Shown here in pieces: positions 1 to 64,000 of a DNA stretch of 64,000 nt. The stretch comes from a virus. How positions within the stretch are numbered: position 1 is the stretch's first letter; the number at the start of each line of letters is the position of its first letter. The notes below the pieces were generated by a model. That model was not told the DNA's origin. It saw nothing but the letters and a program-made list of their open reading frames with translations, and ran no database searches. The stretch covers positions 32,001 through 96,000 of IMG/VR virus record IMGVR_UViG_3300025010_000004. One strand, 5' to 3'. Made by a program: the position numbers and the translations under genes.

Positions 1-854
1 CTTAAGTCTCCTAGGTCTTTTCCCTCAGGAACTCTTGAAGTGTTGGTTGAATAAACTGGGAGCCAATTACTAATCATACTGCATATTTCTTGTTCTGCTT
101 TTATTCCAGCTTTGTCGTTATCAGCAAACATCACTACGTAATCTACATTCAAAGCCAAGACCATCCTAAGCTTGGTCCGAGACCAGTTGTTTGCTCCAAA
201 GAAGCAAAGCGTAGGAAACCCATGCCCGACCCCATTTACAGAATGAAAAATCCCTTCGCCTAATATCACATAGTTAGGCTTCATTTCCTTAACTATGTCA
301 TACGGGTAAAGCCAATCTACCCCGCAACTACTCCCCTTATTACGTAGATACTTAGGCTTCATATCATCTTTTAAAGCCCGTGCATCCACCCCAATAAGCT
401 CGCCTCCTAAGTAAATAGGAAACACTATTCGGTTATCGTACCAGCCTCTGTTGCAGCGTATAGCTCCTAGTTTTCTGTAGGTGTCTATTGAAATTCCTCT
501 GAACCCATCTTCATCCCAAGGGTCTCCCGGAGGTATCAGCACCTGCCTTGCTTCGCTAAGAGGAACGTCGAACGTATGCTCTATTTGCTTTATCTTAGCT
601 CGTATAGCCATAGTCCTAAAGTCAAGTTCCTCTAGTGCCCCTCCAGTTAACCATTGTAGTAGATCGTCACCTTTTAGTGAAAATCCACACGCGAAGCAAT
701 GTGAAACTAGCCTGTCAGCGTTAATGTTAAAACTTGGCCTTGCGTCAACCCCGCCTTGATGGTTGGCTGCGTGTGGGCATACTATGGCTATTTCACCGTC
801 CGGCTTTATAACGTAGTGTATTCCTTTAGCCTCAATTAGTTCTATAATTTCCAC
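1..854 (-). CDS. DnaG-type DNA primase (3' end runs off the window)
   Basis: Hand-translated from GTG at 854 after AAGGAGG. CHC2 zinc finger (CPH...H...PSF...CFACG), TOPRIM motifs GEG and FADNDKAG, and C-terminal PEGKDLGDL. Confidence 0.9.
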   Translation of the reverse strand, partial: MEIIELIEAKGIHYVIKPDGEIAIVCPHAANHQGGVDARPSFNINADRLVSHCFACGFSLKGDDLLQWLTGGALEELDFRTMAIRAKIKQIEHTFDVPLSEARQVLIPPGDPWDEDGFRGISIDTYRKLGAIRCNRGWYDNRIVFPIYLGGELIGVDARALKDDMKPKYLRNKGSSCGVDWLYPYDIVKEMKPNYVILGEGIFHSVNGVGHGFPTLCFFGANNWSRTKLRMVLALNVDYVVMFADNDKAGIKAEQEICSMISNWLPVYSTNTSRVPEGKDLGDL

Positions 855-873
855 ACGCCCTCCTTTCTATACG

Positions 874-1146
874 TCACACCTTTCGTAGGTGTTCCACAAA
901 TGCGCCTACCACATCACGCAGCGTTTCCATTTTCGCAATGAAATCGTCCAGTGAATCAGTTTCAGCCTTATGCAGCCTAATCTTGCTATGGCAATCGGAT
1001 ATTTCCAAAATAGTCATAACTTCTTTCTTACCTTTACGGGTCCAAGGTGCCACACCATGATAAGCCACAACTGCACCAGTAGATGGATGCCCGTGAGGGT
1101 TTAACCACTGCCTATTTGAGTACCCGGCTCCTTTATCTTTTGCCAC
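874..1146 (-). CDS. hypothetical protein
   Basis: ORF track; co-oriented with the operon, with an RBS-like GAGG. Confidence 0.6.
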   Translation of the reverse strand: MAKDKGAGYSNRQWLNPHGHPSTGAVVAYHGVAPWTRKGKKEVMTILEISDCHSKIRLHKAETDSLDDFIAKMETLRDVVGAFVEHLRKV

Positions 1147-1265
1147 GATTTAACCTCATCACTTCCTGCTTCGTTTTTGGCCACGAATTAACTATTTTAG
1201 ACGCGGCCTCAAGTTGACGAACAAGCCAACCCGCCTTAAAATTGACTACCATTTCAGCTCCCTCC

Positions 1266-2084
1266 TTATACCTTTTTAAGCGCAGCTAGCTCCTTCGCCA
1301 GATCGGCTACTGTTGCTTTTATAGTGGCGTCTTTTAGTCTTATAGGTATAGCCCCATACCTATCCAAACTAACTTTGTACCTCTCTTTGAACTCTTCTGG
1401 TGTAAGGTGAGAGGATAGAATTGTAGACTTGCCCCTTAGCCTGCGCTGGTCTATGAACGCAGAACAGGTAGCCTCAGTGAATCCTGAGTTCGCCTTGTAC
1501 ACAGTTCCAAGCATACTAAGGCAAGCTATATCTGCGGCTTCCATAGCATCTATAAGCGCAGAGTCTTGGAATGTCTTAACTTCCTCCATGAATGTAGTAA
1601 GTGGGACCATGCAACATTTCAACTTACTTCTAACCGCCGATTTAAGAATGTTTGAAGCAGCCAGCATAGCTCCGTCTTCGAATTCACTGTAGAAATAAAG
1701 CACTCTGCCTAAGCTGGAAAATCCTATAGGATCTTCCAGTATTTGTGAATACAGGTTTAGGTTTTCTCCTGTAGTAGCAGGCAGCTCATTCCTGTCGATA
1801 TACATAGGCGGTATTCTGGCTATTGTATAATGTATTGCCCTAAGCTTTTCTTCGTGACTGTGTTCTGTCAATTTATATTTCCTCCAATACGCCTCATGGC
1901 ACCTACTAACTATGCTAGGCAAGTCCAAGGCCACTCTATCCAGTTGGTCGCTTCCGTACAGCTGAAATATACCTTTAAGATATGGTTTCGGTATCGTAAG
2001 GTATTTTCTAAATATCATGCTGTCCTTAAGTGTGTAGTTGGCGTTAAGCGGCCTTAGTAAGTTTCTTACTGGAACATTATCCAC
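1266..2084 (-). CDS. DnaC/IstB-like helicase-loader-like protein with degenerate Walker motifs
   Basis: C-terminal FIDQRR..GKSTILSSHLTPEEF.ERY resembles the DnaC/IstB sensor region; lies between helicase and primase; no GKT/DD. Confidence 0.55.
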   Translation of the reverse strand: MDNVPVRNLLRPLNANYTLKDSMIFRKYLTIPKPYLKGIFQLYGSDQLDRVALDLPSIVSRCHEAYWRKYKLTEHSHEEKLRAIHYTIARIPPMYIDRNELPATTGENLNLYSQILEDPIGFSSLGRVLYFYSEFEDGAMLAASNILKSAVRSKLKCCMVPLTTFMEEVKTFQDSALIDAMEAADIACLSMLGTVYKANSGFTEATCSAFIDQRRLRGKSTILSSHLTPEEFKERYKVSLDRYGAIPIRLKDATIKATVADLAKELAALKKV

Positions 2085-2449
2085 TATTTTCCCCTAGCAG
2101 CTTCCATCTCAGCTTTTGTTCTTCGCTTGCGCTTCTGCTTTTGGTTTACCGGAACGGCCACAGGCTTTTCTTCAACCTTTACAGCTTCAACTTCTTCTTT
2201 AGGTGTTCTGGTCTTTTTCGGTCCTTCCTTAGCAGGTGCCTTCTTTTTCTTTCTAATGCTTTTAGGTTCTACGAAATTAGGTATGCCGTACTTAGTCAGA
2301 TACTTCTGCTCTATAAGCAGGGCTTTAATCTTTTCGTAGTTCTCAGTGTAGGTTTTGCACAATTCTTTCACCTTTATCGCACAGCTATAAACACAAATTA
2401 GGGCATTTATCTGGCACTGCCCTCCGTCCTTCTCGCACCATACTATCAT
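2084..2449 (-). CDS. hypothetical protein, Cys-rich N-terminus, basic tail
   Basis: ORF track; abuts or overlaps neighbours. Confidence 0.6.
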   Translation of the reverse strand: MIVWCEKDGGQCQINALICVYSCAIKVKELCKTYTENYEKIKALLIEQKYLTKYGIPNFVEPKSIRKKKKAPAKEGPKKTRTPKEEVEAVKVEEKPVAVPVNQKQKRKRRTKAEMEAARGK

Positions 2450-2640
2450 TTTGCCTCCAATGGCTCATAAATGCGCTCAAAATTATCTGGATTTCCACCA
2501 CCTCTCCAGTAGTCATTCCCTCCATCTATAAAAATGGAGCCACAGCTACACGAAACCCAGTCATGTCTATGTACTGAGACTATAATACCTCCGCACTTCA
2601 AACACTTTGCTTTATTTTTGTACTTTTTATCTTCTTCCAT
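2446..2640 (-). CDS. small putative Zn-binding phage protein
   Basis: CxxC...HRHD...CxCG...DGG motif; strong RBS. Confidence 0.7.
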   Translation of the reverse strand: MEEDKKYKNKAKCLKCGGIIVSVHRHDWVSCSCGSIFIDGGNDYWRGGGNPDNFERIYEPLEAK

Positions 2641-2676
2641 TTTGTCACCTCCTTGTGGGTAGAACTTGTTCTACTT

Positions 2677-4032
2677 CTAGAATGCCAGATCTTCAAATTT
2701 ACAAACATCAAACCTTCTCAACAATTTAAACGGTTTAAGGGCCGGCTCGTTAGGTACTGACTGAAAATTCCTAAAAGCTTTGTATGCCACTGTAGACGTT
2801 CCTGCTTCCTTGTCGCCATTTTCCTGTTTGAGGATAAGGCATAGATCGCAGTCCGCAATTATTCCTCCACCCCACCTAATCTTATCTTCTTTTTCGTCTA
2901 ACTGCACTGGTGTTATAATCCTGCAGTCGTTGTTTCTGGCGAACGTTTTAAGGTCTCTACTTCTAGCCAGAAGGTATTCCCATGATGCTAATGTTTTGTC
3001 TCCACCTCCCCTCGGAACTAACGAGATATAGTCTAGTACAAACGTTCGGACATTCTTCATGTCCACCATCATCTGCATGTAAAGGAATAATTTGTCCCAA
3101 GACCCAGGCTTGTCTGGTATAAAGAATCTATTTTTCTTAGGGGCAAAATGATCCCAGAACAAAGGCCACCACTTGTCGGCATCTTCATTCTTAGTCTGCT
3201 CAATGAAATCTTTCATGTTAGGATTAAAATCACACAAATGACGGACTTCGGCCTCTCGCAGGGCTAGCCGCTGTTCATTTGTTAGCATATTACTGGTTAT
3301 TAGCCCAACATTAATTTCACTTTTAGATGCAAGTATCCTCATCTTAACTTCTGTCTGACTCATCTCGTAAGAGATGTAACAAGAAGACCCTTCATAATTT
3401 TCATGCCCGTAGGTTAGAAACTGTAGAGCTAGTAGCGATTTACCAGCTTTACTAGGAGCACCTACTAATGTTAAACTTTTTTCTGCAAAAGGACCATGCA
3501 TATCTAGCGAAGTCAGCCCAGACTTTCTGAAATTGTACTGGACGCTCTTACCAGCAAGGCGGACCATATCACCAGAATCTAGGTTATCTCCAGCCCCATG
3601 TTGGAACATACTTTCGTACATCTCTTTCATAACAGCCACCGCGTTGTCTTCGTCCCGCTTGTCCACTGAGTCTACTAGCTTTCCAGCGCCGTCTAGTATG
3701 CACCTAAACTGATACTGAGTATGTAGTTTTTTAATTAGATCATCCGTGGTGATGCCTGATGTGTCCTTGGCTTTTATGTCTGAAATAAGATCTACGTAGA
3801 ATCTCTGCTTGTCTGGGTTGGCTACCCTGTTTGTAATCTCCATCTTTAGAACGTCCCACCCAGGAAGTTGATAATGGGTAGTAAAATGAGTGCCTATGAT
3901 GGTGTATATGTTCTGAAGCTCTTTGTTTCCGAATAGCTCTGTAGGAACTGCCATCAATAATTCTGGAGATTTCGATTCTACTATTTTTTTCAGTATCAGC
4001 ATCTCTGCTTGTGTATTTACTATTTTTGACAT
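2677..4032 (-). CDS. DnaB-like replicative helicase
   Basis: Walker A GAPSKAGKS, SYEMS, Walker B FVLDYI, PVQL. Confidence 0.9.
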   Translation of the reverse strand: MSKIVNTQAEMLILKKIVESKSPELLMAVPTELFGNKELQNIYTIIGTHFTTHYQLPGWDVLKMEITNRVANPDKQRFYVDLISDIKAKDTSGITTDDLIKKLHTQYQFRCILDGAGKLVDSVDKRDEDNAVAVMKEMYESMFQHGAGDNLDSGDMVRLAGKSVQYNFRKSGLTSLDMHGPFAEKSLTLVGAPSKAGKSLLALQFLTYGHENYEGSSCYISYEMSQTEVKMRILASKSEINVGLITSNMLTNEQRLALREAEVRHLCDFNPNMKDFIEQTKNEDADKWWPLFWDHFAPKKNRFFIPDKPGSWDKLFLYMQMMVDMKNVRTFVLDYISLVPRGGGDKTLASWEYLLARSRDLKTFARNNDCRIITPVQLDEKEDKIRWGGGIIADCDLCLILKQENGDKEAGTSTVAYKAFRNFQSVPNEPALKPFKLLRRFDVCKFEDLAF

Positions 4033-4137
4033 AGTTGCTCCTTACTGGCGTTTTTATGAGTTGTATATTTGATTGTGGAATAAGTTGTAGTTAATTAACA
4101 GAATGGAGATGCAAGTGAATCATCAAAATGAAGGCGT

Positions 4138-4166
4138 ATTATACCACAGCAATTGATAAATGTCAA
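4138..4166 (-). promoter_or_regulatory. sigma-70 consensus promoter for the helicase/primase operon
   Basis: Minus strand TTGACA-17-TATAAT with TGTGG before the -10 and an A-rich UP tract. Confidence 0.85.
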
Positions 4167-4248
4167 GCTTTATTTTTAACTTTTTTGTGGTCAATACCAC
4201 TTATTTTCGGGGAATATAAAATTATTTTTCAAAAAGTGAAAATAAAGC

Positions 4249-4405
4249 TTGACAAAATCGCAAAAGTGTGGTATAATACAATCTTCGAGCCAAAGCGAAG
4301 AAGATTGCTAATAGGTTGGTTTTAAGGTTTACTGTTTATAGCCTTTTCTTTTACCTTTACCCTGTGTCTACCCCGCCCGAAGGGCGGGAGGCGTTTTAAT
4401 GAGAA
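4249..4405 (+). ncRNA. promoter + GA/GAA hairpin cassette, copy A (putative small antisense-direction RNA)
   Basis: TTGACA-17-TATAAT, then AATCTTC-GAGCCAAAGCGAA-GAAGATT hairpin, then a 47-bp tail identical to 23438-23484. Confidence 0.55.
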
Positions 4406-4628
4406 ATTTATCAATCTTAGCTTTATTCTCAAGTGTATCTATCAAGTCTTCACGGTCTTCTATAATACTACAAAGGTCGTAATTCTCTTCTTCAAGGTCT
4501 TCTATCTCTTCCCTCAACCTATCATTCTCATTTTCATTAAACTTTGAACGTTCATACTCACAAGTAACGCACATACTTCTAGGGCTTAGCTCATGTACTT
4601 CTCTATCGCATTGGTAGCATCGTTTCAT
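4368..4628 (-). CDS. hypothetical Zn-finger/acidic coiled-coil protein
   Basis: Two CxxC, acidic heptads, strong RBS; C-terminus reads into the cassette tail. Confidence 0.65.
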   Translation of the reverse strand: MKRCYQCDREVHELSPRSMCVTCEYERSKFNENENDRLREEIEDLEEENYDLCSIIEDREDLIDTLENKAKIDKFLIKTPPALRAG

Positions 4629-4653
4629 TTTACCTCCTTCGGTAGAACATGTT

Positions 4654-5094
4654 CTACCCTGCCAATAGTTCCTTAGTTATTTTAGCGGCAACCGCTCCGT
4701 CGTATAGACCAGCGTAGTTTTCTTTAAGGAACTTCATAACATCTTTAAGTTCCACCTGGCCCTCTCCAGCGTCACGCGTAACTTTTATGTACTTATGCGC
4801 AAGGGCTGTCAACTCATCTGTGCTAAGCTGCTTAGGAAGATATCCATTCAGGATAGCTATCTCAGCTTCCCTAGCATCAATATACGATTTAACGTCAGGT
4901 AGCCTATCAGAATACCTTATGCACTCGTTAGCATTATTTATAAACTTTTTAACTACGGCCACAAATTCGGCGTCTGAGGGGTTTTTATTTACCTTAGTGG
5001 CCTCACCTATTAGCGTGCCTAATAAGTCCTTTCTGAGGCCATCCTTGGCCCTCAGAGCACCTATTCTGTCAGCCCTAACATCGTCTATTAACAT
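4654..5094 (-). CDS. GatB/YqeY domain protein
   Basis: EAEIAILNGYLPKQLS.DEL, VMKFLKENYAG.YDG. Confidence 0.85.
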   Translation of the reverse strand: MLIDDVRADRIGALRAKDGLRKDLLGTLIGEATKVNKNPSDAEFVAVVKKFINNANECIRYSDRLPDVKSYIDAREAEIAILNGYLPKQLSTDELTALAHKYIKVTRDAGEGQVELKDVMKFLKENYAGLYDGAVAAKITKELLAG

Positions 5095-5492
5095 TACGCA
5101 GCCTCCTTAGGAGGCATACAATTGTCGCATAGGCAATATACCCACCCATCTATGTTTTTAATGCAGTCATATTGTAGCTCTCCACACTTTTCGCAGGTGA
5201 TGCTACACTTTCCCTCAAAAGCCCCCAAAGCAGTCTCAACGCCATACCCTACTTTATCGGGGTAGGTTACGTAGCACCTAGCCTGCCCGAACTTTTCCTT
5301 TATCTGGAAAATTTTAATTTCGTGAGGCCCACCGTTATGTGTGCGTTGCCATTCAAGGCTCTTTAGAAAATCTTCTACGTGCCTGGCCCAGCCTACTCCG
5401 CATTCAATTCCGCGCACAGGTTTACCTTCTTTGTCAGTTTCAAAGAGGTGAATATACTTCTGCTCCAATTCATCGTACCAATGTTTTAGCAT
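5094..5492 (-). CDS. conserved phage protein (QIKEKFG motif, C-terminal Zn ribbon)
   Basis: ECGVGW...QIKEKFGQAR...TCEKCG...LCDNC. Confidence 0.65.
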   Translation of the reverse strand: MLKHWYDELEQKYIHLFETDKEGKPVRGIECGVGWARHVEDFLKSLEWQRTHNGGPHEIKIFQIKEKFGQARCYVTYPDKVGYGVETALGAFEGKCSITCEKCGELQYDCIKNIDGWVYCLCDNCMPPKEAA

Positions 5493-5698
5493 AGTTGTGC
5501 CTCCACTACTGCCCTAGCGCAGTTAATAGCGTCTTTGTGTCTGCCCAGTCTGCTAAGCTCGCCTTTGCGTATCTGCCGTATTAGCATACGCAGGGTATTC
5601 CTAGCATGGTGCTCATTCATGTCACCGACAGCGATAACCTCCATATCCTTAGTTACCCACAGTTCTTCGTCCTTGTAGTTGTTGTCTCTAATTGGCAT
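5486..5698 (-). CDS. hypothetical protein
   Basis: ORF track, strong RBS. Confidence 0.6.
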   Translation of the reverse strand: MPIRDNNYKDEELWVTKDMEVIAVGDMNEHHARNTLRMLIRQIRKGELSRLGRHKDAINCARAVVEAQLC

Positions 5699-5716
5699 TT
5701 TTACCTCCTTGTAGTG

Positions 5717-5950
5717 TTAGCAATTTCCGTCTTCTTTTATTTCGAATTTAACTTTTCTCTGTTCTCCTACGAAGAACCAGTACTCGGTTTGTTCCAGTCT
5801 CCACCTACCAACGGCCTTCTCGACAGACTTGCATCCACAGTTGGGGCAGCAGGCGTATGAATTAGTCCATATAACAGTCCCAAAAGTCCAGTCGCAATTA
5901 GTACACCTATGCCCTATCTCGTAGCGCCCATACTCCACTAGTGTTTTCAT
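5717..5950 (-). CDS. small Zn-ribbon protein
   Basis: CTNC...CPNC. Confidence 0.6.
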   Translation of the reverse strand: MKTLVEYGRYEIGHRCTNCDWTFGTVIWTNSYACCPNCGCKSVEKAVGRWRLEQTEYWFFVGEQRKVKFEIKEDGNC

Positions 5951-6222
5951 TTAGACGTACCTCCCGGATATTTAGTATAGTATATAGCTAGGGCTGTCCA
6001 TGTCCCATTGCCTAGCATTACAGATAGGTTCCCTAAGAATGATAGAGGTTGACACAGCGCAGTGTAGTAGACTATGTTCCATACACCTATTAGTGTGAAG
6101 AATGCTTGTGGACCCCAAGATATACCAGCCACCATTTTATCTCTTCTTAACTTGAACACATTAACCCACACTATAATTCCTGCTATGGCGACTAGTATTG
6201 CGTTTATTGCGTCTACATTCAT
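5947..6222 (-). CDS. small 3-TM membrane protein (PQ-loop/SemiSWEET-like)
   Basis: Three hydrophobic segments and K.VAGIS motif. Confidence 0.5.
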   Translation of the reverse strand: MNVDAINAILVAIAGIIVWVNVFKLRRDKMVAGISWGPQAFFTLIGVWNIVYYTALCQPLSFLGNLSVMLGNGTWTALAIYYTKYPGGTSK

Positions 6223-7547
6223 TAAGAGCTTACCTCATACTTTAACTTTCTATAGAATTTGTCTCTGTTGTTAGCAAAAATTTCAGCAAGATACCCCTTA
6301 TCCCTGAAATCTATGACCCAAGGTTTCGGCTTACCATCAACTTTTCTAACAACCCTACCAGTTATTTGCTGTGTATCCTTCAAATTGTTGTTAGGTTTAG
6401 TCATTACAACACAATCAGCCGATGGGAAGTCTACCCCTTTGTCCATTTTTTTAGATACAAACACAAAATCAAGCTGGCCAGTTTCAAACAGGTGCTTGAC
6501 TTCTCTATCTCTTTTAGCTGAAGTTGTGCCTACATAGACTATGGTTCTAGCACCACTCCGAGTCATAACAGTGCTTAGTAGTTTTGCTTGGTCTACTTTA
6601 ATACATACTACAATTGTTCTTCGTTTTTCTGCTAAACACTTTTTAAGTACGCCGTATATAACGGCCATTCGTTTCGCAGATTTAGCCAACGACGGTAGTA
6701 TCTTGCTTCCAAAGTCATTAGGAACCTCGGACTCCCAAGCGACTCCTGTATCGACCCACTCAACTGTAGGAATAAGTGCGTTATTATCAACCATTGTAAC
6801 ACATACCGGCGCTATAAGATCTTCCAGGATTCCTGTTGATAGGTTTTTGCTAAAGAAAGTTGCGCTGCACCCTATGCGGTATTTTGTGTCAAGGCGCATC
6901 ATGACTTCTTTGAAGGTGGCTGCTTTAACAACGTGCGCTTCGTCTATCAGAACGCACCCAAACTTAGAACGCATAGCTGCAAGCAGCGCTGGGTTTCGGT
7001 GCAGAAGCTGGAATGTTGTTAAACAAACATCTCCAAACTTGTTTGATTTTGCGTTTAGAATGTCAATTTTTTTGTTGTAGATAAGATTGTAAGCGTCGGC
7101 CCAGTTGGCTGCGATATTGACTTGATCCGTCAAGAGGAGCGTCTTATTTCCAAGCTGCCCAGCTACGTAAGACATTACAACGGTCTTACCAGTGCCACAC
7201 CCCGCGCTCAAGGTTCCTGAGAATCTTTCTCTGACGTGGTTAAGAAGATTGTTGGCAGGTTCTACCTGATAATCTCTGAATTTAAATTCAGGGTTTAAAA
7301 CAAAAGGAGCAGCGATAGGCTCACCGCTACTCCTGCAATCTACTATCGTGCTCCCCAGCAAACTAGCCACTACTTCTAACTTATGCATACTAGGAGGAAG
7401 ATAAGCAACTCCATCTTTGTACACGTAGTTATAAAATACTTCACCTGTTCTTGAGACGTAGGAAAACATGTTAAGTATCACACCCTTAAGTGCTTCGTCG
7501 TCTGGCAGAACTACTTTGGCCGCATTGCGAACCTCAATTATACTCAT
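6222..7547 (-). CDS. superfamily 2 DEAH helicase (UvsW/T5 D10-like)
   Basis: RDYQ, GCGTGKT, DEAH, SAT, KGVDFP, QITGRVVR. Confidence 0.92.
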   Translation of the reverse strand: MSIIEVRNAAKVVLPDDEALKGVILNMFSYVSRTGEVFYNYVYKDGVAYLPPSMHKLEVVASLLGSTIVDCRSSGEPIAAPFVLNPEFKFRDYQVEPANNLLNHVRERFSGTLSAGCGTGKTVVMSYVAGQLGNKTLLLTDQVNIAANWADAYNLIYNKKIDILNAKSNKFGDVCLTTFQLLHRNPALLAAMRSKFGCVLIDEAHVVKAATFKEVMMRLDTKYRIGCSATFFSKNLSTGILEDLIAPVCVTMVDNNALIPTVEWVDTGVAWESEVPNDFGSKILPSLAKSAKRMAVIYGVLKKCLAEKRRTIVVCIKVDQAKLLSTVMTRSGARTIVYVGTTSAKRDREVKHLFETGQLDFVFVSKKMDKGVDFPSADCVVMTKPNNNLKDTQQITGRVVRKVDGKPKPWVIDFRDKGYLAEIFANNRDKFYRKLKYEVSS

Positions 7548-7556
7548 AAAGCTCCT

Positions 7557-7862
7557 TTATAAGATCCCTTCTTCCTTAGTTCTGAGGTAGTCGAATATGG
7601 CCGAAGCAAAAGTCTCAGGGTCTATGTAGTCTTCCAATATAGGCCACAACAGCGGTCCACTAAGGCCGTCGTCGCTGGCTATAAAGTCTTCTTTGATGTG
7701 GCCCCACCAAGGTTGCTTCTTAGCCCATTTAAGAAGCTCACCGTAGTATTCCCAATCGCTCCAGAATCCTATGGACGATGTTACGCTGTAGTTATTAAGT
7801 CTCTGGAATTTTCCTCCCATTTTTTCAATGAGATAGGTTTCTCTTTCCTCTTTAAATTGCAT
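7557..7862 (-). CDS. hypothetical protein
   Basis: ORF track, RBS AAGGAGG. Confidence 0.6.
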   Translation of the reverse strand: MQFKEERETYLIEKMGGKFQRLNNYSVTSSIGFWSDWEYYGELLKWAKKQPWWGHIKEDFIASDDGLSGPLLWPILEDYIDPETFASAIFDYLRTKEEGIL

Positions 7863-7891
7863 ATAGCCTCCTTTGGTGGGTAGAACATGTT

Positions 7892-8563
7892 CTACCTTCT
7901 TTTGTACCCATCAACCTCGTAGAAGATGGCGTTGGTAACATCGCACATAGTAAACTTACCACCGAACACTCCGGCAGTGTCTAGATTAATCCTGTTTTCG
8001 CGTATTTCTGGGCCATACTCGTTAGCTGAGTGCCCGTGGATTACCTTCTTACCGAAGTCATGAAATGAGTATAAGAATTCTCCTCTTATCCATGTCATAT
8101 CTTCTTCAGTTTGCTCTTCTAAAGGAATGCCAGGACGGAGCCCAGCGTGAACAAATAGGTACTCTTCAGTCTCGTACCTATACGGTAGGTCGTTTAGAAA
8201 TTTGTAGTGCTCTTTAGGGAAGTCCTCTATAAACGGCCTTTTAAGCATGCCTGCATTGTAATCTCCTAGGTAGCTTTTAATTGTTGTGTTACCACCATTG
8301 AACAGAAATATGTGGTGGGACAGTCTTCCTTTCAAATATTCTAGTAATAGGTCTTCGTGGTTTCCCCTCAACACTATAGTTTTTGGGAACAACTCTTGTA
8401 TTTTTATCAGAATATCTATCATCTTTTTACTATCAGGCCCTCTGTCGATGAAGTCTCCTAGGACTATTAGCCTGTCTTCTTTGGTAAGCTTAGCCTTTTG
8501 GAGAAGTTGTATGAATTGGTTGTAACACCCGTGTATGTCCGATACTACTAGTAGTCTCTCCAT
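7892..8563 (-). CDS. calcineurin-like Ser/Thr protein phosphatase (metallophosphoesterase)
   Basis: SDIHG, GDFIDRG, RGNHE, FVHAG, HGH, LDTAG. Confidence 0.93.
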   Translation of the reverse strand: MERLLVVSDIHGCYNQFIQLLQKAKLTKEDRLIVLGDFIDRGPDSKKMIDILIKIQELFPKTIVLRGNHEDLLLEYLKGRLSHHIFLFNGGNTTIKSYLGDYNAGMLKRPFIEDFPKEHYKFLNDLPYRYETEEYLFVHAGLRPGIPLEEQTEEDMTWIRGEFLYSFHDFGKKVIHGHSANEYGPEIRENRINLDTAGVFGGKFTMCDVTNAIFYEVDGYKRR

Positions 8564-8574
8564 TTTATGCTCCT

Positions 8575-8937
8575 TTAGCTATTTGCATGGTTATATGCAA
8601 TAACTGCTGCTTTTATGTCTTGCCATTGTTTTAGAGTTACTATTGTTGAAGCAGCCTTTGTGCCTTTAAGCTCCGGCTTTTGTAGCACGTAAAAGGTAAA
8701 GGTAGCCCCTAAATAAGATCTTGGATCTATACCATCCATCTGGCTTGTTCCTACCAGTGGGTTATGCGATACCATTCTCACATTCCCGAAACAGAAATCC
8801 TTAGTGTAGCGCAGAGTTCTGGGAGGAGTAGTATCACCAAATTCGTCTTTAAAATGGATCTGCTCTAGCACAGTAACCTTAACCATCTTTCTTTTGTCCT
8901 TGTCTATAAGCTCACCCTTAATCTTGATATGTCTCAT
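8575..8937 (-). CDS. EQTH-family paralog 1
   Basis: RHIK...VLEQIH...FG...WQDIKAAVIAYN. Confidence 0.8.
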   Translation of the reverse strand: MRHIKIKGELIDKDKRKMVKVTVLEQIHFKDEFGDTTPPRTLRYTKDFCFGNVRMVSHNPLVGTSQMDGIDPRSYLGATFTFYVLQKPELKGTKAASTIVTLKQWQDIKAAVIAYNHANS

Positions 8938-9474
8938 CGTCATCCTCCTCATATAAGTCAGATAGTTCTTCCTCTATTACAGACTTTTCATTTCTACGAT
9001 CATAGTCTTTTATAGAATTCATTCTATGCCCAGGTCTTGGAATAGGCACTCTAATTTGTTTGAAAGGAAGTGCCATTATTTATCCTTTACGTATTTTGGG
9101 AGACAGTAAACGTCCCTTATCCCATACATATAGTCCAATTTTTGAAACCTATCCCATGTAATCTTAGCGGACTGCTCGCACGCAGCTCTAGTGGTAAACT
9201 CTTGAGTAGTTACACTAGCTCCGCCATATACAGACATAACTATAAAAAGAATCCAAGTTCCCATTTAAATATCCTCCTCTATAAGGTCACCTACTAGGCG
9301 GCACGTCCTCCACACCTACTAACCACCAGAAATTTTCGTTTGGGTCATATCTTTCAATTAACGCTACTGTTTCTAACCAATAAATAGTATTTTTGAATGT
9401 GCGCGGAAACCATAAAAATTTTATCCGTGTCCGCTCTTCCCAATCCAGCGGTTTCCCTAGGTTAAATCTCATTT

Positions 9475-10827
9475 TCACCCCCAACTGCACTCGCTTTTGT
9501 CAAATCTTTCCCTAACAAAAACGCAATGTCTCATGTTATTATCCGCCGTAATCTCTTTGTATATGACTTCAACAATAACCCCCACCATTTTCCCGCGTTT
9601 ATGCCTTAGCCACATATCAAGACCAAGATCATCACCCCACCCACCCATTACTTTACCGGAGATGGTTCCATCTCCTACAAGCATGGTTCCTAGTGAGCCT
9701 TCGTTCTTCGTGCCTTTGGTTCCTTCAAAGCAATCTTCAACTCTAAGATCGGCGGTGTAGAATTCTTTAACTTTTATGTTAGAGTAGCTACGTTTAAACT
9801 GGTAAACATCTTCCTTATCTTTTACCATTATACCTTCTTCATTAGCAGCAACAGCTTCCTTGAACATTCTAACAATATCCTCTTTGTTGTATGCCAGCCT
9901 AGTCACTGACATTTGTATGCTTGGCAAGGGCCTGTCTAGTCTTTCGAATAACCCTGTCAGCTCAGTCTTCCTATACTTAAGAGGCTTGCATGTGCCATTA
10001 GTACCTTGTGTAAGAAAATAGTCATAGTCAATTATATCCCATACCTTGTAGCCCAAGCAGTCACGCATCTCTTTGTCGGGATAGGTTCCTTGTTTGGATT
10101 TAGCCATAGACAGCCCCTGAGCAAACTGCCAATTTTTACCGGCGTCGTAGTTCTTTTTTGCAGTTTTGCAGTTAGGGTTGTATTTAATACCTATCGCCTC
10201 ACCGTCAAGAACAAACTTAGTTCCGGGGCGGAGTTGCATAATCTGAGGAATAAGGTGATCTAGTGTAAGTATTTCAAGACCTTCTCTAGAAAAGAATCGA
10301 ACAGTCTCTCCGTCGCATATCGCAATTACCCTGAAACCGTCGAACTTAATCTCAACTATAGCCGGATATTTAACTTTATCCCAATGCTGTTCTCCAGATT
10401 TAGGCTCAACCATAGGATGGGCCAGCATAACATCAAACACAGGAATTAGATTAGGAAAGGCTTTATTTATAGTGCTGGAGCTTACTCCGGCTTTAAGATC
10501 ACGTTTGATTACTTTCGCTACCCACTCAGCTGATTCTTTAGTGCATTTAGCTAAGAGGCGTTTAATCATACCTCTAGCCTCTGTTGGGGTAGTTGTGTGC
10601 TTGGCTAACAGATCAAGCAGAAGGAAAAGCTCCTGTGATATGTCAGGCTGCACTACGTTGTACGCCACAGGCTCGTCCAACTGCTGAACTCTATACGTCA
10701 AGTAAGGATTGTAGGTGTACCAGAGAAGCTTCTTTAGCGTCTCAGTTTCGTTCTTCCTTAATATTTCTTCTTTTCCATTCTTTGAGGCTTCTTTTGCCAG
10801 CAAAGATAATGTATTAAATTCTTTCAT
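9475..10827 (-). CDS. ATP-dependent DNA ligase
   Basis: Motif I EIKFDGFR, LDGEA, WDI, EEGIMVK, C-terminal OB domain. Confidence 0.95.
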   Translation of the reverse strand: MKEFNTLSLLAKEASKNGKEEILRKNETETLKKLLWYTYNPYLTYRVQQLDEPVAYNVVQPDISQELFLLLDLLAKHTTTPTEARGMIKRLLAKCTKESAEWVAKVIKRDLKAGVSSSTINKAFPNLIPVFDVMLAHPMVEPKSGEQHWDKVKYPAIVEIKFDGFRVIAICDGETVRFFSREGLEILTLDHLIPQIMQLRPGTKFVLDGEAIGIKYNPNCKTAKKNYDAGKNWQFAQGLSMAKSKQGTYPDKEMRDCLGYKVWDIIDYDYFLTQGTNGTCKPLKYRKTELTGLFERLDRPLPSIQMSVTRLAYNKEDIVRMFKEAVAANEEGIMVKDKEDVYQFKRSYSNIKVKEFYTADLRVEDCFEGTKGTKNEGSLGTMLVGDGTISGKVMGGWGDDLGLDMWLRHKRGKMVGVIVEVIYKEITADNNMRHCVFVRERFDKSECSWG

Positions 10828-11177
10828 TATTTCTCCTTGAAGTACTCGTTGTATTGCTCAACTGCTTCTTTTATGGCTGGCCAGAACTCTTGTGGTATAG
10901 GGTACTCTACGCGCTTATCCCAATCTGAGATTCCATTAACGTATAGCTCTGCTCCGTTACTACGCTCAATGAAATGGTCTAGAGGGCCTTCCAGTTCCTC
11001 GTCATAAGGAGAGTCTATTCCATCAGATACTAAATCTATAACCCCCTTATACGTGGCACAAGAGAACCTACTAATACCGTCACCAAAAGTAGCCCCTATA
11101 TTAGTTTGCTCCAGCACTGTAACATAGGCCAGGTTTTTGTCATCAGACAGCCTAGCCCTAACCTTTAAATGCTTCAT
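10827..11177 (-). CDS. EQTH-family paralog 2
   Basis: KHLK...VLEQTN...FG...WPAIKEAVEQYNEYF. Confidence 0.8.
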   Translation of the reverse strand: MKHLKVRARLSDDKNLAYVTVLEQTNIGATFGDGISRFSCATYKGVIDLVSDGIDSPYDEELEGPLDHFIERSNGAELYVNGISDWDKRVEYPIPQEFWPAIKEAVEQYNEYFKEK

Positions 11178-11311
11178 CTATCACCTCTTGTGCCGTAATT
11201 AGGATTGATGATTGTGGCTACGCATCTAGGGCAATGCAATACCCGACATACGGTGCAATCATCTTTATTGAAGCTAGTTTCCTTACCGCAGCAAGGGCAT
11301 TTAATAGTCAC
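11174..11311 (-). CDS. small Cys-rich protein (start revised to GTG 11311)
   Basis: AAGGAGG-like RBS between the palindrome and GTG; CPCC...CTVC...CPRC. Confidence 0.55.
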   Translation of the reverse strand: MTIKCPCCGKETSFNKDDCTVCRVLHCPRCVATIINPNYGTRGDR

Positions 11312-11339
11312 TTTACACCTCCTAAAGGTAGAATATGTT

Positions 11340-11831
11340 CTACTTCTTAAATAAATTTCCGCAGCATTTAAGCTCTGGGCACACCCCGTTTCTGAACTCA
11401 CATTCCCTAACCATGTACTTGGGTAGGTAAGGGTCTACTAAAGCAACAGCTTCCTTAATAGCTTGCATCACTTCTTGTGTTTCTTTAGATGCTTGTCCGC
11501 ACAGCCTCTTTCGGGACATATTGATAAGTGCTTCGGCGTTAATTAACATTGAATGATTTATCTTAGTTAGTCGGTTAGCTAACTCACCGCCTCTATCTTC
11601 GCGGTTAGTGCCTACAAAATGCTCAACCCCAAATTTATGACGCACGAGATGAACGGAAATGAAGGTCATTATGTTCGTAATAGAACACCAGAACCACTGG
11701 GTCCGTATTGGGCTATGCATATTTCGATATATCTTATCTAGAGTCATTTTACTTTCTCTACCCCGCATGGTGGCAGAGCAAGCGGCTCTTAAAATTCGTT
11801 CGTCAGTCAACTTTGTAACTGTTACTTCCAT
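11340..11831 (-). CDS. thyX: flavin-dependent thymidylate synthase
   Basis: HSPIR, VHLVRH, NAEALINMSRKRLC, C-terminal CxxRxGxCPE. Confidence 0.85.
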   Translation of the reverse strand: MEVTVTKLTDERILRAACSATMRGRESKMTLDKIYRNMHSPIRTQWFWCSITNIMTFISVHLVRHKFGVEHFVGTNREDRGGELANRLTKINHSMLINAEALINMSRKRLCGQASKETQEVMQAIKEAVALVDPYLPKYMVRECEFRNGVCPELKCCGNLFKK

Positions 11832-12148
11832 GCAACAGCCTCTTCATTTTCTATAGAGGCTCCGCCGTCTTCAAGTTCCCCGGACCAATCAATTTGCGCG
11901 CGTATCCATTCCCTAAAATCCTTCGATAAAAACTCTCCCCAACGGTGGGACAGCATCGCTTTGGCCGTAATGTCATTACTGAACTTCCGCAACACAACAG
12001 GCAACTCCTCCACCAGTTCATCGAACATAAAATCTCTACTGTTTACGTAGCCGGTTTGTCGTTTGTAGTCAACGTAATCCAACACGCTGAAAGACGGAGG
12101 TGACGGGAATCCTACGTGTATTAGTGCTTTGACTTCAACTTCTTTCAT
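11822..12148 (-). CDS. hypothetical protein
   Basis: ORF track. Confidence 0.55.
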   Translation of the reverse strand: MKEVEVKALIHVGFPSPPSFSVLDYVDYKRQTGYVNSRDFMFDELVEELPVVLRKFSNDITAKAMLSHRWGEFLSKDFREWIRAQIDWSGELEDGGASIENEEAVAWK

Positions 12149-12326
12149 GGGCTACCTCCTTGGCTTTTTGGTTATCTCTAGCTAAGGAAAGTAGCAAGTC
12201 TCTGATAACGGTTGATCGGTTGACCTTCTGTGGGGTGAAAGATTTCTTTTTAGCTTCTTCCACCAGTTCGTCAAGCAGAGTGATTTCAGGTGGATAAAGA
12301 GACAGGCTTATTAGTTTGTGGGCCAT
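12135..12326 (-). CDS. ribbon-helix-helix (CopG-like) DNA-binding protein
   Basis: ISLSL beta strand, LLDEL helix, NRSTVIRDLL helix; start revised to ATG 12326 after AAGGAGG. Confidence 0.65.
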   Translation of the reverse strand: MAHKLISLSLYPPEITLLDELVEEAKKKSFTPQKVNRSTVIRDLLLSLARDNQKAKEVAHERS

Positions 12327-12351
12327 TGGCACCTCCTTGGTTAATTTTTGT

Positions 12352-12380
12352 ATTATATCACAAAATATCAACCAAGTCAA
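12352..12380 (-). promoter_or_regulatory. sigma-70 promoter
   Basis: TTGACT-17-TATAAT with TG. Confidence 0.8.
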
Positions 12381-12733
12381 GCATAAAATGCGTTATATGC
12401 TAAAATGGCGTCCTTTATTTGTGGCCAGGCTTTTACGGGTATTCTTAAAACGAAGGTGTCACGTTCTAGGTCATCATGTCCTTTTAGAAAAACAAGGTAA
12501 CGAGCCGGTGAGGCGAACTTTACCCCTCTAGAGTAGGTTTCAAGTTTGCCTAAATCTACAAACTCCATAAAACTCCATGATAGTAGCACTACTTCGCCAT
12601 ACTGGAAGTACGATGCATACGTGGCGCCTTTTGTAGCAAAATCTGCCCCTATGTGACTCTGCTCTACTATTCTTAACTCAGCTACATTAGTGTTTTTTTC
12701 AAGAATAGAAGCAACAACCTTTATATGTTTCAT
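12377..12733 (-). CDS. EQTH-family paralog 3
   Basis: KHIK...IVEQSH...LKG...WPQIKDAILAYN. Confidence 0.8.
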   Translation of the reverse strand: MKHIKVVASILEKNTNVAELRIVEQSHIGADFATKGATYASYFQYGEVVLLSWSFMEFVDLGKLETYSRGVKFASPARYLVFLKGHDDLERDTFVLRIPVKAWPQIKDAILAYNAFYA

Positions 12734-12736
12734 AAG

Positions 12737-13033
12737 TCACTCCTTGAAGTGTTCGTTGTATGCCAGTACGGCTTCTTTAAATCTAGCGTACTCGCCAATA
12801 GGAAGTAGTATGGGGTTTAGGTCACTTGCTCTTTGCCTTCCGCGCACCCATACCTGGTTGTCACGGCCTTTACAAGGAAGCACAGAACTGCTTAGCACAC
12901 ACCCATTGTGGATAAAGTCCCTGTTTTCTGTGCCAAACTCCTCCTCAATGTGAGTCTGTTCAGTTATTACTACACTAACCTCTTTGTACGAGGGCGGAAT
13001 TAATTCCGCCCTATACTTGATATGCTTGTACAT
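12737..13033 (-). CDS. EQTH-family paralog 4
   Basis: KHIK...ITEQTH...VRG...FKEAVLAYNEHF. Confidence 0.85.
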   Translation of the reverse strand: MYKHIKYRAELIPPSYKEVSVVITEQTHIEEEFGTENRDFIHNGCVLSSSVLPCKGRDNQVWVRGRQRASDLNPILLPIGEYARFKEAVLAYNEHFKE

Positions 13034-13035
13034 AC

Positions 13036-13770
13036 CTATACTCCTTTTAGAAGCTTCAATGATTTTCCAAGGTTCCTGTTGCCTATATACGGGCGAACAT
13101 ACTGGCTAAAGAACTTGCTGTGCTTGGCCTGTTCTTTTATTTCAGGCGGCATTTTCAAGAACTCCAGTTTGATGGCCCTACGTATGCACTTGGCTCTATC
13201 CAAACTGGTTGTGCCACTGAATATAGCCCATTTGTGCAATAGCACTGGAGGGTCTATGTTTGGAGGACGCCGCTCACATGTACCGTCAGTTTTAACATAT
13301 ACAGAATCAAGCAGCCTCGGCTCCATTTCGGTATAGAGTTCACGGGTCTTAATGAACTCAACAGACTGGTCCTTCGTATTGTATTTAACTATTGGGTAGT
13401 CGTACAAATACGGAGTTATCCTTTTAACTATGGTTTCTGCCTTGTTCATTATGTCCCTCGGCACAACCTTGTATGCCTCCAGCCAGAACACATAAACACT
13501 ATCCCCTTCTACGTACCCTACATTAGCAGGTTTGTAAATGAGTTTTTCCTTCATTTCCTCAAATATCTGCCGCTTCTCCAGACATAAATCTCTATGCCAC
13601 ATGTAGTTTACTGCTGTTGCCAGCTCTCGCTTTACGGCCATATCGTATGCCAGCTGGTAGAAATTTATAGCACCGGCAAAATTAAGCTCCTTCTCCGCTT
13701 CTTTCCCTTTAAGGAAATATACGCGAGATGGGCTTATTCTAAATAGTTTATCTTCTTCTGCTTTTGTCAT
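13036..13770 (-). CDS. protein resembling the non-catalytic domain of DNA phosphorothioation-associated putative methyltransferases
   Basis: VG.V.G..VYV, IVKY, EP.L..S, DPPVLLHK; similarity recalled from memory, not searched. Confidence 0.4.
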   Translation of the reverse strand: MTKAEEDKLFRISPSRVYFLKGKEAEKELNFAGAINFYQLAYDMAVKRELATAVNYMWHRDLCLEKRQIFEEMKEKLIYKPANVGYVEGDSVYVFWLEAYKVVPRDIMNKAETIVKRITPYLYDYPIVKYNTKDQSVEFIKTRELYTEMEPRLLDSVYVKTDGTCERRPPNIDPPVLLHKWAIFSGTTSLDRAKCIRRAIKLEFLKMPPEIKEQAKHSKFFSQYVRPYIGNRNLGKSLKLLKGV

Positions 13771-13805
13771 TGTATCTCCTTCACCTATAGTAGGCTTCTT
13801 AGAAT

Positions 13806-14351
13806 TTACATACTATCTTTGTACAGATCACCTTTGTAAGCAATGTCCAGCATGATAGTAACAAGCATCCTCTCGTCAGGATACTCCTTTACCAGACGTT
13901 CTTCTAGGGTTCCTTCGGACAAACGTTTCGGCCTGTGCCTAGTCATAGATGCGTCTATGTAGTCAGCTATAGCCACTAGTATAGATATATCAAATAGTTT
14001 CTTAATCGTAGGAAAAGAAAACTCTCTGGGTATATCTCTAACATCTATTCCATACCCTCCACCGGATATCATCCTGTGATGCATACCTGAGCATAGCCCT
14101 GTAAATAGCATTCGCTTCTTTAGCTCTAAGTACCCACCTATAGCATGACCTTTAATTAACTCGTACTCTTCCTTAGTTATTTCCCTGTCAGAAAACAGTT
14201 CGTCAGGAAGTTTAAATTTGCCGGTGTCATGGAACAGCCCAGCTAGGAAAGCTGCGTGATGATCTTTTCCAGTCTCTCTCGCAGCTTCCCTAGCAAGTCT
14301 AGCTACACGTACTTCATGTGCAATTATACCGTCAGCACAGGCCTTGTCCAA
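13806..14351 (-). CDS. HD-GYP-like phosphohydrolase
   Basis: HEVRVA, LFHDTGK, HAIGG, HH...GGGYG, IADYIDA. Confidence 0.8.
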   Translation of the reverse strand: MDKACADGIIAHEVRVARLAREAARETGKDHHAAFLAGLFHDTGKFKLPDELFSDREITKEEYELIKGHAIGGYLELKKRMLFTGLCSGMHHRMISGGGYGIDVRDIPREFSFPTIKKLFDISILVAIADYIDASMTRHRPKRLSEGTLEERLVKEYPDERMLVTIMLDIAYKGDLYKDSM

Positions 14352-14365
14352 AATAAGCCTCCTTG

Positions 14366-14905
14366 TTAGAAAAAATCGTCTAATACGTACATGTCGTACT
14401 GCGGTGCTGCTTTTTTCTTTTTGACCTTTTCTGCAGCCGGAGGCTTACTAACAGAAGCCTCAACCTTTTCCTTCTTCTCAGGTTTAGGTTGCACCGCAGA
14501 TTCTTTTTTTGCTCTATCAGGGTCCACATGTTCCACGCCTATAACTATAATAGGCGCATCTTTATCTGGAATCTTAACCCAAGGAAGCTCCTTTAAGCTA
14601 CGACCTATTACGTCAGACCTAGCTCCAGCTAGCAGCCTACCAGCCTCACTCAACGCCTCGGTCTTTGTGGCGGCTGGTAGATATGTCTCCACTACGCCAC
14701 AGCCAAGCGCAGATATTACTGTTCTGTAGGCATTCTGTATGTTGCGGTAGTAGTCTTCATTAAGCCCCAGATATCCTCCGTCAACGTCGCACATAACCCG
14801 GCCCCCGTGGCCAGATATACGCCCTACAATGTAGTCGCGGTATTCTTTACCCCCGCGGTGGAAACCAACAGGCTTCGTAGTTATAACCAAATCGCCGTTT
14901 GCCAT
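14366..14905 (-). CDS. hypothetical protein with Lys/Pro linker and LDDFF C-terminus
   Basis: ORF track. Confidence 0.6.
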   Translation of the reverse strand: MANGDLVITTKPVGFHRGGKEYRDYIVGRISGHGGRVMCDVDGGYLGLNEDYYRNIQNAYRTVISALGCGVVETYLPAATKTEALSEAGRLLAGARSDVIGRSLKELPWVKIPDKDAPIIVIGVEHVDPDRAKKESAVQPKPEKKEKVEASVSKPPAAEKVKKKKAAPQYDMYVLDDFF

Positions 14906-16125
14906 TACTTATCGTCCTCCTTGGTTGATTTTGTTTCTTCCGTTACAGTAACAGGATCGCCCTCTTTGCCGACATGGAAGGGGTCTTTTGTATCTGTAGT
15001 TTTGGTCTCACCTATAAGTTTGAAATACACTTCGATCTGCTTGTGTATCTCATCGTCAGCGTCAAGGTAAACGTCACGAAGATATTTTAAATCTTCGTCG
15101 GTTAGTAGCTCCATAAGTCCGTTCATTATCTCGCCGCAAGTGTCATCGCAGTCACTCCACTGGTAGCCGCAAGACATACAGAACCCTCCCTGCGTAACGA
15201 ACTTAAGCGCAAGATCTATGGTTGACCGTCCTACGGAGTCAATCCATAAAGTATCCGAACTCTGCGTAGTAGTCGTAGTCGTAGGGAGGTTGTTCTTTTT
15301 TCCGTTGTCAGTCCCTTTATACTCATACGGCTTGTAGTTGTTGACATACTTCACCTTAGCAGTAGCCGGGTATAGCTTGTCGATAGGAGCCTTAAGCATG
15401 CCCATCACCCTGCCTATGGTCATGTACATTTCGTCAATGTGCATGTACTCATTTGCTGAATGCTGCTGGTAGTATCCGATTGACAAGTTTACCGCAGGAA
15501 TCAAATACTCTTCCTGCAGATCAGCAATGTCAGAGTACGAGCCGTGGCTGCTCCTGAACCCGAAACTTTCAACGTAATTTATAACTTCGGTTGGTAACTT
15601 AGTTCCGTAAGTAACCCAATCATTACAGCCTTGGCGGTCCATTTCAACAAACAATCTGGTGTTCCTGTTGTCGTACTTCTTGAACACTTCAGTTGCAACG
15701 AACACCCGCACGCCTTTGCCTCCGCTTTCTTCGCCGTTTGTAAGAATGACGCTAGGCATCGGGAGCTTTTCTTTTCGGCATCTTCGCACAAGGTCGATGC
15801 AAGCAAAAACACCAGCGCGATCATCTCCACCAAGAACGCCTGTGGAATTTCGAAGAACGTTCCTGTTCTGCACAAGATTGTAGACCTTTCCTGCATGGAA
15901 TTCATGACGAGGTTTTTCACCCACTTGGAGTTGCGGGTCGCGAACGGTGTCCATGTGAGCAACTATGCATATCGGGCTGTCGCCAACTGCGTACACGAAG
16001 TTATCGCTGTGTATGTATACGTTTTTATATTCACTGCCTAAGAATTTTGTAGCAGCGGTTACTACTTCAAGTGTTGTCATGCTCAGAACTTCCTGAACGG
16101 TACTCATCAGCTTTGTAGGCTTCAT
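14905..16125 (-). CDS. M20/M28-family Zn peptidase
   Basis: AHMDTV, LGGDDRAG, GEESG, EMDRQG, GSYSDI, NLSIGYYQQH. Confidence 0.85.
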   Translation of the reverse strand: MKPTKLMSTVQEVLSMTTLEVVTAATKFLGSEYKNVYIHSDNFVYAVGDSPICIVAHMDTVRDPQLQVGEKPRHEFHAGKVYNLVQNRNVLRNSTGVLGGDDRAGVFACIDLVRRCRKEKLPMPSVILTNGEESGGKGVRVFVATEVFKKYDNRNTRLFVEMDRQGCNDWVTYGTKLPTEVINYVESFGFRSSHGSYSDIADLQEEYLIPAVNLSIGYYQQHSANEYMHIDEMYMTIGRVMGMLKAPIDKLYPATAKVKYVNNYKPYEYKGTDNGKKNNLPTTTTTTQSSDTLWIDSVGRSTIDLALKFVTQGGFCMSCGYQWSDCDDTCGEIMNGLMELLTDEDLKYLRDVYLDADDEIHKQIEVYFKLIGETKTTDTKDPFHVGKEGDPVTVTEETKSTKEDDK

Positions 16126-16180
16126 ATGAAATATCCTCCTTGTGTATTGCTAGGTTGAAGTAGAACTTGTTCTACCCTTG

Positions 16181-17761
16181 TTACCCTACCTCTTCCGTGA
16201 AGTCCTCCCACCCAGCCGGAAGATCGGCGTAGCGAGGCTTGACCTTAGCGCCTACCTCTTTACCTTTGCGCTTGGCGTCGCATGCCGTACAAAGTTCTTC
16301 CCCATCAGCTCTGTACTTATTGTGGTACATTTCTCCACAATCTTGGCACTTGAACGCAACACCCCCAAGACAGTTATTGCAAACCCTGCCGACGTATTTG
16401 TGGTAAGTTACGTTATCCGTTAGATGGTACAGGCCACACACAGAACAATGCATAAACTTAGGTACGCATTCACCGCACACTTTACCGACACCGGCAAGCT
16501 CTTTTAGTTTACGTGTGTCTTCTTTAAGGCCACAATGTGAGCACAAAGTAAAGTGTTTTTTGTCGCATGCTGTACAAACGTTTCTGCCTTTAATAACAGT
16601 AACATTTCCTTTTTCGTGCCACTCACCACAATACGAGCAGTTACTGTACTTAGCATCAGTGCAGCGCTTGCATATAAGCTGGTTATGTACAGTGTTCATG
16701 GTGTCCATGTTATGGCGCTCTCCGCACACTTCACACGTTCCCCTAGCCTTACCGTAGTGGCCTCGGCAGGTTCCGCCTTGTTTGTATGTGGTTGTAATTC
16801 CACACTCAAGGCACATAGCTGGGGCAAACTGTAAAACTGGCATTTCGTACGCCACCTTAGCCGGGTAAGAAAGATCTATCCCATAGTTGTCAAAATAGAG
16901 TGCTGCGGTGTAGTGGTGATCTTCTGCCGTTGCGTACTTAATTTTACCAGGCGTAAAAGTAATACCGTGCTTAGTAAGGAATTCATTTTCAATCCCAAAT
17001 TTTGCCGATACCTTTTCTTCAAGGAATGCTCTGGCGGCATCACGCTCAAACCCGAAATATGCACCATAAGATTTTGGCTGCACGATGTACCCTTTGTCCG
17101 TAATAGCCATCCAGGTTCTTCCGAGCTTGTATATCTCGGCGTCTGTCATTTTAGCCGTCTCCTTAGCTATAAATGAGATCAGCGATATGCCGTCAGAGGC
17201 GTAGGCAATGTTTCCGTTGTAGTTTTCATGCCCAAAACTGTGGCACGAGCTAAAGGCGGCGTTGTCGGAAGCTGTAAGAAAATCTAGCAGATTGGTAGAA
17301 ACTACGAGCTTCCTGCCAGATTTTATAACGTCTCCTAGCCTCGGCAGAAACTGCTTGCGGTTACTGAGCTTAAGTTCAGGGGCGCAATATTCGATTATCT
17401 CGTCATTGTCCTCAAGCTGCTTGGCAAGAATTTTAGATATCTTACCCGGCTGGCCTTTCATAATAATCTCATTTTTAACCAGAGATATAGTAGAAAGGTC
17501 AATCTGATTACCCTTTTGCACAGCCTGATGCAGTAGATGCGCAACAACAGAGTAAGCAACAGGGTAATCCTTCCGCAGCATCTGTTCAGATTTGACCATA
17601 GGGATCTCAACGCGAAACATGTTGTCTTCGTTAAGCCCAACCATAGCGTCGATTTCAGCCTTAGCCTTGCGCATTGTGGCATACACTTTGTCAAGCGCGC
17701 CTGTAGGAATCCTGCGCTTTCGCAAAACCAATTCAATAGTTTTCAGCATTTCTTTGTTCAT
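16181..17761 (-). CDS. large protein with SSCH-motif domain and tandem CxxC Zn-ribbon repeats
   Basis: DFLTASDNAAFSSCH; more than ten CxxC pairs in the C-terminal third. Confidence 0.7.
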   Translation of the reverse strand: MNKEMLKTIELVLRKRRIPTGALDKVYATMRKAKAEIDAMVGLNEDNMFRVEIPMVKSEQMLRKDYPVAYSVVAHLLHQAVQKGNQIDLSTISLVKNEIIMKGQPGKISKILAKQLEDNDEIIEYCAPELKLSNRKQFLPRLGDVIKSGRKLVVSTNLLDFLTASDNAAFSSCHSFGHENYNGNIAYASDGISLISFIAKETAKMTDAEIYKLGRTWMAITDKGYIVQPKSYGAYFGFERDAARAFLEEKVSAKFGIENEFLTKHGITFTPGKIKYATAEDHHYTAALYFDNYGIDLSYPAKVAYEMPVLQFAPAMCLECGITTTYKQGGTCRGHYGKARGTCEVCGERHNMDTMNTVHNQLICKRCTDAKYSNCSYCGEWHEKGNVTVIKGRNVCTACDKKHFTLCSHCGLKEDTRKLKELAGVGKVCGECVPKFMHCSVCGLYHLTDNVTYHKYVGRVCNNCLGGVAFKCQDCGEMYHNKYRADGEELCTACDAKRKGKEVGAKVKPRYADLPAGWEDFTEEVG

Positions 17762-17782
17762 TAAGGCCCTCCTTGCCGTTTT

Positions 17783-17971
17783 TTATTTCTTCTGAGCTGC
17801 CTCGATAAGCTTGGTAAGCTTTGCTCTCTCCTTCTTTGCACCTACACCTGCACCCAACCGCTTATCCAGCCGGTCGATTTGCTGCTGCGGCGTAAGAAGG
17901 CCCCTCTGTTCGGCCCTAACCTGGGCGTCTTTACGTCTCTGGTCTTTTCTTTCAGGTGAATTAACAATCAT
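17783..17971 (-). CDS. small basic helical protein
   Basis: Strong RBS; TPQQQIDRLDKRLG.G.GAKKER. Confidence 0.65.
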   Translation of the reverse strand: MIVNSPERKDQRRKDAQVRAEQRGLLTPQQQIDRLDKRLGAGVGAKKERAKLTKLIEAAQKK

Positions 17972-18007
17972 GGTAGACCTCCTTGTGCTTGGTAGTGTTT
18001 CGTTTGG

Positions 18008-18433
18008 TTACTTCCACCCCTTCTCTTCAAGTAGCCGTCTGAAGCGCGCTGCTTGTTCTTTTGCTTCAATAACTAGCTTGGCTTCTTCTACTTCCCGCGC
18101 AGCAATCGCTTCGTCGGTAAAGTAGGTGTTGTACTTTTTTACTGCTATTTTTAGCTTCTTCCAGCCATCTGCGTGAATAACACAGGACCTAGACGGATGC
18201 CCTACTGGTGCGTTTAGTAAGTCTCTAGACAGCACCCTAAACTCAGCACCAGTAGTTGGGCCTGGTCGGCCATACGAAGAGCTGGCAAGTCTGAACTTTG
18301 TAGTAGATATAAATCTTCGACTTTTATCTCCGAAATCTACGTAAGCGTGCGTCTGCTCCAGTATAGTTACTCTACAAAGTTCGAAATTATGCTCCGGGAG
18401 TAATTCTCCTTTAATCTTAATGTGCTTTGCCAT
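18008..18433 (-). CDS. EQTH-family paralog 5
   Basis: KHIK...ILEQTH...FG...AVKKYNTYF plus a helical tail. Confidence 0.85.
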   Translation of the reverse strand: MAKHIKIKGELLPEHNFELCRVTILEQTHAYVDFGDKSRRFISTTKFRLASSSYGRPGPTTGAEFRVLSRDLLNAPVGHPSRSCVIHADGWKKLKIAVKKYNTYFTDEAIAAREVEEAKLVIEAKEQAARFRRLLEEKGWK

Positions 18434-18493
18434 GAACCTCCCTTCTTAGAATAGGCTGCGCTTAATAAGCGCAGCCTTTACTCATCCGTAGTA

Positions 18494-18838
18494 TTACCCG
18501 ATAATTACCGTGCATACATCCGCTTTTTTCGGAGCCGGTGCAGGCACACATGCGAAGTACTTGTTATAGGCTTCGACAGCGGCTTTGAATTTGGCGTAGG
18601 TGGTTATGGGCATGGTGAGGGTGTAGTTGTTGCGGTAGGCGTTGTGGCCGCGAACAAAAACTTTATTGGCACCATCTACCTCAGGGTAAGCTGCGCTAGC
18701 AATGGTAAACCCACAGTGGGTAAACCTATCACTGCAGTCCCCGAAGTTGCTGTTAATATGAGTTTGCGAAAGGATCTGAACTTTTACAGTCTGGAAATCA
18801 GGAGCCACCGGGGTTACTTTACACGTAATTTTTTTCAT
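18494..18838 (-). CDS. EQTH-family paralog 6 with DVCTVIIG tail
   Basis: ILSQTH...VRG...AAVEAYNKYF-APAPKK-ADVCTVIIG. Confidence 0.85.
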   Translation of the reverse strand: MKKITCKVTPVAPDFQTVKVQILSQTHINSNFGDCSDRFTHCGFTIASAAYPEVDGANKVFVRGHNAYRNNYTLTMPITTYAKFKAAVEAYNKYFACVPAPAPKKADVCTVIIG

Positions 18839-18896
18839 TAATTTTCCTCCTTGGAATGTTGTGGGGCCGCTTAGGCGGCCCCTGTGTGAAATAGAA

Positions 18897-19247
18897 TTAG
18901 CCGACGATTACAGCACACGCATCAGCTTTGGGAGCCGGTGGAGCACAGACAGCGTTTACACGGTTGTACTCTTTGACCGCCTCAACAACTTTCGCCCACA
19001 GCTTTTTGCCAACAACGACGGTGTTTCCGTTTTTGGCAGCGTCGGACCCACGGAGCCAGATGGTGTTATTGTCATCTTTGTCACGGGCGGGGTGCTTGTT
19101 GGAACCGAGGACGATTCCGTTGGAAGCGCGGAACTTGTTGCTGTAGCCCTTACCGAAGGCGTATCCGGTGTGGGTCTGCTCGGTAACATTAAACATGACC
19201 TTATTGTAGTTCGGGTTCACCACGGCCTGAAGTATAACTTTTTTCAT
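18897..19247 (-). CDS. EQTH-family paralog 7 with DACAVIVG tail
   Basis: VTEQTH...WLRG...EAVKEYN-APPAPK-ADACAVIVG. Confidence 0.85.
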   Translation of the reverse strand: MKKVILQAVVNPNYNKVMFNVTEQTHTGYAFGKGYSNKFRASNGIVLGSNKHPARDKDDNNTIWLRGSDAAKNGNTVVVGKKLWAKVVEAVKEYNRVNAVCAPPAPKADACAVIVG

Positions 19248-19367
19248 GAGAATTCCTCCTTTGTCTTTCGGGCATAGCCCTACAGTTAACTTGGTAGGAG
19301 GCTAACCGACTCCGCCGGAAGCCTCCTTGTATATAAATTTATTCAGTTGTTCGCTACTGTGTTAATA

Positions 19368-19769
19368 TTAGCCGATGATTACAGCGCAGAAATCAGCAGG
19401 CTGTGCCGCAGGCTTACGCGGTGCCGGAGCCTTGGGAGCTGCATAGCAGCGAGGATCTGCGAAATCGAAGGCATTGTACTCTTTAACAGCAGCGACGATT
19501 TTTTCCCACTCAGCTTTGGTACATTCAACTGCGGAATCGTTGCTTTTCGCCTTGGAGCCACGCAGCCAGATAACGTTCTTCTCATCTGTGTCGCGTGCCG
19601 GGTGGCTGTTGGAAGCAAGAACGATGCCGTTGCTGGCAACGAACTTACGGGGGTCAAGGCTCCGCACGTCACCGAAGTCGCGTCCTTTGTGTGTCTGCTC
19701 CAGCACTTTAAAGAGCACCTTCGTAAAGTTGGGAACGACTTGTGCGGTAATCTTGATGTGTTTTCTCAT
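19368..19769 (-). CDS. EQTH-family paralog 8 with DFCAVIIG tail
   Basis: Start revised to ATG 19769 after AAGGAGG; KHIK...LEQTH...WLRG...AVKEYN. Confidence 0.85.
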   Translation of the reverse strand: MRKHIKITAQVVPNFTKVLFKVLEQTHKGRDFGDVRSLDPRKFVASNGIVLASNSHPARDTDEKNVIWLRGSKAKSNDSAVECTKAEWEKIVAAVKEYNAFDFADPRCYAAPKAPAPRKPAAQPADFCAVIIG

Positions 19770-19832
19770 GGTAAATCCTCCTTTTGTTTGTATGCTGTTT
19801 AGGTAGAACAAGTTCTACCTTCCCAACAGTGG

Positions 19833-20402
19833 TTAATGTTTATTCCTGTTTCCTCCGAAGTAGACCTTTTGATAGGCACGCTCCGCGCGCCAAGGCTCTA
19901 CTTTTTCTTTAGCCGGTCTTTCCTTAACAGGAACACCAACCTTTTTGACTGCTGCGCTTATGGAACTCTTTTCTTTTTCTGGTTCTTTTACATCATGAAA
20001 CTCGTTGTACGCTTTTACCGCCTGCTTGAACCGATCATAGGTTTCTTTGCCAAGCTCGAACGATACTTTTCCTACATCGCTAGGACGAAACAAAAGAACT
20101 ACACAGGTTCGATAGTGCAGACCTGGCTCATATTCACTAATTCTACCAAGCTCCAGAGAATACAAGTTAAGAGCATCTTCACCCTCAACTTTGTGGTTGA
20201 ACACCTTAGACTTGTCGTTAAAATTTTCACCAAAATGAGTCTGTTCGGTTATAGTCACCTTAACGGTTTCAAATAACGGAGGTGTTATTTCCGCCTTATA
20301 TTTTATGTGTCTTCTAACTTTTTTAGTAACAAAAGCACCTGTAACCCATTCGTACCGTTCAGGGTAAGTCTCTCCCTCATGGTAGGTGTAGTATTTATAC
20401 AT
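19833..20402 (-). CDS. EQTH-family paralog 9 with N- and C-terminal extensions
   Basis: RHIK...ITEQTH...FKQAVKAYNEF. Confidence 0.8.
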   Translation of the reverse strand: MYKYYTYHEGETYPERYEWVTGAFVTKKVRRHIKYKAEITPPLFETVKVTITEQTHFGENFNDKSKVFNHKVEGEDALNLYSLELGRISEYEPGLHYRTCVVLLFRPSDVGKVSFELGKETYDRFKQAVKAYNEFHDVKEPEKEKSSISAAVKKVGVPVKERPAKEKVEPWRAERAYQKVYFGGNRNKH

Positions 20403-20413
20403 TTTAGCCCTCC

Positions 20414-20677
20414 CTATGTAAAGATGTAGCCACTAATTTTCAACAGCGCCCTACAGGATTTACATAGGTCCGAAAAAGAAGATACCTCTTCTCCATTTTC
20501 GTCTGCGTCGCCGACAGTGGCTCCATCGTCTGAATAGTAACTTCCTTTACAGCACCAACATCCTTTCTTGTCGGAGTGCTCTCTGCCATTAACCCTTTCA
20601 ACGAATGGGTCTTCTGATGTTTCTCCTACTTCTAGGATTGGGTTTTCCTTGTTAAATTTATTAAGATCAAAGTCCAT
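20414..20677 (-). CDS. hypothetical Cys-containing protein
   Basis: ORF track. Confidence 0.5.
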   Translation of the reverse strand: MDFDLNKFNKENPILEVGETSEDPFVERVNGREHSDKKGCWCCKGSYYSDDGATVGDADENGEEVSSFSDLCKSCRALLKISGYIFT

Positions 20678-20717
20678 TTTACCCCCGTAGAAACGTTTTA
20701 AGTTAGTTAAGGCTACC

Positions 20718-21311
20718 TTACCCTTTATCTGAAAATAAGTCCAGTTGTAGCTCAGATTTGGGCTCCTCAGCTATGGTTTCTTTTTCTATGACAGGGGCAA
20801 TATAGTCCTCTATCTTAAATTTCTTAGCTGCGGTCTTTAGAGGAGGCGAATATCCCCAACTTAACGGTTTTTCCTGCGCCAGAAATTTGGACAATTTGAG
20901 CTTAGGCATGCGGGGCACGGTCAAATCTTTTTTGTCGTACATGTAAATTTTACATGCGTTAGCTATGCTGTCCTCCATAGAGCCTCTAGTAACCAGGAGA
21001 TTTAGCCTCTCTGCTTCTATGAAAATGGCCCACATATCACGCTTGAAATCAGCGCGTATTGCTTCAGGCACGTAATCGTAACTGCATACCCACAATTTAC
21101 ACTGCAGTGCCTTTACAGTGCATCCCCCAATCCCAAGGTATTTACAGTTAACGCAGCAGAAGTTTTCTCCTTCCCTTCTACGATGACGCTCGCAAGCTCC
21201 GCCGCTAATATGGCATGGATCGTAGTCAACCAGAAGTTGCAAAGTTCTATCATACAGATTGTTGAAAATAGGGATGAGCTTTTTAGCGTAGTCGTATTCT
21301 CCTACTGGCAT
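20718..21311 (-). CDS. Cys-rich protein with C-terminal beta-clamp-binding motif QLDLF
   Basis: Cys cluster CCVNC...C...CKLWVC; ends SELQLDLFSDKG. Confidence 0.65.
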   Translation of the reverse strand: MPVGEYDYAKKLIPIFNNLYDRTLQLLVDYDPCHISGGACERHRRREGENFCCVNCKYLGIGGCTVKALQCKLWVCSYDYVPEAIRADFKRDMWAIFIEAERLNLLVTRGSMEDSIANACKIYMYDKKDLTVPRMPKLKLSKFLAQEKPLSWGYSPPLKTAAKKFKIEDYIAPVIEKETIAEEPKSELQLDLFSDKG

Positions 21312-21323
21312 GTAACACCTCCT

Positions 21324-21645
21324 TTAATCTTTGAAATACTCGTTGTATTCGTTAACCGCAGCTACTACCTCAGGCCAACGCGCAAATGGAATTGACAGTT
21401 CGAAGTTATCTTCGTTTTTGTTATCTCCTTTGAGGAAAACATAATAGTGCTCACCTTCAAGAAAAGCCTCCGGCCTTCCCAAATCACTCATTAATATGAC
21501 TAGATTCGATGCCTTAAATTGATCTTCATATGCTCGGTCTTCGTAGGCACACCCGAACTCTTTATACACATGGGTCTGCTCTATTATTCTGACGCGCATT
21601 CTATCACCTTCGTCAGGCTTAGCTATCAGGCTTAATGTGCTTCAT
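21324..21645 (-). pseudogene. EQTH-family paralog 10, +1 frameshift after MKHIK (or N-truncated protein from ATG 21599)
   Basis: ATG AAG CAC ATT AAG C CTG ATA GCT...; removing one C near 21630 restores MKHIKLIAKPDEGDRMRVRIIEQTH. Confidence 0.7.
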
Positions 21646-21655
21646 TCATGACCTC

Positions 21656-23032
21656 CTACTCGATGGTTATAAGGTACGTTCCAGTATCCTTTGCATTATC
21701 TTTTTTGGTTGTCTTTGCCGGCGTGTTCTCGTAAGTTACAGCAGACACTTTTTCTTCGACTTTTCGCACAAGATCAACCTCGACCACACCTTTAGGCTTC
21801 ACTCCCCTTCTAGCCTTCGGTTTAACCTCAGCCACTACTGCCGCTTCTTCTACCTTCTTTTTAGCTGCTGGCTTCTTAGTCACAACAGGCGGAGGTAGAA
21901 CTTCTTCTACCTTTGGAGGCTCTACTACAGGTGCTTCAATTTTGTTTATATGTACAATCTTATTTCCAGGTATGTACCCCTTGTAGTTGTACGTGCTTCC
22001 TACACGGGTCCAATCTGCATGCTTACTGGCCAGCCCAAACACGAAGTCTCCAGCAGTTTCGTCGTAGCAAACAGAAAAGTCTTTACGTTGATTATCACAA
22101 TTAGGTAACGGGCACCAAGGAACTTTAACGTCACCAAGGGCTTCATGATAAACCGCAGGAACTCTGTAGTCGCAGAGAGTATCCATAGAGTATAATTCAG
22201 TCTTTCCCTGTTTCTTCATGGCTTCGATTACCTGGGTTCTATATGCAGCCGATACGCATTTAACATCCCCATAATACGGGTATTCATCTTTGGCCATATT
22301 TTTACGGTATATCATCCACCTTGCGACTGGCTTTCCATCTACCATGAGATAGCAACCTTTAGCGTAGGGCTGGTAGTGATACCACGCAGAAGGGTAAACC
22401 CCAGTATCATCAGCCACTTTAGGCCAAACCTTTCGGCTAATGTCTCCCCAATAGTCGTTTCCGACTCCCATGCAAGAGCCAGGAACTTTGGTCTTGTACA
22501 TTGTGTAGTAGTCTCTGACGGAGTTACATACCACTATCGCAGAAGGTAAGAAGCTGTCGGACACCATTTTGGCTAAATCTCTCACTTGTGCGTCTCCATA
22601 ACCAAGCTCCTTTAAATTTGTGTAGTCAGCCACAAGTTTGGCGAATGTGGTAATCTCCCACTTTAACGCTAGCTTAACTGCTCGCTCTGGAGTTGCAAAC
22701 CTAACCTCCGTCTTTGGGTCTTTCAGAATTTTGGTTATATATTCAAGCACGTCTTCTGCTTTGAAGTTAGCTTTAATGTTAGGGTATACCCTAACCTTGT
22801 CGGGATCGGATTTTACAGGGAGGGCAAGGGGCATTTCCGGCTTTACTTTGTAGCCGTAGCCTGCTCCTTCAATAACACCTTTTATCTTCTTGGTGACATT
22901 TGCCTTTATCTTCGGCAATGTTATTGCAAGCCGGAGGAACTTTTCAGCAGGCTTACCCACAACTTCTTTTGACTTCTCTGCTGTCTCAGGTTTGAGTTTG
23001 CCGAGTGCGTCCTTGTAAAATTTAAGTGCCAC
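21656..23032 (-). CDS. large hypothetical protein with GSCM-motif domain and Pro/Lys-rich tail
   Basis: ORF track; YTMY...PGSCM...VARW. Confidence 0.7.
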   Translation of the reverse strand: MALKFYKDALGKLKPETAEKSKEVVGKPAEKFLRLAITLPKIKANVTKKIKGVIEGAGYGYKVKPEMPLALPVKSDPDKVRVYPNIKANFKAEDVLEYITKILKDPKTEVRFATPERAVKLALKWEITTFAKLVADYTNLKELGYGDAQVRDLAKMVSDSFLPSAIVVCNSVRDYYTMYKTKVPGSCMGVGNDYWGDISRKVWPKVADDTGVYPSAWYHYQPYAKGCYLMVDGKPVARWMIYRKNMAKDEYPYYGDVKCVSAAYRTQVIEAMKKQGKTELYSMDTLCDYRVPAVYHEALGDVKVPWCPLPNCDNQRKDFSVCYDETAGDFVFGLASKHADWTRVGSTYNYKGYIPGNKIVHINKIEAPVVEPPKVEEVLPPPVVTKKPAAKKKVEEAAVVAEVKPKARRGVKPKGVVEVDLVRKVEEKVSAVTYENTPAKTTKKDNAKDTGTYLITIE

Positions 23033-23075
23033 TGTTGTAATCCTCCTTAAAAGTAAAAAGTATACTTCTAGTTCT

Positions 23076-23264
23076 TTAGATAACCCATACTATAAGCGCT
23101 TCAATTCTAGCCAAGCATACTTCTAACGTAGGGGCAAACCTTATGTCTGCGTTGTCAATGTTGAACGCCATACAGAAGGCGGTTCCGAAATTCCACAAGG
23201 GGTAAGGGTCGCTGAGGTATTTATTCTTGAATTCCGCGAAATCACGGTAGCTCAGTTCGATCAT
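23076..23264 (-). CDS. hypothetical protein
   Basis: ORF track, RBS GAAGGAG. Confidence 0.55.
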   Translation of the reverse strand: MIELSYRDFAEFKNKYLSDPYPLWNFGTAFCMAFNIDNADIRFAPTLEVCLARIEALIVWVI

Positions 23265-23314
23265 GTGTTTTCTCCTTCATTAAAAAATTATAATGTTTGA
23301 CATGCATTTTTTAC

Positions 23315-23484
23315 TTGACAAAATCAACTTTTTGTGGTATAATGCATTCATCGAGCCGTTAGGCGAAGATGAATGCTATAGGGTTTTAAGGTTATGCCTT
23401 GCTGTATGCCTTGCTGTATGCTTTGCTTATGACCTTAACCCTGTGTCTACCCCGCCCGAAGGGCGGGAGGCGTTTTAATGAGAA
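23315..23484 (+). ncRNA. promoter + GA/GAA hairpin cassette, copy B
   Basis: TTGACA-17-TATAAT; GCATTCATC-GAGCCGTTAGGCGAA-GATGAATGC; 47-bp tail identical to copy A. Confidence 0.55.
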
Positions 23485-23497
23485 TGTAGAACATGTT

Positions 23498-25033
23498 CTA
23501 CCGGCCAAGTAACCTTGCACGTATATCTGATAGGTTACCGTCAACCAACAGCACCCCGTCCTTAAATATTGGACGCAGTAGGTCAGTGCCAGCTGCCGCT
23601 ATCATGTTTTGGTTGGCTATTGACAATCCATCAATAGCCTCAATACCTTCAGCAGTCTGGACTACAACAACCCTACCGGTCAATGACTTTTTGATCTTGT
23701 CTGTATCAGTGGCAGGATCTTTGAAGATATTAACTTCCTTTCCTTTAATTACGCAGTGCGTTGACTTCATAGCGAAACCAAAGGTATCCCTAGTATTGTA
23801 TTGGTAGGTGTACGAACCTATACCAAATACAATATTTGTGGAAGCGAATCCTTTGCGCTTTAGGCGCTCGCAGATGTCTTTAGCCCTCTCAATGGTTATA
23901 GAGTCGCCGTAGATAGCGCCTATGTGGGGGTCAAGCTGCTTGTATCCTTTGCTGTTGATAGTGCCTCCGAAGGTATCCCACAGGATTTCTATGAGTCCTT
24001 TATAGGCGCTTTCACTACACTCCGGGTCAAACCTCTCAACATATACCTCGTAAGTGGAATAGTCAATCGTAGTGTTTAGCCCACAAATAATATCAGCAGG
24101 ATCTCCAGAATCAGGACGGATTACAACTTTACCATCCCTAGCCATGATAATATCTTTGAGCTTAGGAAGAATATTGCTGGTAACATGCCACAAATCCCAA
24201 GTATCAGATACGAGAGATACAATTCCCGTAGGATATACGTCTTGGATTAATCTACGAAATGTTTCATACTCATCTACTTTTCCTCCAGCGCAGACTACGC
24301 TGTGCTCAGTCGCCGGAACGCTACAGCCCACCAATTCTTTTTCGATATTGGCGTTGTATTTATCCTCAAGATAAAGTATAGCCGGAATAGTGTCTGTTCC
24401 TACAAACGATAGCAAGTGCCCTGCCCCACTTACACAAGCTGCTTCTACGGCCCCCATACCCCGCATTGAGAAATCGTGCCCCTGGAACTGCACGAAGTCT
24501 GGCATATCAGAAGTTTCCTCAGCGTATCTAGAAAGAATTTTGTGATATTCATACGCGATAGTGGCACTTGTGGAACCCTGCCACATCTCACACGAGGCCA
24601 AGGTTTCAATGTAGTTGGTAAGCCAGCCGAATCGTGGGTCGGTATTCTCAACAGTAAGCATAGGAACCCTTAGTGGAACAAGCGTTCCCTCCGGGACCGC
24701 TTTTATCAACAAAGGAAGATGCCCAAGTTCATGTAGCGCTCTTATATGTGTAGTATCAGGTTCCGCCACGCCTAACGTGAATTTAATCACCCTGCCGTAC
24801 TCTCCAGCAACTTCATCAACAGGACGGCTGAAGAAGTTTTCGTTAAAGAAGTCGATAAGCCAGTCTTTAACGAACCCCTGGAAGGAAAACGCCACCACTT
24901 TGTCAACGAACTTAATCCTTGACGTGCGAGGAATCCATGTGCTGTACACAATCTCAGTTCCGTCAGGATACTGGTCCTTGTGTCCGATTTTGTAGAAATC
25001 ACACAGTAACGTTGCAATTAGTCCTTTACGCAT
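23498..25033 (-). CDS. NAMPT-like protein (probable Namat of NARP1)
   Basis: DFYKIGH, HDFSMRG, PATEHSV, VSDTWD, IRPDSGDP, IYGDSIT, RDTFGFAMK. Confidence 0.92.
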   Translation of the reverse strand: MRKGLIATLLCDFYKIGHKDQYPDGTEIVYSTWIPRTSRIKFVDKVVAFSFQGFVKDWLIDFFNENFFSRPVDEVAGEYGRVIKFTLGVAEPDTTHIRALHELGHLPLLIKAVPEGTLVPLRVPMLTVENTDPRFGWLTNYIETLASCEMWQGSTSATIAYEYHKILSRYAEETSDMPDFVQFQGHDFSMRGMGAVEAACVSGAGHLLSFVGTDTIPAILYLEDKYNANIEKELVGCSVPATEHSVVCAGGKVDEYETFRRLIQDVYPTGIVSLVSDTWDLWHVTSNILPKLKDIIMARDGKVVIRPDSGDPADIICGLNTTIDYSTYEVYVERFDPECSESAYKGLIEILWDTFGGTINSKGYKQLDPHIGAIYGDSITIERAKDICERLKRKGFASTNIVFGIGSYTYQYNTRDTFGFAMKSTHCVIKGKEVNIFKDPATDTDKIKKSLTGRVVVVQTAEGIEAIDGLSIANQNMIAAAGTDLLRPIFKDGVLLVDGNLSDIRARLLGR

Positions 25034-25844
25034 CTCTTTTTACCTCCGTATAAAGTTGGTGTATGATAAGATTTTCTAGAGCAGTTGAATTACACATTAT
25101 GCTGTTTGTAGTATATACTTCGTCTATTAACTTTGATGTAAATATTTTCCCTGAGAATATAGTGTGCTCACAATGAGCAACCATAAGGTAAATATTCGCA
25201 GCGCCATGGGATTTAAGCGCCTCGGCTGCCGCAATAAAAGTTCCGCCTTTGGAGCATAGATCGTCTACTATCAGAACTTTTTTACCTTTTACACCTGTGC
25301 CTGACACAGAGTATTTTATGATATCACCAGTCTTGAAATCCCTTTCCTTGCTACCTACAGCGGAAGGATACCTTGCAACGTGACTATATCTCTTCTCAGC
25401 TCCTGCATCTGGGTAGAAAAGTATGGTGTTGTCCATTCCGTGCTTATCAACAAAGAGGGCCATGAGGGCTGGTATAATACTAATGTTTGTACACCGGTTT
25501 AGAAGAGCAGTAGAAACGTCGGAATGTGCGTCAACTACTTTAACTCTCGCAAAGTGCATTGCGTTAATCATATCGCATATGTACTTTAAGTTGAAAGTGT
25601 ATGTGTTGTTGGCTCTGTCCATTCTGCTGTACGGCATGTACAGAATCTTCAACGTCATTATGTTGTTCGGAATAACGTCATTCATGTAACTGCGAAGTAT
25701 GTACAAGTCCATAAGGTCTTGATCGGTTTCGAACTTTAGTACAACAACTGAGCTGTTGTGAAAAGTTATCTTATTGTAGTTCAGGTATCTTTCGTTGTTA
25801 GGAAAAACACCGAACTCAACTTTTACATTGTCAATTAAAATCAC
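25026..25844 (-). CDS. PRPP-synthetase-like protein (probable Adps of NARP1)
   Basis: FPNNE, YMPYSRMDR, DAHS, PDAGA, VDDLCSKGGTF. Confidence 0.9.
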   Translation of the reverse strand: MILIDNVKVEFGVFPNNERYLNYNKITFHNSSVVVLKFETDQDLMDLYILRSYMNDVIPNNIMTLKILYMPYSRMDRANNTYTFNLKYICDMINAMHFARVKVVDAHSDVSTALLNRCTNISIIPALMALFVDKHGMDNTILFYPDAGAEKRYSHVARYPSAVGSKERDFKTGDIIKYSVSGTGVKGKKVLIVDDLCSKGGTFIAAAEALKSHGAANIYLMVAHCEHTIFSGKIFTSKLIDEVYTTNSIMCNSTALENLIIHQLYTEVKRDA

Positions 25845-25879
25845 TGGATGTTACCTCCTTTATTTAGGTAGAACATGTT

Positions 25880-26173
25880 CTACTTATGCATTTCTTCGTA
25901 GTATCCTATGATTGGAGTGGTTATCGCAACGAACACTAGCCCAAAGATAGCTGAGCAGAACCCTAGAGACACGACTTCCTTTACGGTAGATATATCCATT
26001 ACGAAGTAGGCCACTAGCAGGCCTATCCAGAAACACTGGCAGAACGCGCAGTTATTTAGGAACCTTGTAGGAGTGGTTTTACTCATTAGTTTAGTCAGCC
26101 AACGCATGTGCTTGTGCTGAAACAGGAAGAACTGAACCCCTAATACGGTTAGTAGGAAAATACAGAATAACAT
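25880..26173 (-). CDS. small membrane protein with CxxCxxFW motif
   Basis: Three hydrophobic stretches. Confidence 0.55.
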   Translation of the reverse strand: MLFCIFLLTVLGVQFFLFQHKHMRWLTKLMSKTTPTRFLNNCAFCQCFWIGLLVAYFVMDISTVKEVVSLGFCSAIFGLVFVAITTPIIGYYEEMHK

Positions 26174-26182
26174 TTTGCCTCC

Positions 26183-27271
26183 TTATTCTTTCGCTTTTAT
26201 ATTTAGCACAGGTTTTATGAAATCAACTACATCAATAGTAATACCCTCCTGCGCCTTCATGACGTAGTTAATGTCTTTGTATGCCTCTGGAGCCTCATCT
26301 AGTATGCTCCTATCTGTGGAACAAACAACGCCTTCCATCTGGCCTACGAATTTATCGTAGTCAAGATTCTTCTTGGCGGCGTTTCTGCCCATAGTTCGTC
26401 CACACCCGTGAGACGCCGATGAAAGAAACTTTTCATTACCAAGTCCTTTGGTGATGTACACACCATCCCTCATATTAGCAGGAATTATGCCAAGTTGATG
26501 TGCGTCGGCTGGCGTAGCACCTTTTCGGTGCAGCACTCCTTCTTTTGTAATAATTGCGTGGTTATGGTTTTCGTTAATTAGAAGATTGCTCTTGTATGTG
26601 ACACCGAGAATCTTACATATTTTGTTTATCATTTTTAACCTGTTATATAACGCCCACTCTAACGCAAAATTCATATCCCCTAAGTAGGACAACCCAAGGT
26701 CTGATAATAAAGGAAACATTCTTCCTTGTTTCATGTACCACCCGCCTATTGTATGCCCAACGTTACGACTTCCTGAATGAATAGTCACACAATACGTGCC
26801 AGTATTTTGGCTTATCCCTATCTCTATGAAGTGATTGCCCCCTCCTAGAGTACCTAGCTGCATAACAGATTTTTCTTTTACTCTCTGTTTCACTTCTTTA
26901 GGCATGTGAGAGTGGATAACATATTCAAAATGATAGTCTGACTTATCAAGAGATGAAAATCCAGTAGGGATGGTTTTAACTATATCATCGTATAACTGTT
27001 TAAGGTTATCCTTTGATAGCTCATACTGAGGTATGTTTGTGTCAACCGAGCACATACCACATCCCACGTCGAAGCCTACGAAGCTAGGAGAGATCATGCC
27101 GTCAAGCAAGGCCACTCCGCCGATTGGAAGATCATAACCAGCGTGAACGTCAGGCATAATAGCCAATTTTTTAAGACATTCCAATGAAAGAACGTCATAA
27201 ATCTGCTGCTGCGCTGACTGCTCTATTTCTTCCATCGGCACCATAGACTGTAGTTTGTCAAGCTTGCTCAT
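26183..27271 (-). CDS. rtcB: RtcB-family RNA ligase
   Basis: MPDVHAG, DVGCG, GGGNHFIE, HSGSR, NHN, HRKGA, SHGCGR, DEAPEAYK. Confidence 0.96.
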   Translation of the reverse strand: MSKLDKLQSMVPMEEIEQSAQQQIYDVLSLECLKKLAIMPDVHAGYDLPIGGVALLDGMISPSFVGFDVGCGMCSVDTNIPQYELSKDNLKQLYDDIVKTIPTGFSSLDKSDYHFEYVIHSHMPKEVKQRVKEKSVMQLGTLGGGNHFIEIGISQNTGTYCVTIHSGSRNVGHTIGGWYMKQGRMFPLLSDLGLSYLGDMNFALEWALYNRLKMINKICKILGVTYKSNLLINENHNHAIITKEGVLHRKGATPADAHQLGIIPANMRDGVYITKGLGNEKFLSSASHGCGRTMGRNAAKKNLDYDKFVGQMEGVVCSTDRSILDEAPEAYKDINYVMKAQEGITIDVVDFIKPVLNIKAKE

Positions 27272-27281
27272 ATAATCTCCT

Positions 27282-27632
27282 TTACTCCTTGAAATATTCG
27301 TTGTATGCTTCTACTGCGGCTTTGATTCTGGGCCAGTCTTCCGAATAAATATCGAAAGTATGATAGTTTTGTATTGCAGACCCTCGCAGGTAGCATGTTA
27401 AAGTTGTTCGCCTAGCATGACTTACTACTTTTTGGGTGTGCGGAATATTCCCAGCGTGTGATACTAGGCGCACTCCGTTATGACAGAAGTCTACCGCTTG
27501 TTGTATTTGTACTACCTTTGGCAACTTTAAATCCCCAAAATCAGTATGAAAATGAGTTTGCTCAAGTATAGTTACAGCAGCCGCAGTCCTATCCTCAGAC
27601 AAAACACATTTAAGTTTTATATGTTTAGGCAT
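27282..27632 (-). CDS. EQTH-family paralog 11
   Basis: KHIK...ILEQTH...YLRG...WPRIKAAVEAYNEYF. Confidence 0.85.
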   Translation of the reverse strand: MPKHIKLKCVLSEDRTAAAVTILEQTHFHTDFGDLKLPKVVQIQQAVDFCHNGVRLVSHAGNIPHTQKVVSHARRTTLTCYLRGSAIQNYHTFDIYSEDWPRIKAAVEAYNEYFKE

Positions 27633-27634
27633 AG

Positions 27635-27970
27635 TTACTCCTTGAAATATTCGTTGTAGGCTTTAACGGCCTCCTTAATTAAAGGCCACATGTCGGCAGG
27701 TACGTCGAACGCTACGTTTTTTCTACTACTGGATATTAACCTAACATCAACTTGCCCGTCAGTCTTGTTTCGTCCGTCAAAGTTAGGATAATTATGCGTA
27801 GCAGAGAACAGGTCAATAACTCCGTGTCTGAATACTCTGCTATGCATTCTACCGGAAATATTTCCTCCAAACTCATCATCAAAATGTGTCTGTTCAAGTA
27901 TAGTCACGGATGCGGTTTGTTTGTTTTTAGATAGTATGGCGGATAATTTAAGGTGTTTATGCATATTCAC
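27635..27970 (-). CDS. EQTH-family paralog 12
   Basis: KHLK...ILEQTH...WPLIKEAVKAYNEYF. Confidence 0.85.
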   Translation of the reverse strand: MNMHKHLKLSAILSKNKQTASVTILEQTHFDDEFGGNISGRMHSRVFRHGVIDLFSATHNYPNFDGRNKTDGQVDVRLISSSRKNVAFDVPADMWPLIKEAVKAYNEYFKE

Positions 27971-28298
27971 CCCTTCAACACATCTTTGTCATCAACCCAC
28001 ACGTAGCCGGTAGCCAACTTGACTAAAGTTTTTCTGGCTACCCGCTCATAGACCGCGCCTTTAACCCCAAGCGTAGGAATGAACACCTCTTCGCGTTGCT
28101 TGATTATATTGGCAGATTTCCTATATCTTTTGGTTTCGGATTTCATTTATCGTACCTCCCGAATCCCTTGCCTTTACGGGCCTGTTTCCGGTCTATCTTA
28201 AAGCCCTTGTCTTTTTCAACCTTCACGCCCTTTGTAGGAATCTTGCCGGACTTGATCTTCTCGAAGTTATTAGCGGATTGAGCCATTCGTAGTCTCCT

Positions 28299-28487
28299 TT
28301 ACTTGGTAGCTTTCAGTAAGGTGTTGGTGTGGAGTCTTCTGCAGTAGCCGTAAGTCTCTCTGCGGCTGTATGAAACCCAAGCTAAACAAAACTTGGTCGC
28401 ACAAAGGTTTCTATTTCCGTCTTCGTTTGATATTCCTACTCCGAAAGGACAGCGTAGTTTTACAGCTTCTTCTTCCAGAATTCGCAT
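28299..28487 (-). CDS. small Cys-rich phage protein
   Basis: CPF...C...C.AW...GYC. Confidence 0.6.
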   Translation of the reverse strand: MRILEEEAVKLRCPFGVGISNEDGNRNLCATKFCLAWVSYSRRETYGYCRRLHTNTLLKATK

Positions 28488-28586
28488 TATTAATGTCTCC
28501 TTTGAATGCGGTTGATATTACTTTGGCGTAGTATAAAGCATTTTTAAATGAGTCACCTAGCAGCCAATATTTTATAGTCAGTAGTA

Positions 28587-29933
28587 TCACTTTAACGCCG
28601 CCTTCATTCTTGCGACGGCCTCTTTCTTTCCAAGGACGTGCATTACATTTACTACAGGAGGCGAAGCTGTTTTACCTGTGAGAGCCATGCGTATTTGCGG
28701 TCCGAGTTCTTTTAGCGTTACGTTATGTTTTTTACAGCCGTGGCTAATGGCCTCTTCTATATCTTCTATAGAATAGGTCTTTTTCTTCTCAAGTATTTCC
28801 ACTATGGAACCTACTGAATGATCGGCCCTTACCGCTTTAGGCTTTTTGTAATACACCTCAGCCATTTCTGCAATCTCAATTAAAGTCTTTGCCCTCGGCT
28901 GCAACAACTTCACAACCTCAATAATATCAGGGCCTTTGTCAGTTTTGTAGTGCATGAACGGCTTGGCTTGTTCCGCTATTCTCTTGGGATCGCCGTTCTT
29001 AATCCAATGCGCGTTAATGTGCAGCATTTTGTTCGGATCAAGACACCCTGGCGCTCTACCTACCGAATTAAGCGAGAACTTTTGTATCAGGTCGTCCATT
29101 GAGAATATTTCTTCATTCTTGTAGCTCCAGCCTACACGGGCAAGCCCATTGACAACAGCCTCCGGAAGAAAACCTTTATCCCTGTAGTCAAGGACAGAAG
29201 CATCACCGTTTCTCTTACTGAGTTTTTCGCCTTTATCATTAAGGATGAACGGGGTGTGGGCATATTCAGGAACCGGAAAGCCAAGCGCCTGATACAGCAT
29301 AGTCTGGGCTGGCACGTTGCCTACTCCGTCAACGCCTCGGACAATATGTGTAACACCCTGTAGGGCATCATCAACCATATTTGCAAGGAGGTATCCTACG
29401 CTTCCGTCCTGCCGTTGGATTACGAAGTCGCTGATCTCGCTGTTCTTCACGCTGATCTTTCCGAGAACATGATCTTTCCATTCTACGCGGCCCTGGTCTT
29501 GGGTCTTAAACCGTATGACGAATGGCTTTCCTTCTTGCTCTGGCTTTTCATAGCAGGTTCTATCGTAGAGGGGCTTTTGCTTGTTCCTCAGCATTTCATC
29601 CCTTTTTGCTGTGAGTTCTTCTGCCGTGCAGTAACACTTGTAGGCTTTTTTCTCTTTCAGGAGTTTATCTACGTATTCCTTGTAGATGTGACCTCGTTCG
29701 CTTTGGTAGATTATTTCTACGTCACTTTTGATGCCAAGCCAGTTGAGCCCTTCTAAAATGTTGTCTGCGAACTCTTGGGTAGATCTTGAAAAATCGGTAT
29801 TCTCAATACGCACGATAAAAGTTCCTTTATGTTGCCTAGCAAAAATATAATTATGCAAACTCTGGCGGGCCATCCCACAGTGCCCTGGGCCGGTGTTAGA
29901 TGGTGCTACGCGGCATACAATAGGTTTAGTCAT
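28587..29933 (-). CDS. gltX: glutamyl-tRNA synthetase, atypical active-site motifs
   Basis: RVAPSNTG..HCG, RIENTD, YQSER, CYC, VDD...THIVRG, KLSKR, anticodon domain IRMALTG; start revised to ATG 29933. Confidence 0.9.
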   Translation of the reverse strand: MTKPIVCRVAPSNTGPGHCGMARQSLHNYIFARQHKGTFIVRIENTDFSRSTQEFADNILEGLNWLGIKSDVEIIYQSERGHIYKEYVDKLLKEKKAYKCYCTAEELTAKRDEMLRNKQKPLYDRTCYEKPEQEGKPFVIRFKTQDQGRVEWKDHVLGKISVKNSEISDFVIQRQDGSVGYLLANMVDDALQGVTHIVRGVDGVGNVPAQTMLYQALGFPVPEYAHTPFILNDKGEKLSKRNGDASVLDYRDKGFLPEAVVNGLARVGWSYKNEEIFSMDDLIQKFSLNSVGRAPGCLDPNKMLHINAHWIKNGDPKRIAEQAKPFMHYKTDKGPDIIEVVKLLQPRAKTLIEIAEMAEVYYKKPKAVRADHSVGSIVEILEKKKTYSIEDIEEAISHGCKKHNVTLKELGPQIRMALTGKTASPPVVNVMHVLGKKEAVARMKAALK

Positions 29934-30068
29934 AATTAAATTCTCCTTTGTGTTAGTTTGTAAGTAGAACATTTTCTACTTTTTAGTTAATAAAAAATGC
30001 TTATATTCGGTATATAATACATATAGGAGCAGTTGGATTCGGCTCAAATAACTTATACTGGAGACGCG

Positions 30069-31325
30069 ATGAACCATTTTTACGTTTACTGCTACACAAA
30101 CCCAACAAAACCTGGAAGGTTCACTTTCCCTAATACAAATCTTTCTTTTCTATATGAACCTTTTTACATCGGTAAAGGTGCTTTAGATAGGATGTATAAT
30201 CATGTTAATGAGTCAATTAAAAAGAAAAATAAAACATGGAAAAATAAAACAATTTTATCTATATTAGAATCTGGGTACAATCCTAAAGACTTTGCATTTA
30301 AGCTGGCTGTACAATTAACAGAGGAGGAGGCATACTCAGTAGAGGAAACGTTAATAGCCACTATCGGCAGGCTGTCTACTAGAAAAGGCCCACTACTTAA
30401 TATACGAACTGGCGGGTTAGGGAGTAGTAATAAAAGTTATTGGAAAACAACTAATAAACTAACCCCAATACAAGAATACGAATGTGTATCTTTATACTTA
30501 AATGGTGAATCTATTAGTACATTATCAGCTAGGTTTGGGTTATTTAAAACCGCCATCCGAGGTATATTACTACGGCACGATGTAACAATAGTACGTAAAC
30601 CCACAGAAAAAAGAAGCAAGACTTTAAGTCTCATCCCAAATATTCTAGAAGACTACGAAAACGGTATGTCATCTATAAAAATAGGACAAAAATACTGTAT
30701 ATCAAAACGCACTGTATTATCAGAGCTTAGGAAAGCAGGAGTAACTATGAAAGAGCCTGCTTTCTATAAGACTATAAAAGATGAAGATGTACCTAATATA
30801 AGAGCCGCCTTTTTACGTGGAGAACGTGTAGAAGCTTTGGCCAAAAAATATAAAGTATCCACTAATACTATAAATAGGGCTATTCGTTATAATGAAGTAG
30901 TAACAGCAACTGGAAAATTAAAAATTAAAACTAACATTACCAGGCATAACCTGCTTAAAAAACTAACCGAAGACCAAGAATATCAACTAGGTCAAGACTA
31001 CATAGCTGGTATGTCATCTAGTGAATTAGCAGCAAAGTATAACGTTTTCTACACAACAGCCCTAGCAATTTTGAAACGACTCAACATACAAACTAGGCCT
31101 AGTTCAACACCAGACAAAACAACAATTGACCTAACACCAGAAGTTATAGAAATGTACCAGTCAGGACTAAGCTCTCTCGATATATTCAGAAAGTTGCCAG
31201 TAAGTCGCAACACAATTTTACGCATTCTTCACAGAAATAATGTACCACTTAGGCAAAGTGGAAAGCAGCCTACTAAGGTTATAGGTAGTAGTGATGCAGA
31301 AGAACTTGATGCTATGATGCAATAG
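30069..31325 (+). mobile_element. free-standing GIY-YIG-like homing endonuclease with tandem HTH repeats
   Basis: FYVY...PFYIGKG..R...H...E..LI...LLN; five Y/F..G.S...LA.KY-like HTH repeats; opposite strand, AT-richer than flanks. Confidence 0.7.
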
Positions 31326-31409
31326 TAATAGCCTGTATTGAAACAGGGAAGGCTAGCCATAAACACAAGCCTTCCCTTCTTCTAACAGTCTACAACGGTA
31401 GTTACATTT

Positions 31410-32075
31410 TTATCCGATCACAACAGCACAGGCGTCCACCGGTACTTCTATTGCTTTTGCAGGCGCAGCACATTTCTTCGATGCAGCGTAAACTTCGTTG
31501 TATTCTTTGACTGCATCTGCGAGCTTCTTGAAAGTGGCCGCAGGAACACGCATGACGTTGTTGTCCGAGCGGTTATCGGTTCCTCGCAGATATAGTTCGT
31601 TATGACCTATGCTGTAAAACGCTGGAGATGTATCGCTCAAAAGCTTGAACCCATTCGAGGCCACAAAATAGTTTGCATTTTCAGAAAAATCTTTTCGAAT
31701 GTGCGTCTGCTCAAGAACCTGAACATCCACAAACTGAAAGTCGGGGCCAACCGGAGTGCCGGAGATCTTGATGTGGCGCGGGTCGAAGGAGAAGAAGGCG
31801 TTGTAGGCTTCGACGGCAGCTTTGATCTTGACGTATGTAGCAACTGGTACGGCTATGGTTCGGTGGTCCAGATCGCGCCGAGTTCCACGTACATACAGAA
31901 GACCCCCATAGAGAGCCAAAGCCCCTTGACTACTAAGAGTGAACCCATCGTGCTTGAATTCCTCACCACAAGTACCGAATTCAGCTCCCCTGTGGCTCTG
32001 CTCAACAATTCCTATCTCTACTGTCTGAAAATCCGGCCCGATAGGTTTCACACTCAGTTTGATACTTTTCTTCAT
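31410..32075 (-). CDS. EQTH-family paralog 13 (two tandem domains, DACAVVIG tail)
   Basis: EQSH...YVRG...AAVEAYN, then RHIK...EQTH...YLRG...AVKEYN, then tail. Confidence 0.88.
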   Translation of the reverse strand: MKKSIKLSVKPIGPDFQTVEIGIVEQSHRGAEFGTCGEEFKHDGFTLSSQGALALYGGLLYVRGTRRDLDHRTIAVPVATYVKIKAAVEAYNAFFSFDPRHIKISGTPVGPDFQFVDVQVLEQTHIRKDFSENANYFVASNGFKLLSDTSPAFYSIGHNELYLRGTDNRSDNNVMRVPAATFKKLADAVKEYNEVYAASKKCAAPAKAIEVPVDACAVVIG

Positions 32076-32133
32076 TTGTTACCTCCTTTGTTGTGGTTGT
32101 GTTGCAAATTGAGAAGTAGAACTTGTTCTACTT

Positions 32134-32409
32134 TCACAGACTTATCAGTATACTCTTGCCGCGTTTGCGAATAGAAACCTCATAATTATCTTCTTTTTCT
32201 TGGGCGGAAATAAGAGAATCTCCATACCATACACAATATTTTTCATCACATTTAGCATCGTCTGGGAGCAGCCATATGGCCAAACGCTCTTCTGAGGTCT
32301 GCAGTTCGCGTAGGGCTTTTTCCAAGTCGGCGCGTACTAATTCCACCCTTTTCTTTGCGGCCAGCCACGTCTTTACAAGTTCTTCACCTTTACTTGTTAG
32401 ATCAGACAT
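32134..32409 (-). CDS. hypothetical protein
   Basis: ORF track, RBS GGAGG. Confidence 0.6.
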   Translation of the reverse strand: MSDLTSKGEELVKTWLAAKKRVELVRADLEKALRELQTSEERLAIWLLPDDAKCDEKYCVWYGDSLISAQEKEDNYEVSIRKRGKSILISL

Positions 32410-32484
32410 TTATTCCTCCAAGCTTGAATTAAGTAGCAACCTCTATTGAAAGCATAAGCCAACGCCGGTGCTTCTAAGAACCTA

Positions 32485-33012
32485 TCACCAGTCGCCTCCG
32501 CCTCCGCCACCTCCGAAATCTCCACCGCCTCCGCCGAAGTCGCTACCGCTGCTACTTCCACTGTCTCCTCCACCGCCGAACATCGAGCCTAGCGCAAATC
32601 CTGCTGCAGCAGCAAGGATAGAGTCGCCTGTTTCGCTGTGGCTGCGTTTGTGTTTACGTGCTTCCTCTTCCTCGCGCTCTTTTCGACGCTGTGTAGGCGA
32701 CTTTGTTTCAGCCGGAGTAGGCCTTGGTGTAGGTGGTTGTTTATACATAGGAGTTGGGTTGGAAAAATTACCAGCAACATACCCGGCTGTAGCAACTCCT
32801 AACGGAGCGTAGTTAGCTCCATTACGCTCGTTGTAGCTCTTTACTTCACTTCGGTAAGCAGCCACCTCAGCTAAGCGCCTTTCTTCGTCCTTCCGGCTCT
32901 GTTCGGCTTTTCTGCGTCTTCGGTTTCGTATAGCCAGAGCTATGGAAAGCCCGACGAAGAACACAAAAGCTACTACGAAAACAAGAATACAAACTCTTGC
33001 AAGTGCATCCAT
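32485..33012 (-). CDS. membrane-anchored protein with Gly-rich GGGDFGGGG..GDW tail
   Basis: N-terminal TM; tail typical of TPM-domain proteins. Confidence 0.75.
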   Translation of the reverse strand: MDALARVCILVFVVAFVFFVGLSIALAIRNRRRRKAEQSRKDEERRLAEVAAYRSEVKSYNERNGANYAPLGVATAGYVAGNFSNPTPMYKQPPTPRPTPAETKSPTQRRKEREEEEARKHKRSHSETGDSILAAAAGFALGSMFGGGGDSGSSSGSDFGGGGGDFGGGGGGGDW

Positions 33013-33027
33013 TTCGCCTTCTCCTTT

Positions 33028-33621
33028 CTATTTAATAGTGTTTAGTACTGCGTCAACGGCATCAACGAACCCTTTGTCGAAGTTGCCTTCCTTAAACGCA
33101 ATGCGCATTTTGTCTCTGACTATCTTACCGGCGGCAATATCGGTTAGCTTCTCTTCCAATCCACGGCCAACCTCAATCCTCATTTTACGATCACCGCGAG
33201 ATGCAAAGATAAGCACACCATCGTCTTTGCCTGACTTGCCCAACTTCCACGTTTCGCATACCGTCATTGTGTACGACTCAATATCAGAGTCGTTCAGGGA
33301 CGGTATCGTAAGAATGGCTATTTGTGGGCCTCCACTTTTTAAGGTAGAGATGAGCAGTCTGTTCAACTGGTTTTTAGCCGAGTCAGAAATCATCCCGGCA
33401 TAGTCATTGACCGGAGCTTTTAGCTCAGGTATTACCGCCTTGTTGACGGGAGTTGTGTCACTGCACCCGGCTGCCATTCCTAAGGCAAAGATAACTAACG
33501 CCAATGCTATTGGGGCTAATGCTTCCTTTAACCTGTACAAGCGATAACTGCAGGAGTACCCTGGCTGCCACACTTCTCGCAACCCACCTAGCCAGTATTG
33601 CAGGCGTTCTTTCATGCACAT
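33028..33621 (-). CDS. TPM-domain (YgcG-like) lipoprotein
   Basis: VNDYAGMIS, WKLGKSGKDDGVLI, RIEVGRGLE; lipobox-like AAGC. Confidence 0.88.
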   Translation of the reverse strand: MCMKERLQYWLGGLREVWQPGYSCSYRLYRLKEALAPIALALVIFALGMAAGCSDTTPVNKAVIPELKAPVNDYAGMISDSAKNQLNRLLISTLKSGGPQIAILTIPSLNDSDIESYTMTVCETWKLGKSGKDDGVLIFASRGDRKMRIEVGRGLEEKLTDIAAGKIVRDKMRIAFKEGNFDKGFVDAVDAVLNTIK

Positions 33622-33626
33622 CTCCT

Positions 33627-34250
33627 TTACGGTTTATTGTTTGATGGAGCTGCGCCACTGAAGCTGACTTTGGGCGCAATCTTCGCTCCCTCGTCAGACT
33701 TGAACGGTGTCTTCTTTTCCAGGTTAAGCAGGAGCGAGTTTGTAATTGAATTTGGGAACGTTCGTATCATGGTGTTGAATTCAGCCACTACTTTGTTGTA
33801 GCGCACACGTTCCGTGTTTATCCGGTTCTCGGTTCCCTCCAATTGGCTTTGCAGATTCATAAAACTTTCATTGGCCTTGAGGTCGGGGTATTTTTCAGTT
33901 ACCATCATAAGCCGAGACAAGGCGGAGCCGATTGTTTGTTGCTGCGCCTGGAACTTGGCCATTTGCGCTGCATCCTGAAGACCTTTAGGATCAAGTTTGA
34001 TTTGACCTACCGAGGCGCGTGCTTGAGCAACCTGTGTAAAGGTTTCTTTTTCGTGGGCAGCGTAGCCCTTTACGACCTCTACGAGGCTGGGGATGAGATC
34101 TGCACGCCGTTGATAAGCAGCCTCAACATCGGCCCACTTGGCAAACACTTGCTCTTCCTTCGCTTGGATGGAGTTGTAGCCGCACCCGCTGTTAATCAAC
34201 ATGAACGCCGCCATTGCCAACATCAGCCCTACTCTTACGAAACTCTTCAT
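33627..34250 (-). CDS. lemA: LemA family protein
   Basis: GYN, QRRADLIP.LV, HEKET, YPDLKAN, LEGTENRI, FP. Confidence 0.95.
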   Translation of the reverse strand: MKSFVRVGLMLAMAAFMLINSGCGYNSIQAKEEQVFAKWADVEAAYQRRADLIPSLVEVVKGYAAHEKETFTQVAQARASVGQIKLDPKGLQDAAQMAKFQAQQQTIGSALSRLMMVTEKYPDLKANESFMNLQSQLEGTENRINTERVRYNKVVAEFNTMIRTFPNSITNSLLLNLEKKTPFKSDEGAKIAPKVSFSGAAPSNNKP

Positions 34251-34298
34251 TTGTTCCTCCTTTGGTGTGATAGTAGAACAAGTTCTACTTGGTTAAGG

Positions 34299-34625
34299 TT
34301 AACGCATGCGATGCATCTCATCAAGGTCAACGTACAGTACGTCGCCTTCGTTACCAAAAAGTCCAAAAATGTTTATTCGTTCTTCTGTTGACACCACCTC
34401 AAGCATGGCCCAGTCATTGCTGTAGGTCGCAGACGCTCCTTGTTCTCTGCTTCTGTTTTTCTCGTCCCTACCCCCGTAATACTGCTTGACTATTACTACT
34501 TCGTCAAGCCCTACATGTGGGTTGTTTTGGTACTTAACGAACTGTGGCACAACAATCGCTAGTATCATACCAACAATTGCTACCACAATAAGCAACTCTA
34601 TCAACGTAAATCCACGCGATTTCAT
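34299..34625 (-). CDS. type IV prepilin-like protein
   Basis: KSRG/FTLIELLIVVAIVGMILAIVVPQF class III signal peptide. Confidence 0.85.
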   Translation of the reverse strand: MKSRGFTLIELLIVVAIVGMILAIVVPQFVKYQNNPHVGLDEVVIVKQYYGGRDEKNRSREQGASATYSNDWAMLEVVSTEERINIFGLFGNEGDVLYVDLDEMHRMR

Positions 34626-34794
34626 TTTACCTCCTTTAACTCATTATTTTGTATCTTCCACCAAAGTTTATGTGCATAGCTGTTATGGGCGGATTAGGCA
34701 AAGGCTTTCCACAAACCACACACTTAGGAATTTTGTAAAGGTTCAATACTTCCGCCGGAATGTACTTGCATATATGCTTAGCAAAAGTCATACG

Positions 34795-34989
34795 TCACCA
34801 GAACTTATGCAAGAAGTGAAACACTACGTAGGGAATGTAGCCTGCCCATAACACACACCCTAACCCAGTGACAGCAGCCGCTATTACTAAGAGTAGTATA
34901 ACAATGTTCCTGTGAGGAAGCACACAAGAGGCTGTTATGACAAGACCAAACGCTATGAACATGTAAAGTATACAAGGATCAACAGACAT
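34795..34989 (-). CDS. small 2-TM membrane protein
   Basis: Two hydrophobic segments. Confidence 0.55.
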   Translation of the reverse strand: MSVDPCILYMFIAFGLVITASCVLPHRNIVILLLVIAAAVTGLGCVLWAGYIPYVVFHFLHKFW

Positions 34990-35001
34990 ATTGGTTTCTC
35001 C

Positions 35002-35577
35002 TTAATCTTCGAGATGTGCCCCGTAGTTCCTGCCGTCTGGAAGAGGTCTAATGGCTGCCTTGTACTTTTGGTATAGAGGGTTTCTCATTAAAAGGTTCTT
35101 ACCGTACATGTCATAAATCTTATCAAATATACCACAACCTACATCATGGGTAGGCCCGGTTCCAGAAACACCACCAGTAAGCATGGCAATGAATATAAGC
35201 TCTTCCTCTGAAAAATATATCTGTGGCTTTGGCTCTTCCTTTGGTTTATCTGAGAAGTGTTCATTGTAGGCTTCGATTGCTGCTTTTACGCGGGGCCAAT
35301 ACCCAAGGGGTATACTAACCTCCATATTATCCCCCCCTTTGTTAGCCCCTCTGGTGTAAAGAGCTATATCAGCTTTACCGTCCATGAACCTTGGAAGCCC
35401 GTCTTTCGTATAGAACTGTGGGTGAGCAGAAGATACAATAGCGCACCCTCCAGAGAAGAATACCCCTACTCCTTGTGTAATAGTATCTCCAAGATCAACT
35501 CCTCGATGAGTCTGTTCCACTATTACGATTTTCATAGTATTTCCTGCCAATTTGCCTACTACTCTTATGTGTTTCAT
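35002..35577 (-). CDS. EQTH-family paralog 14 with extra C-terminal domain
   Basis: Start revised to ATG 35577 (MKHIR...IVEQTH...YTRG...WPRVKAAIEAYNEHF). Confidence 0.8.
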   Translation of the reverse strand: MKHIRVVGKLAGNTMKIVIVEQTHRGVDLGDTITQGVGVFFSGGCAIVSSAHPQFYTKDGLPRFMDGKADIALYTRGANKGGDNMEVSIPLGYWPRVKAAIEAYNEHFSDKPKEEPKPQIYFSEEELIFIAMLTGGVSGTGPTHDVGCGIFDKIYDMYGKNLLMRNPLYQKYKAAIRPLPDGRNYGAHLED

Positions 35578-35594
35578 ACCGGTAAATTCCTCCT

Positions 35595-36017
35595 CTATTG
35601 TGCTTCGTTTTTGTCGTAGATAGCGGCATACAAGGGTATATTGGCCGTGCAGCACTGTGAGTTGTAGGCTGCCAAATCGTAGCCTACAACTGCGAACGCC
35701 TTGTACATCATTATCCATAGCTTGAGTTCGGCTATCCTTTTGCGGACTGCCTTGCCGAACACGTAGAAGCGGATGGTGCGTATGATTGGGAGGCGCAGAA
35801 TAGCATATTCTGCTACTGTTGGTAGTCCTTCGTATCTATTACATCTATGCCCTTTTATACTTATCCACGGGCAGGAGTCGCACTTAAGATTACTTACTTT
35901 GCACAAAGAACAACCCGTATAGGTCGTCTTGTGCGTGTATTTACGATACTCCACTATAAGCTGTTCCATAGCCTTGATATTCTCTTTGACGTTTACCGGG
36001 GCCTTAAGCAGTCGCAT
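35595..36017 (-). CDS. hypothetical Cys-containing protein
   Basis: ORF track; CSLC...CDSCP. Confidence 0.55.
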   Translation of the reverse strand: MRLLKAPVNVKENIKAMEQLIVEYRKYTHKTTYTGCSLCKVSNLKCDSCPWISIKGHRCNRYEGLPTVAEYAILRLPIIRTIRFYVFGKAVRKRIAELKLWIMMYKAFAVVGYDLAAYNSQCCTANIPLYAAIYDKNEAQ

Positions 36018-37380
36018 TTTTGATTTCTCCTTTTTCTATGAGGGTTTTAGTGTATAACAGCCCGTCTTCCCTTGTCAAGAACTTTTCTTCCATTTGGTCT
36101 TCATACAGCCGTTGGAGGATAGCGCCGAAATGTTTTCCAGGCTCCATGCCCATATCAATAAGGTCTCGGCCAAGAATAATCGGGGTGACTTGTGATTTTA
36201 TTTCCTCGAACACGCGCATGACCTCAGAAATCCTAGCTGAGTTTTCAGGCTCATATTCAGCGGCTACAACACCACCACGTCCAAGCCTATCCGCCTTGTG
36301 CAATTTTACTAGCTTATACATGTCAACCGAGGCGGCCAACTTGCGCACAGCCTTACGGCTCACCCCTGCTTTCTTAAAATCGTAAGGCCTCATGTGATGC
36401 TTAATGAGATTTATAGCGGATTCAGTAAGTCCTATCTCATTTGTTAGCCGAGCGATAGCCTTTTCAGCCAAAGAAGTCTCTTCCGCGTGACCTTTGAAAT
36501 GAATCTTACCGCTGTCTTCTGTGTTGACCTCATTAGGAACAAGCCCCTTCCCTAAATCATGAAATAAGAGGGCCAGCATAATATCCAATTCCCTGTCAAT
36601 AACAGGAATGGCATCTATTGCCATAAGGGTGTGATTATACACGGAACCTTCTGGATGATACGTGCTTCCTTGTTCAATTTTCTTGGTAGCGACCAGCTCA
36701 GGAAACAGTACATCGAGAATGTCCATAGCCTCAAGCGTCTTGAAGAAAACGGATGGAAGAGGAGCGTTCATTAGAACTCGCACCACTTCATTAAACACTC
36801 GTTCCTGAGGCAGAGCTTTAACTTTAATTGGGCCGTGTACTTTGCATAGCGCCATTGTTTGAGCTTCTATGTTCATGAACGGGTAAATAGCCTTGAACCT
36901 CGCTACTCTCAATATACGCAAAGGGTCTTCCATGAATGTGCCAACATTCACGTGCTTTATGCGCAAGATACGAAGGTCAGGTATCCCATTAAACGGGTCT
37001 TCGAACTTACCCGTCAACGGATCGAGGTAAATAGCGTTCATCGTCAAGTCCCTACGAACCGCTGCCAAGCTCAACGGCAGCTCTTCGCGTATCCTAGCGG
37101 TTAGATCACGGTGTCCTTCGCCAGTTTGCTCATCAAGCCTCGGCAGGCTAACGTCAATATCTTTGACTTTGTAAACTCCGTATTGCTTGCCTACGTAGTT
37201 GACCTCACCGAAAGTTTCGAGAACTGCTTCGAGCTTCTCGGCTGAGAGGTTGAAAACTTCAATGTCTATGTCGGTGGAAGGTATGCCTAGGAGTAAATTT
37301 CTTACGTGGCCTCCTGTATAAAAAACTGAACCTCCCGCCTTGTGAATTGCCAACGATAGTTCAAGCGCAAACTTTTGCAT
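36004..37380 (-). CDS. cca: CCA-adding tRNA nucleotidyltransferase with HD domain
   Basis: GGHVRN...DIDIE, RRDLTMNA, EDPLRILR, ERV..E, HPEG...HT, LFHDLGK. Confidence 0.92.
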   Translation of the reverse strand: MQKFALELSLAIHKAGGSVFYTGGHVRNLLLGIPSTDIDIEVFNLSAEKLEAVLETFGEVNYVGKQYGVYKVKDIDVSLPRLDEQTGEGHRDLTARIREELPLSLAAVRRDLTMNAIYLDPLTGKFEDPFNGIPDLRILRIKHVNVGTFMEDPLRILRVARFKAIYPFMNIEAQTMALCKVHGPIKVKALPQERVFNEVVRVLMNAPLPSVFFKTLEAMDILDVLFPELVATKKIEQGSTYHPEGSVYNHTLMAIDAIPVIDRELDIMLALLFHDLGKGLVPNEVNTEDSGKIHFKGHAEETSLAEKAIARLTNEIGLTESAINLIKHHMRPYDFKKAGVSRKAVRKLAASVDMYKLVKLHKADRLGRGGVVAAEYEPENSARISEVMRVFEEIKSQVTPIILGRDLIDMGMEPGKHFGAILQRLYEDQMEEKFLTREDGLLYTKTLIEKGEIKNATA

Positions 37381-37628
37381 CTTCTTTCTCCTTATGGTAG
37401 AATATGTTCTACTTGTGCTTCTGTCCTTAGTATCACATGCAAGATTACGTGTGCAATGTTATAAGTAAACTAAAGACCCTGCCTCTAATTTGCCAGTAAA
37501 CTGGCGTTTCGAGTTCTCGACTAAGTTTAATTTATCCTTAGAACACCTTTATCTCTTGCATGTGAGACTAAAAACAGAAGCTAGTTCTGTTTTTAGTTTT
37601 ACGGATCAAATCAAGCCGCTATCTGGTA

Positions 37629-37889
37629 TCAGTCGAATCGCACCGTTGCGCCTTTGAAAAGAATACCTGAGCAAACAGTACCGTTAACGCTTGATCCGTT
37701 GGGTGATTTTGCGGAAAATCCCGTATGATAAAAATCATCATCTGAGCAGGCAAAGAAGTTGTAGCCAGTAATTTGAATTTCTTTGTAGCCTTGCGCAGTC
37801 AGAACAGATGTTGCCTTCGATGCATCAGTGCAACCAGATAACAAACAGATGCAGCCCACCAACGTCATTGCCTTCATAGACTTTTTCAT
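37629..37889 (-). CDS. phage lipoprotein
   Basis: Lipobox LSGC; TGY.FF.CS.DD...TGF. Confidence 0.75.
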   Translation of the reverse strand: MKKSMKAMTLVGCICLLSGCTDASKATSVLTAQGYKEIQITGYNFFACSDDDFYHTGFSAKSPNGSSVNGTVCSGILFKGATVRFD

Positions 37890-37913
37890 GTGTTTTCTCC
37901 TTTTATTGTTTAT

Positions 37914-38180
37914 TGCCTAGCTACCCAGCCTAGAGGAATCAGATGGCCAATCTACTAATGCCAAAGACCTTTACCTAGGATTTGAAAGACCTTTAAACTT
38001 TTCCACCTGAACTCTAAGGGTAAGACGCCTGAATATTGAGAGTTGAAGCCTGATCTTTAAGCTTTGAGCTTTGAAGACGGACGACTTTATAGGTCGTGTT
38101 AGCTTTTATATTCTCGCAATAAGAACGCTCTAACCCTTGCGTTAGGGGAGTAGAGTTTACTGATTTCGGGCAACTAGGCA
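37914..38180 (-). ncRNA. putative 267-nt structured RNA directly downstream of the coiled-coil gene
   Basis: Nested helices TGCCTAGTTGCC/GGTAGCTAGGCA, AATCAG/CTGATT and TCTACT/AGTAGA enclose ~7-nt YTCAAAG-like repeats. Confidence 0.65.
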
Positions 38181-38187
38181 GTGTTGA

Positions 38188-38811
38188 TTATTCCGGTACT
38201 TCTACCTCAGTGATAGCGTTGCTTGTTGAAAGCGCCAGGTCAACTTCTCCCTCGAACTCGAAAATGTACTTCTGTAGCTTTTCGATCTCTTCACGAATAG
38301 TGATCTGGTCGATTATGGAGTAGAGGTTGTTTTCCTTGAAGTTCTCTTCAAACTTCTTGTCGGCTTCGTGGTCAACCTTTCCTTCTTTACCACGCGCCAC
38401 TTTGAGCATTTCGTCAAGCCGCGCGTTGGCGTCTTTGTTACCTGTTTCGATTGCCTTCGATATCTTGCCGAACTGGTTACGCAACTCATTGAGCAACTGC
38501 TTCTGGTACTCAATACTGGACTTTCGCTCAATAGCGTCGGCGACGGTGTAAGTAGTGCCAGCAATATCAACTGTCGTTGTAGCGTTGCTGACGACTATGA
38601 TGGCCTTGATCTTGTTGCGCCTATCAACAAGAGCGGTAACTGAATCGTAGCAGCCTTTGATCGTTTCCTTTACCTTTGCCTCATCAGTGAACCCTGCCGG
38701 TAGCGTCTTACCAACTTTCAGCGAGACGAATATACCGCCTGCAATTCCATGCTCGATGCGCTTGCCGAGCGTCTTCAACTCTACCAACAGTGCTGCGATT
38801 GACTTCTTCAT
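38188..38811 (-). CDS. long coiled-coil protein (possibly DIP1984-like)
   Basis: SIA.LL.ELK.L.KRI...SNA.T.V.IAG..YTVADAI.RK...EVD.ALS.SNA.T; family recalled from memory. Confidence 0.6.
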   Translation of the reverse strand: MKKSIAALLVELKTLGKRIEHGIAGGIFVSLKVGKTLPAGFTDEAKVKETIKGCYDSVTALVDRRNKIKAIIVVSNATTTVDIAGTTYTVADAIERKSSIEYQKQLLNELRNQFGKISKAIETGNKDANARLDEMLKVARGKEGKVDHEADKKFEENFKENNLYSIIDQITIREEIEKLQKYIFEFEGEVDLALSTSNAITEVEVPE

Positions 38812-38849
38812 TGATTGTTACCTCCTGAGGTTTGATTGTAGAACAAGTT

Positions 38850-39185
38850 CTACCTGTTAACTATAGTGTTGTAAAGTTCATCCGGCGTCAGTTCTCTGTA
38901 CCTTCCAGTAGGGTTAGCGCTATGTATATTCTCATATTCAAACATACGAGGCTGCGCACATATTTCAACAGCTGATACTTTAGCAGCCTCAATTGTGTCC
39001 TCCAAATCCTGATCGTCGCCGGACAGTGTGGTAATGTACTTACCGATCATGTCCTTTTGCATCTTAACAGCGCAGTCACGTTCGTACTGCGTAACTAGGT
39101 GGCTCTCCATGCGCCAGATAGGAGTATCATTTGAGCACCCTTGCACCATAACTGATACTGCTAAGATTAAAATAAATAGTTTCAT
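38850..39185 (-). CDS. putative lipoprotein
   Basis: Lipobox VQGC. Confidence 0.65.
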   Translation of the reverse strand: MKLFILILAVSVMVQGCSNDTPIWRMESHLVTQYERDCAVKMQKDMIGKYITTLSGDDQDLEDTIEAAKVSAVEICAQPRMFEYENIHSANPTGRYRELTPDELYNTIVNR

Positions 39186-39526
39186 ATCCTCCCCTTCGCT
39201 ATCGCCTTAGATAATTCAAGGGTTGACAAATTCCTACTAGCAACCCTACGCCGCATGGAATTGGCTACAATTTGGGCACGGAAATTGGACGGCTCGGTAT
39301 GGTCGTAGTTATTATTCACGTAAATCTCGCAGCCTCTTACTGTTACAGTTACATACTGCCCAGCCAGTGCATGAGACACATGACTCGGTTTATGAACAGG
39401 AGGATTGCAAATATCACAGATTGATTTCTTTGAAGGTGTTCCACATCTTTGGCACGTCATGGCCCCGCTCAAATTCTTGATGATAACATCATCTCTCACT
39501 GAATAGTCAAGCGCAATTGTTTCCAT
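39182..39526 (-). CDS. hypothetical Zn-ribbon protein
   Basis: CQRC...CDIC; RBS after the palindrome. Confidence 0.55.
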   Translation of the reverse strand: METIALDYSVRDDVIIKNLSGAMTCQRCGTPSKKSICDICNPPVHKPSHVSHALAGQYVTVTVRGCEIYVNNNYDHTEPSNFRAQIVANSMRRRVASRNLSTLELSKAIAKGRI

Positions 39527-40103
39527 TACGATGCCCTCCTAAGGCGTCTGTTGAGGTAGAACAAGTTCTACCATGTGCTGTAAAGCCCTCATAATTAGTG
39601 GTAACATTTTTAAAGCTGAGTGAGGATACACTTCGACGCTAAATTAGCGCTGGGTATACGTCTGCGCTAAATTGGACGTAACTATGCCCAATTATTTAGA
39701 TAGTACAGTACAAACGTTGCGGTTGATTGGTTTAGCAGGAGGTTAAATATTTATCTACATGATGGGAGTTATACGGTGTGAAGAATTCTACGGTGGGGGA
39801 TACTATGATGGAGAATCGCCGGAAGAATGAAGAAGATTTTAGACGCTTCATTAGGGAGAGTTTGGTGGCACGGGCTATGAATTTCTTATTGCAAAGCTGG
39901 ATGAATTGGTTTTTGAGGACTTTTGTGGACTGGTACATGGGTGAGGCCTCCTTGGCTTTCGCCGGTCAGTGCCTGGTTGTACAATTACAACCAAGGCTAT
40001 ACTACACCGCTTTTGTTATCTCAGAGCGGCAACTGAGGTTCCCGCAACGGATTGTGGCAACATAAGTTACCCACGCTCCCTGCGGTCAATCGTTATACTT
40101 TAA

Positions 40104-40559
40104 TTAGAAAGGAAATACCATGGAAACTACTATTGGGCGTCTTCTGTTGTCTGCAAGCTCGCTTCCCAATCCTCCTTTGCTGTTTAGATAAACAACTGTG
40201 GCTTGGAGAACAGCTACACTTCCCCAGATTGTGCGTCGTATTGTTTTGGATTCTACGTAACTTGCGGCAGCAGTGGTTATAGCACACCCAGCAAAGTAAA
40301 AGTATATTCTGTCGTCGCTAGGGTGCTCTCCTAATGCTGCGTTGGATTCATACTTATTTCGCCAGTTCTTAATGTCTAAGGTTTGCCCTAAATCATCGGC
40401 AAGCAGTTTAATAGCATTGCCTAACATAACCTTATCCACCAATTCAAGCTGGTTTGATTGCAATTTTAGTGTAATCTCATCCTCAGAAAATGAATGGGTA
40501 ACTGAGGATAATAGAAGCGCTGTTGTCACTACTGCATACTTCCAGATAGTCTGAAACAT
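40104..40559 (-). CDS. putative exported/membrane protein
   Basis: Signal peptide from ATG 40559; C-terminal F. Confidence 0.55.
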   Translation of the reverse strand: MFQTIWKYAVVTTALLLSSVTHSFSEDEITLKLQSNQLELVDKVMLGNAIKLLADDLGQTLDIKNWRNKYESNAALGEHPSDDRIYFYFAGCAITTAAASYVESKTIRRTIWGSVAVLQATVVYLNSKGGLGSELADNRRRPIVVSMVFPF

Positions 40560-40582
40560 TATACACCTCCTTACACATTTCA

Positions 40583-41041
40583 TTAAAGGTTAAGCATTTT
40601 GCGCATGCTCGCAAAAATTTCTTCGGCGGTTCCTGTGAAGGTAACAACCATTTGTGCGCCCTTTTGCTTCTTATCTACGTGCGGTTCTTTAGATGACTCC
40701 TTCTTTTCCTTTATATGCTTTTCTATAGACTGCTTTAAAGGAGTCCCAGCAGCCCTAGCAACCCACCCGTGTGACTTATTTACCCAAATGTTCCTTATTC
40801 CGTCTGACTCTATTTCTTTCCTGAGTACAGCTGGACTATTAAACGATACGGCTGCCTTGCCCATTTTCTCGGAAGACGGATATCGCCAGTAGCGTTCACG
40901 ATCATCTCCTGTGTTATGCTTGTAGGCTACGATAAGCATATCACCGTTATCAAGCCTAGCACATATCTCTTTAAGAGTCATGTCCTGCTCAACATTAATT
41001 GCTATAGACATTTTACCCATGTTTACAATCATCTTTTTCAT
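40583..41041 (-). CDS. hypothetical protein
   Basis: ORF track, RBS AAGGAG. Confidence 0.6.
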   Translation of the reverse strand: MKKMIVNMGKMSIAINVEQDMTLKEICARLDNGDMLIVAYKHNTGDDRERYWRYPSSEKMGKAAVSFNSPAVLRKEIESDGIRNIWVNKSHGWVARAAGTPLKQSIEKHIKEKKESSKEPHVDKKQKGAQMVVTFTGTAEEIFASMRKMLNL

Positions 41042-41082
41042 TGGCTACTCCTTTGCTGTAGTCATGCTGTTGATGTGGCCAT

Positions 41083-41352
41083 CTACCCCTTTACAAGTTT
41101 TAGCTTAGGCTTCCTTATCCACCATATACGGTGTGCGGTACGCCTAGCCTTTGCCTCGTCCTTCTTATTCTCAGTTAGCCACTTAACGCCCAAACACTTC
41201 TTATGGATTATTATGTCCTTGTAGTCAGGCTGCTTGACATACACCATATCAGAGCAGTTCCCAACCTGGCCACACCCGTTACACCTAACCTGCTTCTTAT
41301 CATCTTCTATTTCAAACCATGTCGTAACTTCAACTTTGTCTTTGGCTTTCAT
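41083..41352 (-). CDS. small Zn-binding protein
   Basis: CNGC...HKKC. Confidence 0.55.
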   Translation of the reverse strand: MKAKDKVEVTTWFEIEDDKKQVRCNGCGQVGNCSDMVYVKQPDYKDIIIHKKCLGVKWLTENKKDEAKARRTAHRIWWIRKPKLKLVKG

Positions 41353-41517
41353 AAGTCACCTCGTAAGATGTAGAAGATGTTCTACCTATCGTAAAGCTTG
41401 TCTGATATTGATTCAACAAAATTCTCGTCTTCGGCGTAGTACTCCCCGAACTCGTGAAGGAAGTGCTTAAGGAATTCTATTTCATCGTCTGTAAAGAATA
41501 TTTTTCTGCCCACGTAG

Positions 41518-42183
41518 TTACCTCTCTTCTGGTGGTCTATATCCAATCTGCAAAGCGCGGAATATAGATTCCTCTGTTGGAGTTATAAGTTTGCCATTAG
41601 GCGTAAATATACCTTTCTCCGATAACTTCCACCCTCTGCGCTTAGCTTCTTCGCGCATAAGTATGTTTAACCTAGCGGAGCCAGTCCTGTATAGCAACTG
41701 CGGCGCCCAATCTTCTTCATCGACTCTGTTGATATCGAGAGGGACTTCTTCCCAGGTTCCTCTTAATGTAACTGGGCCGTTAATCTTAACTTTAAACTCA
41801 TTCTGACCTACCATGAACTGTTTGAACCGTTCAAATGTATCAGCGTCAGTCTGGAGTATAATATCTACGTCCTTGGAGTCAGGAAGGAGCCTCCTATAGG
41901 AGCCTACAACTTCCCACTTGCCACCTGTCCATTCCAGCATCGGTACTATTTCTGATAATACTTCATCTATTCTAGCGCGAGTTATACGCAGCTCTTTTAC
42001 AGCCTGTAAAGTAGGCTTAGCAGGTAGTAATTGCAGATGTTTGCAAGTACCACGAAACCGAAACCCTTCGCAACTACAGTGCCAGTGTACCTTTTTCTTT
42101 GTGAGAGCATACACTTTCCCATCCCACCTCTCCACTTTATATTCCGTGTCAGACACGGGTATGAGTCGGTATCCGTATAGCAT
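41518..42183 (-). CDS. minimal X-family DNA polymerase with N-terminal SWIM Zn finger
   Basis: CSC......TCKH; GSYRR...DVD; YRTGS..N..MR..A...G.KLSE.G; Y.PPEER. Confidence 0.85.
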   Translation of the reverse strand: MLYGYRLIPVSDTEYKVERWDGKVYALTKKKVHWHCSCEGFRFRGTCKHLQLLPAKPTLQAVKELRITRARIDEVLSEIVPMLEWTGGKWEVVGSYRRLLPDSKDVDIILQTDADTFERFKQFMVGQNEFKVKINGPVTLRGTWEEVPLDINRVDEEDWAPQLLYRTGSARLNILMREEAKRRGWKLSEKGIFTPNGKLITPTEESIFRALQIGYRPPEER

Positions 42184-42195
42184 TGGAAGCCTCTT

Positions 42196-42648
42196 TTACC
42201 ACTTTAGGATAGGAGTATACCCGAGCGACTTTATCTCAGACATTTCTTCCTCAGTGGGAATGCCTACGTACAAGTTAGTGTTATACGAACACAACTCACG
42301 CATTCTCTTCGCTATAGCAGCATCATACTTCCACACTGTATAGATTCCATCGGCGAGCATCACAAGCACATAGCTTGCTCTTGTTAACTCAAGCACCGGA
42401 TCTACGTTGTGGGCTATTACTTTCAGAATGTTAAGGTGTGCCTCAGCAACCTCAGTAGTCTCTGCCAAACCCCCGTGAAAGTTGGCTGAAAGAACTACTG
42501 TAAAGTCTGGGATGTGCAACAAGGCGTCTGCCTGCCACATCCTACCCTTAGCCTTAGGCGCTCCAGGAACCATCTTGAGATGAGAAGCAACCCTCGCCCC
42601 TCTAAGTAGTAGCGACTGGTAGTAATTTGGATGCTTTTGGACGTTCAT
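42196..42648 (-). CDS. hypothetical protein
   Basis: ORF track. Confidence 0.55.
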   Translation of the reverse strand: MNVQKHPNYYQSLLLRGARVASHLKMVPGAPKAKGRMWQADALLHIPDFTVVLSANFHGGLAETTEVAEAHLNILKVIAHNVDPVLELTRASYVLVMLADGIYTVWKYDAAIAKRMRELCSYNTNLYVGIPTEEEMSEIKSLGYTPILKW

Positions 42649-42678
42649 TGTGAACTCCTTTGTAGGGTAGAATATGTT

Positions 42679-43371
42679 CTACTTCGCTATAATTAAACTA
42701 ACAGCGTTGTCCGCTATAGCAGTAAAATCTATAGTGCATTCCGCCGCCGCCCTCGCCGCCGCGCTCGCCGCGCTCGCCGCCCTCGCCGCCGCCTCCGCCG
42801 CGCTCGCCGCCCATCCCGCCTCCGCCGCCCTCGCCGCCGCCTCCGCCGCCCTCGCCGCCCATCCCGCCTCCGCCGCCCTCGCCGCCCATCCCGCCCCCGC
42901 CGCCTCCGCCGCCGCCCCCGCCGCCTCCTTGGAAGGGGTTATAGCGTATTGTTTAGCAGCGTTTATTGCTTCTCTAACGCGCGTATCTGAAGGGCGTGTG
43001 TCTTCGAATACACTAAGTACTGACTCAGCGCAAAGCGCCGCAAACATAGTTCTTACTTGTGCATCAATAGCGCTACCTACCCACGTAGGAGAACTTAGTT
43101 CACGTAAGGTGGTAAGTTTAAAGCACCCGACTTTACCAAAATCACTACACACTACTTTACCGGAAGCTTCCCATAGTCTAGGACTGTGTATGTTAGCGTG
43201 TATAGGATTGAGAAGGAATGCTAAGGTTGCGTTACTATAAGCGTGTAACACATCTGATGAGCAAAGACTGGGGTTGTCTTTTTTATTTTTCTTATGGGTG
43301 ACATTTTCGCCCCAGACTGTTGTTTTGTGGTAAGTTGTGTTGTCCTGTTCAGTTAGTTTGAAAAGTTTCAT
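42679..43371 (-). CDS. phage protein with Imm5-like helical segment and Ala-rich repeats
   Basis: CAE.VL..FE...P.D.RVREAI.AA followed by AARAAEAGW repeats. Confidence 0.65.
   Translation of the reverse strand: MKLFKLTEQDNTTYHKTTVWGENVTHKKNKKDNPSLCSSDVLHAYSNATLAFLLNPIHANIHSPRLWEASGKVVCSDFGKVGCFKLTTLRELSSPTWVGSAIDAQVRTMFAALCAESVLSVFEDTRPSDTRVREAINAAKQYAITPSKEAAGAAAEAAGAGWAARAAEAGWAARAAEAAARAAEAGWAASAAEAAARAASAASAAARAAAECTIDFTAIADNAVSLIIAK
42741..42927. repeat. GC-rich coding tandem repeat (Ala-rich)
   Basis: Repeats of ccgccgccctcg / cccatcccgcct. Confidence 0.9.
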
Positions 43372-43415
43372 TTTATCTCCTTACGGTAGAATATGTTCTA
43401 CTTCATGACACTTAA

Positions 43416-43670
43416 TTATACTTGAATATCTAACAAGCCTTTACGCGCTTCCTCCATACTAATTGAGTGCCTATGTGCCCCTCTTTCAAGATTAGCTCTT
43501 ATCATTACCCGTCTGATAGACGCACCACGTAATACTTTTGTGTTTCTATATCCAAGTAACTTATAGAGGTAGAACCTTATAAATGATACCTTGAATGGAG
43601 TCCCTATGCCGCCGAAATAGTCAAACGCAACGCCTCCACTTCGATGTAAATAATAGTCGTATCTCTTCAT
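43416..43670 (-). CDS. hypothetical protein
   Basis: ORF track. Confidence 0.5.
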   Translation of the reverse strand: MKRYDYYLHRSGGVAFDYFGGIGTPFKVSFIRFYLYKLLGYRNTKVLRGASIRRVMIRANLERGAHRHSISMEEARKGLLDIQV

Positions 43671-43691
43671 TTAAGCCCTCGCTAATTAGCT

Positions 43692-43766
43692 TGGCGTCCC
43701 TTACAGGATTTGAACCTGTGTCTCTCGCGTGAAAGGCGAGTGTCCTGTCCACTAGACTAAAGGGAC
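43692..43766 (-). tRNA. tRNA-Glu(UUC), CCA encoded
   Basis: GTCCCTT/AGGGAC acceptor, CTCGC-CTTTCAC-GCGAG anticodon arm, GGTTCAAATCC. Confidence 0.92.
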
Positions 43767-43770
43767 GTAT

Positions 43771-44160
43771 CTACGCTGCATCGTCTGGCTCTTCATCCCA
43801 GTACTTTGATATATCGGCTTTCTCTTTTTCGGTGGCGTCAGTAACAGAAAGCAACTTCCTAAGAATTCCGTAGAATTCGTCTGCTTCCTCTGCTACAACT
43901 CCGCCATCTACGTTGTCCAGCCAATAATCTATTGTCTTAAACTCTGCTAGTGTTAGCAGAGGTTTTTGCGCGCCTGTAGAAGATATAGCTTTAAGCGCTC
44001 TATTGTAAGAATCTACCTCTTGCTGAAGTTCCTCTAGGTGTATTGATAACTCTCCAAACCTAACAAACATAGAGTCTCCGTCTTTATCCTTGTGGGACTT
44101 AACTAAGTGCTTGCGTATAAGATCGCGAGACTCTGTAATCCTGGACTCAGACAACTTCAT
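43771..44160 (-). CDS. hypothetical protein
   Basis: ORF track, strong RBS. Confidence 0.6.
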   Translation of the reverse strand: MKLSESRITESRDLIRKHLVKSHKDKDGDSMFVRFGELSIHLEELQQEVDSYNRALKAISSTGAQKPLLTLAEFKTIDYWLDNVDGGVVAEEADEFYGILRKLLSVTDATEKEKADISKYWDEEPDDAA

Positions 44161-44373
44161 TTTACCTCCTGATAGAAAAGAGTTAGTAACCGCTACTTAG
44201 CTTACGAGGGCCTCGGATTTCGCACCCAACCATTAGAAATGGCCTTGTAGTTTGGCGGGCCGGAGCAGGCCCGCATTTATTCAGTTGTATGTTGGTGTAT
44301 GTTAGAGCATTGTTATACACCTCCTTTCTCTATGCCGGAAAGGAGTCCAGCAACTCAAGTGGTAGAACATGTT

Positions 44374-44613
44374 CTACTTACTACAAAACTGCCTAACTGC
44401 ATTAACTACTTTGACGTAGGCGTAGCCTGTGAAGTAATTGTTGGCCACTTCTTTCAGAAACTTCTTGGACGGAGCTGTGGTAACGTCCATCTTTAGGTGC
44501 GCAGACAACGCACTCTTGAATTCTTCATCCGTCATTTTACCATCAACGAACTCTCTCATTATCTGCTTGGTCATTGGTTGACTCATGGCCTTATCCCCAT
44601 GCTCATAAAACAT
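44374..44613 (-). CDS. hypothetical protein
   Basis: ORF track; stop lies inside a palindrome. Confidence 0.5.
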   Translation of the reverse strand: MFYEHGDKAMSQPMTKQIMREFVDGKMTDEEFKSALSAHLKMDVTTAPSKKFLKEVANNYFTGYAYVKVVNAVRQFCSK

Positions 44614-45039
44614 GTTTTTATAGGGGTTACAAAACAGCCCCTAAGCAGCTGACTAACTTTTAATACTCAGCATACGCAGTTTGCAATAGGGTGTCGGCAT
44701 TCAGCACAACAAATTCCCCTGGTTTCATCGACCTTAATCTTTATTGCAACTGGCTTAGGCATATTAACTATAGCCTTAGCAAATTCTTTAATCGACTCCT
44801 TTTTTCTCTTTCGACGTTTCTTTTCTTGCTGGGACATTACGCCCTCCTTTGGGCAATAGGCTACCGCGAAGTATCCTTATTTCGAGTTAACCCTTACCGA
44901 GAAGGTAGCACCGGAGCGAACAACCACAGACGTTGATTTCTTCTTTCCTTTTTCCGCCAGTTGGCAACCTAGCGCCTTTTCCAGCATAGCAACCACTGAT
45001 GTAGCCATGACATTTCCCTCCTTGGATTAATTAAATTAG

Positions 45040-45444
45040 CTACCTCTTAGAGGCAACTTGAATAGTCTTCTTGTCTACTTCTTTACCATCTTCGTCTCTG
45101 ATAACTACGGTTATGTACGTGGAACCGCGTTCCTTGACAGCTACGGTATGCGTCATAGGGACATATTGCTTAATGTGCTTTACAACATCTCCTAGAAGGA
45201 AGAAAGACATTCCATCCATGAAGTAGCTACGACTCGGAACACGCTCAACATCTTCGTGGCCGACGTTTATGATATGATTCCAGTTGCCAGCGGGAATGCT
45301 GTGTACAGGATCATACATATACACTCTTAGATGCTCTTTGGCAACCTCAAGAACCAGGCCAGTACCTCCTATGAGGCTGGTGGAGTAATCGCCATGGTAC
45401 TTTAGGATTCTAACTGCTGATCCTTTCTTAATGTCTGGGTTCAT
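45040..45444 (-). CDS. hypothetical protein
   Basis: ORF track, RBS AAGGAG. Confidence 0.6.
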   Translation of the reverse strand: MNPDIKKGSAVRILKYHGDYSTSLIGGTGLVLEVAKEHLRVYMYDPVHSIPAGNWNHIINVGHEDVERVPSRSYFMDGMSFFLLGDVVKHIKQYVPMTHTVAVKERGSTYITVVIRDEDGKEVDKKTIQVASKR

Positions 45445-45844
45445 GATGTGCTCCTTGCTATTTATTTTTAAGCACCAAAGAACTTTCTTTCCGCTTCTTT
45501 CTGCTTTCTGGCTGACTTACGATCTACCTTGCTCATAACGCCTCCTTAGTCATTGAATGTGTGCCATGATAACCGACCATGCAGAAGGTAGAACATGTTC
45601 TACCTAACTTATGTTGTTTGATTTCATTTTCAAAGCTTCTTGTAGGGACTAAGGTAGCCTTGAAAATAACATCAAAGGTATTTTGGAGGCAGACTATTAG
45701 CGGTCTGCCAGCGCACCAGCGACAACTGGAAACAGTTTTAAGTCATGCTTAGGACTATAGCATTGCGCCGGAGCAGCAGGGGGCTACAGCGGGAAGCATC
45801 CATTTGATCGTTTTCATGGTGATTCCTCCTTTCTTTTGGGTTAA

Positions 45845-46069
45845 TTAACAGTATTTACCATCCAAAGGGATGAATGTGACTATGTTTCTAGCGCCGTCTG
45901 GGATATGTTGAAAGTAATCTTGAAGACAGCACACCCAGGCCTCTTCTGTGGTTTTGCTAATACCATGTCCTGGCGTTCTCCAATATCCTTTATCAGTAAT
46001 GTATATGTGCCCTTTAGTTTCTAAGGGAAGGGCTTTAATTTCTTCTTGGGTTAGTGTTTGAGGTGGCAT
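45845..46069 (-). CDS. hypothetical protein
   Basis: ORF track, RBS AGGAG. Confidence 0.55.
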   Translation of the reverse strand: MPPQTLTQEEIKALPLETKGHIYITDKGYWRTPGHGISKTTEEAWVCCLQDYFQHIPDGARNIVTFIPLDGKYC

Positions 46070-46120
46070 TTAACGTCTCCTAAGATGTAAGAAAGCGAGT
46101 AGAACATGTTCTACCTTTAG

Positions 46121-46310
46121 GGTAACATGTAAGGTAAGGTAACTTACCGTTAATATATCTGTTAACCTTTGAGGTAACATGCAAGGTAACATGCAAGGTA
46201 ATATATCTGTTAACCTTTGAGGTAACATGCAAGGTAACATGCAAGGTAACATGCAAGGTAACATGCAAGGTAACATGCAAGGTAACATGCAAGGTAACAT
46301 GCAAGGTAAC
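46121..46310. repeat. 12-bp tandem repeat GGTAACATGCAA (~10 copies, with a 48-bp higher-order duplication)
   Basis: 7.5 perfect units at 46221-46310, 2 at 46173-46196, and a variant at 46121. Confidence 0.97.
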
Positions 46311-47084
46311 GCACTAACTAACCTATCCGTTAACCTTTAAGGTGATGATTAAGGTAATAACCCCAAATCCTACCGACCCTCGGTTTCCCCAAACATTATA
46401 TAGAATATCAATAATAACAAAGTTTATGGGGGTTATGAAACACTACCTTCACCCAAAACAACCAAAACATAAATCCAATTCTCCCCATACCGCCTTGCCA
46501 TATGTGATTTCAACTACTTAGCAACTACTCTCAAGGTCATTTTCAAGGCCACATTCCAGCAATTTTAGGTGCCTCTATTGCCACCTGGGAGTTGAAACCC
46601 AACCGTCCGGAATGTGACCTTGAAAGTGACCTTGAAGGTTATCTTTTAAAAACCTTCAAGGTCAAGGTAGAACATGTTCTACCCACCGAAAATCAACTCC
46701 ACCTCCGCTAGCGCACAATTAGCCTTTTATCAGGAACTACGATAACCGGCACGATAAGGCCCCGAGCTATAACCCCGTCCTTGAACAGGTTGAATTCATT
46801 TCTGGTATTGGACATAATGCGGTGGATTTTCTCTTTGCCTCTTAGCAGGTCTTTCATTTGCTTCCCTCCTAGGTTTGTGAGGTAGAACATGTTCTACCTT
46901 TTAGTTGTTGGTTTGTTTCTGAAGTAGAGAGTCGATGCGATGCACACAACGGTACACCACGCTAAGAACAATAGCGTTTCTTCTAGGGATGTGAGATGTG
47001 GCATTTGGTAATCCTCCTTATTTTTTAATTAAAGCCGAAGGCGGCTAAATTAAAAAATTATAATGTTCAAATCAAAAATAAAGC

Positions 47085-47200
47085 TTGACAAAATCGCAAA
47101 AGTGTGGTATAATAGAGGCATATCTTGAGTGAAACGAAAGATATGCGGTTATAGGTTTATAAGCCTTTAGGTATGCCTTACCCTAAACCTTAACCTATCT
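47085..47200 (+). ncRNA. promoter + GA/GAA hairpin cassette, copy C
   Basis: Promoter identical to copy A; GCATATCT-TGAGTGAAACGAA-AGATATGC. Confidence 0.5.
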
Positions 47201-47670
47201 ATATTTTCGTGCCGATTCCTGAATGATTCCGAAGGGTTACACAATACACTAATGATTACGGGTATTTATGTGTAGCCTTTATCAGCTTTATTAACCTTCC
47301 AGGCACCTTCAATGTTACCTTGCAATTTATTCAGGCGTAGCCAAGTAATGTGCAAGGTAATGTTGAAGGTAGAAATCAAGTTACTTTCCTTTCAAAGGTA
47401 GAACATGTTCTACCTTCATAGCTTCTGTTTTAAGGCGCAAAAAAGCCGATCTAACGCAATTATAGGTCAGTACCTGGGCATGGATACCCAAGATATGGCT
47501 ATAGTGGTTAGAATCGGCTTGTGGCTTTTTCATAGTTAATTTCCTTATAGCCCTTGTTTCGGCTATTTAGTGTATGTGGTTTATGCTTCAAATTTGACTT
47601 GTAAGGTAATTTGATTAATCACCTTAGCATGAGCTAGAGTAACTAATCAAGTGACCTTACAGGCATGGTT

Positions 47671-47710
47671 AAGGTGCCTGTAAGGTGCCTGTAAGGTGCC
47701 TGTAAGGTGC
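47671..47710. repeat. 11-bp tandem repeat AAGGTGCCTGT x3.6
   Basis: Read directly from the sequence. Confidence 0.9.
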
Positions 47711-47714
47711 ATAT

Positions 47715-47909
47715 TTAGGTGGTCAGGTCGATGTATTGACCACAGTTAGTCAGGCAAAAGTCAAGGTTAACGTGGTCAGGATTAACACCTGCTTTCAATT
47801 CAAAGACTTCATGTGCATAGAGGCACTGGCACTGCATATGCTCATAGTGCGTACATAGCGTACAAACTTTACGTGTACGCGCATTTTCATCGGCGATAAT
47901 TCTAGCCAT
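47715..47909 (-). CDS. small Cys-rich protein
   Basis: MARIIA... after AAGGAG; CTLCTH..C.C. Confidence 0.55.
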   Translation of the reverse strand: MARIIADENARTRKVCTLCTHYEHMQCQCLYAHEVFELKAGVNPDHVNLDFCLTNCGQYIDLTT

Positions 47910-48056
47910 GGTTAATGCTCCTTTGCTACGTTCTTTTCTACGTAGCACGCTCAAATTTAGCTTCTAAAGGCTTTTCTAAAGGTCACTGGTATAGATACTA
48001 GTAACCTTTAGAAAAGCCTTTAGACTGCCATATCGACAGCCTAAAGGCCCTTGTTG

Positions 48057-48770
48057 TTAGCCGTTAACCGCTTCTGCCTCCGGCTTTTCTTCTGCAGGAA
48101 TAGCGCCTTCTTTAGCTTTCAGCTCCCTCTGCTTTTTCTCTTTTTCGGCCTTTTCAGCGTCAAGATCTGGACGCAACGCGTCTGCTATGGCGGTCAATGC
48201 CGGTTTGATTTCTTCCTTCAGCTCCGGTGACAGAAGCGCCGATTCTTCAAGCACTTTCAATGCAGCAAAGACCTTTGCAAGGTTCTTTTCGTGTTCCGTA
48301 GCGATAGGAGCAAAGGCGGGTTTTTTAGCCTTTACTACTTCGCCGGTAGTTTCATCCTTTACCGGCTCGCCGTCTTTCATTAGCACTTCTTCCGTAAAGT
48401 AAAGGTCGGTTATATTCCGGTCGATGTATTGCTGTAAAGCTTTCAGGCCGGAAGCGCGCTTGTTACCGTGCTTTATTGCTGCGGTAGTCCAGCTGTAAAA
48501 CTTTGCCGGATTGTTGGGGTTAACGGTGCGGTGTTCTTCCGGAAAGGTATCATAGATGCGCTGTACGAAAAGCACTGTGTTTGCTTTTCCCGTCGAATAA
48601 TCGGTAGTCATCGGGAAAATCGGTTTAAACATTTCAAACAATTCCTTGCTTCCCTCGTTAATTGCGTCAATCCCCTTGGAGAGGTTAAGCGCCTTTTCTG
48701 ACGCGATTTTCCCCATTTCAATGAGGTTGACTGCCGCTGAACCTACAAGAATTTCCGCTGTGTTTGCCAT
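48057..48770 (-). CDS. hypothetical protein, first gene of the leftward accessory block
   Basis: Strong RBS; lies downstream of palindrome 48828 and the sigma-54 sites. Confidence 0.7.
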   Translation of the reverse strand: MANTAEILVGSAAVNLIEMGKIASEKALNLSKGIDAINEGSKELFEMFKPIFPMTTDYSTGKANTVLFVQRIYDTFPEEHRTVNPNNPAKFYSWTTAAIKHGNKRASGLKALQQYIDRNITDLYFTEEVLMKDGEPVKDETTGEVVKAKKPAFAPIATEHEKNLAKVFAALKVLEESALLSPELKEEIKPALTAIADALRPDLDAEKAEKEKKQRELKAKEGAIPAEEKPEAEAVNG

Positions 48771-48897
48771 GGTGATAACTCCTTTTCTGTTGTCTGCTTT
48801 TGGCAGGGTATTCGCTTCCCGTTATGAGTAGAACATGTTCTACTTGTGGAAAGCTACGTTGTTTTAATGAGGATGCACTAATCCCTTGGTCTTACGT

Positions 48898-49371
48898 TGG
48901 CATGGTTCTTGCATACCAGGGCCTTCATCTGCAAAGGCAGGAATTAGAACAATCTAATGAGAGAGACCGGGCCTAATGCCTTGCGGCATCACGCTATACA
49001 TCACTCATATTGCAGAAGGAGTGCCAGTCTTGTTATGCCTGGCATTTTATTTTTATTACTTAGCAATATAGCATAGTTACAAGGTTACTATAATGTTGTT
49101 ATGCCTGTTATAACATTGGCTATGGGCCTTACTTGCTTAGATAGTAGGCACTATTTTCTGATAATTGTGTAAGTACGTGTAATTGTTACATAATGTGCTG
49201 CCTAATAAATAGACAGCGTTGATTAAATAATAGGCAATATGCAATGAGCGTGCCAATATGTAATGAGTAGAACATTTGAGACTTATGTTGATTGTATGGC
49301 ATGATATATGCATAGTAGCTATAATTGTAATAGTGGTTGGTATGGTATATGCATTAGCATATAGTGTGCCA
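48898..49371. promoter_or_regulatory. cluster of six sigma-54 (-24/-12) sites in both orientations
   Basis: TGGYA-N8-TGCW with exact GG-N10-GC spacing at 48898(+), 49011(-), 49240(-), 49297(+), 49338(+) and 49356(-). Confidence 0.8.
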
Positions 49372-49874
49372 ACGTATAGTCTACTTAATCTATCGACTAA
49401 GTATATTAGCTTATCTTCATTAATACGGTCAGTCCTCATGCCTGTATTATACACTAGAACAGTGTTATAAAGCCAGCGGAGTATCATTATCCTGGCTTAA
49501 TGAGTATACGTGGGGGCGGTGCGCTCATTAGAGCCGTTTTAATGAGAGCTATTTCCCATCCGTTCCACCTGAATAGTTATTTTAAACGTTACATAATTGT
49601 AACAACCAAACATAACCATAAACATTATTTAAGTCACTTTCAATACCACCTTCAAGACTACCTTAAACATCACCATAAAGGTTACCTTTAAGGTTACCTT
49701 AACATCACCTTAACCCGCACCTACCCAGTATTTTACTTAAGGCACCCCAAAGATTACCTTAAATGTTACTTTCAATATCACCACAAACATTACATTAAAC
49801 ATCACCATAAAAGTAACCTTCAAGATCAATTCCTAAAATTTAAAAATAAATACCAAATACTATATAGCCATATA

Positions 49875-49906
49875 AGAAAAGCCTCTCTATAAAATAGAGA
49901 GGCTTC
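49875..49906 (-). terminator. intrinsic terminator ending leftward transcription from 50-60 kb
   Basis: AAGCCTCTCTAT/ATAGAGAGGCTT stem followed by a T-rich run on the minus strand. Confidence 0.75.
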
Positions 49907-50135
49907 CTTCTTCCATAAAAAATTTGGTCAAACGCTATATAACCCTACCATCCATATAGAGTATCGCGTCTAAAACTACAACACCTCTCCCTCAAGCTTC
50001 TTAATCGACTCGTCAAACCTCATAACGTCATCAATCAAGCAATCTACTATGCCATCCAATTCTCCAACCTCATCGTCAAGCTCTTCAAACATCTGCTCAA
50101 GCTTTTCCAACCTACTCAATATGTTTTTAATATTA

Positions 50136-50435
50136 TCATCTGTCAGCATCTATAATCTCCTTTACTTGTTTATACCTGCGTTTAGCCAGCTCATCCAATT
50201 CAGCCTTCTCAACCTCATTAGTCCTAACTTCTTCTTCATATTCAGCAATCTCGTCTTTTATAGTAGGGCACAATAAGCATACCTTCCTATATAGCTTAGC
50301 CCCGCTTTGCACAGACACAGTGCCAAACCCAAACGACTTAGAGTTTCTAACCTTGTCCTTAATTCTAGACTGCCAATCATAGTCAACCACAATCCACTTA
50401 TGAAAACCTAACCTGCATCTTAGGGGCATGTCCAT
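50136..50435 (-). CDS. hypothetical protein (CRLGFHKW motif)
   Basis: ORF track. Confidence 0.55.
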   Translation of the reverse strand: MDMPLRCRLGFHKWIVVDYDWQSRIKDKVRNSKSFGFGTVSVQSGAKLYRKVCLLCPTIKDEIAEYEEEVRTNEVEKAELDELAKRRYKQVKEIIDADR

Positions 50436-50437
50436 AA

Positions 50438-50905
50438 TTACTCTACCTTAAACCTAAAAGGTTCCTTTCCTTGTCTAAACAACCATATTGCCTCAGCCTG
50501 GCAGCAATGACCTTCCTGCCCGAAGAAGTCAGAGAAGCCATTATACTGTTCTATGACTTTTATAAGTTCAGGGTTTCCTTTTAGGTACACCCACCATAGC
50601 ATGTAATAGAATTCTTTCAATAAACTTACCGGCCATTTTTTACCATTAAACATAAAAGCAACTGTGGTCTTTCCTTTAGCTTCCTTCCAATGTAACCCAG
50701 TCTCTAAATTGCCCCAGGCATCTTCAATTACTTTGGCACGCTGGAACCTAGACTCTATTGACTCGCTTAGGATTCCGCTGCCTATGTAGGCGTTAAAAGC
50801 ACTAAATCTCTTATCGCCTCTATTACTACATTCAAGGAATGGCGGTTCTCCAAAGAACTGCATATTATCTATCCCTACTAATATCAGATAGACTTGTTCT
50901 GTCAT
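50438..50905 (-). CDS. NADAR-like protein (DarT1-antitoxin-like)
   Basis: LECS.RGD.RFSAF.A...SIE..FQ.AK...KGK...D.F....CQA; family recalled from memory. Confidence 0.5.
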   Translation of the reverse strand: MTEQVYLILVGIDNMQFFGEPPFLECSNRGDKRFSAFNAYIGSGILSESIESRFQRAKVIEDAWGNLETGLHWKEAKGKTTVAFMFNGKKWPVSLLKEFYYMLWWVYLKGNPELIKVIEQYNGFSDFFGQEGHCCQAEAIWLFRQGKEPFRFKVE

Positions 50906-51215
50906 TTAGACCACACAGCATATTACCTAAGGAATTAATTAATAGCCTATCTGTTTCTTTAAAAAAGGTATGAACATCCTCTATACCCTGTGCATAGTCA
51001 TATATGTCCGGTACGGGCTCCGCCTTAACTTCCTCAGCTTCATACGTAGGAAATATCTCTATGGCCTCTTTAAGGTCACTTTTAACTTCAGTCAAGCAGT
51101 TCTCGCATCTAACAAGATAGTAGAAATCGTACCACCCTGTCTTTGCGTTTATCTTAGCCAACTTGTTTACGTGTGCTCTGCCGTAGCATACAGGGCAAAC
51201 TCTTCGTTTGTTCAT
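50865..51215 (-). CDS. Zn-ribbon hypothetical protein
   Basis: CPVC...CENC. Confidence 0.55.
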   Translation of the reverse strand: MNKRRVCPVCYGRAHVNKLAKINAKTGWYDFYYLVRCENCLTEVKSDLKEAIEIFPTYEAEEVKAEPVPDIYDYAQGIEDVHTFFKETDRLLINSLGNMLCGLNDRTSLSDISRDR

Positions 51216-51319
51216 TGTTCCTCCAATGGTGTATTTAAAGCCTTTTTAGCAGTTTTACACAAAAAATGACGAAAATCGTTTAAAATTCGTCATTTTTTGT
51301 GCGAAACCTTCGGTTTTCT

Positions 51320-51541
51320 TTAATTTTCTTCTGTTTCCTCAGCTTTTTCTTCTTTTTTGCTGTGTTCTTGCGTCTTTTTTATAAGCCATTTGCTCAATAT
51401 ATTCTCTGAAATGCAGTCTATACTCCATTTCAATGCCCTTGTAGATGCCTCTGAAACTCCGTAAGCTATGAATATAGGCAGGCTAAGCAGTAGAATTATA
51501 CAAGCTGTTACATTGGTTAGGACTTTAAACAGCTTGTACAT
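51320..51541 (-). CDS. small membrane protein
   Basis: One TM segment. Confidence 0.5.
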   Translation of the reverse strand: MYKLFKVLTNVTACIILLLSLPIFIAYGVSEASTRALKWSIDCISENILSKWLIKKTQEHSKKEEKAEETEEN

Positions 51542-51542
51542 G

Positions 51543-51920
51543 TTAGCATACCTCTACAATGTAGCAGGTGCTTTCTGGTTTTGTTGGGATGAACAGCTTG
51601 TAGCCTTTAAAGTACCTAAGGCACCTTTCAGCAAACTCTACTGCATCTTCCCATATAGATGCTGGGCATTCATCAGCTTCTGGGCTAAGCGCTCTAACCG
51701 CTGCTAGAGCCAACGCGTAGTCTGGGTCGAATGTGTCCGTTTTGCTACAAAGGGAATATCCAACCCTAATCTGTCCGTCAATTACAGTCCCTAGGAACAT
51801 GCCTACCTTCTGCTCTCTTCCCTGTCTTCGTTTATAAATGTATTGCGTAATGAACATGTGCTTCCTCCTTTTAGTTACTGATATATCTAATAATACTTCC
51901 GTCATATGTGTAATACCCAC
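51543..51920 (-). CDS. hypothetical protein (GYSLC...DTFD...A..RA motif)
   Basis: ORF track; true start is probably MFITQ after AAGGAGG. Confidence 0.6.
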   Translation of the reverse strand: MGITHMTEVLLDISVTKRRKHMFITQYIYKRRQGREQKVGMFLGTVIDGQIRVGYSLCSKTDTFDPDYALALAAVRALSPEADECPASIWEDAVEFAERCLRYFKGYKLFIPTKPESTCYIVEVC

Positions 51921-52179
51921 TACCGTCCCACCGGTTAATAGTTACCCCGGTAGCCAAATCTTCATTCCTATTTAGCATACTCCAAGTTTTCTTTTCTAGT
52001 TGGCCGCATGGGTATACTCGGTAAACAATATCGTTCCTAGTCTTAACTTCGATATAGTCTTTTCCTTCTACAGTGTCTACCGTAATCTTCCCGTCTTTGG
52101 TAACAAACTCCTGTGCCAATACAATCATAGGCGATGTTACGAGTACCGCAATCATTGATATAGCTAGTACTAATTTCAT
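51871..52179 (-). CDS. putative exported protein
   Basis: Signal peptide. Confidence 0.55.
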   Translation of the reverse strand: MKLVLAISMIAVLVTSPMIVLAQEFVTKDGKITVDTVEGKDYIEVKTRNDIVYRVYPCGQLEKKTWSMLNRNEDLATGVTINRWDGSGYYTYDGSIIRYISN

Positions 52180-52575
52180 TTATATTTCTCCTTTTTATTT
52201 TGTGCATGCTTTAACTGCTGCTTCTAGTACACCATCAGCGTCTTTTATTACTGATTGGAATGTAAACTTATAAACTATGTCTTTGCTCCATTTAGGAATT
52301 AACTCTACTAGTTCTTCTACAGGAGACACCCTGATTAGAGTTCCTGTTGGTAGCGCTTTATTTAGTCTTTCTACAAAATCTGCTTCTCTCATGTTATCCT
52401 CTTTAGGAGAAACTGCAAGCTCCTAGGGTTTGAATATCTAAACCTTTAACTCTATTAGGCCAAGGTTTTGTTGCTACTATCTCTTTTAGACTGTCTATTT
52501 CTTTTAGAAGTTCTACCTCAATTTTAAGGTGCTCGATCTCTTTTTCTAGTTGTTTGATTCTTTCTTGGTTAGTCA

Positions 52576-52842
52576 CTATACGCTCCTATAATAAATATGC
52601 CCATATTGCTCAAACTCTTTATCTGTTATACTAATATGGTAGTCAGAGTCTAGCTGAGATTTCACGTTAGCCATAATTCCACCTATATTGCAAGGTATTA
52701 ATTTCCACAAAGTTTTGGTTATGATCGAATTTTTAGAGTAGTGCTCTTGGCATCTAAAGAAGGCTGAAGTTAAGTGTTTTGAAGCCATAGCCAAGTCATG
52801 TGCAGTGGCAAGGTGGTCTTCTAGGGTCATGGGTAGTTTCAT
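52576..52842 (-). CDS. hypothetical protein
   Basis: First gene after the promoter at 52878. Confidence 0.6.
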   Translation of the reverse strand: MKLPMTLEDHLATAHDLAMASKHLTSAFFRCQEHYSKNSIITKTLWKLIPCNIGGIMANVKSQLDSDYHISITDKEFEQYGHIYYRSV

Positions 52843-52877
52843 CGTAAATGTTACCTCCGTTTATTATTTATGCTTGC

Positions 52878-52906
52878 ATTATACCACACTTTAGGTGATT
52901 TGTCAA
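52878..52906 (-). promoter_or_regulatory. sigma-70 promoter
   Basis: AAAATAAAGC-TTGACA-17-TATAAT. Confidence 0.85.
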
Positions 52907-52935
52907 GCTTTATTTTTAATTTTAATGTTACAAAC

Positions 52936-52964
52936 AAAGAGGGCGAGAACTTAATCTCGCCCTC
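52936..52964 (-). terminator. intrinsic terminator after the tRNA-Ser transcript
   Basis: GAGGGCGAGA/TCTCGCCCTC stem followed by TTTGTTT. Confidence 0.7.
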
Positions 52965-53047
52965 CCGGTACTGCCTAGCATTCGAACTCACAAAAAGTGA
53001 AAGGAGGAGAACACCTTTCGCAACCGACTAGCTTAAGCAGTACAATT

Positions 53048-53139
53048 TGGAGGAAGAGCAGGGATTCCAACCCTGAGAGCCTTTCAGCCCAACGCTTTTC
53101 AAGAGCGCGCCCCGCAAAGCCACTGGGGTCAACTCTTCC
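53048..53139 (-). tRNA. tRNA-Ser(UGA), long variable arm, CCA encoded
   Basis: GGAAGAG/CTCTTCC acceptor, GCGCT-CTTGAAA-AGCGT; non-canonical T-loop TTGGAAT. Confidence 0.8.
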
Positions 53140-53157
53140 TTAATTTTAATTGAACAC

Positions 53158-53186
53158 ATTATACCATACTTTTGTTGATTTGTCAA
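53158..53186 (-). promoter_or_regulatory. sigma-70 promoter for tRNA-Ser
   Basis: TTGACA-17-TATAAT. Confidence 0.85.
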
Positions 53187-53203
53187 GCTTTATTTTTAGT
53201 TAT

Positions 53204-54595
53204 TTAAAGAATATTTGCTGCTATCTCTGCCAGCTTGCTTCTTTCAGATTTTGTTAGGGTGATGTGCCCAGCTATTGTTTCGTTTTTAAATTTGTCTACT
53301 ACATACGACAGGCCGTTGCTTGAAGCGTCTAGATACGGTACATCTATTTGTTCGAGGTCGCCCATAATCAAAATTTTAGTCCCTTCTCCTGCCCTAGTTA
53401 TAATAGTTTTAATGGCATGTGGTGTTAACGACTGGGCTTCGTCAATAATTATGTACTGGTTTGGCAGACTTCTTCCTCGAATATGCTCTAGAGAGCCAAG
53501 CTCCAGTATGTTCTGGTCTATGAACTCATGCGCCCAACTTACTTTAGCCCTGTCTTTATTGTCTAGGCTACTAGTGACACTGAACTTCTCGCTCTTACCC
53601 TTTGTCTTAACTTTAGGCACATCATCAGCCTTCTTAGCTTCACCCATAATGAAGTCTATGTTGTCGTAGTAAGATGCCATCCAAGGTGCAAGCTTTTCTT
53701 CCATACTTCCAGGTAGAAATCCTAGTTGGTGTTTGTTGTCCATAGAAATTACAGGCTTTAGTAGTAACACCTTCTTGTACATCTTTTCTACCATCACACT
53801 ATGAAGGCCTGCTGCTAGAGCTACGAGAGTTTTTCCTACCCCGGCCTTTCCTATAATAGTAACCAAACTAATATCTGGGTTCAACAGCAAATCCAAAGCA
53901 AACTGTTGCTCTGAGTTTCTTGGCATCAATCCTAGGGTCTTTAAGTCCTGAGGTAGTAAGTCAAACCGCTTCATAATAGAGTTGTAGGTGACTAAAGCGG
54001 AATGTTTAGGATTGTCCATGCTATACAAAACAAAGCACTGGTTTGGGCTAGGAAAGTCCCCTGTTACAGTTACTAAGGCTTCGTCCAAAGCCCCTAGTGT
54101 ATAAATTGCATCTAGGTTATCTTCTGTTACGTAGGCTTTACCTGTTCCTGTATAAAGGGTGTCTACGTTTACTTTAAGGTTATCGTATTCTTCTGCCTTG
54201 ATTCCTACGCCCTCAGCTTTGATAGCTAGGTTGGAATCGTTTGTTATTAGGATGCCGTTGCATTGAATAGCTACGGCTAATATACGATTGTCTGCTAGGT
54301 CTTCATCTAGGTCAAGAGGCAGTCTGTCTAGAACTCTCCTAAGGGCTACCTCTATTCTTAGAGTCCCTCCACTTTTAAGGTCAACTCCCTCGTTTAGCAT
54401 TCCTAGCTTGCGGCATTCTTTTAGGTTTCTTGCTACCTGCCTAGAGTTTCTTCCTAAATCGCTTTGGTCCTTTTTGTGATTGTCAATCTCCTCTATGACT
54501 GTTATTGGTATGATTACATTATTGTCATCAAACTTAAACATTGCTTCTGGGTCATTCAACAGTACATTAGTGTCAAGGACGTAGGTTTTGGTCAT
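53204..54595 (-). CDS. phoH: PIN-PhoH fusion (PhoH2-like)
   Basis: PIN YVLDTNVL...EEID...DNRIL...TND; PhoH GKAGVGKT, LGFLPG, IRGRS, IIDEAQ, GDLEQID. Confidence 0.93.
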   Translation of the reverse strand: MTKTYVLDTNVLLNDPEAMFKFDDNNVIIPITVIEEIDNHKKDQSDLGRNSRQVARNLKECRKLGMLNEGVDLKSGGTLRIEVALRRVLDRLPLDLDEDLADNRILAVAIQCNGILITNDSNLAIKAEGVGIKAEEYDNLKVNVDTLYTGTGKAYVTEDNLDAIYTLGALDEALVTVTGDFPSPNQCFVLYSMDNPKHSALVTYNSIMKRFDLLPQDLKTLGLMPRNSEQQFALDLLLNPDISLVTIIGKAGVGKTLVALAAGLHSVMVEKMYKKVLLLKPVISMDNKHQLGFLPGSMEEKLAPWMASYYDNIDFIMGEAKKADDVPKVKTKGKSEKFSVTSSLDNKDRAKVSWAHEFIDQNILELGSLEHIRGRSLPNQYIIIDEAQSLTPHAIKTIITRAGEGTKILIMGDLEQIDVPYLDASSNGLSYVVDKFKNETIAGHITLTKSERSKLAEIAANIL

Positions 54596-54718
54596 GTTGG
54601 TTCCTTAGTTAGATTTAGGCTTCCTTGGTTTTCTAGGCTTCTTGGGTGGCTTCATAGGCATCGGAGCCATTCCCGGCATGGGCATTACTACTGGTGACAT
54701 TCTTTACCTCCTTAGTAG

Positions 54719-54913
54719 TTACTTCCAAACGTATGAATTGTCGCTAAGTTTTACACACATTTTGTTTTCGTATACAACTCCTACAGCTTCTTTGTCGCAT
54801 ACAACTGTAGGTTCCTCTGGAAGTAATACCTCCATAACCTCTAGTGTACTGTCTAGAAATGCACAGCTTGGTAGTACAAAGGCAATTAGTAAAATAGGTA
54901 TGTATTTACGCAT
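54719..54913 (-). CDS. small lipoprotein
   Basis: Lipobox LPSC. Confidence 0.6.
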   Translation of the reverse strand: MRKYIPILLIAFVLPSCAFLDSTLEVMEVLLPEEPTVVCDKEAVGVVYENKMCVKLSDNSYVWK

Positions 54914-54929
54914 AGTCTTCCTTTAAAAT

Positions 54930-55005
54930 TGGAGCCTCCTCCCAGATTCAAACTGGGAACCTACTGATTACAAATCAGTTACTCTTTCAATTGAGTTAAG
55001 GAGGC
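54930..55005 (-). tRNA. tRNA-Thr(UGU), CCA encoded
   Basis: GCCTCCT/AGGAGGC acceptor, ACTGA-TTTGTAA-TCAGT. Confidence 0.88.
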
Positions 55006-55009
55006 AATT

Positions 55010-55080
55010 TGGTCAGGTGTGCTGCGTCTAGCAACGGTCTTCCGCTCACAAAGCGGTTGTTCTAGTTGAACTATCACCTG
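55010..55080 (-). tRNA. degenerate tRNA-like gene (Pro-like body, UGU anticodon)
   Basis: CAGGTG/CACCTG-A-CCA, GTTC/GAAC D-stem, CCGC-TTTGTGA-GCGG; T-loop lacks TTC. Confidence 0.5.
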
Positions 55081-55086
55081 TTAGTT

Positions 55087-55171
55087 TGGTGGGAGATACA
55101 GAAATCGAATCTGTACGCCTGTCGGCACGACTTTCTAAAAATCGCATGTCTACCTGTTCCATCAATCTCCC
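55087..55171 (-). tRNA. tRNA-Leu(UAG), CCA encoded
   Basis: GGGAGAT/ATCTCCC acceptor, CGATT-TTTAGAA-AGTCG, variable arm. Confidence 0.88.
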
Positions 55172-55181
55172 AAATATTAAG

Positions 55182-55254
55182 TAGCGGGTACGGGAGTCGA
55201 ACCCGTAAGCAGAAGGTTATGAGCCTTTGCGTTAACCATTACTTACAACCCGCA
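55182..55254 (-). tRNA. tRNA-Met(CAU), initiator-like 1:72 mismatch, no encoded CCA
   Basis: GCGGGT/ACCCGC acceptor, AAGG-CTCATAA-CCTT, GGTTCGACTCC. Confidence 0.82.
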
Positions 55255-55259
55255 TAAAA

Positions 55260-55400
55260 TTACTCATCCAACATTACCAACTCTTCACCCAAAAACGTCC
55301 AAACAGCACCGCATAATCCACACTCCCTAACATCTTGAGAAAACCCGTCAGACGAGCTTAGTGCTACTTTTTTACGTTCTTTGCATCTAGGGCACTTCAT
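55260..55400 (-). CDS. 46-aa Zn-ribbon protein
   Basis: Hand-translated MKCPRC...RECGLCGAVW. Confidence 0.6.
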   Translation of the reverse strand: MKCPRCKERKKVALSSSDGFSQDVRECGLCGAVWTFLGEELVMLDE

Positions 55401-55430
55401 GTTATTTTCCTTTTCAATTTAATATGACAC

Positions 55431-55459
55431 ATTATACCACACTTTGTGTAATTTGTCAA
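55431..55459 (-). promoter_or_regulatory. sigma-70 promoter for the tRNA cluster/PhoH
   Basis: TTGACA-17-TATAAT. Confidence 0.85.
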
Positions 55460-55462
55460 GCT

Positions 55463-56182
55463 TTATTTTTTGTTCCAGATACTTTTCTTATTCTCGTATG
55501 CTTCAACGTCAAGGGTCCAATCTTTAATAGTTAACTCATGGTTGTTGAAAGGCAGTTGGAAAGTTTCATTTGCAGGGTACCCTCCCCACTTTTCGCTAAA
55601 GTACTTTCCGTCCATTCCAAAAGTAATACTATTAGCACTATTGTAGCTTTCTGACTTTCTTATAGTGGCCGAACCATAGTGCCAAAACAGCGACTGGTTT
55701 CCTATAAAGGCCCAATTAATGCCGGACAAATGCACCCTATGGTGGTAGTCGTTATCGCTGTAATACACGAACATATTTGGATCGAACGAGCCTACGGTTT
55801 CGTAGCACTCTTTAGACATTGCCCAACAGTTCCAACTGTATTCATTTGCTACTGCAAACTGTAGGTTTTTATCCTCGAATTCTTTAACATAATTTTCTAG
55901 AAACCCAGGCTCCATTGTCGTATCAGAACCAACCACTACTACTAGCTCGTAGCCATTACTGAATGCATACTCTAGTATTTTATTCCAAGCGGCACTTACT
56001 CCATTATGGTCAATACTTCTAAGAGTCGTAATTGTCTCTGTAAGCACTGAGTCAAATATACCAGTATCTTTATCTATGAACACAAGGTGGTCTACACTAT
56101 CTGATTTAGGCCAGCTTTTAATACATTTCTCTAGTAGGTCTGGGTTTGAAAATGCGGATGTAGCCAGTAAGCATTTTTTCAT
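55463..56182 (-). CDS. GT2-like glycosyltransferase
   Basis: NGVSAAWN, VGSFD, YYSDNDY..R, H.GSAT, YF.EKWGG. Confidence 0.85.
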   Translation of the reverse strand: MKKCLLATSAFSNPDLLEKCIKSWPKSDSVDHLVFIDKDTGIFDSVLTETITTLRSIDHNGVSAAWNKILEYAFSNGYELVVVVGSDTTMEPGFLENYVKEFEDKNLQFAVANEYSWNCWAMSKECYETVGSFDPNMFVYYSDNDYHHRVHLSGINWAFIGNQSLFWHYGSATIRKSESYNSANSITFGMDGKYFSEKWGGYPANETFQLPFNNHELTIKDWTLDVEAYENKKSIWNKK

Positions 56183-56214
56183 ACTAATCCTTTGCAGGTA
56201 ACTTTGGTATTAGG

Positions 56215-56934
56215 CTAGAATACTCTAGGGTCGTTCTCATGAGCGCTTAACTCATTTCTTATCTGCTCTTCGGTTATATTATGATGGTGTGCAGTAAGGC
56301 CTTTTTCTAAGTTAGACCTAGACATACGTTCTTTCCTATTTTTAACTCTACGTTCTACTACATAAGAAGGGTCTGCCATCTGCCAGTGACTTCCTATAAA
56401 AGCTGGTTCGTTACTGTCCCACGAGCAGTAATGTTTATCCCCTACCCAACACTCGTGGATACCTAGGCCCCATTTAAAATTAGGCAATCCACCTTTAATG
56501 ATATTCGGTTTTTTGTACATTTTGTGAAAGACCCCGTGCCTGCGTTGTTCTTTTATAGGCAGGCTAGGGTTAAGATCAGTTTCTGTATGGTGCCTAAAAA
56601 CATCGTACAGCTTAGTAAAGTAAACATCCTTTGTCCCGTCTAAGAGTTGGTAGTCAAGGATAAATTCATCTGCATCGACGAGGAACACAAAATCTGCAGA
56701 TGAATTTTGGTAGGCTTGGTTTAGAATATCCGTCTTTATAATATCATCCATTCCCGATGGAAATGAAAAGGAGCGAATTCTAGTATTAGGATAGCCCTCT
56801 ACTATTCTTTTGGTATCGTCGGTAGTATCGGCATCTAAATACACAGTGATTAAGTCTATGTCTTTGTAGTGGTTTAAGAAGAATGGCATAAGAAATTGTT
56901 CGTTATAAGCCATAACAATTAATTCAGTGGTCAT
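56215..56934 (-). CDS. GT2-like glycosyltransferase
   Basis: AYNE..MPFFL.HY, DxxTTD, VDADEF. Confidence 0.82.
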   Translation of the reverse strand: MTTELIVMAYNEQFLMPFFLNHYKDIDLITVYLDADTTDDTKRIVEGYPNTRIRSFSFPSGMDDIIKTDILNQAYQNSSADFVFLVDADEFILDYQLLDGTKDVYFTKLYDVFRHHTETDLNPSLPIKEQRRHGVFHKMYKKPNIIKGGLPNFKWGLGIHECWVGDKHYCSWDSNEPAFIGSHWQMADPSYVVERRVKNRKERMSRSNLEKGLTAHHHNITEEQIRNELSAHENDPRVF

Positions 56935-57821
56935 TATAGTAGCTCTCCCACAAACCCTCTACCTTCTCCGCAGTTTTCGTCATCGGCTATGTCGCCTCTA
57001 TAGTTACCTGGATACCAGCTTTTAATATTTTCTGCTAATTCTTCTTTAGTAAACTTATGGTCAAATATTTCTACGTCTGAGTCGTCAACCTTCTTAAGCC
57101 CAGCTTCCCTAAACTTAGCTAGAAGTAGCGGAGTAAACTTCTCAGTCTTATTTTTAATGAACTCCCTCTGCATTGGTATAGCCATACCACAGTTACCACA
57201 AAGCGCGCTAACTTGGTCTTGAAAGTCGTATGGAGTTTTGTCCCACCACCCATCCACAACAGGCCAAGCGTTAGCCCCGCCGTTTAGTATTAAATCCTGG
57301 CTGGCTGCGACTTCGCAGAAGTAACTCCCATGTTCATTGATGGTAGGGCACCAACTTTTCTGTACCCAGCACTGATTTAGGAGTTGGTCCTTTATACGCT
57401 TGTCCTCTACTACCTCCGACAAAGCCACAGTAAGAGGTTGGTGCTTGCACACCTCCTTCTGTGCTGGGTCATGTGGGTTGAATGCTACATACGAAAACGT
57501 TTCATTTATAGTTGGGAGATACTCGTTGTATCTAGGCCCTCCAGAAGTCCACAGGTACACCTTATTTCTAGGAAACTTGCTTCTAATTAAAGCGCACATT
57601 TCTATAAAGTTGCTGTGGAGTACTGGTTCGCCTCCAATTATACCTATAAGGTTAGGCCAGTTCTTAAGGGAGTTTAGAGCTTCTTCTATCTTCTCTAAGC
57701 TCATATCTTTTACCTGGTCTGGCCTTAAATGCCTACTGTATCTGGAGCAGTACAAGCAAGCTCTTCCACATTTTGAGGTAACATCTATCTGGCATACCCA
57801 GGCGTGATAAATAGGATTCAT
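56934..57821 (-). CDS. radical SAM protein with SPASM/twitch-like C-terminus
   Basis: CGRACLYC, IGGEP, later YFCE and LCGNCG. Confidence 0.88.
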   Translation of the reverse strand: MNPIYHAWVCQIDVTSKCGRACLYCSRYSRHLRPDQVKDMSLEKIEEALNSLKNWPNLIGIIGGEPVLHSNFIEMCALIRSKFPRNKVYLWTSGGPRYNEYLPTINETFSYVAFNPHDPAQKEVCKHQPLTVALSEVVEDKRIKDQLLNQCWVQKSWCPTINEHGSYFCEVAASQDLILNGGANAWPVVDGWWDKTPYDFQDQVSALCGNCGMAIPMQREFIKNKTEKFTPLLLAKFREAGLKKVDDSDVEIFDHKFTKEELAENIKSWYPGNYRGDIADDENCGEGRGFVGELL

Positions 57822-57824
57822 TAG

Positions 57825-58409
57825 TTATTTCCTTAGGAACTCTTTGAATTTATCTACAGATATTAACCTCAAGGCATCTACGCGATTCTCTACTAGCCAC
57901 TCCCAAGTAAGCTCTTCGTCCACACTAGGATTGTAAATTTTGTGCTCCTTAGGGAAAAATACTCCAACCCCGTAGTCAGTGTCTACTACGAAAGATTCGT
58001 ACCCATAGCCATAATTTATATCTACAACGGCCTTCCACACAGGACCCGTCCATTCTGAACATGTAGGAGGGACTGTTTGTAGATATTCTGAGTGTGGACT
58101 GCAATCATGCATAACTATTACGCCATTTGAATTAAGAACTTCCAGTGAATTCTGAAAATCCTTAAAAGACTGCTCTCTAGTGTGAAGTCCGTCTATAAAA
58201 ACTATATCAAACTTATCTTTATTGCCTGCGAAGAATTCATCAGAAGTCATTTCATGTGTGACCTCTTCACATTGCTTTACAGGGTCAACTCCTACCTTAA
58301 TTTGTGCATTTACGTTTCTTATAGAGTCGCCTACGTTGACACCTATTTCAAGATAGCTTTTGTAGCCGTACTTATCAATAAGACTATTAATTATATCTAT
58401 TCTATTCAT
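57825..58409 (-). CDS. class I SAM-dependent methyltransferase
   Basis: YLEIGV, GVDP, FIDGLH, IVMHD. Confidence 0.88.
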   Translation of the reverse strand: MNRIDIINSLIDKYGYKSYLEIGVNVGDSIRNVNAQIKVGVDPVKQCEEVTHEMTSDEFFAGNKDKFDIVFIDGLHTREQSFKDFQNSLEVLNSNGVIVMHDCSPHSEYLQTVPPTCSEWTGPVWKAVVDINYGYGYESFVVDTDYGVGVFFPKEHKIYNPSVDEELTWEWLVENRVDALRLISVDKFKEFLRK

Positions 58410-59745
58410 GCATTCCCTCTATAGCTACAGATTCGTCTTTCATTACTTCCTCAATTACACCTTCGAATTCTTTTGCAGCAAAGTCCCAACTGAACTCAGG
58501 TTTGTTGGCGAAGGCTATTGCCGACTTCGACCAAGCCTCTCTCTTTTTATCATCCCTAATCATATTCTTCATAGCGTTGGCGAAATCCGTAGGCTTTACT
58601 AGAGGACGTTCAAACGGCCCGTGCATTCCACCTAACCAGTATTTTTCTGCGTTAACTAAGAGGCCATTGCCTTTAACCATATCAGTTATACTACCAGCTC
58701 CGTCAACTCCTATCTGTGGTAGTCCACAGGCTGCTGATTCTAAGTGGCAAAGTTCAAACCCTCCGCCTATACAAGTAGAAATAAAGCAATCGGACATTCT
58801 ATATATGTCTGCTATCTCTTCGTTAGTAAGACCTTCAGTGGCTCTGTCTGAACTGTTGTTCGTTATGATTACCTTTCCATTAATTCCAAGCCTGTCTATA
58901 AGTTCTGTTAAGTTCCACCCAACATCAACATTTTTGCAACCCAAGACTAGTACTGAGTTTGGGTATTTCCTTACAACCTCTTTGAATGCCTGCAAGGCTA
59001 GAGGCTGCTGTTTACGAACTGAGTTTCTTCCTACGTATGTAAAAACGAACGCATCCTTGTTAATGTTGAATTTGCTTCTGATTTCAGCTTTGCGTTCAGG
59101 TGAACAGGGGTAGTACGTCGATAGATCAACCCCATGATTTATTGTTTTCATACTTGCTAAAGCCCTACTATAGTTGCCTATATGTAGTTTTATAAACTCC
59201 AGTTGCTTATCTACCCAAGCAGTTTCAGTACTTCTAGATTCTATAAGCTGATGCCCTGCCGCTCTAAGTTTGGTTATCTGTCTGACAAACTCGTTTCGTA
59301 TAGACACAAACCCAAATTCGTGGATAGGTACTATGTAGTTAAACCCAGCCAACATTTTAAGCCAGTTAATAGGAAGAGGCGCCCCGTCTATAGGAACATG
59401 AGTAACTGCCTTAAAAGTATTTCTGAGTTTGATAGGCACTATGGTATTATCGTTTATAAAAGAGTTCATGTGTACGTCCAACAGAGATATTACAACGGCA
59501 GGTTTGTACTCTTCTACGATTGATACAAATTTATCTTCTGAATACTGGTCTTCCCCGCTAGTATATATTTTCCAGTTAGGCTCTTGCTTGTAGCCTTTAC
59601 CTTCTGGATTTCCTAGCCCTAGTTCAGCTATTTCGTATTTATTAGTGGCGCTAAGTCTGTTCAGCAACTCTAAGGATACTTTTCCAAATCCTGAGTTAGA
59701 GGATACTGAGCAGTCAGAGTGCCATAGAATTTTAAGTTTGGACAT
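58402..59745 (-). CDS. GT4-like (GT-B) glycosyltransferase
   Basis: SGFG, INHGVD, VGRN..RK, GGGFEL..LESAACG.P, FSWD. Confidence 0.88.
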   Translation of the reverse strand: MSKLKILWHSDCSVSSNSGFGKVSLELLNRLSATNKYEIAELGLGNPEGKGYKQEPNWKIYTSGEDQYSEDKFVSIVEEYKPAVVISLLDVHMNSFINDNTIVPIKLRNTFKAVTHVPIDGAPLPINWLKMLAGFNYIVPIHEFGFVSIRNEFVRQITKLRAAGHQLIESRSTETAWVDKQLEFIKLHIGNYSRALASMKTINHGVDLSTYYPCSPERKAEIRSKFNINKDAFVFTYVGRNSVRKQQPLALQAFKEVVRKYPNSVLVLGCKNVDVGWNLTELIDRLGINGKVIITNNSSDRATEGLTNEEIADIYRMSDCFISTCIGGGFELCHLESAACGLPQIGVDGAGSITDMVKGNGLLVNAEKYWLGGMHGPFERPLVKPTDFANAMKNMIRDDKKREAWSKSAIAFANKPEFSWDFAAKEFEGVIEEVMKDESVAIEGMHE

Positions 59746-59811
59746 TAAAAGCTTCCTTCATATAGTTTATATACATCAAAGTGGTGGTAAAATATTAAAG
59801 TTATTTTCTAA

Positions 59812-59997
59812 TTACTGTGGAGTATACCCGTCTTTTGCCCAGCCTTTACCTTTGAAAACTACAGCTACAGGGCCTACAGTTGGTTCCATGTCGCTTCCGC
59901 AGGTTGGACATTCGTACGTCCTAGGACTATTATATTTTTTATATACGTCAGTTACAACTTCTCCGCATAATTTGCAACTAAAATCAAGCAACGGCAT
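59812..59997 (-). CDS. FmdB-family Zn-ribbon protein
   Basis: MP..DF.C..CG...CP.CG...FKG.GW. Confidence 0.8.
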   Translation of the reverse strand: MPLLDFSCKLCGEVVTDVYKKYNSPRTYECPTCGSDMEPTVGPVAVVFKGKGWAKDGYTPQ

Positions 59998-60252
59998 TTT
60001 CTATTTCCCCCTGTTCTTACGTCTTGAATCTTTGGCCATCTTGCGCTTGACCTTGGATTTAGCTTTTTTATTCTGAACCTTCTTCTGTGTAATCTCAAGC
60101 TTCTTTAGTTGAGATTTTTTGTAGGCCAGCAAATCAGCCACAACTTTATCGCGGCGGGATACTGCCTCTTCTATTCTAGCTACCTCGTCTACTGAAATTG
60201 ATTCGCCGGGTGAATCTGTCATTTTAAATCCTCCTTGATTTTTAAATAATGC

Positions 60253-60281
60253 ATTATACCATACTTTGCCCAAAAAGTCAA
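60253..60281 (-). promoter_or_regulatory. sigma-70 promoter for the glycosyltransferase operon
   Basis: TTGACT-17-TATAAT. Confidence 0.8.
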
Positions 60282-60339
60282 GTAAAATATTTCAATTTGG
60301 AAAAATAAAAAATTATTTTCACTTTCTGAAAGATTTTAC

Positions 60340-60470
60340 TTGACAAATTTCAATTTCTGTGGTATGATGCATTCATCGAGCCGTTAGGCGAAGATGAATG
60401 CTAAGAGGTTGTCATGGTGTTGACTTTGACTTATGCCTTTATATGCCTCCCCTACCCCTAAACATTATTT
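60340..60470 (+). ncRNA. promoter + GA/GAA hairpin cassette, copy D
   Basis: TTGACA-17-TATGAT; hairpin identical to copy B. Confidence 0.5.
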
Positions 60471-60491
60471 TATACGCCTTTCATTTTTTTC

Positions 60492-60520
60492 TTGACTTTT
60501 GGTGAAAAGTGTGGTATAAT
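60492..60520 (+). promoter_or_regulatory. sigma-70 promoter for the packaging operon
   Basis: TTGACT-17-TATAAT with TGTGG. Confidence 0.82.
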
Positions 60521-60584
60521 AGGTTTATTTTAAATTAATAAAAAAATAAGATTTTAGGTATATAAAAGATATAGGAGAAGTTGA

Positions 60585-60968
60585 ATGAACCTCGCATCAA
60601 TGTCCAAACACAGCATAGAACCAGAACAGGTTAGTAGAGACAATTCAGATTTGTGGAGATACAGCACAGTATTGTTCTCCGAGCTTAGGAAAGAAAAGTA
60701 TTCCAAGGCCGACCCCGCAGCTTACCTAAAGTACTGTGAGGCAGTTGGCCTAGAGTCGTATTCAGAACCATTTAAAGATATAGATTTGAAACTAGATATC
60801 GAGAAGTTCAAGACCAAGCTTAAAGGAGTAGACCTTGAAGTTTTTACTTTAATGCTTTTAGGAATGAAGCATAGAGAAATTAAAGATATAGTAGGAATAA
60901 GCCAAGCTTCTGTTAGTCTTAGGCTCAAGAGGATAAGATCACTTTTTAAAGATTTCTATTTTGATTAG
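60585..60968 (+). CDS. sigma region-4/LuxR-type HTH protein
   Basis: L...D.EVF.L...GMKHREI...VGISQASVS.RL.RIR. Confidence 0.7.
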   Translation: MNLASMSKHSIEPEQVSRDNSDLWRYSTVLFSELRKEKYSKADPAAYLKYCEAVGLESYSEPFKDIDLKLDIEKFKTKLKGVDLEVFTLMLLGMKHREIKDIVGISQASVSLRLKRIRSLFKDFYFD

Positions 60969-60976
60969 GAGTACTT

Positions 60977-61480
60977 GTGGATTTGTTTGAAGATATACCC
61001 AAGATAGACCCTACAGACGTACCTGATGTTGACCGTCGTGTAACTGTACAGGAAAGGCCTAGAGATTGGGAAGCAGAGAAATACGAAGTGGCTGAGTTGT
61101 TGGCCACTAAAGGCATGACACTACAAAGAGTCAGTGAAGTAACTGGTATCCCTATTTCAGCTATAAAGAGATGGAAGACTCAACCTGACTTTAGAAAGTA
61201 CGTAAATGATTATGTATTAGAGATAGCAGAAACATTAAAAGCTTACAGGCTTAGTTTATACCTGAGGATGATCGACGCTAGAGTTGAGAAGATTGAAGAG
61301 ATGGGAGATTATAGCCTACTGTCTACAAAAGATACTCTAGAAATTCTAGAAGCAATGAGACGGGAAACAGAGAAATCTGAAGATAAAGAACAGACTCAGT
61401 ATCTTAAAACAATAACGGCGCTAATCGACAAATCTCCTAGCACCATAGAAATAACTCATAGAGGAGATAAAAGTGAATAG
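60977..61480 (+). CDS. probable terminase small subunit
   Basis: N-terminal HTH (V....GI....IKRW...PDF); lies upstream of TerL. Confidence 0.6.
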   Translation: MDLFEDIPKIDPTDVPDVDRRVTVQERPRDWEAEKYEVAELLATKGMTLQRVSEVTGIPISAIKRWKTQPDFRKYVNDYVLEIAETLKAYRLSLYLRMIDARVEKIEEMGDYSLLSTKDTLEILEAMRRETEKSEDKEQTQYLKTITALIDKSPSTIEITHRGDKSE

Positions 61481-61895
61481 CCTATTTAACAAAATTAAAA
61501 ATATATTTACAGAATCTGTAGAATACCATACCAAGACTCCTTCGGCTGTTTTCAAAGCGTTTATTTCAATGGTGCTAATACAATTTGCAATGCTAAGTCT
61601 AGTATCTATAGGCTGTGGCGTTAAAGACATACCTGTAGCAGAAGGCGTGGTTTCTTCTGCACATTTTTGGTGGGGGCTTCTGGGGTTATTTGGAGCCTCT
61701 GCTTTAGCGTTTGAGAAGTACATCAAAGGCGATAAGTTGATGCTAGTACTAGGATACTTATCCGCTATATTGTCGTTGTCTGTGCTGACATATGACTTCG
61801 CTGGAAGTCAACCTCCAATCCTAACCGGAGGAATATTGACCGCAACTGCTATTATGTTCCTAGGAGGACTGCTATATGGAAGGCTCAAAGCCTAA
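61473..61895 (+). CDS. 4-TM membrane protein (possible holin)
   Basis: Four hydrophobic segments. Confidence 0.5.
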   Translation: MNSLFNKIKNIFTESVEYHTKTPSAVFKAFISMVLIQFAMLSLVSIGCGVKDIPVAEGVVSSAHFWWGLLGLFGASALAFEKYIKGDKLMLVLGYLSAILSLSVLTYDFAGSQPPILTGGILTATAIMFLGGLLYGRLKA

Positions 61896-62166
61896 TCAAT
61901 ACAACAAGGACTTATGTGATTTAAGGCATGAGACACAGGTGAAAGAGGCAGAGAGCCTTAGAGACGAAGATAGAAAACTATGGGCAGCTATAGACGAAAT
62001 TATAAACCCAGCCACTGGCCACATAGCTATCCTTAGAGTAGACCTAGAAAGGAAGATTGACAGGCAGGACTCAAGATTAAACGGGCTTATAATCTCAATA
62101 ATCACAGTGGCTGTCAGTGTCGCTATTGCAATAGGAGCCGAATTCTTTAAGAAATTCGTGAAATAA
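61876..62166 (+). CDS. coiled-coil protein with C-terminal TM
   Basis: ORF track. Confidence 0.55.
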   Translation: MEGSKPNQYNKDLCDLRHETQVKEAESLRDEDRKLWAAIDEIINPATGHIAILRVDLERKIDRQDSRLNGLIISIITVAVSVAIAIGAEFFKKFVK

Positions 62167-62170
62167 CCAA

Positions 62171-63742
62171 ATGAGTGTAGCAAAGAAACAGCCAGCATTA
62201 CGTAGTTCGAAGGTATTAGACTACCTAAAAGTAAAAGGAAGAATTAGTTCTTATACATTTCTCGACCATGTAGGAAACATACCTCACGACGGACAGCGAA
62301 AATTAATTGACGCGTATATGGAGAAGATAGAGCCTTGCGCAGAAACGGCAGCACTAGGGCTGGCCTTTGATTATAGGTACAGAACTTTAGTAGCTGCTTG
62401 TGGTCGTAGATGGGGCAAATCTTTCATTGTTTCAAATCTCGCAGCAGAGGAAATGCTTTACCCTAATGCCCAAGTTCTTATATGTTCTTACCGTCTAGAG
62501 AACTGTAAAGTTATTTTTAACCAAGTCAGAGAGATAATTAAAAAGCTTGGGGTCGAGATAGTAGCAGATAGGAAAAAGGAACTTGAGCTTGAGTTAGCGC
62601 ATGGGGCTAAGCTTTGTGTAGCATCTAACGATAACGTAGAATCTAGGCTAGGTAATTCAGTATCCCTTTTAATTATTGACGAAGCTAAGTTGTTCCAGCG
62701 AGATTTGTACGAGACATACCTAGAGCCTCAGCTTCTAGACTACGCTCCATACTCTAGAGCAATTCTAATTAGCTCTCCTAAAGAGGGTTGGCTGCAAGAC
62801 TACTATGACAGAGGGCAGAGTAACCATCCTGACTTTGAAGATTTTTGGTCAACGTCTTTTCCTACTTCATCAAACCCAACAATTTCAAAACAGTTCTTGG
62901 ATAGACTGCAGAAACGAGTACCGCCTGATGTTTGGGAACAGGAGTACGAAGGAAAATTTGTATCTACCGCTGGTAAAGTGTTCAAAGAGTTTAACAGACT
63001 AAACAACGTATTCACGGATAACGAGTTTCCTAAGTTTTGGGACTGGGTTAGAAGTAGAAACAACCCATTGTTTCACTCTGTAGACAGCGGCTACACACAT
63101 TACTTCGCTGGTATATATTGCTTGCATATGGAAGACCTGGACACTTATTTTCTGTTCGGAGAGTATCAGGTTAATAAGAAGGTAACACCAGTACATGCTG
63201 ATAACATAAAGACCTATGAAGAACGCTACGGAGTAGAACCGTATTTGCGATTTGCAGACCCAGCGGCTGCCCAGCAGATAGCAGACTTTACAGAATATGA
63301 TCTGTATTTCAACTTGTCTAGCAAGAGCCTTAGAGAGTCTATTAACTGCGTTAACACATTGTTCTTTCAGGATAGTAAAGTTACTAAAAGGAAGAGGCTT
63401 CTAGTGCATGAAAGTTGCGGAGAGCTTATACGGCAGTTATCACAGGTAGGTTGGAAAGAAGACTCCACGCAGATGGCTAGAGAGAACTCATCTGGAAGTG
63501 TAAAGCCTTTCACTAAGGACGATAACAATACCGACTGGGATTTGATAGACGCACTTAGGTATGGTCTGTTTAGTTACATAAAAATAGGAAACACCGACCT
63601 GTCAGTTATAGATCATACCATAGGTCTTACACCAGCAGGTTATGAAGAAGACGCAGACGAAGAAGATATGGATATGTATAGAGCTTTAGCTGCCCAAGGG
63701 ATGTTTAGAGTATCCAGCAATATAGACAATGAAGATGACTAG
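62171..63742 (+). CDS. terL: terminase large subunit
   Basis: PH.GQ, CGRRWGKS, LLIIDEA, ISSP, QEY.G.F, nuclease VDSG and DLIDALRYG. Confidence 0.93.
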   Translation: MSVAKKQPALRSSKVLDYLKVKGRISSYTFLDHVGNIPHDGQRKLIDAYMEKIEPCAETAALGLAFDYRYRTLVAACGRRWGKSFIVSNLAAEEMLYPNAQVLICSYRLENCKVIFNQVREIIKKLGVEIVADRKKELELELAHGAKLCVASNDNVESRLGNSVSLLIIDEAKLFQRDLYETYLEPQLLDYAPYSRAILISSPKEGWLQDYYDRGQSNHPDFEDFWSTSFPTSSNPTISKQFLDRLQKRVPPDVWEQEYEGKFVSTAGKVFKEFNRLNNVFTDNEFPKFWDWVRSRNNPLFHSVDSGYTHYFAGIYCLHMEDLDTYFLFGEYQVNKKVTPVHADNIKTYEERYGVEPYLRFADPAAAQQIADFTEYDLYFNLSSKSLRESINCVNTLFFQDSKVTKRKRLLVHESCGELIRQLSQVGWKEDSTQMARENSSGSVKPFTKDDNNTDWDLIDALRYGLFSYIKIGNTDLSVIDHTIGLTPAGYEEDADEEDMDMYRALAAQGMFRVSSNIDNEDD

Positions 63743-63751
63743 GAGTAATAC

Positions 63752-64000
63752 ATGAGTATTTTTAATAAATTGTTTGGCACTAAAGAAGTCGAATCGGTGC
63801 AGCAGGAGGTGGCCATATCTTCTCCTGATATATGCCTGTTCTACTCCGATGCCAAACCAGTAGTTAACTATACTGAGAAAGATAATCGGGCAGATAAGGT
63901 TAACTTTAGAGGTATAGGTTCAAGTAAGTATGGCTCTGGAACTCCTCCTGCGCTTTACGACAAATCTATAACAGCGGTAAAATCGTTCCCGATTGTGTAT
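63752..64000 (+). CDS. probable portal protein, N-terminal fragment
   Basis: ATG after AGGAG, open to the window end, directly follows TerL. Confidence 0.5.
   Translation, partial: MSIFNKLFGTKEVESVQQEVAISSPDICLFYSDAKPVVNYTEKDNRADKVNFRGIGSSKYGSGTPPALYDKSITAVKSFPIVY

Follow-up and report, generated by a model that had tools for sequence, protein, structure and literature searches.

Aminoacyl-tRNA synthetases of phages have been described chiefly from huge phages, and the usual assumption is that they are ordinary copies of the host enzymes. Full-length glutamyl-tRNA synthetases (GluRS) of huge phages occur alongside tRNAs, CCA-adding enzymes and tRNA ligases, and it was proposed that such genes serve to charge tRNAs of the phage or the host and to mend tRNAs cut by host defences (Al-Shayeb et al. 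2020, PMC7162821, Extended Data Fig. 7). The huge-phage GluRS that we checked (LR756501, LR756502, LR756504 and LR745206, from genomes of 630-735 kb) had the motifs of a Bacteroidota-like lineage, with RG.EW, the HIGH His, PTYHLAN in two of the four and the Pro kept in three of the four. In contrast, the phage analysed here has a genome of 113 kb and its GluRS represents a different lineage, which has a signature of its own.

Bacterial GltX (TIGR00464; E. coli 8i9i, Xanthomonas 5h4v, Stenotrophomonas 7k86) has the five-domain architecture and fold of the phage protein (TM 0.92), and the two also share KLSKR, the Arg/Arg/Asp glutamate network, a CxC...C cluster and a helical anticodon-binding domain. 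Unlike GltX, the phage clade described below has Gly for the RGxDH His and Val for the PTY Pro, lacks the base of NTP[R/K]Q and the Leu before the HIGH His, and in two of eight members has Thr in place of the HIGH His itself. The glutamyl-queuosine tRNA-Asp synthetase GluQRS (YadB; 1nzj, 4a91) resembles the phage enzyme in its class I Glu-type catalytic domain but is without an anticodon-binding domain, which the phage enzyme has in conserved form; its fold matched the catalytic half only (TMq 0.56), and the phage protein scored 233.8 bits against the GluQRS model TIGR03838, below the cut-off of 276.7. With regard to tRNA-based counter-defence, as in the T5-type nuclease-resistant tRNAs (PMC10264068) and the PARIS-neutralising tRNA (PMC11464382), the phage likewise carries tRNAs, RtcB and a CCA-adding/HD enzyme, and one of its relatives has several copies of a tRNA-Glu whose anticodon loop is altered, but those systems include no aminoacyl-tRNA synthetase.

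The window, i.e. the whole stretch of 64,000 nt that was analysed, contains the following gene:

28587..29933, minus strand: GluRS gene (protein P0001), 448 aa, class I Glu/Gln catalytic domain and bacterial anticodon-binding domain

This ORF is a full-length bacterial-type GluRS. It starts with ATG at 29933, preceded by an AAGGAG Shine-Dalgarno sequence, and its product matched TIGR00464 (bacterial GluRS) with 445.2 bits over residues 5-445 (curated equivalog cut-off 289.95), with the same result on the genome. Both Pfam domains were found, tRNA-synt_1c (PF00749) with 277 bits and Anticodon_2 (PF19269) with 88 bits, in agreement with the initial annotation, made from the letters of the window, in which the ORF was described as full length with an intact anticodon domain. 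The structural model that had been suggested there as a check was obtained with AF2 (pLDDT 96.7), has the GluRS fold and was matched by Foldseek to E. coli GluRS 8i9i with the TM given above.

The motifs on which the analysis centred are located as follows:

29859..29912, minus strand: rewritten HIGH region, RVAPSNTGPGHCGMARQS, for canonical RFAPSPTGyLHvGGARTA
29793..29810, minus strand: RIENTD replacing RIEDTD (D45N)
29553..29636, minus strand: CxC...C (CYC...C), putative zinc cluster C100, C102 and C127, fourth-ligand position variable
29313..29399, minus strand: VGYLLANMVDD...RGVDGVGNV, with P179V, T180G, N182L, V185N, M192Q, H203G and T207V, the clade signature
29211..29225, minus strand: KLSKR (KMSKS-type) loop, Ser239 kept, followed by the clade-fixed N242

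The changes that had been read in the HIGH region, RIENTD, VGY and RGVDG..NV were each present at the expected codons, and so were KLSKR and the CxC region, which had been called intact and are invariant in the clade. In the HIGH region His18 was kept (GHCG) and the preceding Leu (L17) was gone. Judged from where the HIGH, RIEDTD, PTY and RGxDH motifs are known to lie, the substitutions probably cluster at the substrate pocket, and H203, T207 and R209 would have the roles expected from class I architecture.

When 1.84 billion representatives were searched with a profile, only two clusters stood out with 810 and 576 bits and the next one scored 463. Eight GluRS proteins formed a single clade (SH-aLRT 100, stem 0.40), which was found only on phage contigs and had at most 48% identity to any cellular GluRS; genomic context was readable for four of the eight members, all on related phage contigs of about 64-113 kb. 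H203G, P179V, N182L, V185N and M229F were fixed in all eight members, all of which had also lost L17 and the basic residue of NTP[R/K]Q, while T207 was lost in at least seven, and KLSKRNG was likewise common to the clade. The conservation in phage homologues that the initial annotation had asked about thus holds for P179V, N182L, V185N and H203G. Some changes have a narrower distribution, as D45N was present in two of the eight members and P13N and T24Q were private to the window phage, whose private rewrite of the HIGH region amounts to seven substitutions in 13 codons (39 bp).

Comparison with 257 other GluRS sequences set the clade clearly apart. At position 203, Gly was present in all eight clade members and His in 251 of the 257 background sequences, among which the sole sequence with Gly (P0085) is itself a clade member. 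The HIGH His was present in 257/257 background sequences and was replaced by Thr in the clade members P0003 and P0270. At the 76 positions conserved in at least 93% of the background set (the near-universal set), P0001 deviated at 11 and its seven relatives at 7-13, compared with a background mean of 2.0 and maximum of 10, so that the deviation of the clade from conserved GluRS positions exceeds chance. Within the clade 55 of these positions were kept and 19 were variable, mostly around HIGH and RIEDTD.

The full combination of signature residues was found in none of the 257 background sequences and in none of the 80 nearest cellular GluRS. The latter were canonical in 80/80 cases, so that the concern raised with the initial annotation, that the same motifs might be common in GluRS of the host lineage, was not borne out for the nearest cellular lineage. 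Single elements did occur elsewhere. The GluRS of bacterial contig L085, with SerA, HisFH and a DEAD helicase as neighbours, had G203 with YLLSNVVDD, that of bacterial contig L019, which also carries pilins and an S-layer protein, had V179, L182, N185 and Q192, and SNTGP and RIENTD were seen in the background representatives P0176 and P0145, respectively. KLSKRNGDAS, a Firmicutes-type form, was the common one in the recovered metagenome GluRS. When a chimeric origin was considered, sliding-window identity of the central segment to GluRS of the L085/L019 type was only slightly higher (0.54-0.57 vs 0.44-0.51). A recent capture from a Geobacter-like host was not supported, given that Geobacteraceae gave the best cellular matches (46-48%) but the clade was not nested among them. 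GenBank phage records contained no relative above 38% identity and most matches there resembled bacterial contigs filed as phage, and a search at the DNA level returned a short RtcB match only.

The catalytic core was examined for residues that had escaped change. Invariant in the clade were R8, P11, S12, G20, R23, R42, E44, D188, D189, R199, G200, D202, Q210 and H226, together with K237-N242, C100, C102 and C127. In the Thermus enzyme Arg5, Arg205 and Asp195 make up a strictly conserved glutamate network (PMC2978374). Thermus Arg5, Asp195 and Arg205 correspond to R8, D189 and R199 in P0001, which were invariant in 8/8 members, as were E44 and S12, and consequently an altered amino-acid substrate, one of the possibilities offered in the initial annotation, is not supported. 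The pocket Tyr (Thermus Tyr187, here Y181) was Tyr in six members and Phe in two. The overall dN/dS (P0005 vs P0270) was 0.16, with 0.10-0.22 for each third of the gene. Full-length frames in eight lineages, this low dN/dS and the invariant catalytic core ruled out a pseudogene or a gene in decay.

Given that the pocket was rewritten and purifying selection nevertheless persists, the protein is most likely an active, fast-diverged GluRS, a predicted working but unusual enzyme in a tRNA-maintenance kit, and not a decoy or relic. We lean towards the gene being a working GluRS of an old phage-restricted lineage that forms part of a translation-insurance set. The enzyme would charge tRNA-Glu with glutamate, using the host tRNA plus the phage copy where one is present. 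The unusual motifs would be a signature fixed in this lineage, affecting the part of the pocket that holds the ATP ribose and the tRNA 3' end; it presumably arose on the clade stem and was then kept by purifying selection. The residues that recognise glutamate have not changed, nor has the KMSKS loop. Several observations sit less easily with a working GluRS, namely the loss in all eight members of L17, of the NTP[R/K]Q base and of the RGxDH His (to Gly), the loss of T207 in at least seven, and the Thr in P0003 and P0270 at a HIGH position that is otherwise His without exception. The distribution of conservation along the protein was also unusual. Identity relative to the whole protein was 1.05 for the N-terminal Rossmann half, compared with 1.11-1.29 in ordinary GluRS sets, and 0.84 for the anticodon domain, compared with 0.62-0.74, i.e. 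the former is less and the latter more conserved than in ordinary GluRS.

This pattern would suit a catalytically weakened protein that binds tRNA-Glu through its anticodon and D-arm domains and with little aminoacylation, either shielding the tRNA from anticodon nucleases or sequestering it uncharged from RelA, and the two members with Thr for the HIGH His and the 19 variable positions among the 76 point in the same direction. A pure binder, however, would need no catalytic residues, and the invariance of all glutamate-binding residues, D202, H226, KLSKR and the Cys cluster therefore argues against it. Moreover, the N-terminal third of the gene was not relaxed (dN/dS about 0.10, pN/pS 0.24), and recombination accounts at least in part for the lower N-terminal identity, given the saturated synonymous divergence in that region. 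We consider such a binder improbable.

The altered residues flank the ATP ribose and the A76 site and spare the anticodon domain, which might also be expected if the chemistry itself had changed, i.e. if the protein used another amino acid or another nucleotide, activated glutamate without tRNA, or served a non-canonical acceptor, as its paralog GluQRS does. The TIGR03838 score of 234 bits and GluQRS-like residues around the pocket could be cited in its favour; E. coli YadB presumably shares with the clade a pocket Tyr that is not preceded by Pro, Q192, a residue other than His following RGxD, and LN..G.KLSK.N. This score is nonetheless below the model's cut-off of 277, the glutamate-specific Arg/Arg/Asp network is intact, the anticodon-binding domain is complete and well conserved, and the genome has no gene for glutamyl-tRNA reductase, a consumer of Glu-tRNA. 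Changed chemistry is for these reasons regarded as highly improbable.

Beyond the start of the GluRS gene lies a gene in divergent orientation:

30033..31325, plus strand: free-standing GIY-YIG homing-endonuclease-like gene, Pfam LEM-3_GIY-YIG and multiple HTH modules

It is 100 bp from the GluRS start, and at the same site the related phages L003 and L010 carry an HNH-type endonuclease (PHROG 559, 9084), so that endonucleases of two unrelated classes were found at the GluRS 5' end in three of four related phages, with none in L002. No DNA-level alignment of the L003 and L010 endonuclease genes was possible, even though the regions flanking them share about 85% identity, and pS between the two GluRS genes fell from 0.78 (codons 1-60) to 0.19 (codons 121-180). 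As is typical of free-standing homing endonucleases, these genes adjoin a conserved gene, are missing in some relatives and are accompanied by raised divergence beside the insertion. These data, together with the private HIGH rewrite, would be compatible with immunity to homing, in which the substitutions recode a target inside the GluRS gene and so spare the allele that carries the endonuclease. The signature shared by the clade is nevertheless located at codons 179-244, 500-700 bp from the endonuclease site, and G001 has it as well, without an endonuclease gene beside its GluRS. In addition, a second tract of high pS, covering codons 201-260, does not adjoin the 5' end. Endonuclease escape, as proposed in the initial annotation, is thus partly supported for the HIGH segment alone and cannot explain the clade-wide changes downstream, and as an account of the substitutions as a whole it has a low probability. 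In the favoured reading of a working GluRS, the additional HIGH rewriting in the window phage would fall in a hot spot of recombination and homing endonucleases. The repeated invasion of this flank by two endonuclease classes makes it a clean natural homing hot spot beside a segment that codes for an active site.

Other genes for tRNA maintenance were found in the window:

26183..27271, minus strand: RtcB RNA ligase, Pfam RtcB 258 bits, also in G002 and G003, absent from G001
36004..37380, minus strand: CCA-adding tRNA nucleotidyltransferase with HD domain, Pfam PolyA_pol, PolyA_pol_RNAbd and HD
43692..43766, minus strand: tRNA-Glu(UUC), ARAGORN, Rfam tRNA 70.8 bits, anticodon loop CUUUCAC, encoded CCA

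In the four related phage records GluRS was linked to the CCA-adding enzyme in all, to RtcB in three and to tRNA-Glu in two. With these partners and a few tRNAs, GluRS may belong to the core of the translation-insurance set and sustain the decoding of Glu codons in infected cells; in the phage, GAA accounts for 39.9 and GAG for 25.3 per 1000 codons, together 6.5%. A dedicated orthogonal pair of GluRS and tRNA-Glu was also considered. The window tRNA-Glu looked canonical by eye (G1-C72, U2-A71, U11-A24, U13-G22, variable loop of 4 nt), and G003, which is 93% complete, contains GluRS without any tRNA gene, which argues against a dedicated enzyme-tRNA pair; the G003 finding is also a point against the favoured reading.

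The neighbourhood also includes NAMPT and a PRPP-synthetase-like gene, and with RtcB, the CCA-adding/HD enzyme and the tRNAs these form an accessory block of the counter-defence type. In G001 four identical copies of tRNA-Glu have C33 instead of the near-universal U33, an alteration of the anticodon loop of a type that has been proposed to evade anticodon nucleases (PMC10264068). HipA is known to inactivate GltX through Ser239 (PMC8262856). Such observations, and the absence of the signature from the 80 nearest cellular GluRS, would fit an active GluRS whose ATP/3'-end pocket and HIGH region were selected for insensitivity to a host factor that shuts down GltX, for example a HipA-type kinase that phosphorylates tRNA-bound GltX at Ser239, or else a toxin or small molecule directed against the conserved active site, thereby restoring Glu-tRNA-Glu and avoiding a stringent-response-like arrest. 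Ser239 and the entire KLSKR loop are, however, unchanged, and single elements of the signature are present in cellular GluRS. To our knowledge no anti-phage system of HipA type or directed at GluRS has been described, and our literature search returned none. We regard selection by such a factor as possible but unlikely. For the inhibitor resistance and the HipA decoy listed in the initial annotation, and for an enzyme insensitive to HipA, the data speak neither for nor against, Ser239 and KLSKR being retained. A bolder version, in which the re-engineered nucleotide/3'-end site (Gly for the RGxDH His, no NTPR/K base, a dispensable HIGH His) changes glutamate activation or blocks recognition by a host kinase or toxin, giving an 'immune-proof' GluRS that charges tRNA-Glu while an abortive-infection-type response stops host GltX, appears quite unlikely; such changes may include tRNA-independent activation or tolerance of nucleotide analogues or of ATP depletion. 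If the changes do serve evasion, this would be the first counter-defence at the level of a synthetase, and GltX or tRNA-Glu would be suggested as a target of anti-phage immunity in the host.

Thus a group of mid-sized phages (records of 64-113 kb) has a GluRS lineage in which the most conserved ATP-site signatures are replaced and which is still under purifying selection. We infer that the enzyme is catalytically active on tRNA-Glu, in which case both the HIGH His and the RGxDH His would be dispensable in a natural class I enzyme, and the clade would offer a natural starting point for studies of tRNA-dependent glutamate activation.

An alternative GluRS frame of 461 aa has its start within a palindrome 31 nt upstream of the GluRS start:

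29964..29979, no strand: GTAGAA-N4-TTCTAC palindrome

This palindrome was present in 25 copies in the window, compared with 0 expected from shuffles.

The GluRS open reading frame has two candidate starts: an ATG at 29933 that follows an AAGGAG, and an upstream ATG that falls within a GTAGAA-N4-TTCTAC palindrome (29964-29979). The 448-aa product starting at 29933 (P0001) is therefore likely the true protein. P0001 scored 445 bits against the bacterial GluRS equivalog TIGR00464 (cut-off 290) and contains the class I Glu/Gln catalytic and bacterial anticodon-binding domains, and its AlphaFold2 model (96 sequences, mean pLDDT 96.7) superposed on E. coli GluRS 8i9i with a TM of 0.92. Based on score, architecture, fold and substrate-binding residues, P0001 belongs to the bacterial GluRS family, with the HIGH motif of the family only partly present in its clade. 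All the altered motifs quoted in the initial annotation were found at their codons. An assignment as GluQRS was ruled out, since P0001 has the anticodon domain and scored below the cut-off of the GluQRS model.

The gene is carried by a complete virus record of 113,294 bp with direct terminal repeats, six tRNAs and genes for a DnaB-like helicase, DNA ligase, PhoH and large terminase. Its surroundings are as follows.

Features around the GluRS gene (window positions; strand where noted)
23498-25844: NAMPT-type phosphoribosyltransferase and adjoining PRPP-synthetase-like gene
26183-27271: RtcB
28587-29972, minus: GluRS open reading frame
30033-31325, plus, divergent from GluRS: GIY-YIG endonuclease
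36004-37380: CCA-adding enzyme with HD domain
43692-43766: tRNA-Glu(UUC)
In the same surroundings: TPM and LemA genes

The first two genes look like an NAD-salvage pair of the type that phages use against NAD-depleting defences; the NAMPT-type gene was also seen in the related record G002 and was absent from G001 and G003. The window contains 25 copies of the palindrome (29964-29979 and 24 sites within 2659-48843), against an expectation of 0, and copies immediately precede the starts of GluRS and of the CCA-adding enzyme. The element probably serves the leftward gene block as a promoter or operator specific to the phage.

Homologue searches of 5.8 billion clustered proteins, 1.84 billion representatives (using a clade profile), IMG/VR and JGI metagenomes recovered seven relatives of P0001 with 45-56% identity (P0003, P0004, P0005, P0270, P0006, P0090 and P0085). 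DNA context was readable for four clade members and all four were in phage records: G000 (113 kb, complete), G001 (IMGVR_UViG_3300025030_000005; 113 kb, complete), G002 (64 kb, fragment) and G003 (106 kb, 93% complete). Maximum-likelihood analysis placed all eight GluRS in a single clade (SH-aLRT 100, stem 0.40), which was not enclosed by the Geobacteraceae group containing the best cellular matches.

The substitutions were scored at 76 reference positions, each at least 93% conserved in 257 background GluRS (143 diverse 50%-representatives and 114 Geobacter-like). The clade retains 55 of these, has refixed two (H203G and L267I) and varies at 19, including positions 9, 14, 17, 18 and 24-26 in the HIGH region, 41, 45-47 and 50 in the RIEDTD region, and a third cluster at 206-207. 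Each member deviates at 7-13 positions, compared to a background mean of 2.0 and maximum of 10. Fixed or near-fixed changes at less conserved sites are P179V, N182L, V185N, M192Q/T/S, M/L229F, H242N, A244D and the loss of K/R at 209. The signature recurs in the phage homologues, where the initial annotation had proposed looking for it. The nearest 80 GluRS in 185,579 species genomes (at most 48% identity) are canonical at all signature sites (H203, P179 and D45 in 80/80 each), so that such motifs are not common in the nearest cellular lineage. Judged from these alignments, the substitutions in P0001 are a lineage trait of the phage clade.

Several signature elements recur singly elsewhere: V179, L182, N185 and Q192 on a bacterial contig (L019) that also encodes pilins and an S-layer protein, Gly203 with YLLSNVVDD on bacterial contigs of the L085 and L020 type beside SerA, HisFH and a DEAD-box helicase, and APSNTGP and RIENTD in the background representatives P0176 and P0145 (source not given), respectively. 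KLSKRNGDAS is the usual form among the recovered metagenome GluRS. Therefore no single change is incompatible with a housekeeping GluRS. Without precedent in the sampled GluRS were the signature combination, L17, T207 and K/R209 loss, and the replacement of the HIGH histidine by Thr, as found in P0003 and P0270.

The residues R8, D189 and R199, which correspond to the strictly conserved glutamate network (PMC2978374), are invariant in all eight members, as are S12, E44, G20, R23, Q210, H226, the acidic D202 of RGxD and the cysteines C100, C102 and C127. The remodelled part of the pocket is the ATP/3'-end side, and changed chemistry is a highly improbable explanation. For the closest pair with DNA, the GluRS of the related-phage loci L003 and L010 (87.5% identical), dN/dS was 0.16 (0.10-0.22 per gene third); these low values in every third led us to reject a decaying gene. 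That the protein is a catalytically weak tRNA binder is very unlikely.

The initial annotation had also suggested recoding to escape the adjacent endonuclease. In both L003 and L010 an HNH-type endonuclease (PHROG 559 and 9084) matches the GIY-YIG gene of the window in position and orientation, and no endonuclease gene was found next to the G001 GluRS.

HNH-type endonuclease genes in related phages
L003:8865-9872, minus: intergenic, upstream of GluRS
L010:9024-9884, minus: intergenic, upstream of GluRS

The two HNH genes could not be aligned as DNA and their flanks are about 85% identical. The GIY-YIG and HNH genes appear to have invaded one homing site independently, and a homing hot spot lies at the 5' end of the GluRS gene. 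When pS was compared along the gene (L003:9965-11371 versus L010:9983-11353), it was saturated at codons 1-100 (0.69-0.78, with 0.78 at codons 1-60), fell to 0.19 at codons 121-180, rose to 0.85 at 201-260 and was 0.12-0.29 beyond codon 260 (0.12 at 321-380). Given this unevenness, the gene is a recombination mosaic with internal tracts, and much of the apparent relaxation in the N-terminal half is due to older, recombined sequence; the region remains under purifying selection despite recombination. The HIGH rewrite private to the window, in which 13 codons carry seven substitutions, is about 100 bp away from the endonuclease gene and could be co-conversion or target-site immunity, so that escape is conceivable here. 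However, neither can account for the clade-wide signature, which is found 500-700 bp downstream of the endonuclease site, and immunity as the sole cause of the substitutions is improbable.

Among the four related phage records, GluRS and the CCA-adding/HD enzyme were present in 4/4, RtcB in 3/4, and NAMPT and tRNA-Glu in 2/4 each. Given this linkage and the absence of tRNA genes from G003 (93% complete), GluRS is probably not reserved for a phage tRNA. These phages have long kept it as a core accessory gene, and the predicted enzyme must be able to use host tRNA-Glu. Glu codons make up 6.5% of the phage codons, with GAA favoured. The best-supported explanation, in which we have moderate confidence, is an active, fast-diverged and phage-restricted GluRS, with activity predicted, that would work within a tRNA-maintenance set and so secure the supply of Glu-tRNA-Glu. 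GluRS genes are already known from huge phages (PMC7162821); the four examined (LR756501, LR756502, LR756504 and LR745206) keep the motifs of their own lineage. The novelty here lies in a small GluRS lineage of its own, carried by phage records of 64-113 kb, in which the best-conserved class I signatures have been remodelled and the changes are fixed and under selection.

Alternatively, the pocket could have been remodelled by evasion of a host factor aimed at GltX, for instance a kinase of the HipA type (PMC8262856) or some other toxin. The counter-defence type of the neighbourhood speaks for this reading; against it, the K237-N242 loop is invariant in 8/8 members and includes Ser239, the HipA target that had been noted as retained. 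G001 carries tRNA-Glu(UUC) in four identical copies (including those at L004:560-634, 1229-1303 and 2886-2960, about 106.6-109 kb of G001) with the anticodon loop CCUUCAA, in which C33 replaces the near-universal U33; these could be nuclease-evading tRNAs, which also speaks for evasion. We consider this driver rather unlikely. By eye, an apparent A19-U56 covariation replaces G19-C56 in the same tRNAs.

Paralogs of an expanded family of roughly 100 aa ('EQTH') flank the GluRS and endonuclease pair (27282-27970 and 31410-32075) and likewise border the G001 GluRS; searches of Pfam and PHROG gave no match to this family. A cellular GluRS subtype on L085 (9986-11476) and L020 was found to combine RFPPSPTG, YLLSNVVDD, RGQDG and KISKRS, with a tRNA-Gln(UUG) gene within a few kb, and could be a tRNA-Gln-directed, GluRS2-like enzyme.

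Follow-up and report, generated by a model that had tools for sequence, protein, structure and literature searches.

What occupies the long non-coding gap behind a gene for a helical protein in a phage genome whose genes otherwise lie close together? The window analysed here is a 64,000-nt stretch of viral DNA (IMG/VR record IMGVR_UViG_3300025010_000004). It has 121 intergenic gaps with a median of 25 nt, and the gap of 298 nt behind a 207-aa gene is the third largest of them. An earlier note, made from the letters alone, had judged this gap of about 300 nt to be unusually large, as it is, and had placed in it a 267-nt structured RNA that begins 7 nt after the stop codon of the gene.

A structured RNA in an intergenic gap

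The predicted RNA is present at 38180..37914 on the minus strand. Measured from P1 to P1, the two strands of its closing helix, it is a non-coding element of 267 nt (37914..38180) delimited by its fold, by alignment of homologues and by covariation, and it starts 7 nt past the TAA stop of the 207-aa gene on the same strand. Its minimum free energy is -80.8 kcal/mol (z = -2.86), and none of 100 shuffled sequences is as stable. The longest open reading frame inside the gap is 24 aa, and a scan of the minus strand of the gap predicts neither promoter nor terminator.

The next gene in the same transcription unit (37629..37889, minus strand) is assigned to phrog_902 by its reading frame and a profile match, and encodes a lipoprotein-like product of 86 aa. 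Its ribosome binding site (RBS) begins 15 nt past the RNA and its start codon lies 24 nt past the RNA end; the gene is not conserved beside the module elsewhere. On the other side, the palindrome GTAGAACAAGTTCTAC (38838..38853) marks the start of the transcription unit. It had been taken for the 207-aa gene's own palindrome, and it does stand there, but other places share it: with 0.22 occurrences of the motif GTAGAAC-NN-GTTCTAC expected in the window, 26 are present. The next copy (37397-37412) precedes a gene for a CCA-adding enzyme, 0.5 kb from the module. The window phage is T5-sized. Searched with blastn, 50,697 phage records yield no match to the region, and this phage is thus without a close sequenced relative.

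Linkage of gene and RNA across phages and bacteria

The RNA is not peculiar to this phage. Related loci were found with a five-sequence alignment, and a model of the RNA 3' domain (R1) scores 75.7 bits on the window (E 1.3e-14). R1 matches on the strand of the gene, just 3' of it, in 78 of 80 viral loci, and 77 of 79 bacterial loci show this arrangement too. The conserved downstream structure that the earlier note had proposed to look for among homologues is found at nearly all of these loci. Across the family, the distance from stop codon to P1 has a median of 18 nt, the RNA measures 264-468 nt and the protein has about 205 aa. No third gene is conserved beside the pair across loci beyond genus-level synteny.

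The window copy is an instance of a two-part module, widespread and self-contained, that consists of a helical-protein gene and a downstream RNA. The RNA is found in 441 T5-like GenBank records, and in all 40 of these that were listed RNA annotation of the element is absent. Herelleviridae and phages of Vibrio and Pseudomonas have the module as well, and among bacteria it is present on Bacillaceae chromosomes and within tRNA arrays of cyanobacteria.

A pseudoknotted core that joins the two ends

In total, the fold has seven helices and three pseudoknots. P1 is formed by a 5' strand (38169..38180), followed by the conserved junction C-GAAA (38164-38168), and a 3' strand (37914..37925), all on the minus strand and established by alignment and covariation. 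A closing helix of 12 bp with G-U pairs, UGCCUAGUUGCC/GGUAGCUAGGCA, had been read from the window sequence alone; it is present, its G-U pairs number two, and it is shared across the family. P1 is 88.9% paired over 40 sequences, and 12 of its 12 pairs have changed on both sides. In the window, it appears as UGCCUAGUUGCC-CGAAA ... GGCUG-GGUAGCUAGGCA, with both the YGAAA (5') and the GGCUG (3') flanks; YGAAA directly follows P1 in 53 of 64 distinct copies.

The best supported helix of all is Px, which had been suggested only as a possible CCTAG/CTAGG pseudoknot. Its 5' strand CCUAG follows an invariant AAAU (37975..37983, minus strand), the resulting AAAUCC being nearly invariant, and its 3' strand CUAGG is followed by a conserved CUG (37926..37933, minus strand). 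Px crosses P2 to form a pseudoknot. It is 99% paired, and four of its five pairs have changed on both sides, with UA, AU, GC and CG pair types represented.

The full-length MAFFT alignment places P2, P3, P4 and the 5' pseudoknot imperfectly, so that column counts show them only 50-69% paired. For this reason, these elements were examined with alignment-free tests that compare the duplex energies of cognate and non-cognate strands. The long-range helices AATCAG/CTGATT and TCTACT/AGTAGA of the earlier reading correspond to P2 and P3, and both emerge clearly from 40 homologues. P2 pairs AAUCAG (38160..38165) with CUGAUU (37937..37942) on the minus strand; cognate duplexes give -5.6 kcal/mol against -2.4 for non-cognate ones (p 6.5e-12), and a swapped-region control is not significant. 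P3 pairs UCUACU (38149..38154, minus strand) with 37951-37956, which lie in the loop of hairpin P4; the corresponding energies are -8.6 and -5.3 kcal/mol (p 1.5e-12) with clean controls, and a compensatory change to UAGAC/GUCUA is seen relative to locus L002. P4 itself (UGGC/GCCA; 37944..37963, minus strand), whose loop contains the P3 3' strand AGUAGA, passes the cognate test with p 7e-4 and appears in relatives as GAGU/ACUC, AGGU/ACCU or UCGU/ACGA.

Near the 5' end, an H-type pseudoknot interleaves CCCU/AGGG with AACGC/GCGUU and is followed by a conserved GGUUA (38124..38147, minus strand). A pseudoknot of at least 9 bp is found at the same place in 35 of 40 homologues, compared with 84 of 200 shuffles, and the cognate test gives p 3e-4. 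A local hairpin, ACGAC/GTCGT, was also described earlier. It is present at 38081..38097 (minus strand), but it lies in a variable region and is not conserved in the alignment.

Taken as a whole, the structure has a covariation score of 0.456 against 0.159 for shuffled controls, none of 500 of which reaches it, and sliding the partners against each other gives at most 0.211. The ends of the RNA are knotted together by P1, by P2 crossed with Px, by P3 reaching into the P4 loop and by the 5' pseudoknot. These data support a real, structured and pseudoknotted RNA whose genetic linkage to the helical-protein gene upstream extends over very distant phages and bacteria.

Against such data, the view that the region has no functional RNA, and that the gap is a terminator region, the remnant of a decayed gene or a fold that arose by chance, deserves practically no credence. 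The z-score of the single sequence would by itself be modest enough to suit it. However, the position, the strand and seven helices with compensatory changes are kept in more than 150 loci from different phyla, and the gap holds no reading frame above 24 aa. Linkage in viral and bacterial loci, together with covariation, refutes this view.

A fold of this complexity is in the range of ribozymes, and tRNA genes are common neighbours of the module. The RNA might accordingly be catalytic or process tRNA, as RNase P or another ribozyme does, with the protein as cofactor. The strand order P1, P2, Px-5', P2-3', joiner, Px-3', P1-3' matches P1/P2/P4 of RNase P RNA, and the invariant AAAUCC and GGCUG resemble AAAGUCC of CR-I and GGCUUA of CR-V. 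We nevertheless consider this role very improbable. The substitutions in AAAUCC and GGCUG would break two P4 pairs of RNase P, most of the RNA falls at a position that only P3 occupies in RNase P, and a long array of single-stranded repeats is not known from any ribozyme. Among the Rfam models of RNase P and other ribozymes, none matches at E<=10, and the RNase P-like interpretation was rejected on the lack of any such match to bacterial or archaeal RNase P.

A phased array of heptamers

The knotted ends close a large loop that displays about 7-15 phased UUYAAAG units. In the window, this single-stranded array (37984..38076, minus strand) comprises about 12 units of 6-8 nt. Repeats of about 7 nt, CUUCAAAG CUCAAAG CUUAAAG AUCAGG CUUCAAC..., had been noticed from the sequence and are indeed there, and the double occurrence of UAAAGGUCUUU in the RNA is likewise confirmed. 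The units include UUCAAAG, CUCAAAG, CUUAAAG, AUCAGG, CUUCAAC and UUUAAAG in addition to degenerate ones, and the array is more degenerate here than in most relatives. Unit variants also occur elsewhere in the family, for example UUCAGAG at locus L002 and CUCAAAU at locus L004.

For the family, the periodicity is 7 nt. Identity at lag 7 is 0.409 compared with 0.310 in shuffled arrays, and the spacing from one AAG to the next peaks at 7 nt (85 in phage copies and 151 in bacterial copies). Because this phasing rotates the reading frame, a coding or tag function of the array was rejected. From E. coli phages on, the UUYAAAG consensus and the 7-nt phasing are common to phages of Proteobacteria, Bacillota and cyanobacteria. 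The persistence of one consensus in such distant hosts implies that the units are read by the protein inherited with them or else by some machine that all hosts possess. The number of units per array varies from 3 to 15 in a position-weight scan, which makes a closed ring of fixed size unlikely.

The helical protein

The gene upstream of the RNA (38188..38811, minus strand) encodes 207 aa and is preceded by AGGAGGT (38820..38826, minus strand), the strong RBS that was read earlier from the sequence. Its product belongs to phrog_1491, the family of T5.085, with residues 4-205 aligning to profile positions 6-209 of 211 (E 6.1e-58). The 'tail fiber protein' label of phrog_1491 finds no backing in the gene context and is probably an annotation error that has been passed on. 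Pfam, NCBIfam and PADLOC yield no family for the protein (NCBIfam gives 0 families at E<=1, DIP1984 included), and neither Pfam, NCBIfam nor structure search reveals a nuclease or other known catalytic domain. The family itself is large, with 3,669 clusters at 50% identity. A search of the ESM Atlas returns unnamed clusters only; its one lead is DUF6847, which is found on 16% of one neighbouring cluster with a score of 0.89.

An AlphaFold2 model of the protein is all-helical (pLDDT 91.7). Both structure searches place 3KDQ first, pointing to a 3KDQ/DIP1984-like fold (Foldseek E 0.016, probability 0.99). With VIA, the match to 3kdq has Z 10.0, 151 of 152 residues aligned and rmsd 8.0, though for helical bundles a Z below about 13 can be generic. 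The PDB sequence profile matches are all weak, that to 3kdq having an E of 0.052. 3KDQ is itself an uncharacterised structure.

The oligomeric helical protein that the earlier note expected is in keeping with these predictions, as the modelled homodimer reaches an ipSAE of 0.63 compared with 0.00 in controls. In the dimer model, some of the best-conserved residues (76-78, 89, 91-92 and 95-96) fall in the predicted interface and not on an obvious RNA-binding face. The protein also has two SNAxT motifs. Judged by its sequence, the protein appears not to be markedly basic.

The T5 copy and the question of a separate RNA

Phage T5 carries the same module: its gene T5.085 belongs to the family, and its RNA element, unannotated, runs from P1 to P1 at 8321..7971 of locus L104. 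The T5 element region is contained in 13 RNA sequencing runs. The evidence consists of assembled contigs, which are not reliable for levels or ends. With that limit, breaks between contigs fall in one study at L104 8330 (with adapter) and 7965, 9 nt before and 6 nt after P1, and contig depth is 831 over the RNA compared with 328 and 477 on its flanks. In another study, an adapter end lies at L104 7980. Stretches between T5 contigs are uncovered (L104 7954-7964, and 7944-7979 in another run) and prove nothing alone. A study of DRT9 applied RIP-seq and RNA-seq to T5-infected cells; the available part of that source makes no mention of the element RNA (PMC12483538).

These observations bear on whether the element could be a cis-acting untranslated region, for example an operator along which the upstream-encoded protein would spread and so regulate its operon or the gene that follows, in the manner of the T4 gene 32 leader with its pseudoknot and UUAAA repeats. 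One T5 contig does span gene and RNA together, and the window RNA, ending 24 nt before the next start codon in a gap where no promoter or terminator is predicted, is compatible with such an arrangement. We regard it as improbable. In T5, contig breaks coincide with the two ends of the RNA, and seven helices with three pseudoknots far exceed what an operator needs. Furthermore, the downstream gene varies: it encodes a lipoprotein here, is T5.084 with its own promoter in T5, and elsewhere is replaced by tRNAs, PARG or a gene on the opposite strand.

Association with tRNA genes and possible functions

Genes for tRNAs lie within 1.5 kb of the module in 37 of 80 viral loci, and all 104 of these genes are on the module's strand. 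Eleven bacterial loci have 3-28 tRNA genes within 6 kb, the cyanobacterial ones 4-28. Cyanobacterial copies lie within long tRNA arrays, and the array of locus L192 also has genes for PARG, RNA ligase and EF-Tu. Long tRNA arrays aid the survival of Anabaena under translational stress (PMC8421152). The link is not universal, since in Lysinibacillus and other Bacillaceae the module sits amid housekeeping genes with no tRNA nearby.

The explanation that we favour, to which we give about an even chance, is a putative dedicated protein-RNA particle in which the protein occupies the heptamer array and which is linked to tRNA or translation. A single transcript would give rise to both protein and RNA, which would then form a ribonucleoprotein. 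Protein homodimers would sit on the heptamer array, while the pseudoknotted core would clamp the loop shut, shield both ends and perhaps nucleate assembly. More speculatively, the particle may act in trans on tRNA or translation, because the module travels with phage tRNA clusters and cyanobacterial tRNA arrays, one of them with spare EF-Tu, RNA ligase and PARG genes, and because it lies close to the CCA-adding enzyme gene in the window. The earlier note had likewise proposed an oligomer that binds the repeats, with scaffold, ruler, antitoxin-like element and sponge as candidate roles. Sequence does not distinguish an RNA effector with a protein chaperone from an RNA that restrains the protein.

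The RNA could instead be a sponge or decoy whose target is a component common to all hosts, for example a ribonuclease, a factor that binds single-stranded RNA such as ribosomal protein S1, or the anticodon loops of tRNAs, with the protein serving to fold, protect or deliver it. The heptamer consensus is identical in hosts as distant as E. coli, Bacillus and cyanobacteria, as a universal target would explain. An anticodon loop, like each unit, has 7 nt; the units conform to Y-U-NNN-R-N, and a UUAAAAG unit would be perfectly complementary to CUUUUAA, the loop of tRNA-Lys(UUU). RNase E prefers RN↓WUU and RNase Y prefers to cut after G, and AAAG↓UU would fit both. The third position of the units, however, is mostly U or C, not the A required for full complementarity to tRNA-Lys. 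A decoy also leaves unexplained why a dedicated protein is co-inherited with the RNA in 155 of 159 loci. We think this alternative unlikely, even though the tRNA clusters and arrays that carry the module are regarded as putative anti-defence kits (PMC12803027).

Elements of the favoured particle and of the decoy can be combined in a narrower model, which is distinctly tentative. The module would encode a putative ribonucleoprotein of the mobile 'translation back-up kits' found in large phages and in long tRNA arrays of bacteria, in which UUYAAAG units of anticodon-loop size, displayed by the knotted core and coated or gated by the dimer, capture tRNAs or decoy ribonucleases and other factors that attack tRNA and mRNA in phage-host conflict or translational stress. 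If this is true, such a tRNA-capturing or decoy ribonucleoprotein would be a new functional class of RNA, present in the model phage T5. The company of tRNA genes bears on what phages and mobile tRNA arrays carry besides tRNAs to sustain translation under attack. Since the module is present in T5, E. coli genetics, pull-downs and cryo-EM are applicable at once.

Comparison with known systems

The earlier note knew of no description of this system. No paper on the module was found in the literature searched (RAGATH-27, DIP1984/DUF6847, T5 non-coding RNA, T5 RIP-seq), nor was the name RAGATH-27 found there. An Rfam search, proposed as a check, gives only tRNAs and noise both for the whole window at the gathering threshold and for 37600-38500 at E<=10; no family matches the window RNA. 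One Rfam entry does overlap the family elsewhere. RAGATH-27 (RF03100), which has no match in the window at either setting, corresponds to the first 86 nt of one gut-phage clade of the same RNA, scoring 97 bits at L053, 88 bits at L074 and 78.5 bits at L047 with a cut-off of 76.1. This region covers the P1 5' strand, a GAAAA junction, the 5' strands of P2 and P3 and the first hairpin. The RAGATH-27 model has one hairpin and is without the long-range helices, pseudoknots, array or 3' domain, and Rfam records neither a function nor a protein partner for it. The module, a gene paired with a knotted heptamer-array RNA, is thus undescribed as far as these searches go. A precedent is RAGATH-18, a motif just downstream of an IS607 TnpB gene that proved to be the reRNA partner of that protein (PMC11061315). 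TnpB, however, is an RNA-guided nuclease, and the module protein has neither a nuclease nor another known catalytic domain.

In its layout, the module resembles tmRNA with SmpB and Y RNA with Ro (Rsr). In each case, a small protein gene adjoins an RNA of 250-400 nt with paired 5' and 3' ends, a functional stretch that is single-stranded lies between pseudoknots, and there is a link by context to tRNA or translation. The module RNA, however, is devoid of a tRNA-like acceptor/T-arm domain, a CCA end and a tag reading frame, and the all-helical protein is unrelated to SmpB or Ro. In the window, ARAGORN and Rfam detect neither a tmRNA nor a Y RNA.

Many evenly spaced short units are also a feature of TRAP with the trp leader, HutP with hut, CsrA with CsrB and ToxN with ToxI, and suggest one protein subunit per unit. 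Like ToxIN, the RNA and protein genes form a two-part mobile module. In contrast to TRAP, HutP, CsrA and ToxN, whose folds are unrelated to it, the putative partner here is predicted to be a helical bundle, perhaps 3KDQ-like, and the units are 7 nt long, set in a knotted scaffold and located 3' of the gene. A type III toxin-antitoxin system of the ToxIN kind was considered and rejected: the repeats are 7 nt and downstream, not about 36 nt and upstream of a gene for an endoribonuclease of the ToxN/AbiQ fold, the predicted fold is helical, and PADLOC and Pfam give no match for the protein.

The operator of T4 gene 32 consists of a pseudoknot followed by unstructured UUAAA repeats, and gp32 covers about 7 nt per monomer. 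The module RNA shares with it a pseudoknot that adjoins a lattice of A/U-rich repeats, which a protein with a site size of 7 nt could coat cooperatively. However, that operator is a 5' leader controlling the translation of its own gene, whereas the module RNA is 3' of its gene, has P1 as a closing helix and shows up in T5 contigs as an RNA of its own. GOLLD and ROOL are likewise large, intricate and functionally uncharacterised RNAs of phages and prophages that are often found beside tRNA genes. The module RNA matches neither in Rfam and falls below them in size, and unlike them it comes with a repeat array and with a protein gene dedicated to it. Complex RNAs with several pseudoknots are rare, and those that have been studied are usually important, among them ribozymes, riboswitches, tmRNA and guide RNAs. 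Unlike complex-fold RNAs generally, the module is not rare, with 3,669 clusters of its protein and 441 T5-like records that carry its RNA.

A conserved RNA behind the gene

Behind the helical-protein gene (38188..38811, minus strand, 207 aa) lies a gap of 298 nt (37890..38187) that contains no open reading frame of more than 24 aa. An earlier note had singled it out as large, and it is indeed the third largest of the window's 121 gaps, whose median is 25 nt. The non-coding RNA proposed there runs from 38180 to 37914 (267 nt), starting 7 nt past the TAA stop codon. Its described parts can be located in the sequence: a 12-bp closing helix (P1) that includes two G-U pairs, the nested helices AAUCAG/CUGAUU and UCUACU/AGUAGA, an ACGAC/GUCGU hairpin, the heptamer units CUUCAAAG, CUCAAAG, CUUAAAG, AUCAGG and CUUCAAC, two occurrences of UAAAGGUCUUU, and both strands of a CCUAG/CUAGG pseudoknot helix (Px). 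The single-sequence fold of this RNA (-80.8 kcal/mol, z -2.86) is better than those of 100 out of 100 shuffles.

Behind its gene, the protein's nearest relative (47% identity) has an RNA element of the same build. Its closing helix differs in sequence from that of the window with complementarity kept, and the element carries GUUCAGA repeats and has the motifs AAAUCCUAGG and CUAGGCUG in common with the window. A pattern made from the motifs of these two loci led to two further viral contigs (one AT-rich), each with the element directly behind a homologue of the protein. An unannotated gap of 365-504 nt, with the same place and anatomy, occurs in four annotated phages (Vibrio phage Chester, a T5-like phage, Bacillus phage BCP8-2 and Pseudomonas phage phiPsa374).

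Conservation of a downstream structure among protein homologues, a check proposed in the earlier note, is supported by covariation (see below) and by a covariance model of the RNA's 3' domain. In loci that had been gathered through the protein, this model matches a short distance downstream of the gene and on its strand in 78 of 80 viral and 77 of 79 bacterial cases, with three weak matches elsewhere in the ~1.3 Mb searched. P1 starts a median of 18 nt past the stop codon, and RNA length ranges from 264 to 468 nt across loci. The RNA is real and conserved, contains several pseudoknots and is co-inherited with one protein gene. One contig (IMGVR_UViG_3300024999_000029, 349,050 bp) carries two copies of the whole module 157 kb apart; it represents either a giant phage in which the module is duplicated or a ~154-kb genome, like that of another locus (L034), that was assembled twice.

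Searched against Rfam 15, the window gives no family at threshold and none of relevance at E<=10, leaving its RNA without a match to a known family. In one gut-phage clade, the first 86 nt of the RNA are matched by RAGATH-27 (RF03100; 97, 88 and 78.5 bits), whose Rfam model is a single hairpin; a literature search found no paper with that name. The earlier note knew of no description, which holds for the RNA as a whole, its partner and its function, for which we found no account, but not for the 86-nt fragment that RAGATH-27 already covers.

Architecture of the RNA

From 5' to 3', the RNA begins with the 5' strand of P1, a Y-GAAA junction and the 5' strands of the long-range helices P2 and P3. 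An H-type pseudoknot follows, which in the window interleaves CCCU/AGGG with AACGC/GCGUU, and then a conserved GGUUA, variable hairpins and the single-stranded heptamer array. After AAAU and the 5' strand of Px comes hairpin P4, which holds the 3' strand of P3 within its loop. The 3' strand of P2, a joiner of 3-4 nt, the 3' strand of Px, CUG and the 3' strand of P1 complete the element. Because P2 crosses Px, P3 crosses P4 and the 5' domain has a knot of its own, three pseudoknots are present. A topological resemblance is the sole point in favour of a catalytic or RNase P-like RNA, which we consider very improbable.

In an alignment of 40 sequences, P1 pairing reaches 88.9%, and all 12 of its pairs change on both sides; for Px, pairing is 99%, and its middle positions show four pair types. 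The whole-structure covariation score is 0.456, compared to 0.159 for shuffled alignments, of which 0 of 500 score as high, and no more than 0.211 with slid partners. MAFFT is imprecise in placing the shorter helices, so P2, P3, P4 and the 5' pseudoknot were tested alignment-free. Cognate 5' and 3' segments form more stable duplexes than non-cognate ones for both P2 (-5.6 versus -2.4 kcal/mol, p 6.5e-12) and P3 (-8.6 versus -5.3 kcal/mol, p 1.5e-12), and controls with swapped regions show no effect. Cognate tests also favor P4 (p 7e-4) and the 5' pseudoknot region (p 3e-4); in 35 of 40 copies a pseudoknot of at least 9 bp occupies the expected position, versus 84 of 200 shuffles. An RNA without function is excluded by the covariation with near certainty.

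The RNA of phage T5

The T5 copy of the gene is T5.085, annotated as 'tail fiber protein', yet located in the early region. Its RNA (NC_005859 43142-43493) lies unannotated between the T5.085 stop codon and an annotated promoter. It is present at 90% identity or more in 441 T5-like records, and among 40 of these that were listed, none has an RNA annotation over the element. Separately, 1.6 kb downstream of the module, T5 carries rnaX (4428-5146 of our NC_005859 locus, L090), a 719-nt 'stable RNA with unknown functions' beside tRNA-Arg.

The T5 region is present in thirteen public RNA runs from several studies. Since the runs examined are assembled contigs, the levels and ends of T5 RNA that follow (coordinates of locus L104) are hints only. 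In one RIP-seq run, contigs break at 8330, where a sequencing adapter is attached, and at 7965; relative to the RNA as delimited by P1 (8321..7971), these points lie 9 nt ahead of its start and 6 nt beyond its end. In this run, the contig covering the RNA has a depth of 831, that of the gene 328 and that of the downstream side 477. In a second study, one run has an end at 7980 joined to an adapter, and a single contig extends across the RNA and through the gene. These contigs fit co-transcription followed by a discrete RNA of ~350-366 nt. Short contigs from a RIP-seq run cover the first ~60 nt of the RNA (8270-8330) at depths of 2,350-3,833, versus 831 for the rest, and may reflect a stable 5' fragment or an assembly artefact.

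The locus in the window

The source virus record, of which the window takes bases 32,001-96,000, is 113,294 bp long with direct terminal repeats. The region of the module has no blastn match among 50,697 phage records, and the phage is therefore without a close sequenced relative. Nearly all genes of the region are on the minus strand, including those for a LemA-family protein (33627-34250), a CCA-adding or poly(A) polymerase-type nucleotidyltransferase with an HD domain (36004-37380) and a small DNA polymerase beta-like protein with palm and thumb (41518-42183).

A palindrome had been described as the protein gene's own, but this 16-bp sequence, GTAGAAC-NN-GTTCTAC, has 26 copies in the window versus 0.22 expected. 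They include 2659-2674, 16160-16175, 37397-37412, 38838-38853 and 39556-39571, and eight sites fall between 44362 and 48843. Copies compared with the map of open reading frames stand just upstream of a minus-strand gene. It is a phage-wide signal rather than one particular to this gene, and probably serves this phage as a promoter, operator or terminator. At the nearest relative's locus, an analogous but different palindrome, GCGACATGTCGC, precedes the gene and flanks the RNA on both sides. Right after a lipoprotein-like gene in the window are a 28-nt inverted repeat (37417-37444 / 37554-37581, its arms separated by 109 nt) and a hairpin of 18 bp whose loop has 5 nt (37562-37602), which are probably the terminator of a unit made up of the protein gene, the RNA and the lipoprotein-like gene. 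Four other long gaps free of open reading frames (46891-47380, 490 nt; 60274-60584, 311 nt; 49692-49975, 284 nt; 39527-39777, 251 nt) have no Rfam match at the gathering threshold and might be further non-coding RNAs or regulatory regions.

The protein and the heptamer array

The protein matches phrog_1491, the family of T5.085, over its full length (E 6e-58), and has no match in Pfam, NCBIfam or PADLOC. Its family comprises 3,669 clusters at 50% identity, nearly all of them stand-alone proteins of 202-217 aa. One 474-aa member (P0107) has three matched stretches, while other top matches have 202-222 aa, so a tandemly duplicated or fused form exists. AlphaFold models the protein confidently (pLDDT 91.7) as long helical hairpins with a small sheet, to which both termini and a hairpin at residues 80-89 contribute. 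Invariant residues, including two SNAxT motifs, cluster at this sheet. Both structural searches rank first 3KDQ, a Corynebacterium protein that is itself uncharacterised (Foldseek probability 0.99; Z 10.0 over 151/152 residues by VIA). For helical proteins this level of match is suggestive of a shared fold rather than proof.

Homodimer prediction gives an ipSAE of 0.63, with three runs agreeing in at least 96% of contacts and a partner pLDDT of at least 88, compared to a best of three of 0.00 for controls. Of 30 solved homo-pairs, 20 reach the mark used, as does 1 of 23 single chains. These values support homodimer formation rather than demonstrate it.

The central region of the RNA is periodic at 7 nt, with lag-7 identity of 0.409 versus 0.310 shuffled and echoes at lags 14 and 21. 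Spacing between successive AAG triplets also peaks at 7 nt (85 cases in phage copies, 151 in bacterial copies). The array consensus is UUYAAAG, and the window's array (37984..38076, minus strand) is more degenerate than most. Because the motif is identical in hosts of three phyla, its reader must be either the co-inherited protein or a universal machine. An RNA that serves as a decoy for a host factor is an unlikely reading of this array, and a cis-acting regulatory element is less likely still.

We favor assembly of the two products into a ribonucleoprotein, because they are apparently co-transcribed and always adjacent, the same motif recurs in three phyla, and the protein has a predicted dimer and a conserved polar site. 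Protein dimers would sit on the heptamer array, with the knotted RNA core acting as a clamp; we put the chances of this specific model at about even.

Association with tRNA genes

No third gene kept with the protein-RNA pair was found across the loci. In Lysinibacillus, the module occupies a syntenic chromosomal site without tRNAs, surrounded by housekeeping genes, and was apparently inherited vertically. In Pseudobacteroides cellulosolvens (locus L137, 7540-9339), it adjoins a TOTE conflict-system primase-helicase gene and a SUKH-family gene, neighbors that suggest a defence-island setting.

At least one tRNA gene is within 1.5 kb of the module in 37 of 80 viral loci, and 104 of those 104 tRNA genes are on its strand. 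The window has six tRNA genes, and downstream of the module, at 0.5 kb, is its CCA-adding enzyme gene. We consider a tRNA- or translation-linked role plausible, though weaker than the ribonucleoprotein reading. Cyanobacterial copies of the module (Calothrix, Phormidium, Tolypothrix and others) reside within tRNA arrays, with 4-28 tRNA genes within 6 kb. In the 23-gene array of Calothrix sp. PCC 7716 (locus L192, 4110-10638), the module shares its strand with genes for a microbial PARG-type macrodomain, an RNA ligase and an extra EF-Tu; this array resembles a mobile translation kit of spare or repair parts. Hypothetical genes embedded in such 'L-arrays' appear in the figures of a paper that does not study them, and the arrays themselves help Anabaena survive translational stress (PMC8421152).

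Follow-up and report, generated by a model that had tools for sequence, protein, structure and literature searches.

Six motifs that match the −24/−12 promoter consensus of sigma-54 (RpoN) are packed into 475 bp of gene-free DNA in the genome of an uncultured phage, where they occur in both orientations and far above the density expected by chance. Domain searches across the whole phage genome found neither an encoded sigma-54 domain nor a sigma-54 activator domain (PF00158), which extends to the complete phage what the earlier note on this DNA had said of enhancer-binding proteins in the window. The arrangement suggests that the phage uses, or holds, the sigma-54 polymerase of its host in a way little described for phages. 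Among the readings weighed below, we tentatively favour, at somewhat short of an even chance, the one in which the motifs would be host sigma-54 promoters that borrow the host's enhancer-binding proteins.

Sigma-54 transcription is usually seen as a bacterial route serving nitrogen use, pili, flagella and stress, and virulent phages are thought to depend on sigma-70 or on polymerases of their own. A sigma-54 battery in the main control region of a phage, if that is what the cluster is, would either tie infection to host signalling through many activators or hold an essential factor. As the earlier note had stated, RpoN is essential and controls pilin in Geobacter sulfurreducens, where central metabolism, among much else, is also under its control and its dosage matters (PMC2725144), so that either use would matter for how phages control metal-reducing bacteria in aquifers.

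The window, the 64,000-nucleotide stretch of DNA analysed in this study, comprises bases 32001-96000 of a 113,294-bp IMG/VR virus record (42% G+C) whose DNA originates from groundwater and sediment metagenomes. Its large terminase most closely resembles the enzymes of T5-like phages (~30% identity), and by this measure the phage is a distantly T5-like one. A 127-bp repeat at the ends of the record results from overlap in the assembly. Nearly all genes from position 1 to ~60.3 kb are oriented leftward, and tRNAs were the sole matches in an Rfam search.

The six motifs and their fit to the consensus

The cluster lies in a region of 1,205 bp (48771-49975) that holds no credible ORF. The earlier note had placed the sites in non-coding DNA between a terminator and the first leftward gene; checking the sequence upheld this setting together with all six coordinates and strands, and the GG-N10-GC spacing (GG at −24, GC at −12) is exact in 6/6 sites. 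The scores below come from a rough sigma-54 weight matrix, whose frequencies are our own approximation of the published consensus.

48057-48770, − strand: gene of a 237-aa protein, the first leftward gene past the cluster and the sole sizeable gene of the double-depth block described below
48898-48913, + strand: site 1, 16-mer TGGCATGGTTCTTGCA, with its 5′ T TTGGCATGGTTCTTGCA; 19.4 bits, second in the genome; predicted start ~48924, directed right
49011-49026, − strand: site 2, TGGCACTCCTTCTGCA; 15.7 bits; predicted start ~49000, directed left
49240-49255, − strand: site 3, TGGCACGCTCATTGCA, with its 5′ T reading TTGGCACG-N4-TTGCA; 20.7 bits, top of the genome; predicted start ~49229, directed left
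49297-49312, + strand: site 4, TGGCATGATATATGCA; 14.5 bits; predicted start ~49323, directed right to the repeat array
49338-49353, + strand: site 5, TGGTATGGTATATGCA, with TGGTAT; the weakest, 14.1 bits
49356-49371, − strand: site 6, TGGCACACTATATGCT, TTGGCACACTATATGCT; 16.1 bits; predicted start ~49345, directed left
49879-49905, − strand: intrinsic terminator with a perfect 12-bp stem and a T-rich tail, ending the upstream leftward genes

The motif is strongly enriched. TGGCAY-N6-TGCW occurs eight times in the window against 0.28 expected, a count reached in 0/100 shuffles. The looser TGGYAY-N6-TGCW occurs nine times in the whole 113,294-bp genome, and six of those nine fall within the 475 bp, so that the density is by no means similar genome-wide; a similar density was the outcome that the earlier note had said would tell against its proposal. 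The note had suggested a weight-matrix scan against shuffled sequence; for the motif itself, 20,000 dinucleotide shuffles of 48771-49975 gave a mean of 0.04 sites and a maximum of 2. On the approximate matrix, sites 3 and 1 are the two best of the genome, the others score 14-16 bits, and 7 of the top 11 scores of the genome lie in or beside the region. The window's seventh site (47827+) was set aside, being antisense within a small ORF.

The fit to the sigma-54 consensus mrNrYTGGCACG-N4-TTGCW (quoted in PMC2725144) extends to positions by which the sites had not been selected, with Y before TGG in 5/6 and R after TGGCAY in 5/6; T at −15 is present in just 2/6. Site 3 (TTGGCACGCTCATTGCA), described in the earlier note as a full consensus, is indeed the closest match. 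Measured against the consensus TTGGCACGGTTTTTGCT (PMC2725144), which is that of G. sulfurreducens and is applied here to a phage whose own host is inferred, sites 1-6 agree at 14, 11, 13, 11, 12 and 13 of 17 bases. No longer unit is common to the six, which indicates separate copies of a 16-17-bp motif. The exact 26-mer spanning sites 5 and 6 had no match in metagenome contigs, and the site-6 17-mer had 11 matches in IMG/VR, about the chance expectation, of which the sole related one is discussed below.

The layout of the sites is unusual for promoters. Sites 1 and 2 are convergent, and the head-to-head pair of sites 5 and 6 overlaps in an imperfect palindrome of 34 bp (hairpin z −4.6); sites 4-6 have TATATGC in common. 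Half of the six are directed away from genes. Coding sequence, the 237-aa gene, lies ahead only of the leftward sites at 230-570 nt (~230 nt for site 2), and sites 4 and 5 have none. The GTGCCA of site 2 doubles as the 5′ arm of the terminator hairpin behind site 1. No activator site (UAS) was recognised.

The listed strain variants spare the motifs. In variant contigs from a sediment sample, viewed in all but the last 30 bases of the contig, at least 17 changes fall at 49108-49223 and none of those listed at 49224-49249, a stretch that includes part of site 3, while six listed changes at 49287-49341 leave every site unbroken. Site 4 is unchanged among the listed variants, with the adjacent positions 49315 and 49323 altered, and 49341 T>C turns the TGGTAT of site 5 into TGGCAT. 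Two of the changes, 49337 T>G and 49323 A>G, damage sigma-70-like hexamers that overlie the sites. As supporting evidence only, these changes would favour a −24/−12 reading over sigma-70 hexamers.

Setting of the cluster, related phages and host

The surroundings of the cluster are described by four further features.

46281-49890, no strand: gene-poor double-depth block of ~3.4-3.7 kb, its left edge uncertain (46.2-46.55 kb)
48924-49058, + strand: predicted non-coding RNA of ~130 nt that would start at site 1 and run antisense to the 237-aa gene's leader
49446-49475, − strand: conserved sigma-70-type leftward promoter, TATAAT at 49446-49451, with a poor −35 (TGGCTT)
49580-49860, no strand: iteron-like array of 12-bp-phased ACCTT/GGTTAC repeats, from repeat analysis

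Contig depth in two groundwater samples of one study roughly doubles across the block. In run X1 the block stands at 12.4-17.9 against 6.5-7.1 in the flanks, with contigs breaking at 49875-49904, and in run X3 at 58-63 against 30-32, where one contig spanning the edge averages to a step at ~49894. The terminator at 49879-49905 coincides with this right edge (~49890). Given the T5-type terminase, we take the roughly twofold contig depth to mark 46281-49890 as the probable collapsed terminal repeat of linear virion DNA. On this reading the cluster would lie 0.5-1 kb inside the inner end of the repeat, and each genome would carry two copies of it.

Two IMG/VR contigs, G001 (105.7 kb) and G002 (18.5 kb), are syntenic with the phage and encode terminases 74% identical to its own; a third, G004 (50.9 kb), is a more distant relative whose PhoH is 43% identical. 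Searches of viral and metagenome contigs with the 237-aa protein, its 92%-identical homologue P0001, PhoH alone or a five-member alignment returned no close relatives. An 18-mer of the conserved sigma-70 promoter matched four unrelated phages, in which it was just another promoter.

The gene-free zone of G001 and G002 follows the same plan as that of the window, from a terminator through a 12-bp-phased array, built at the same place from another 12-mer (ACTACTTGCCAT), to a leftward TATAAT promoter and then divergent sequence. The syntenic counterparts of the 49446-49475 element read TTGCTA-18-TATAAT in G002 and TTGTAA-18-TATAAT in G001, and the element is likely to be a sigma-70 promoter heading the leftward genes of the repeat, whose transcripts would traverse the whole cluster. 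It would be too simple to regard the cluster as heading an accessory block devoid of sigma-70 promoters. The conserved −10 element and its context lie just upstream in three phages, which contradicts an earlier statement that the block has none. The zone as a whole behaves as the inner end of a terminal repeat.

A single element is kept in the divergent part of G001 and G002, CGGCACRATTMTTGCATAC, flanked by GTTTTAATGAG on its upstream side and ATTAGAAMAATCT on its downstream side. This element lines up with window site 1 in the same direction, and the predicted site-1 promoter and its first 40 nt are retained, whereas the remaining region does not align. The relatives have one to two sites each, compared with six here. 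A second good site of G002, beside its TATAAT promoter, was left uncounted because it resembles an inverted copy of G002's own 12-mer, as were two further G002 matrix matches that are repeat junctions; a second strong site of G001 (23527−) is antisense inside a gene and hence probably due to chance. The repeats of the phages themselves have diverged (AGGTAACATGCA versus ACTACTTGCCAT, and GTAGAACATGTTCTAC versus GGTAGAC-type palindromes), and the GGCAC...TGCW core is the same throughout. This constancy of the core while phage-specific repeats differ fits a conserved host reader, and we consider it the strongest argument for one.

The more distant G004 contributes a single site in its 50.9 kb, identical at 17/17 bases to window site 6, an identity to which we assign a chance probability of ~1e-4 (our estimate, with ~106 kb of related contigs examined). 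Its predicted start precedes by 35 nt the RBS and ATG of a two-gene operon for small membrane proteins, no usable sigma-70 −10 accompanies it, and by these sequence features its position is that of a normal promoter.

Downstream of site 1, the predicted RNA includes a hairpin (49018-49048) and a U-run (49045-49058), with a fold z of −2.0, a terminator-like last hairpin and no ORF, from which we infer a terminated transcript of ~130 nt. Folding found no stable structure downstream of the conserved site in G001 or G002. The protein whose leader this RNA would oppose has no sequence match in Pfam, PHROG or PDB and belongs to a family of 13 representatives. Its predicted model is confident (pLDDT 85), with long helices and a small sheet, and gave no convincing fold match in PDB, BFVD or a wide structural search, where only helical hairpins matched (Z<8).

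Several further repeat families populate the region, among them 12-mers, a GTAGAACATGTTCTAC palindrome and TAATGAG words. The last occur at 48865, 48955, 49261, 49498, 49524(−) and 49540, that is, 6 in 700 bp of the 26 genome-wide. GTTTTAATGAG is present twice in the region and, in G001 and G002, is retained ahead of the conserved site, and CATTAGAGCC is also shared; these words near the sites could represent a regulator site. Each edge of the double-depth block has a 12-bp-phased array (46172-46310 and 49580-49860), the two being in opposite orientation, with AAGGTAAC on the + strand of the left array and the − strand of the right one. A relic of a ACTACTTGCCAT-type repeat, ACTACTTAGCAACTAC, is found at 46484-46530, and a perfect TTGACA-17-TATAAT promoter with a TG extension (47085-47113, +) points rightward within the block, against the genes.

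The host is probably a member of the Geobacteraceae, to judge from the distant relative G004 and from the habitat. The tyrosine integrase of G004 adjoins a 48-nt stretch equal to the 3′ end of a Geobacteraceae tRNA-Pro(GGG) (both within L016 11975-13365), which suggests that this relative of a T5-like phage is an integrative element or has a temperate lifestyle. A 31-mer of the attachment core was found in six genomes among 185,579 species, all of them Geobacteraceae (Geobacter, Trichlorobacter and other members), and five of these six have one RpoN each and 23-35 PF00158 matches. The Geobacter-type host proposed earlier gains plausibility from the confinement of this core to Geobacteraceae tRNA-Pro, with the qualification that the core belongs to the relative and not to the phage itself. 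A search for spacer-type host links, an insensitive one in which two candidates were scored per genome, yielded just 28-33-nt matches at 91-93% identity, which is chance level. Part of a glycosyltransferase gene (57028-57371) shows 69% DNA identity to one Geobacteraceae genome (E 1e-29), a similarity that may reflect gene exchange with the host family, the one family compared.

Promoters or other uses of the motif

If the motifs are host-read sigma-54 promoters, the leftward sites (49356−, 49240− and 49011−) would add a host-state-dependent input to the weak conserved sigma-70 promoter at 49446-49475, and together they would supply transcripts to the 237-aa gene and to the repeat's small genes. 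The conserved site at 48898+ would give rise to the terminated ~130-nt antisense RNA over the leader of the 237-aa gene, and transcription from the sites at 49297+ and 49338+ would run into the repeat array. The proposal of RpoN-driven transcription in the earlier note draws strength from the consensus-like motifs, the conservation of site 1, the well-placed twin of site 6 in G004 and likely hosts that possess both RpoN and activators, and it is weakened by the half of the sites that are directed away from genes.

A simple promoter battery is disfavoured by the overlap of sites 5 and 6, the convergence of sites 1 and 2 and the lack of a close downstream gene for most sites, as well as by the absence of a recognised UAS or a phage activator and by the one or two sites of the relatives. 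Head-to-head site pairs number 2 in the ~450 Mb of 124 Geobacteraceae genomes, which is chance level, so that this is not a host promoter layout. A geometry so rare in host genomes hints at a role beyond plain promoters and would suggest that the enzyme is used in a way not seen at bacterial promoters. Taken together, the geometry, the sites facing the repeats, the missing UAS and the few sites in relatives keep two further explanations alive: recognition of the motif by another protein, and sigma-54 binding that is largely silent.

The first of these, unlikely in our judgement but the most credible of the alternatives, holds that the motif is an operator or repeat of a phage-encoded or other host DNA-binding protein, in an origin- or end-type control region, and that its likeness to sigma-54 sites is coincidental. 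The several additional repeat families of the region would suit such a setting, as the 34-bp palindrome of sites 5 and 6 would suit dimeric binders. The relatives' 12-mer also contains TTGCCA, and, counted by eye, an inverted repeat dimer agrees with the second site of G002 at 14/18 bases, and such a dimer agrees with window site 4 plus its flanks at 17/24. Coincidence of this kind would nevertheless have to produce one specific known consensus at 11-13 positions, with exact spacing and in six copies, which is very unlikely. The motif is moreover asymmetric, its core is the same in four phages with diverged repeats, and site 1 has just 6/17 further bases in common with the relatives' repeat.

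Placed after it, and likewise improbable, is the possibility that sigma-54, alone or as closed holoenzyme, binds the sites mostly without useful transcripts, serving as an anchor, as a roadblock or insulator within the leader of the genes of the repeat, or as a sink diverting RpoN from host promoters. Closed complexes of the sigma-54 holoenzyme are stable, the dosage of RpoN matters in G. sulfurreducens (PMC2725144), and two copies of the repeat would supply 12 sites per genome. Head-to-head and convergent layouts, at chance level in host-family genomes, are pointless for promoters; most sites have no gene following them, the phage has no activator, and the cluster follows a conserved sigma-70-type promoter in a block that each genome would carry in two copies. 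Against silent binding, the one or two sites of the relatives imply that this phage group can do without a large array, and both the G004 twin of site 6 and site 1 with its terminator resemble working promoters.

We find it rather doubtful that the array is chiefly a docking field rather than a set of promoters. On this view, closed complexes of host sigma-54 polymerase would be parked on the inner end of the terminal repeat, DNA that would probably be first into the cell and that each genome would carry twice. As in the DnaA-box stop signal proposed for T5, the incoming DNA would be held or paused, or read-through blocked, until a host activator or a phage protein brings release, and an essential host sigma factor could meanwhile be drained.

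Very little credence attaches to the idea that the sites are standard sigma-70 promoters, with TTGGCA as a fortuitous −35 sequence. A scan does give TTGGCA-18-TATTAT (49256−), ATGGCA-18-TATAAT (49296+) and TTGGTA-17-TATAGT (49337+), but promoter-like sites are no more frequent than in shuffles (15 versus 15.2), a −35 box does not account for the TGC at exactly +6 in 6/6 sites, a usable −10 is missing from sites 1, 2 and 6 and from the G004 twin, and the listed variant changes strike the sigma-70 hexamers and not the −24/−12 bases. Least credible of all is an origin by chance or as a side effect of hairpins and local duplication in non-coding, AT-rich sequence. Although sites 4-6, with their common TATATGC, may be local copies and site 2 is a hairpin arm, shuffles never gave more than two sites, the motif is conserved in relatives and an identical 17-mer recurs in G004.

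Comparison with known systems

A literature search found no description of sigma-54 site clusters in phage genomes, and to our knowledge a compact phage-borne sigma-54 array is not a described system. Its nearest counterparts are the −24/−12 RpoN promoters of bacteria, represented by the G. sulfurreducens set (PMC2725144), with which the phage sites have in common the GG and GC elements 10 bp apart, TGGCAC and TTGCW, and a Y before TGG; the likely host family, in addition, possesses RpoN and many activators. The phage array differs in its concentration of six sites in 475 bp, in both orientations and with one head-to-head overlap, and its sites, known here from sequence alone, have no recognisable UAS and mostly no downstream gene.

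In position, the region resembles the injection stop signal (iss) of phage T5, which occupies 1.66 kb of untranslated DNA at the inner end of that phage's left terminal repeat and is rich in repeats and palindromes, with eight DnaA boxes (bioRxiv 10.1101/866236; NC_005859). The likeness is positional only: in both, gene-free DNA occupies the inner end of a terminal repeat, a probable one here, ahead of leftward early genes, is dense in repeats and palindromes, and has clustered sites, putative ones in the present phage, for a single DNA-binding protein of the host. At the syntenic place, the relative G002 has a pair of adjacent DnaA-box-like words, TTTTCCACA and TATCCACAG (L012 17310-17340), in its gene-free zone. 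Searches of both sequences found no sigma-54-like site in the T5 iss and no DnaA box at 46-50 kb of the phage window, and no homologues of A1, A2 or dmp were found in the phage at E<0.1. The terminal repeat of the present phage, unlike that of T5, is deduced from contig depth alone.

Bacterial small RNAs dependent on sigma-54 include glmY and glmZ. Others are the Qrr RNAs of Vibrio (bioRxiv 10.1101/2021.07.01.450815), which site 1 recalls in being followed by ~130 nt that contain no ORF and end in a terminator-like hairpin, and in the conservation of its promoter region among relatives. The predicted phage RNA differs from Qrr in being antisense to a phage leader rather than a trans-acting regulator of the host, and in the absence of a stable fold in the relatives.

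Non-promoter and intragenic sigma-54 binding sites occur in Escherichia coli and Salmonella, and datA is a DNA decoy locus for DnaA. Both embody the idea, common to some readings of the phage cluster, of a host protein held on DNA without starting transcription; whereas those sites are scattered or chromosomal, the array described here is compact and carried by a phage.
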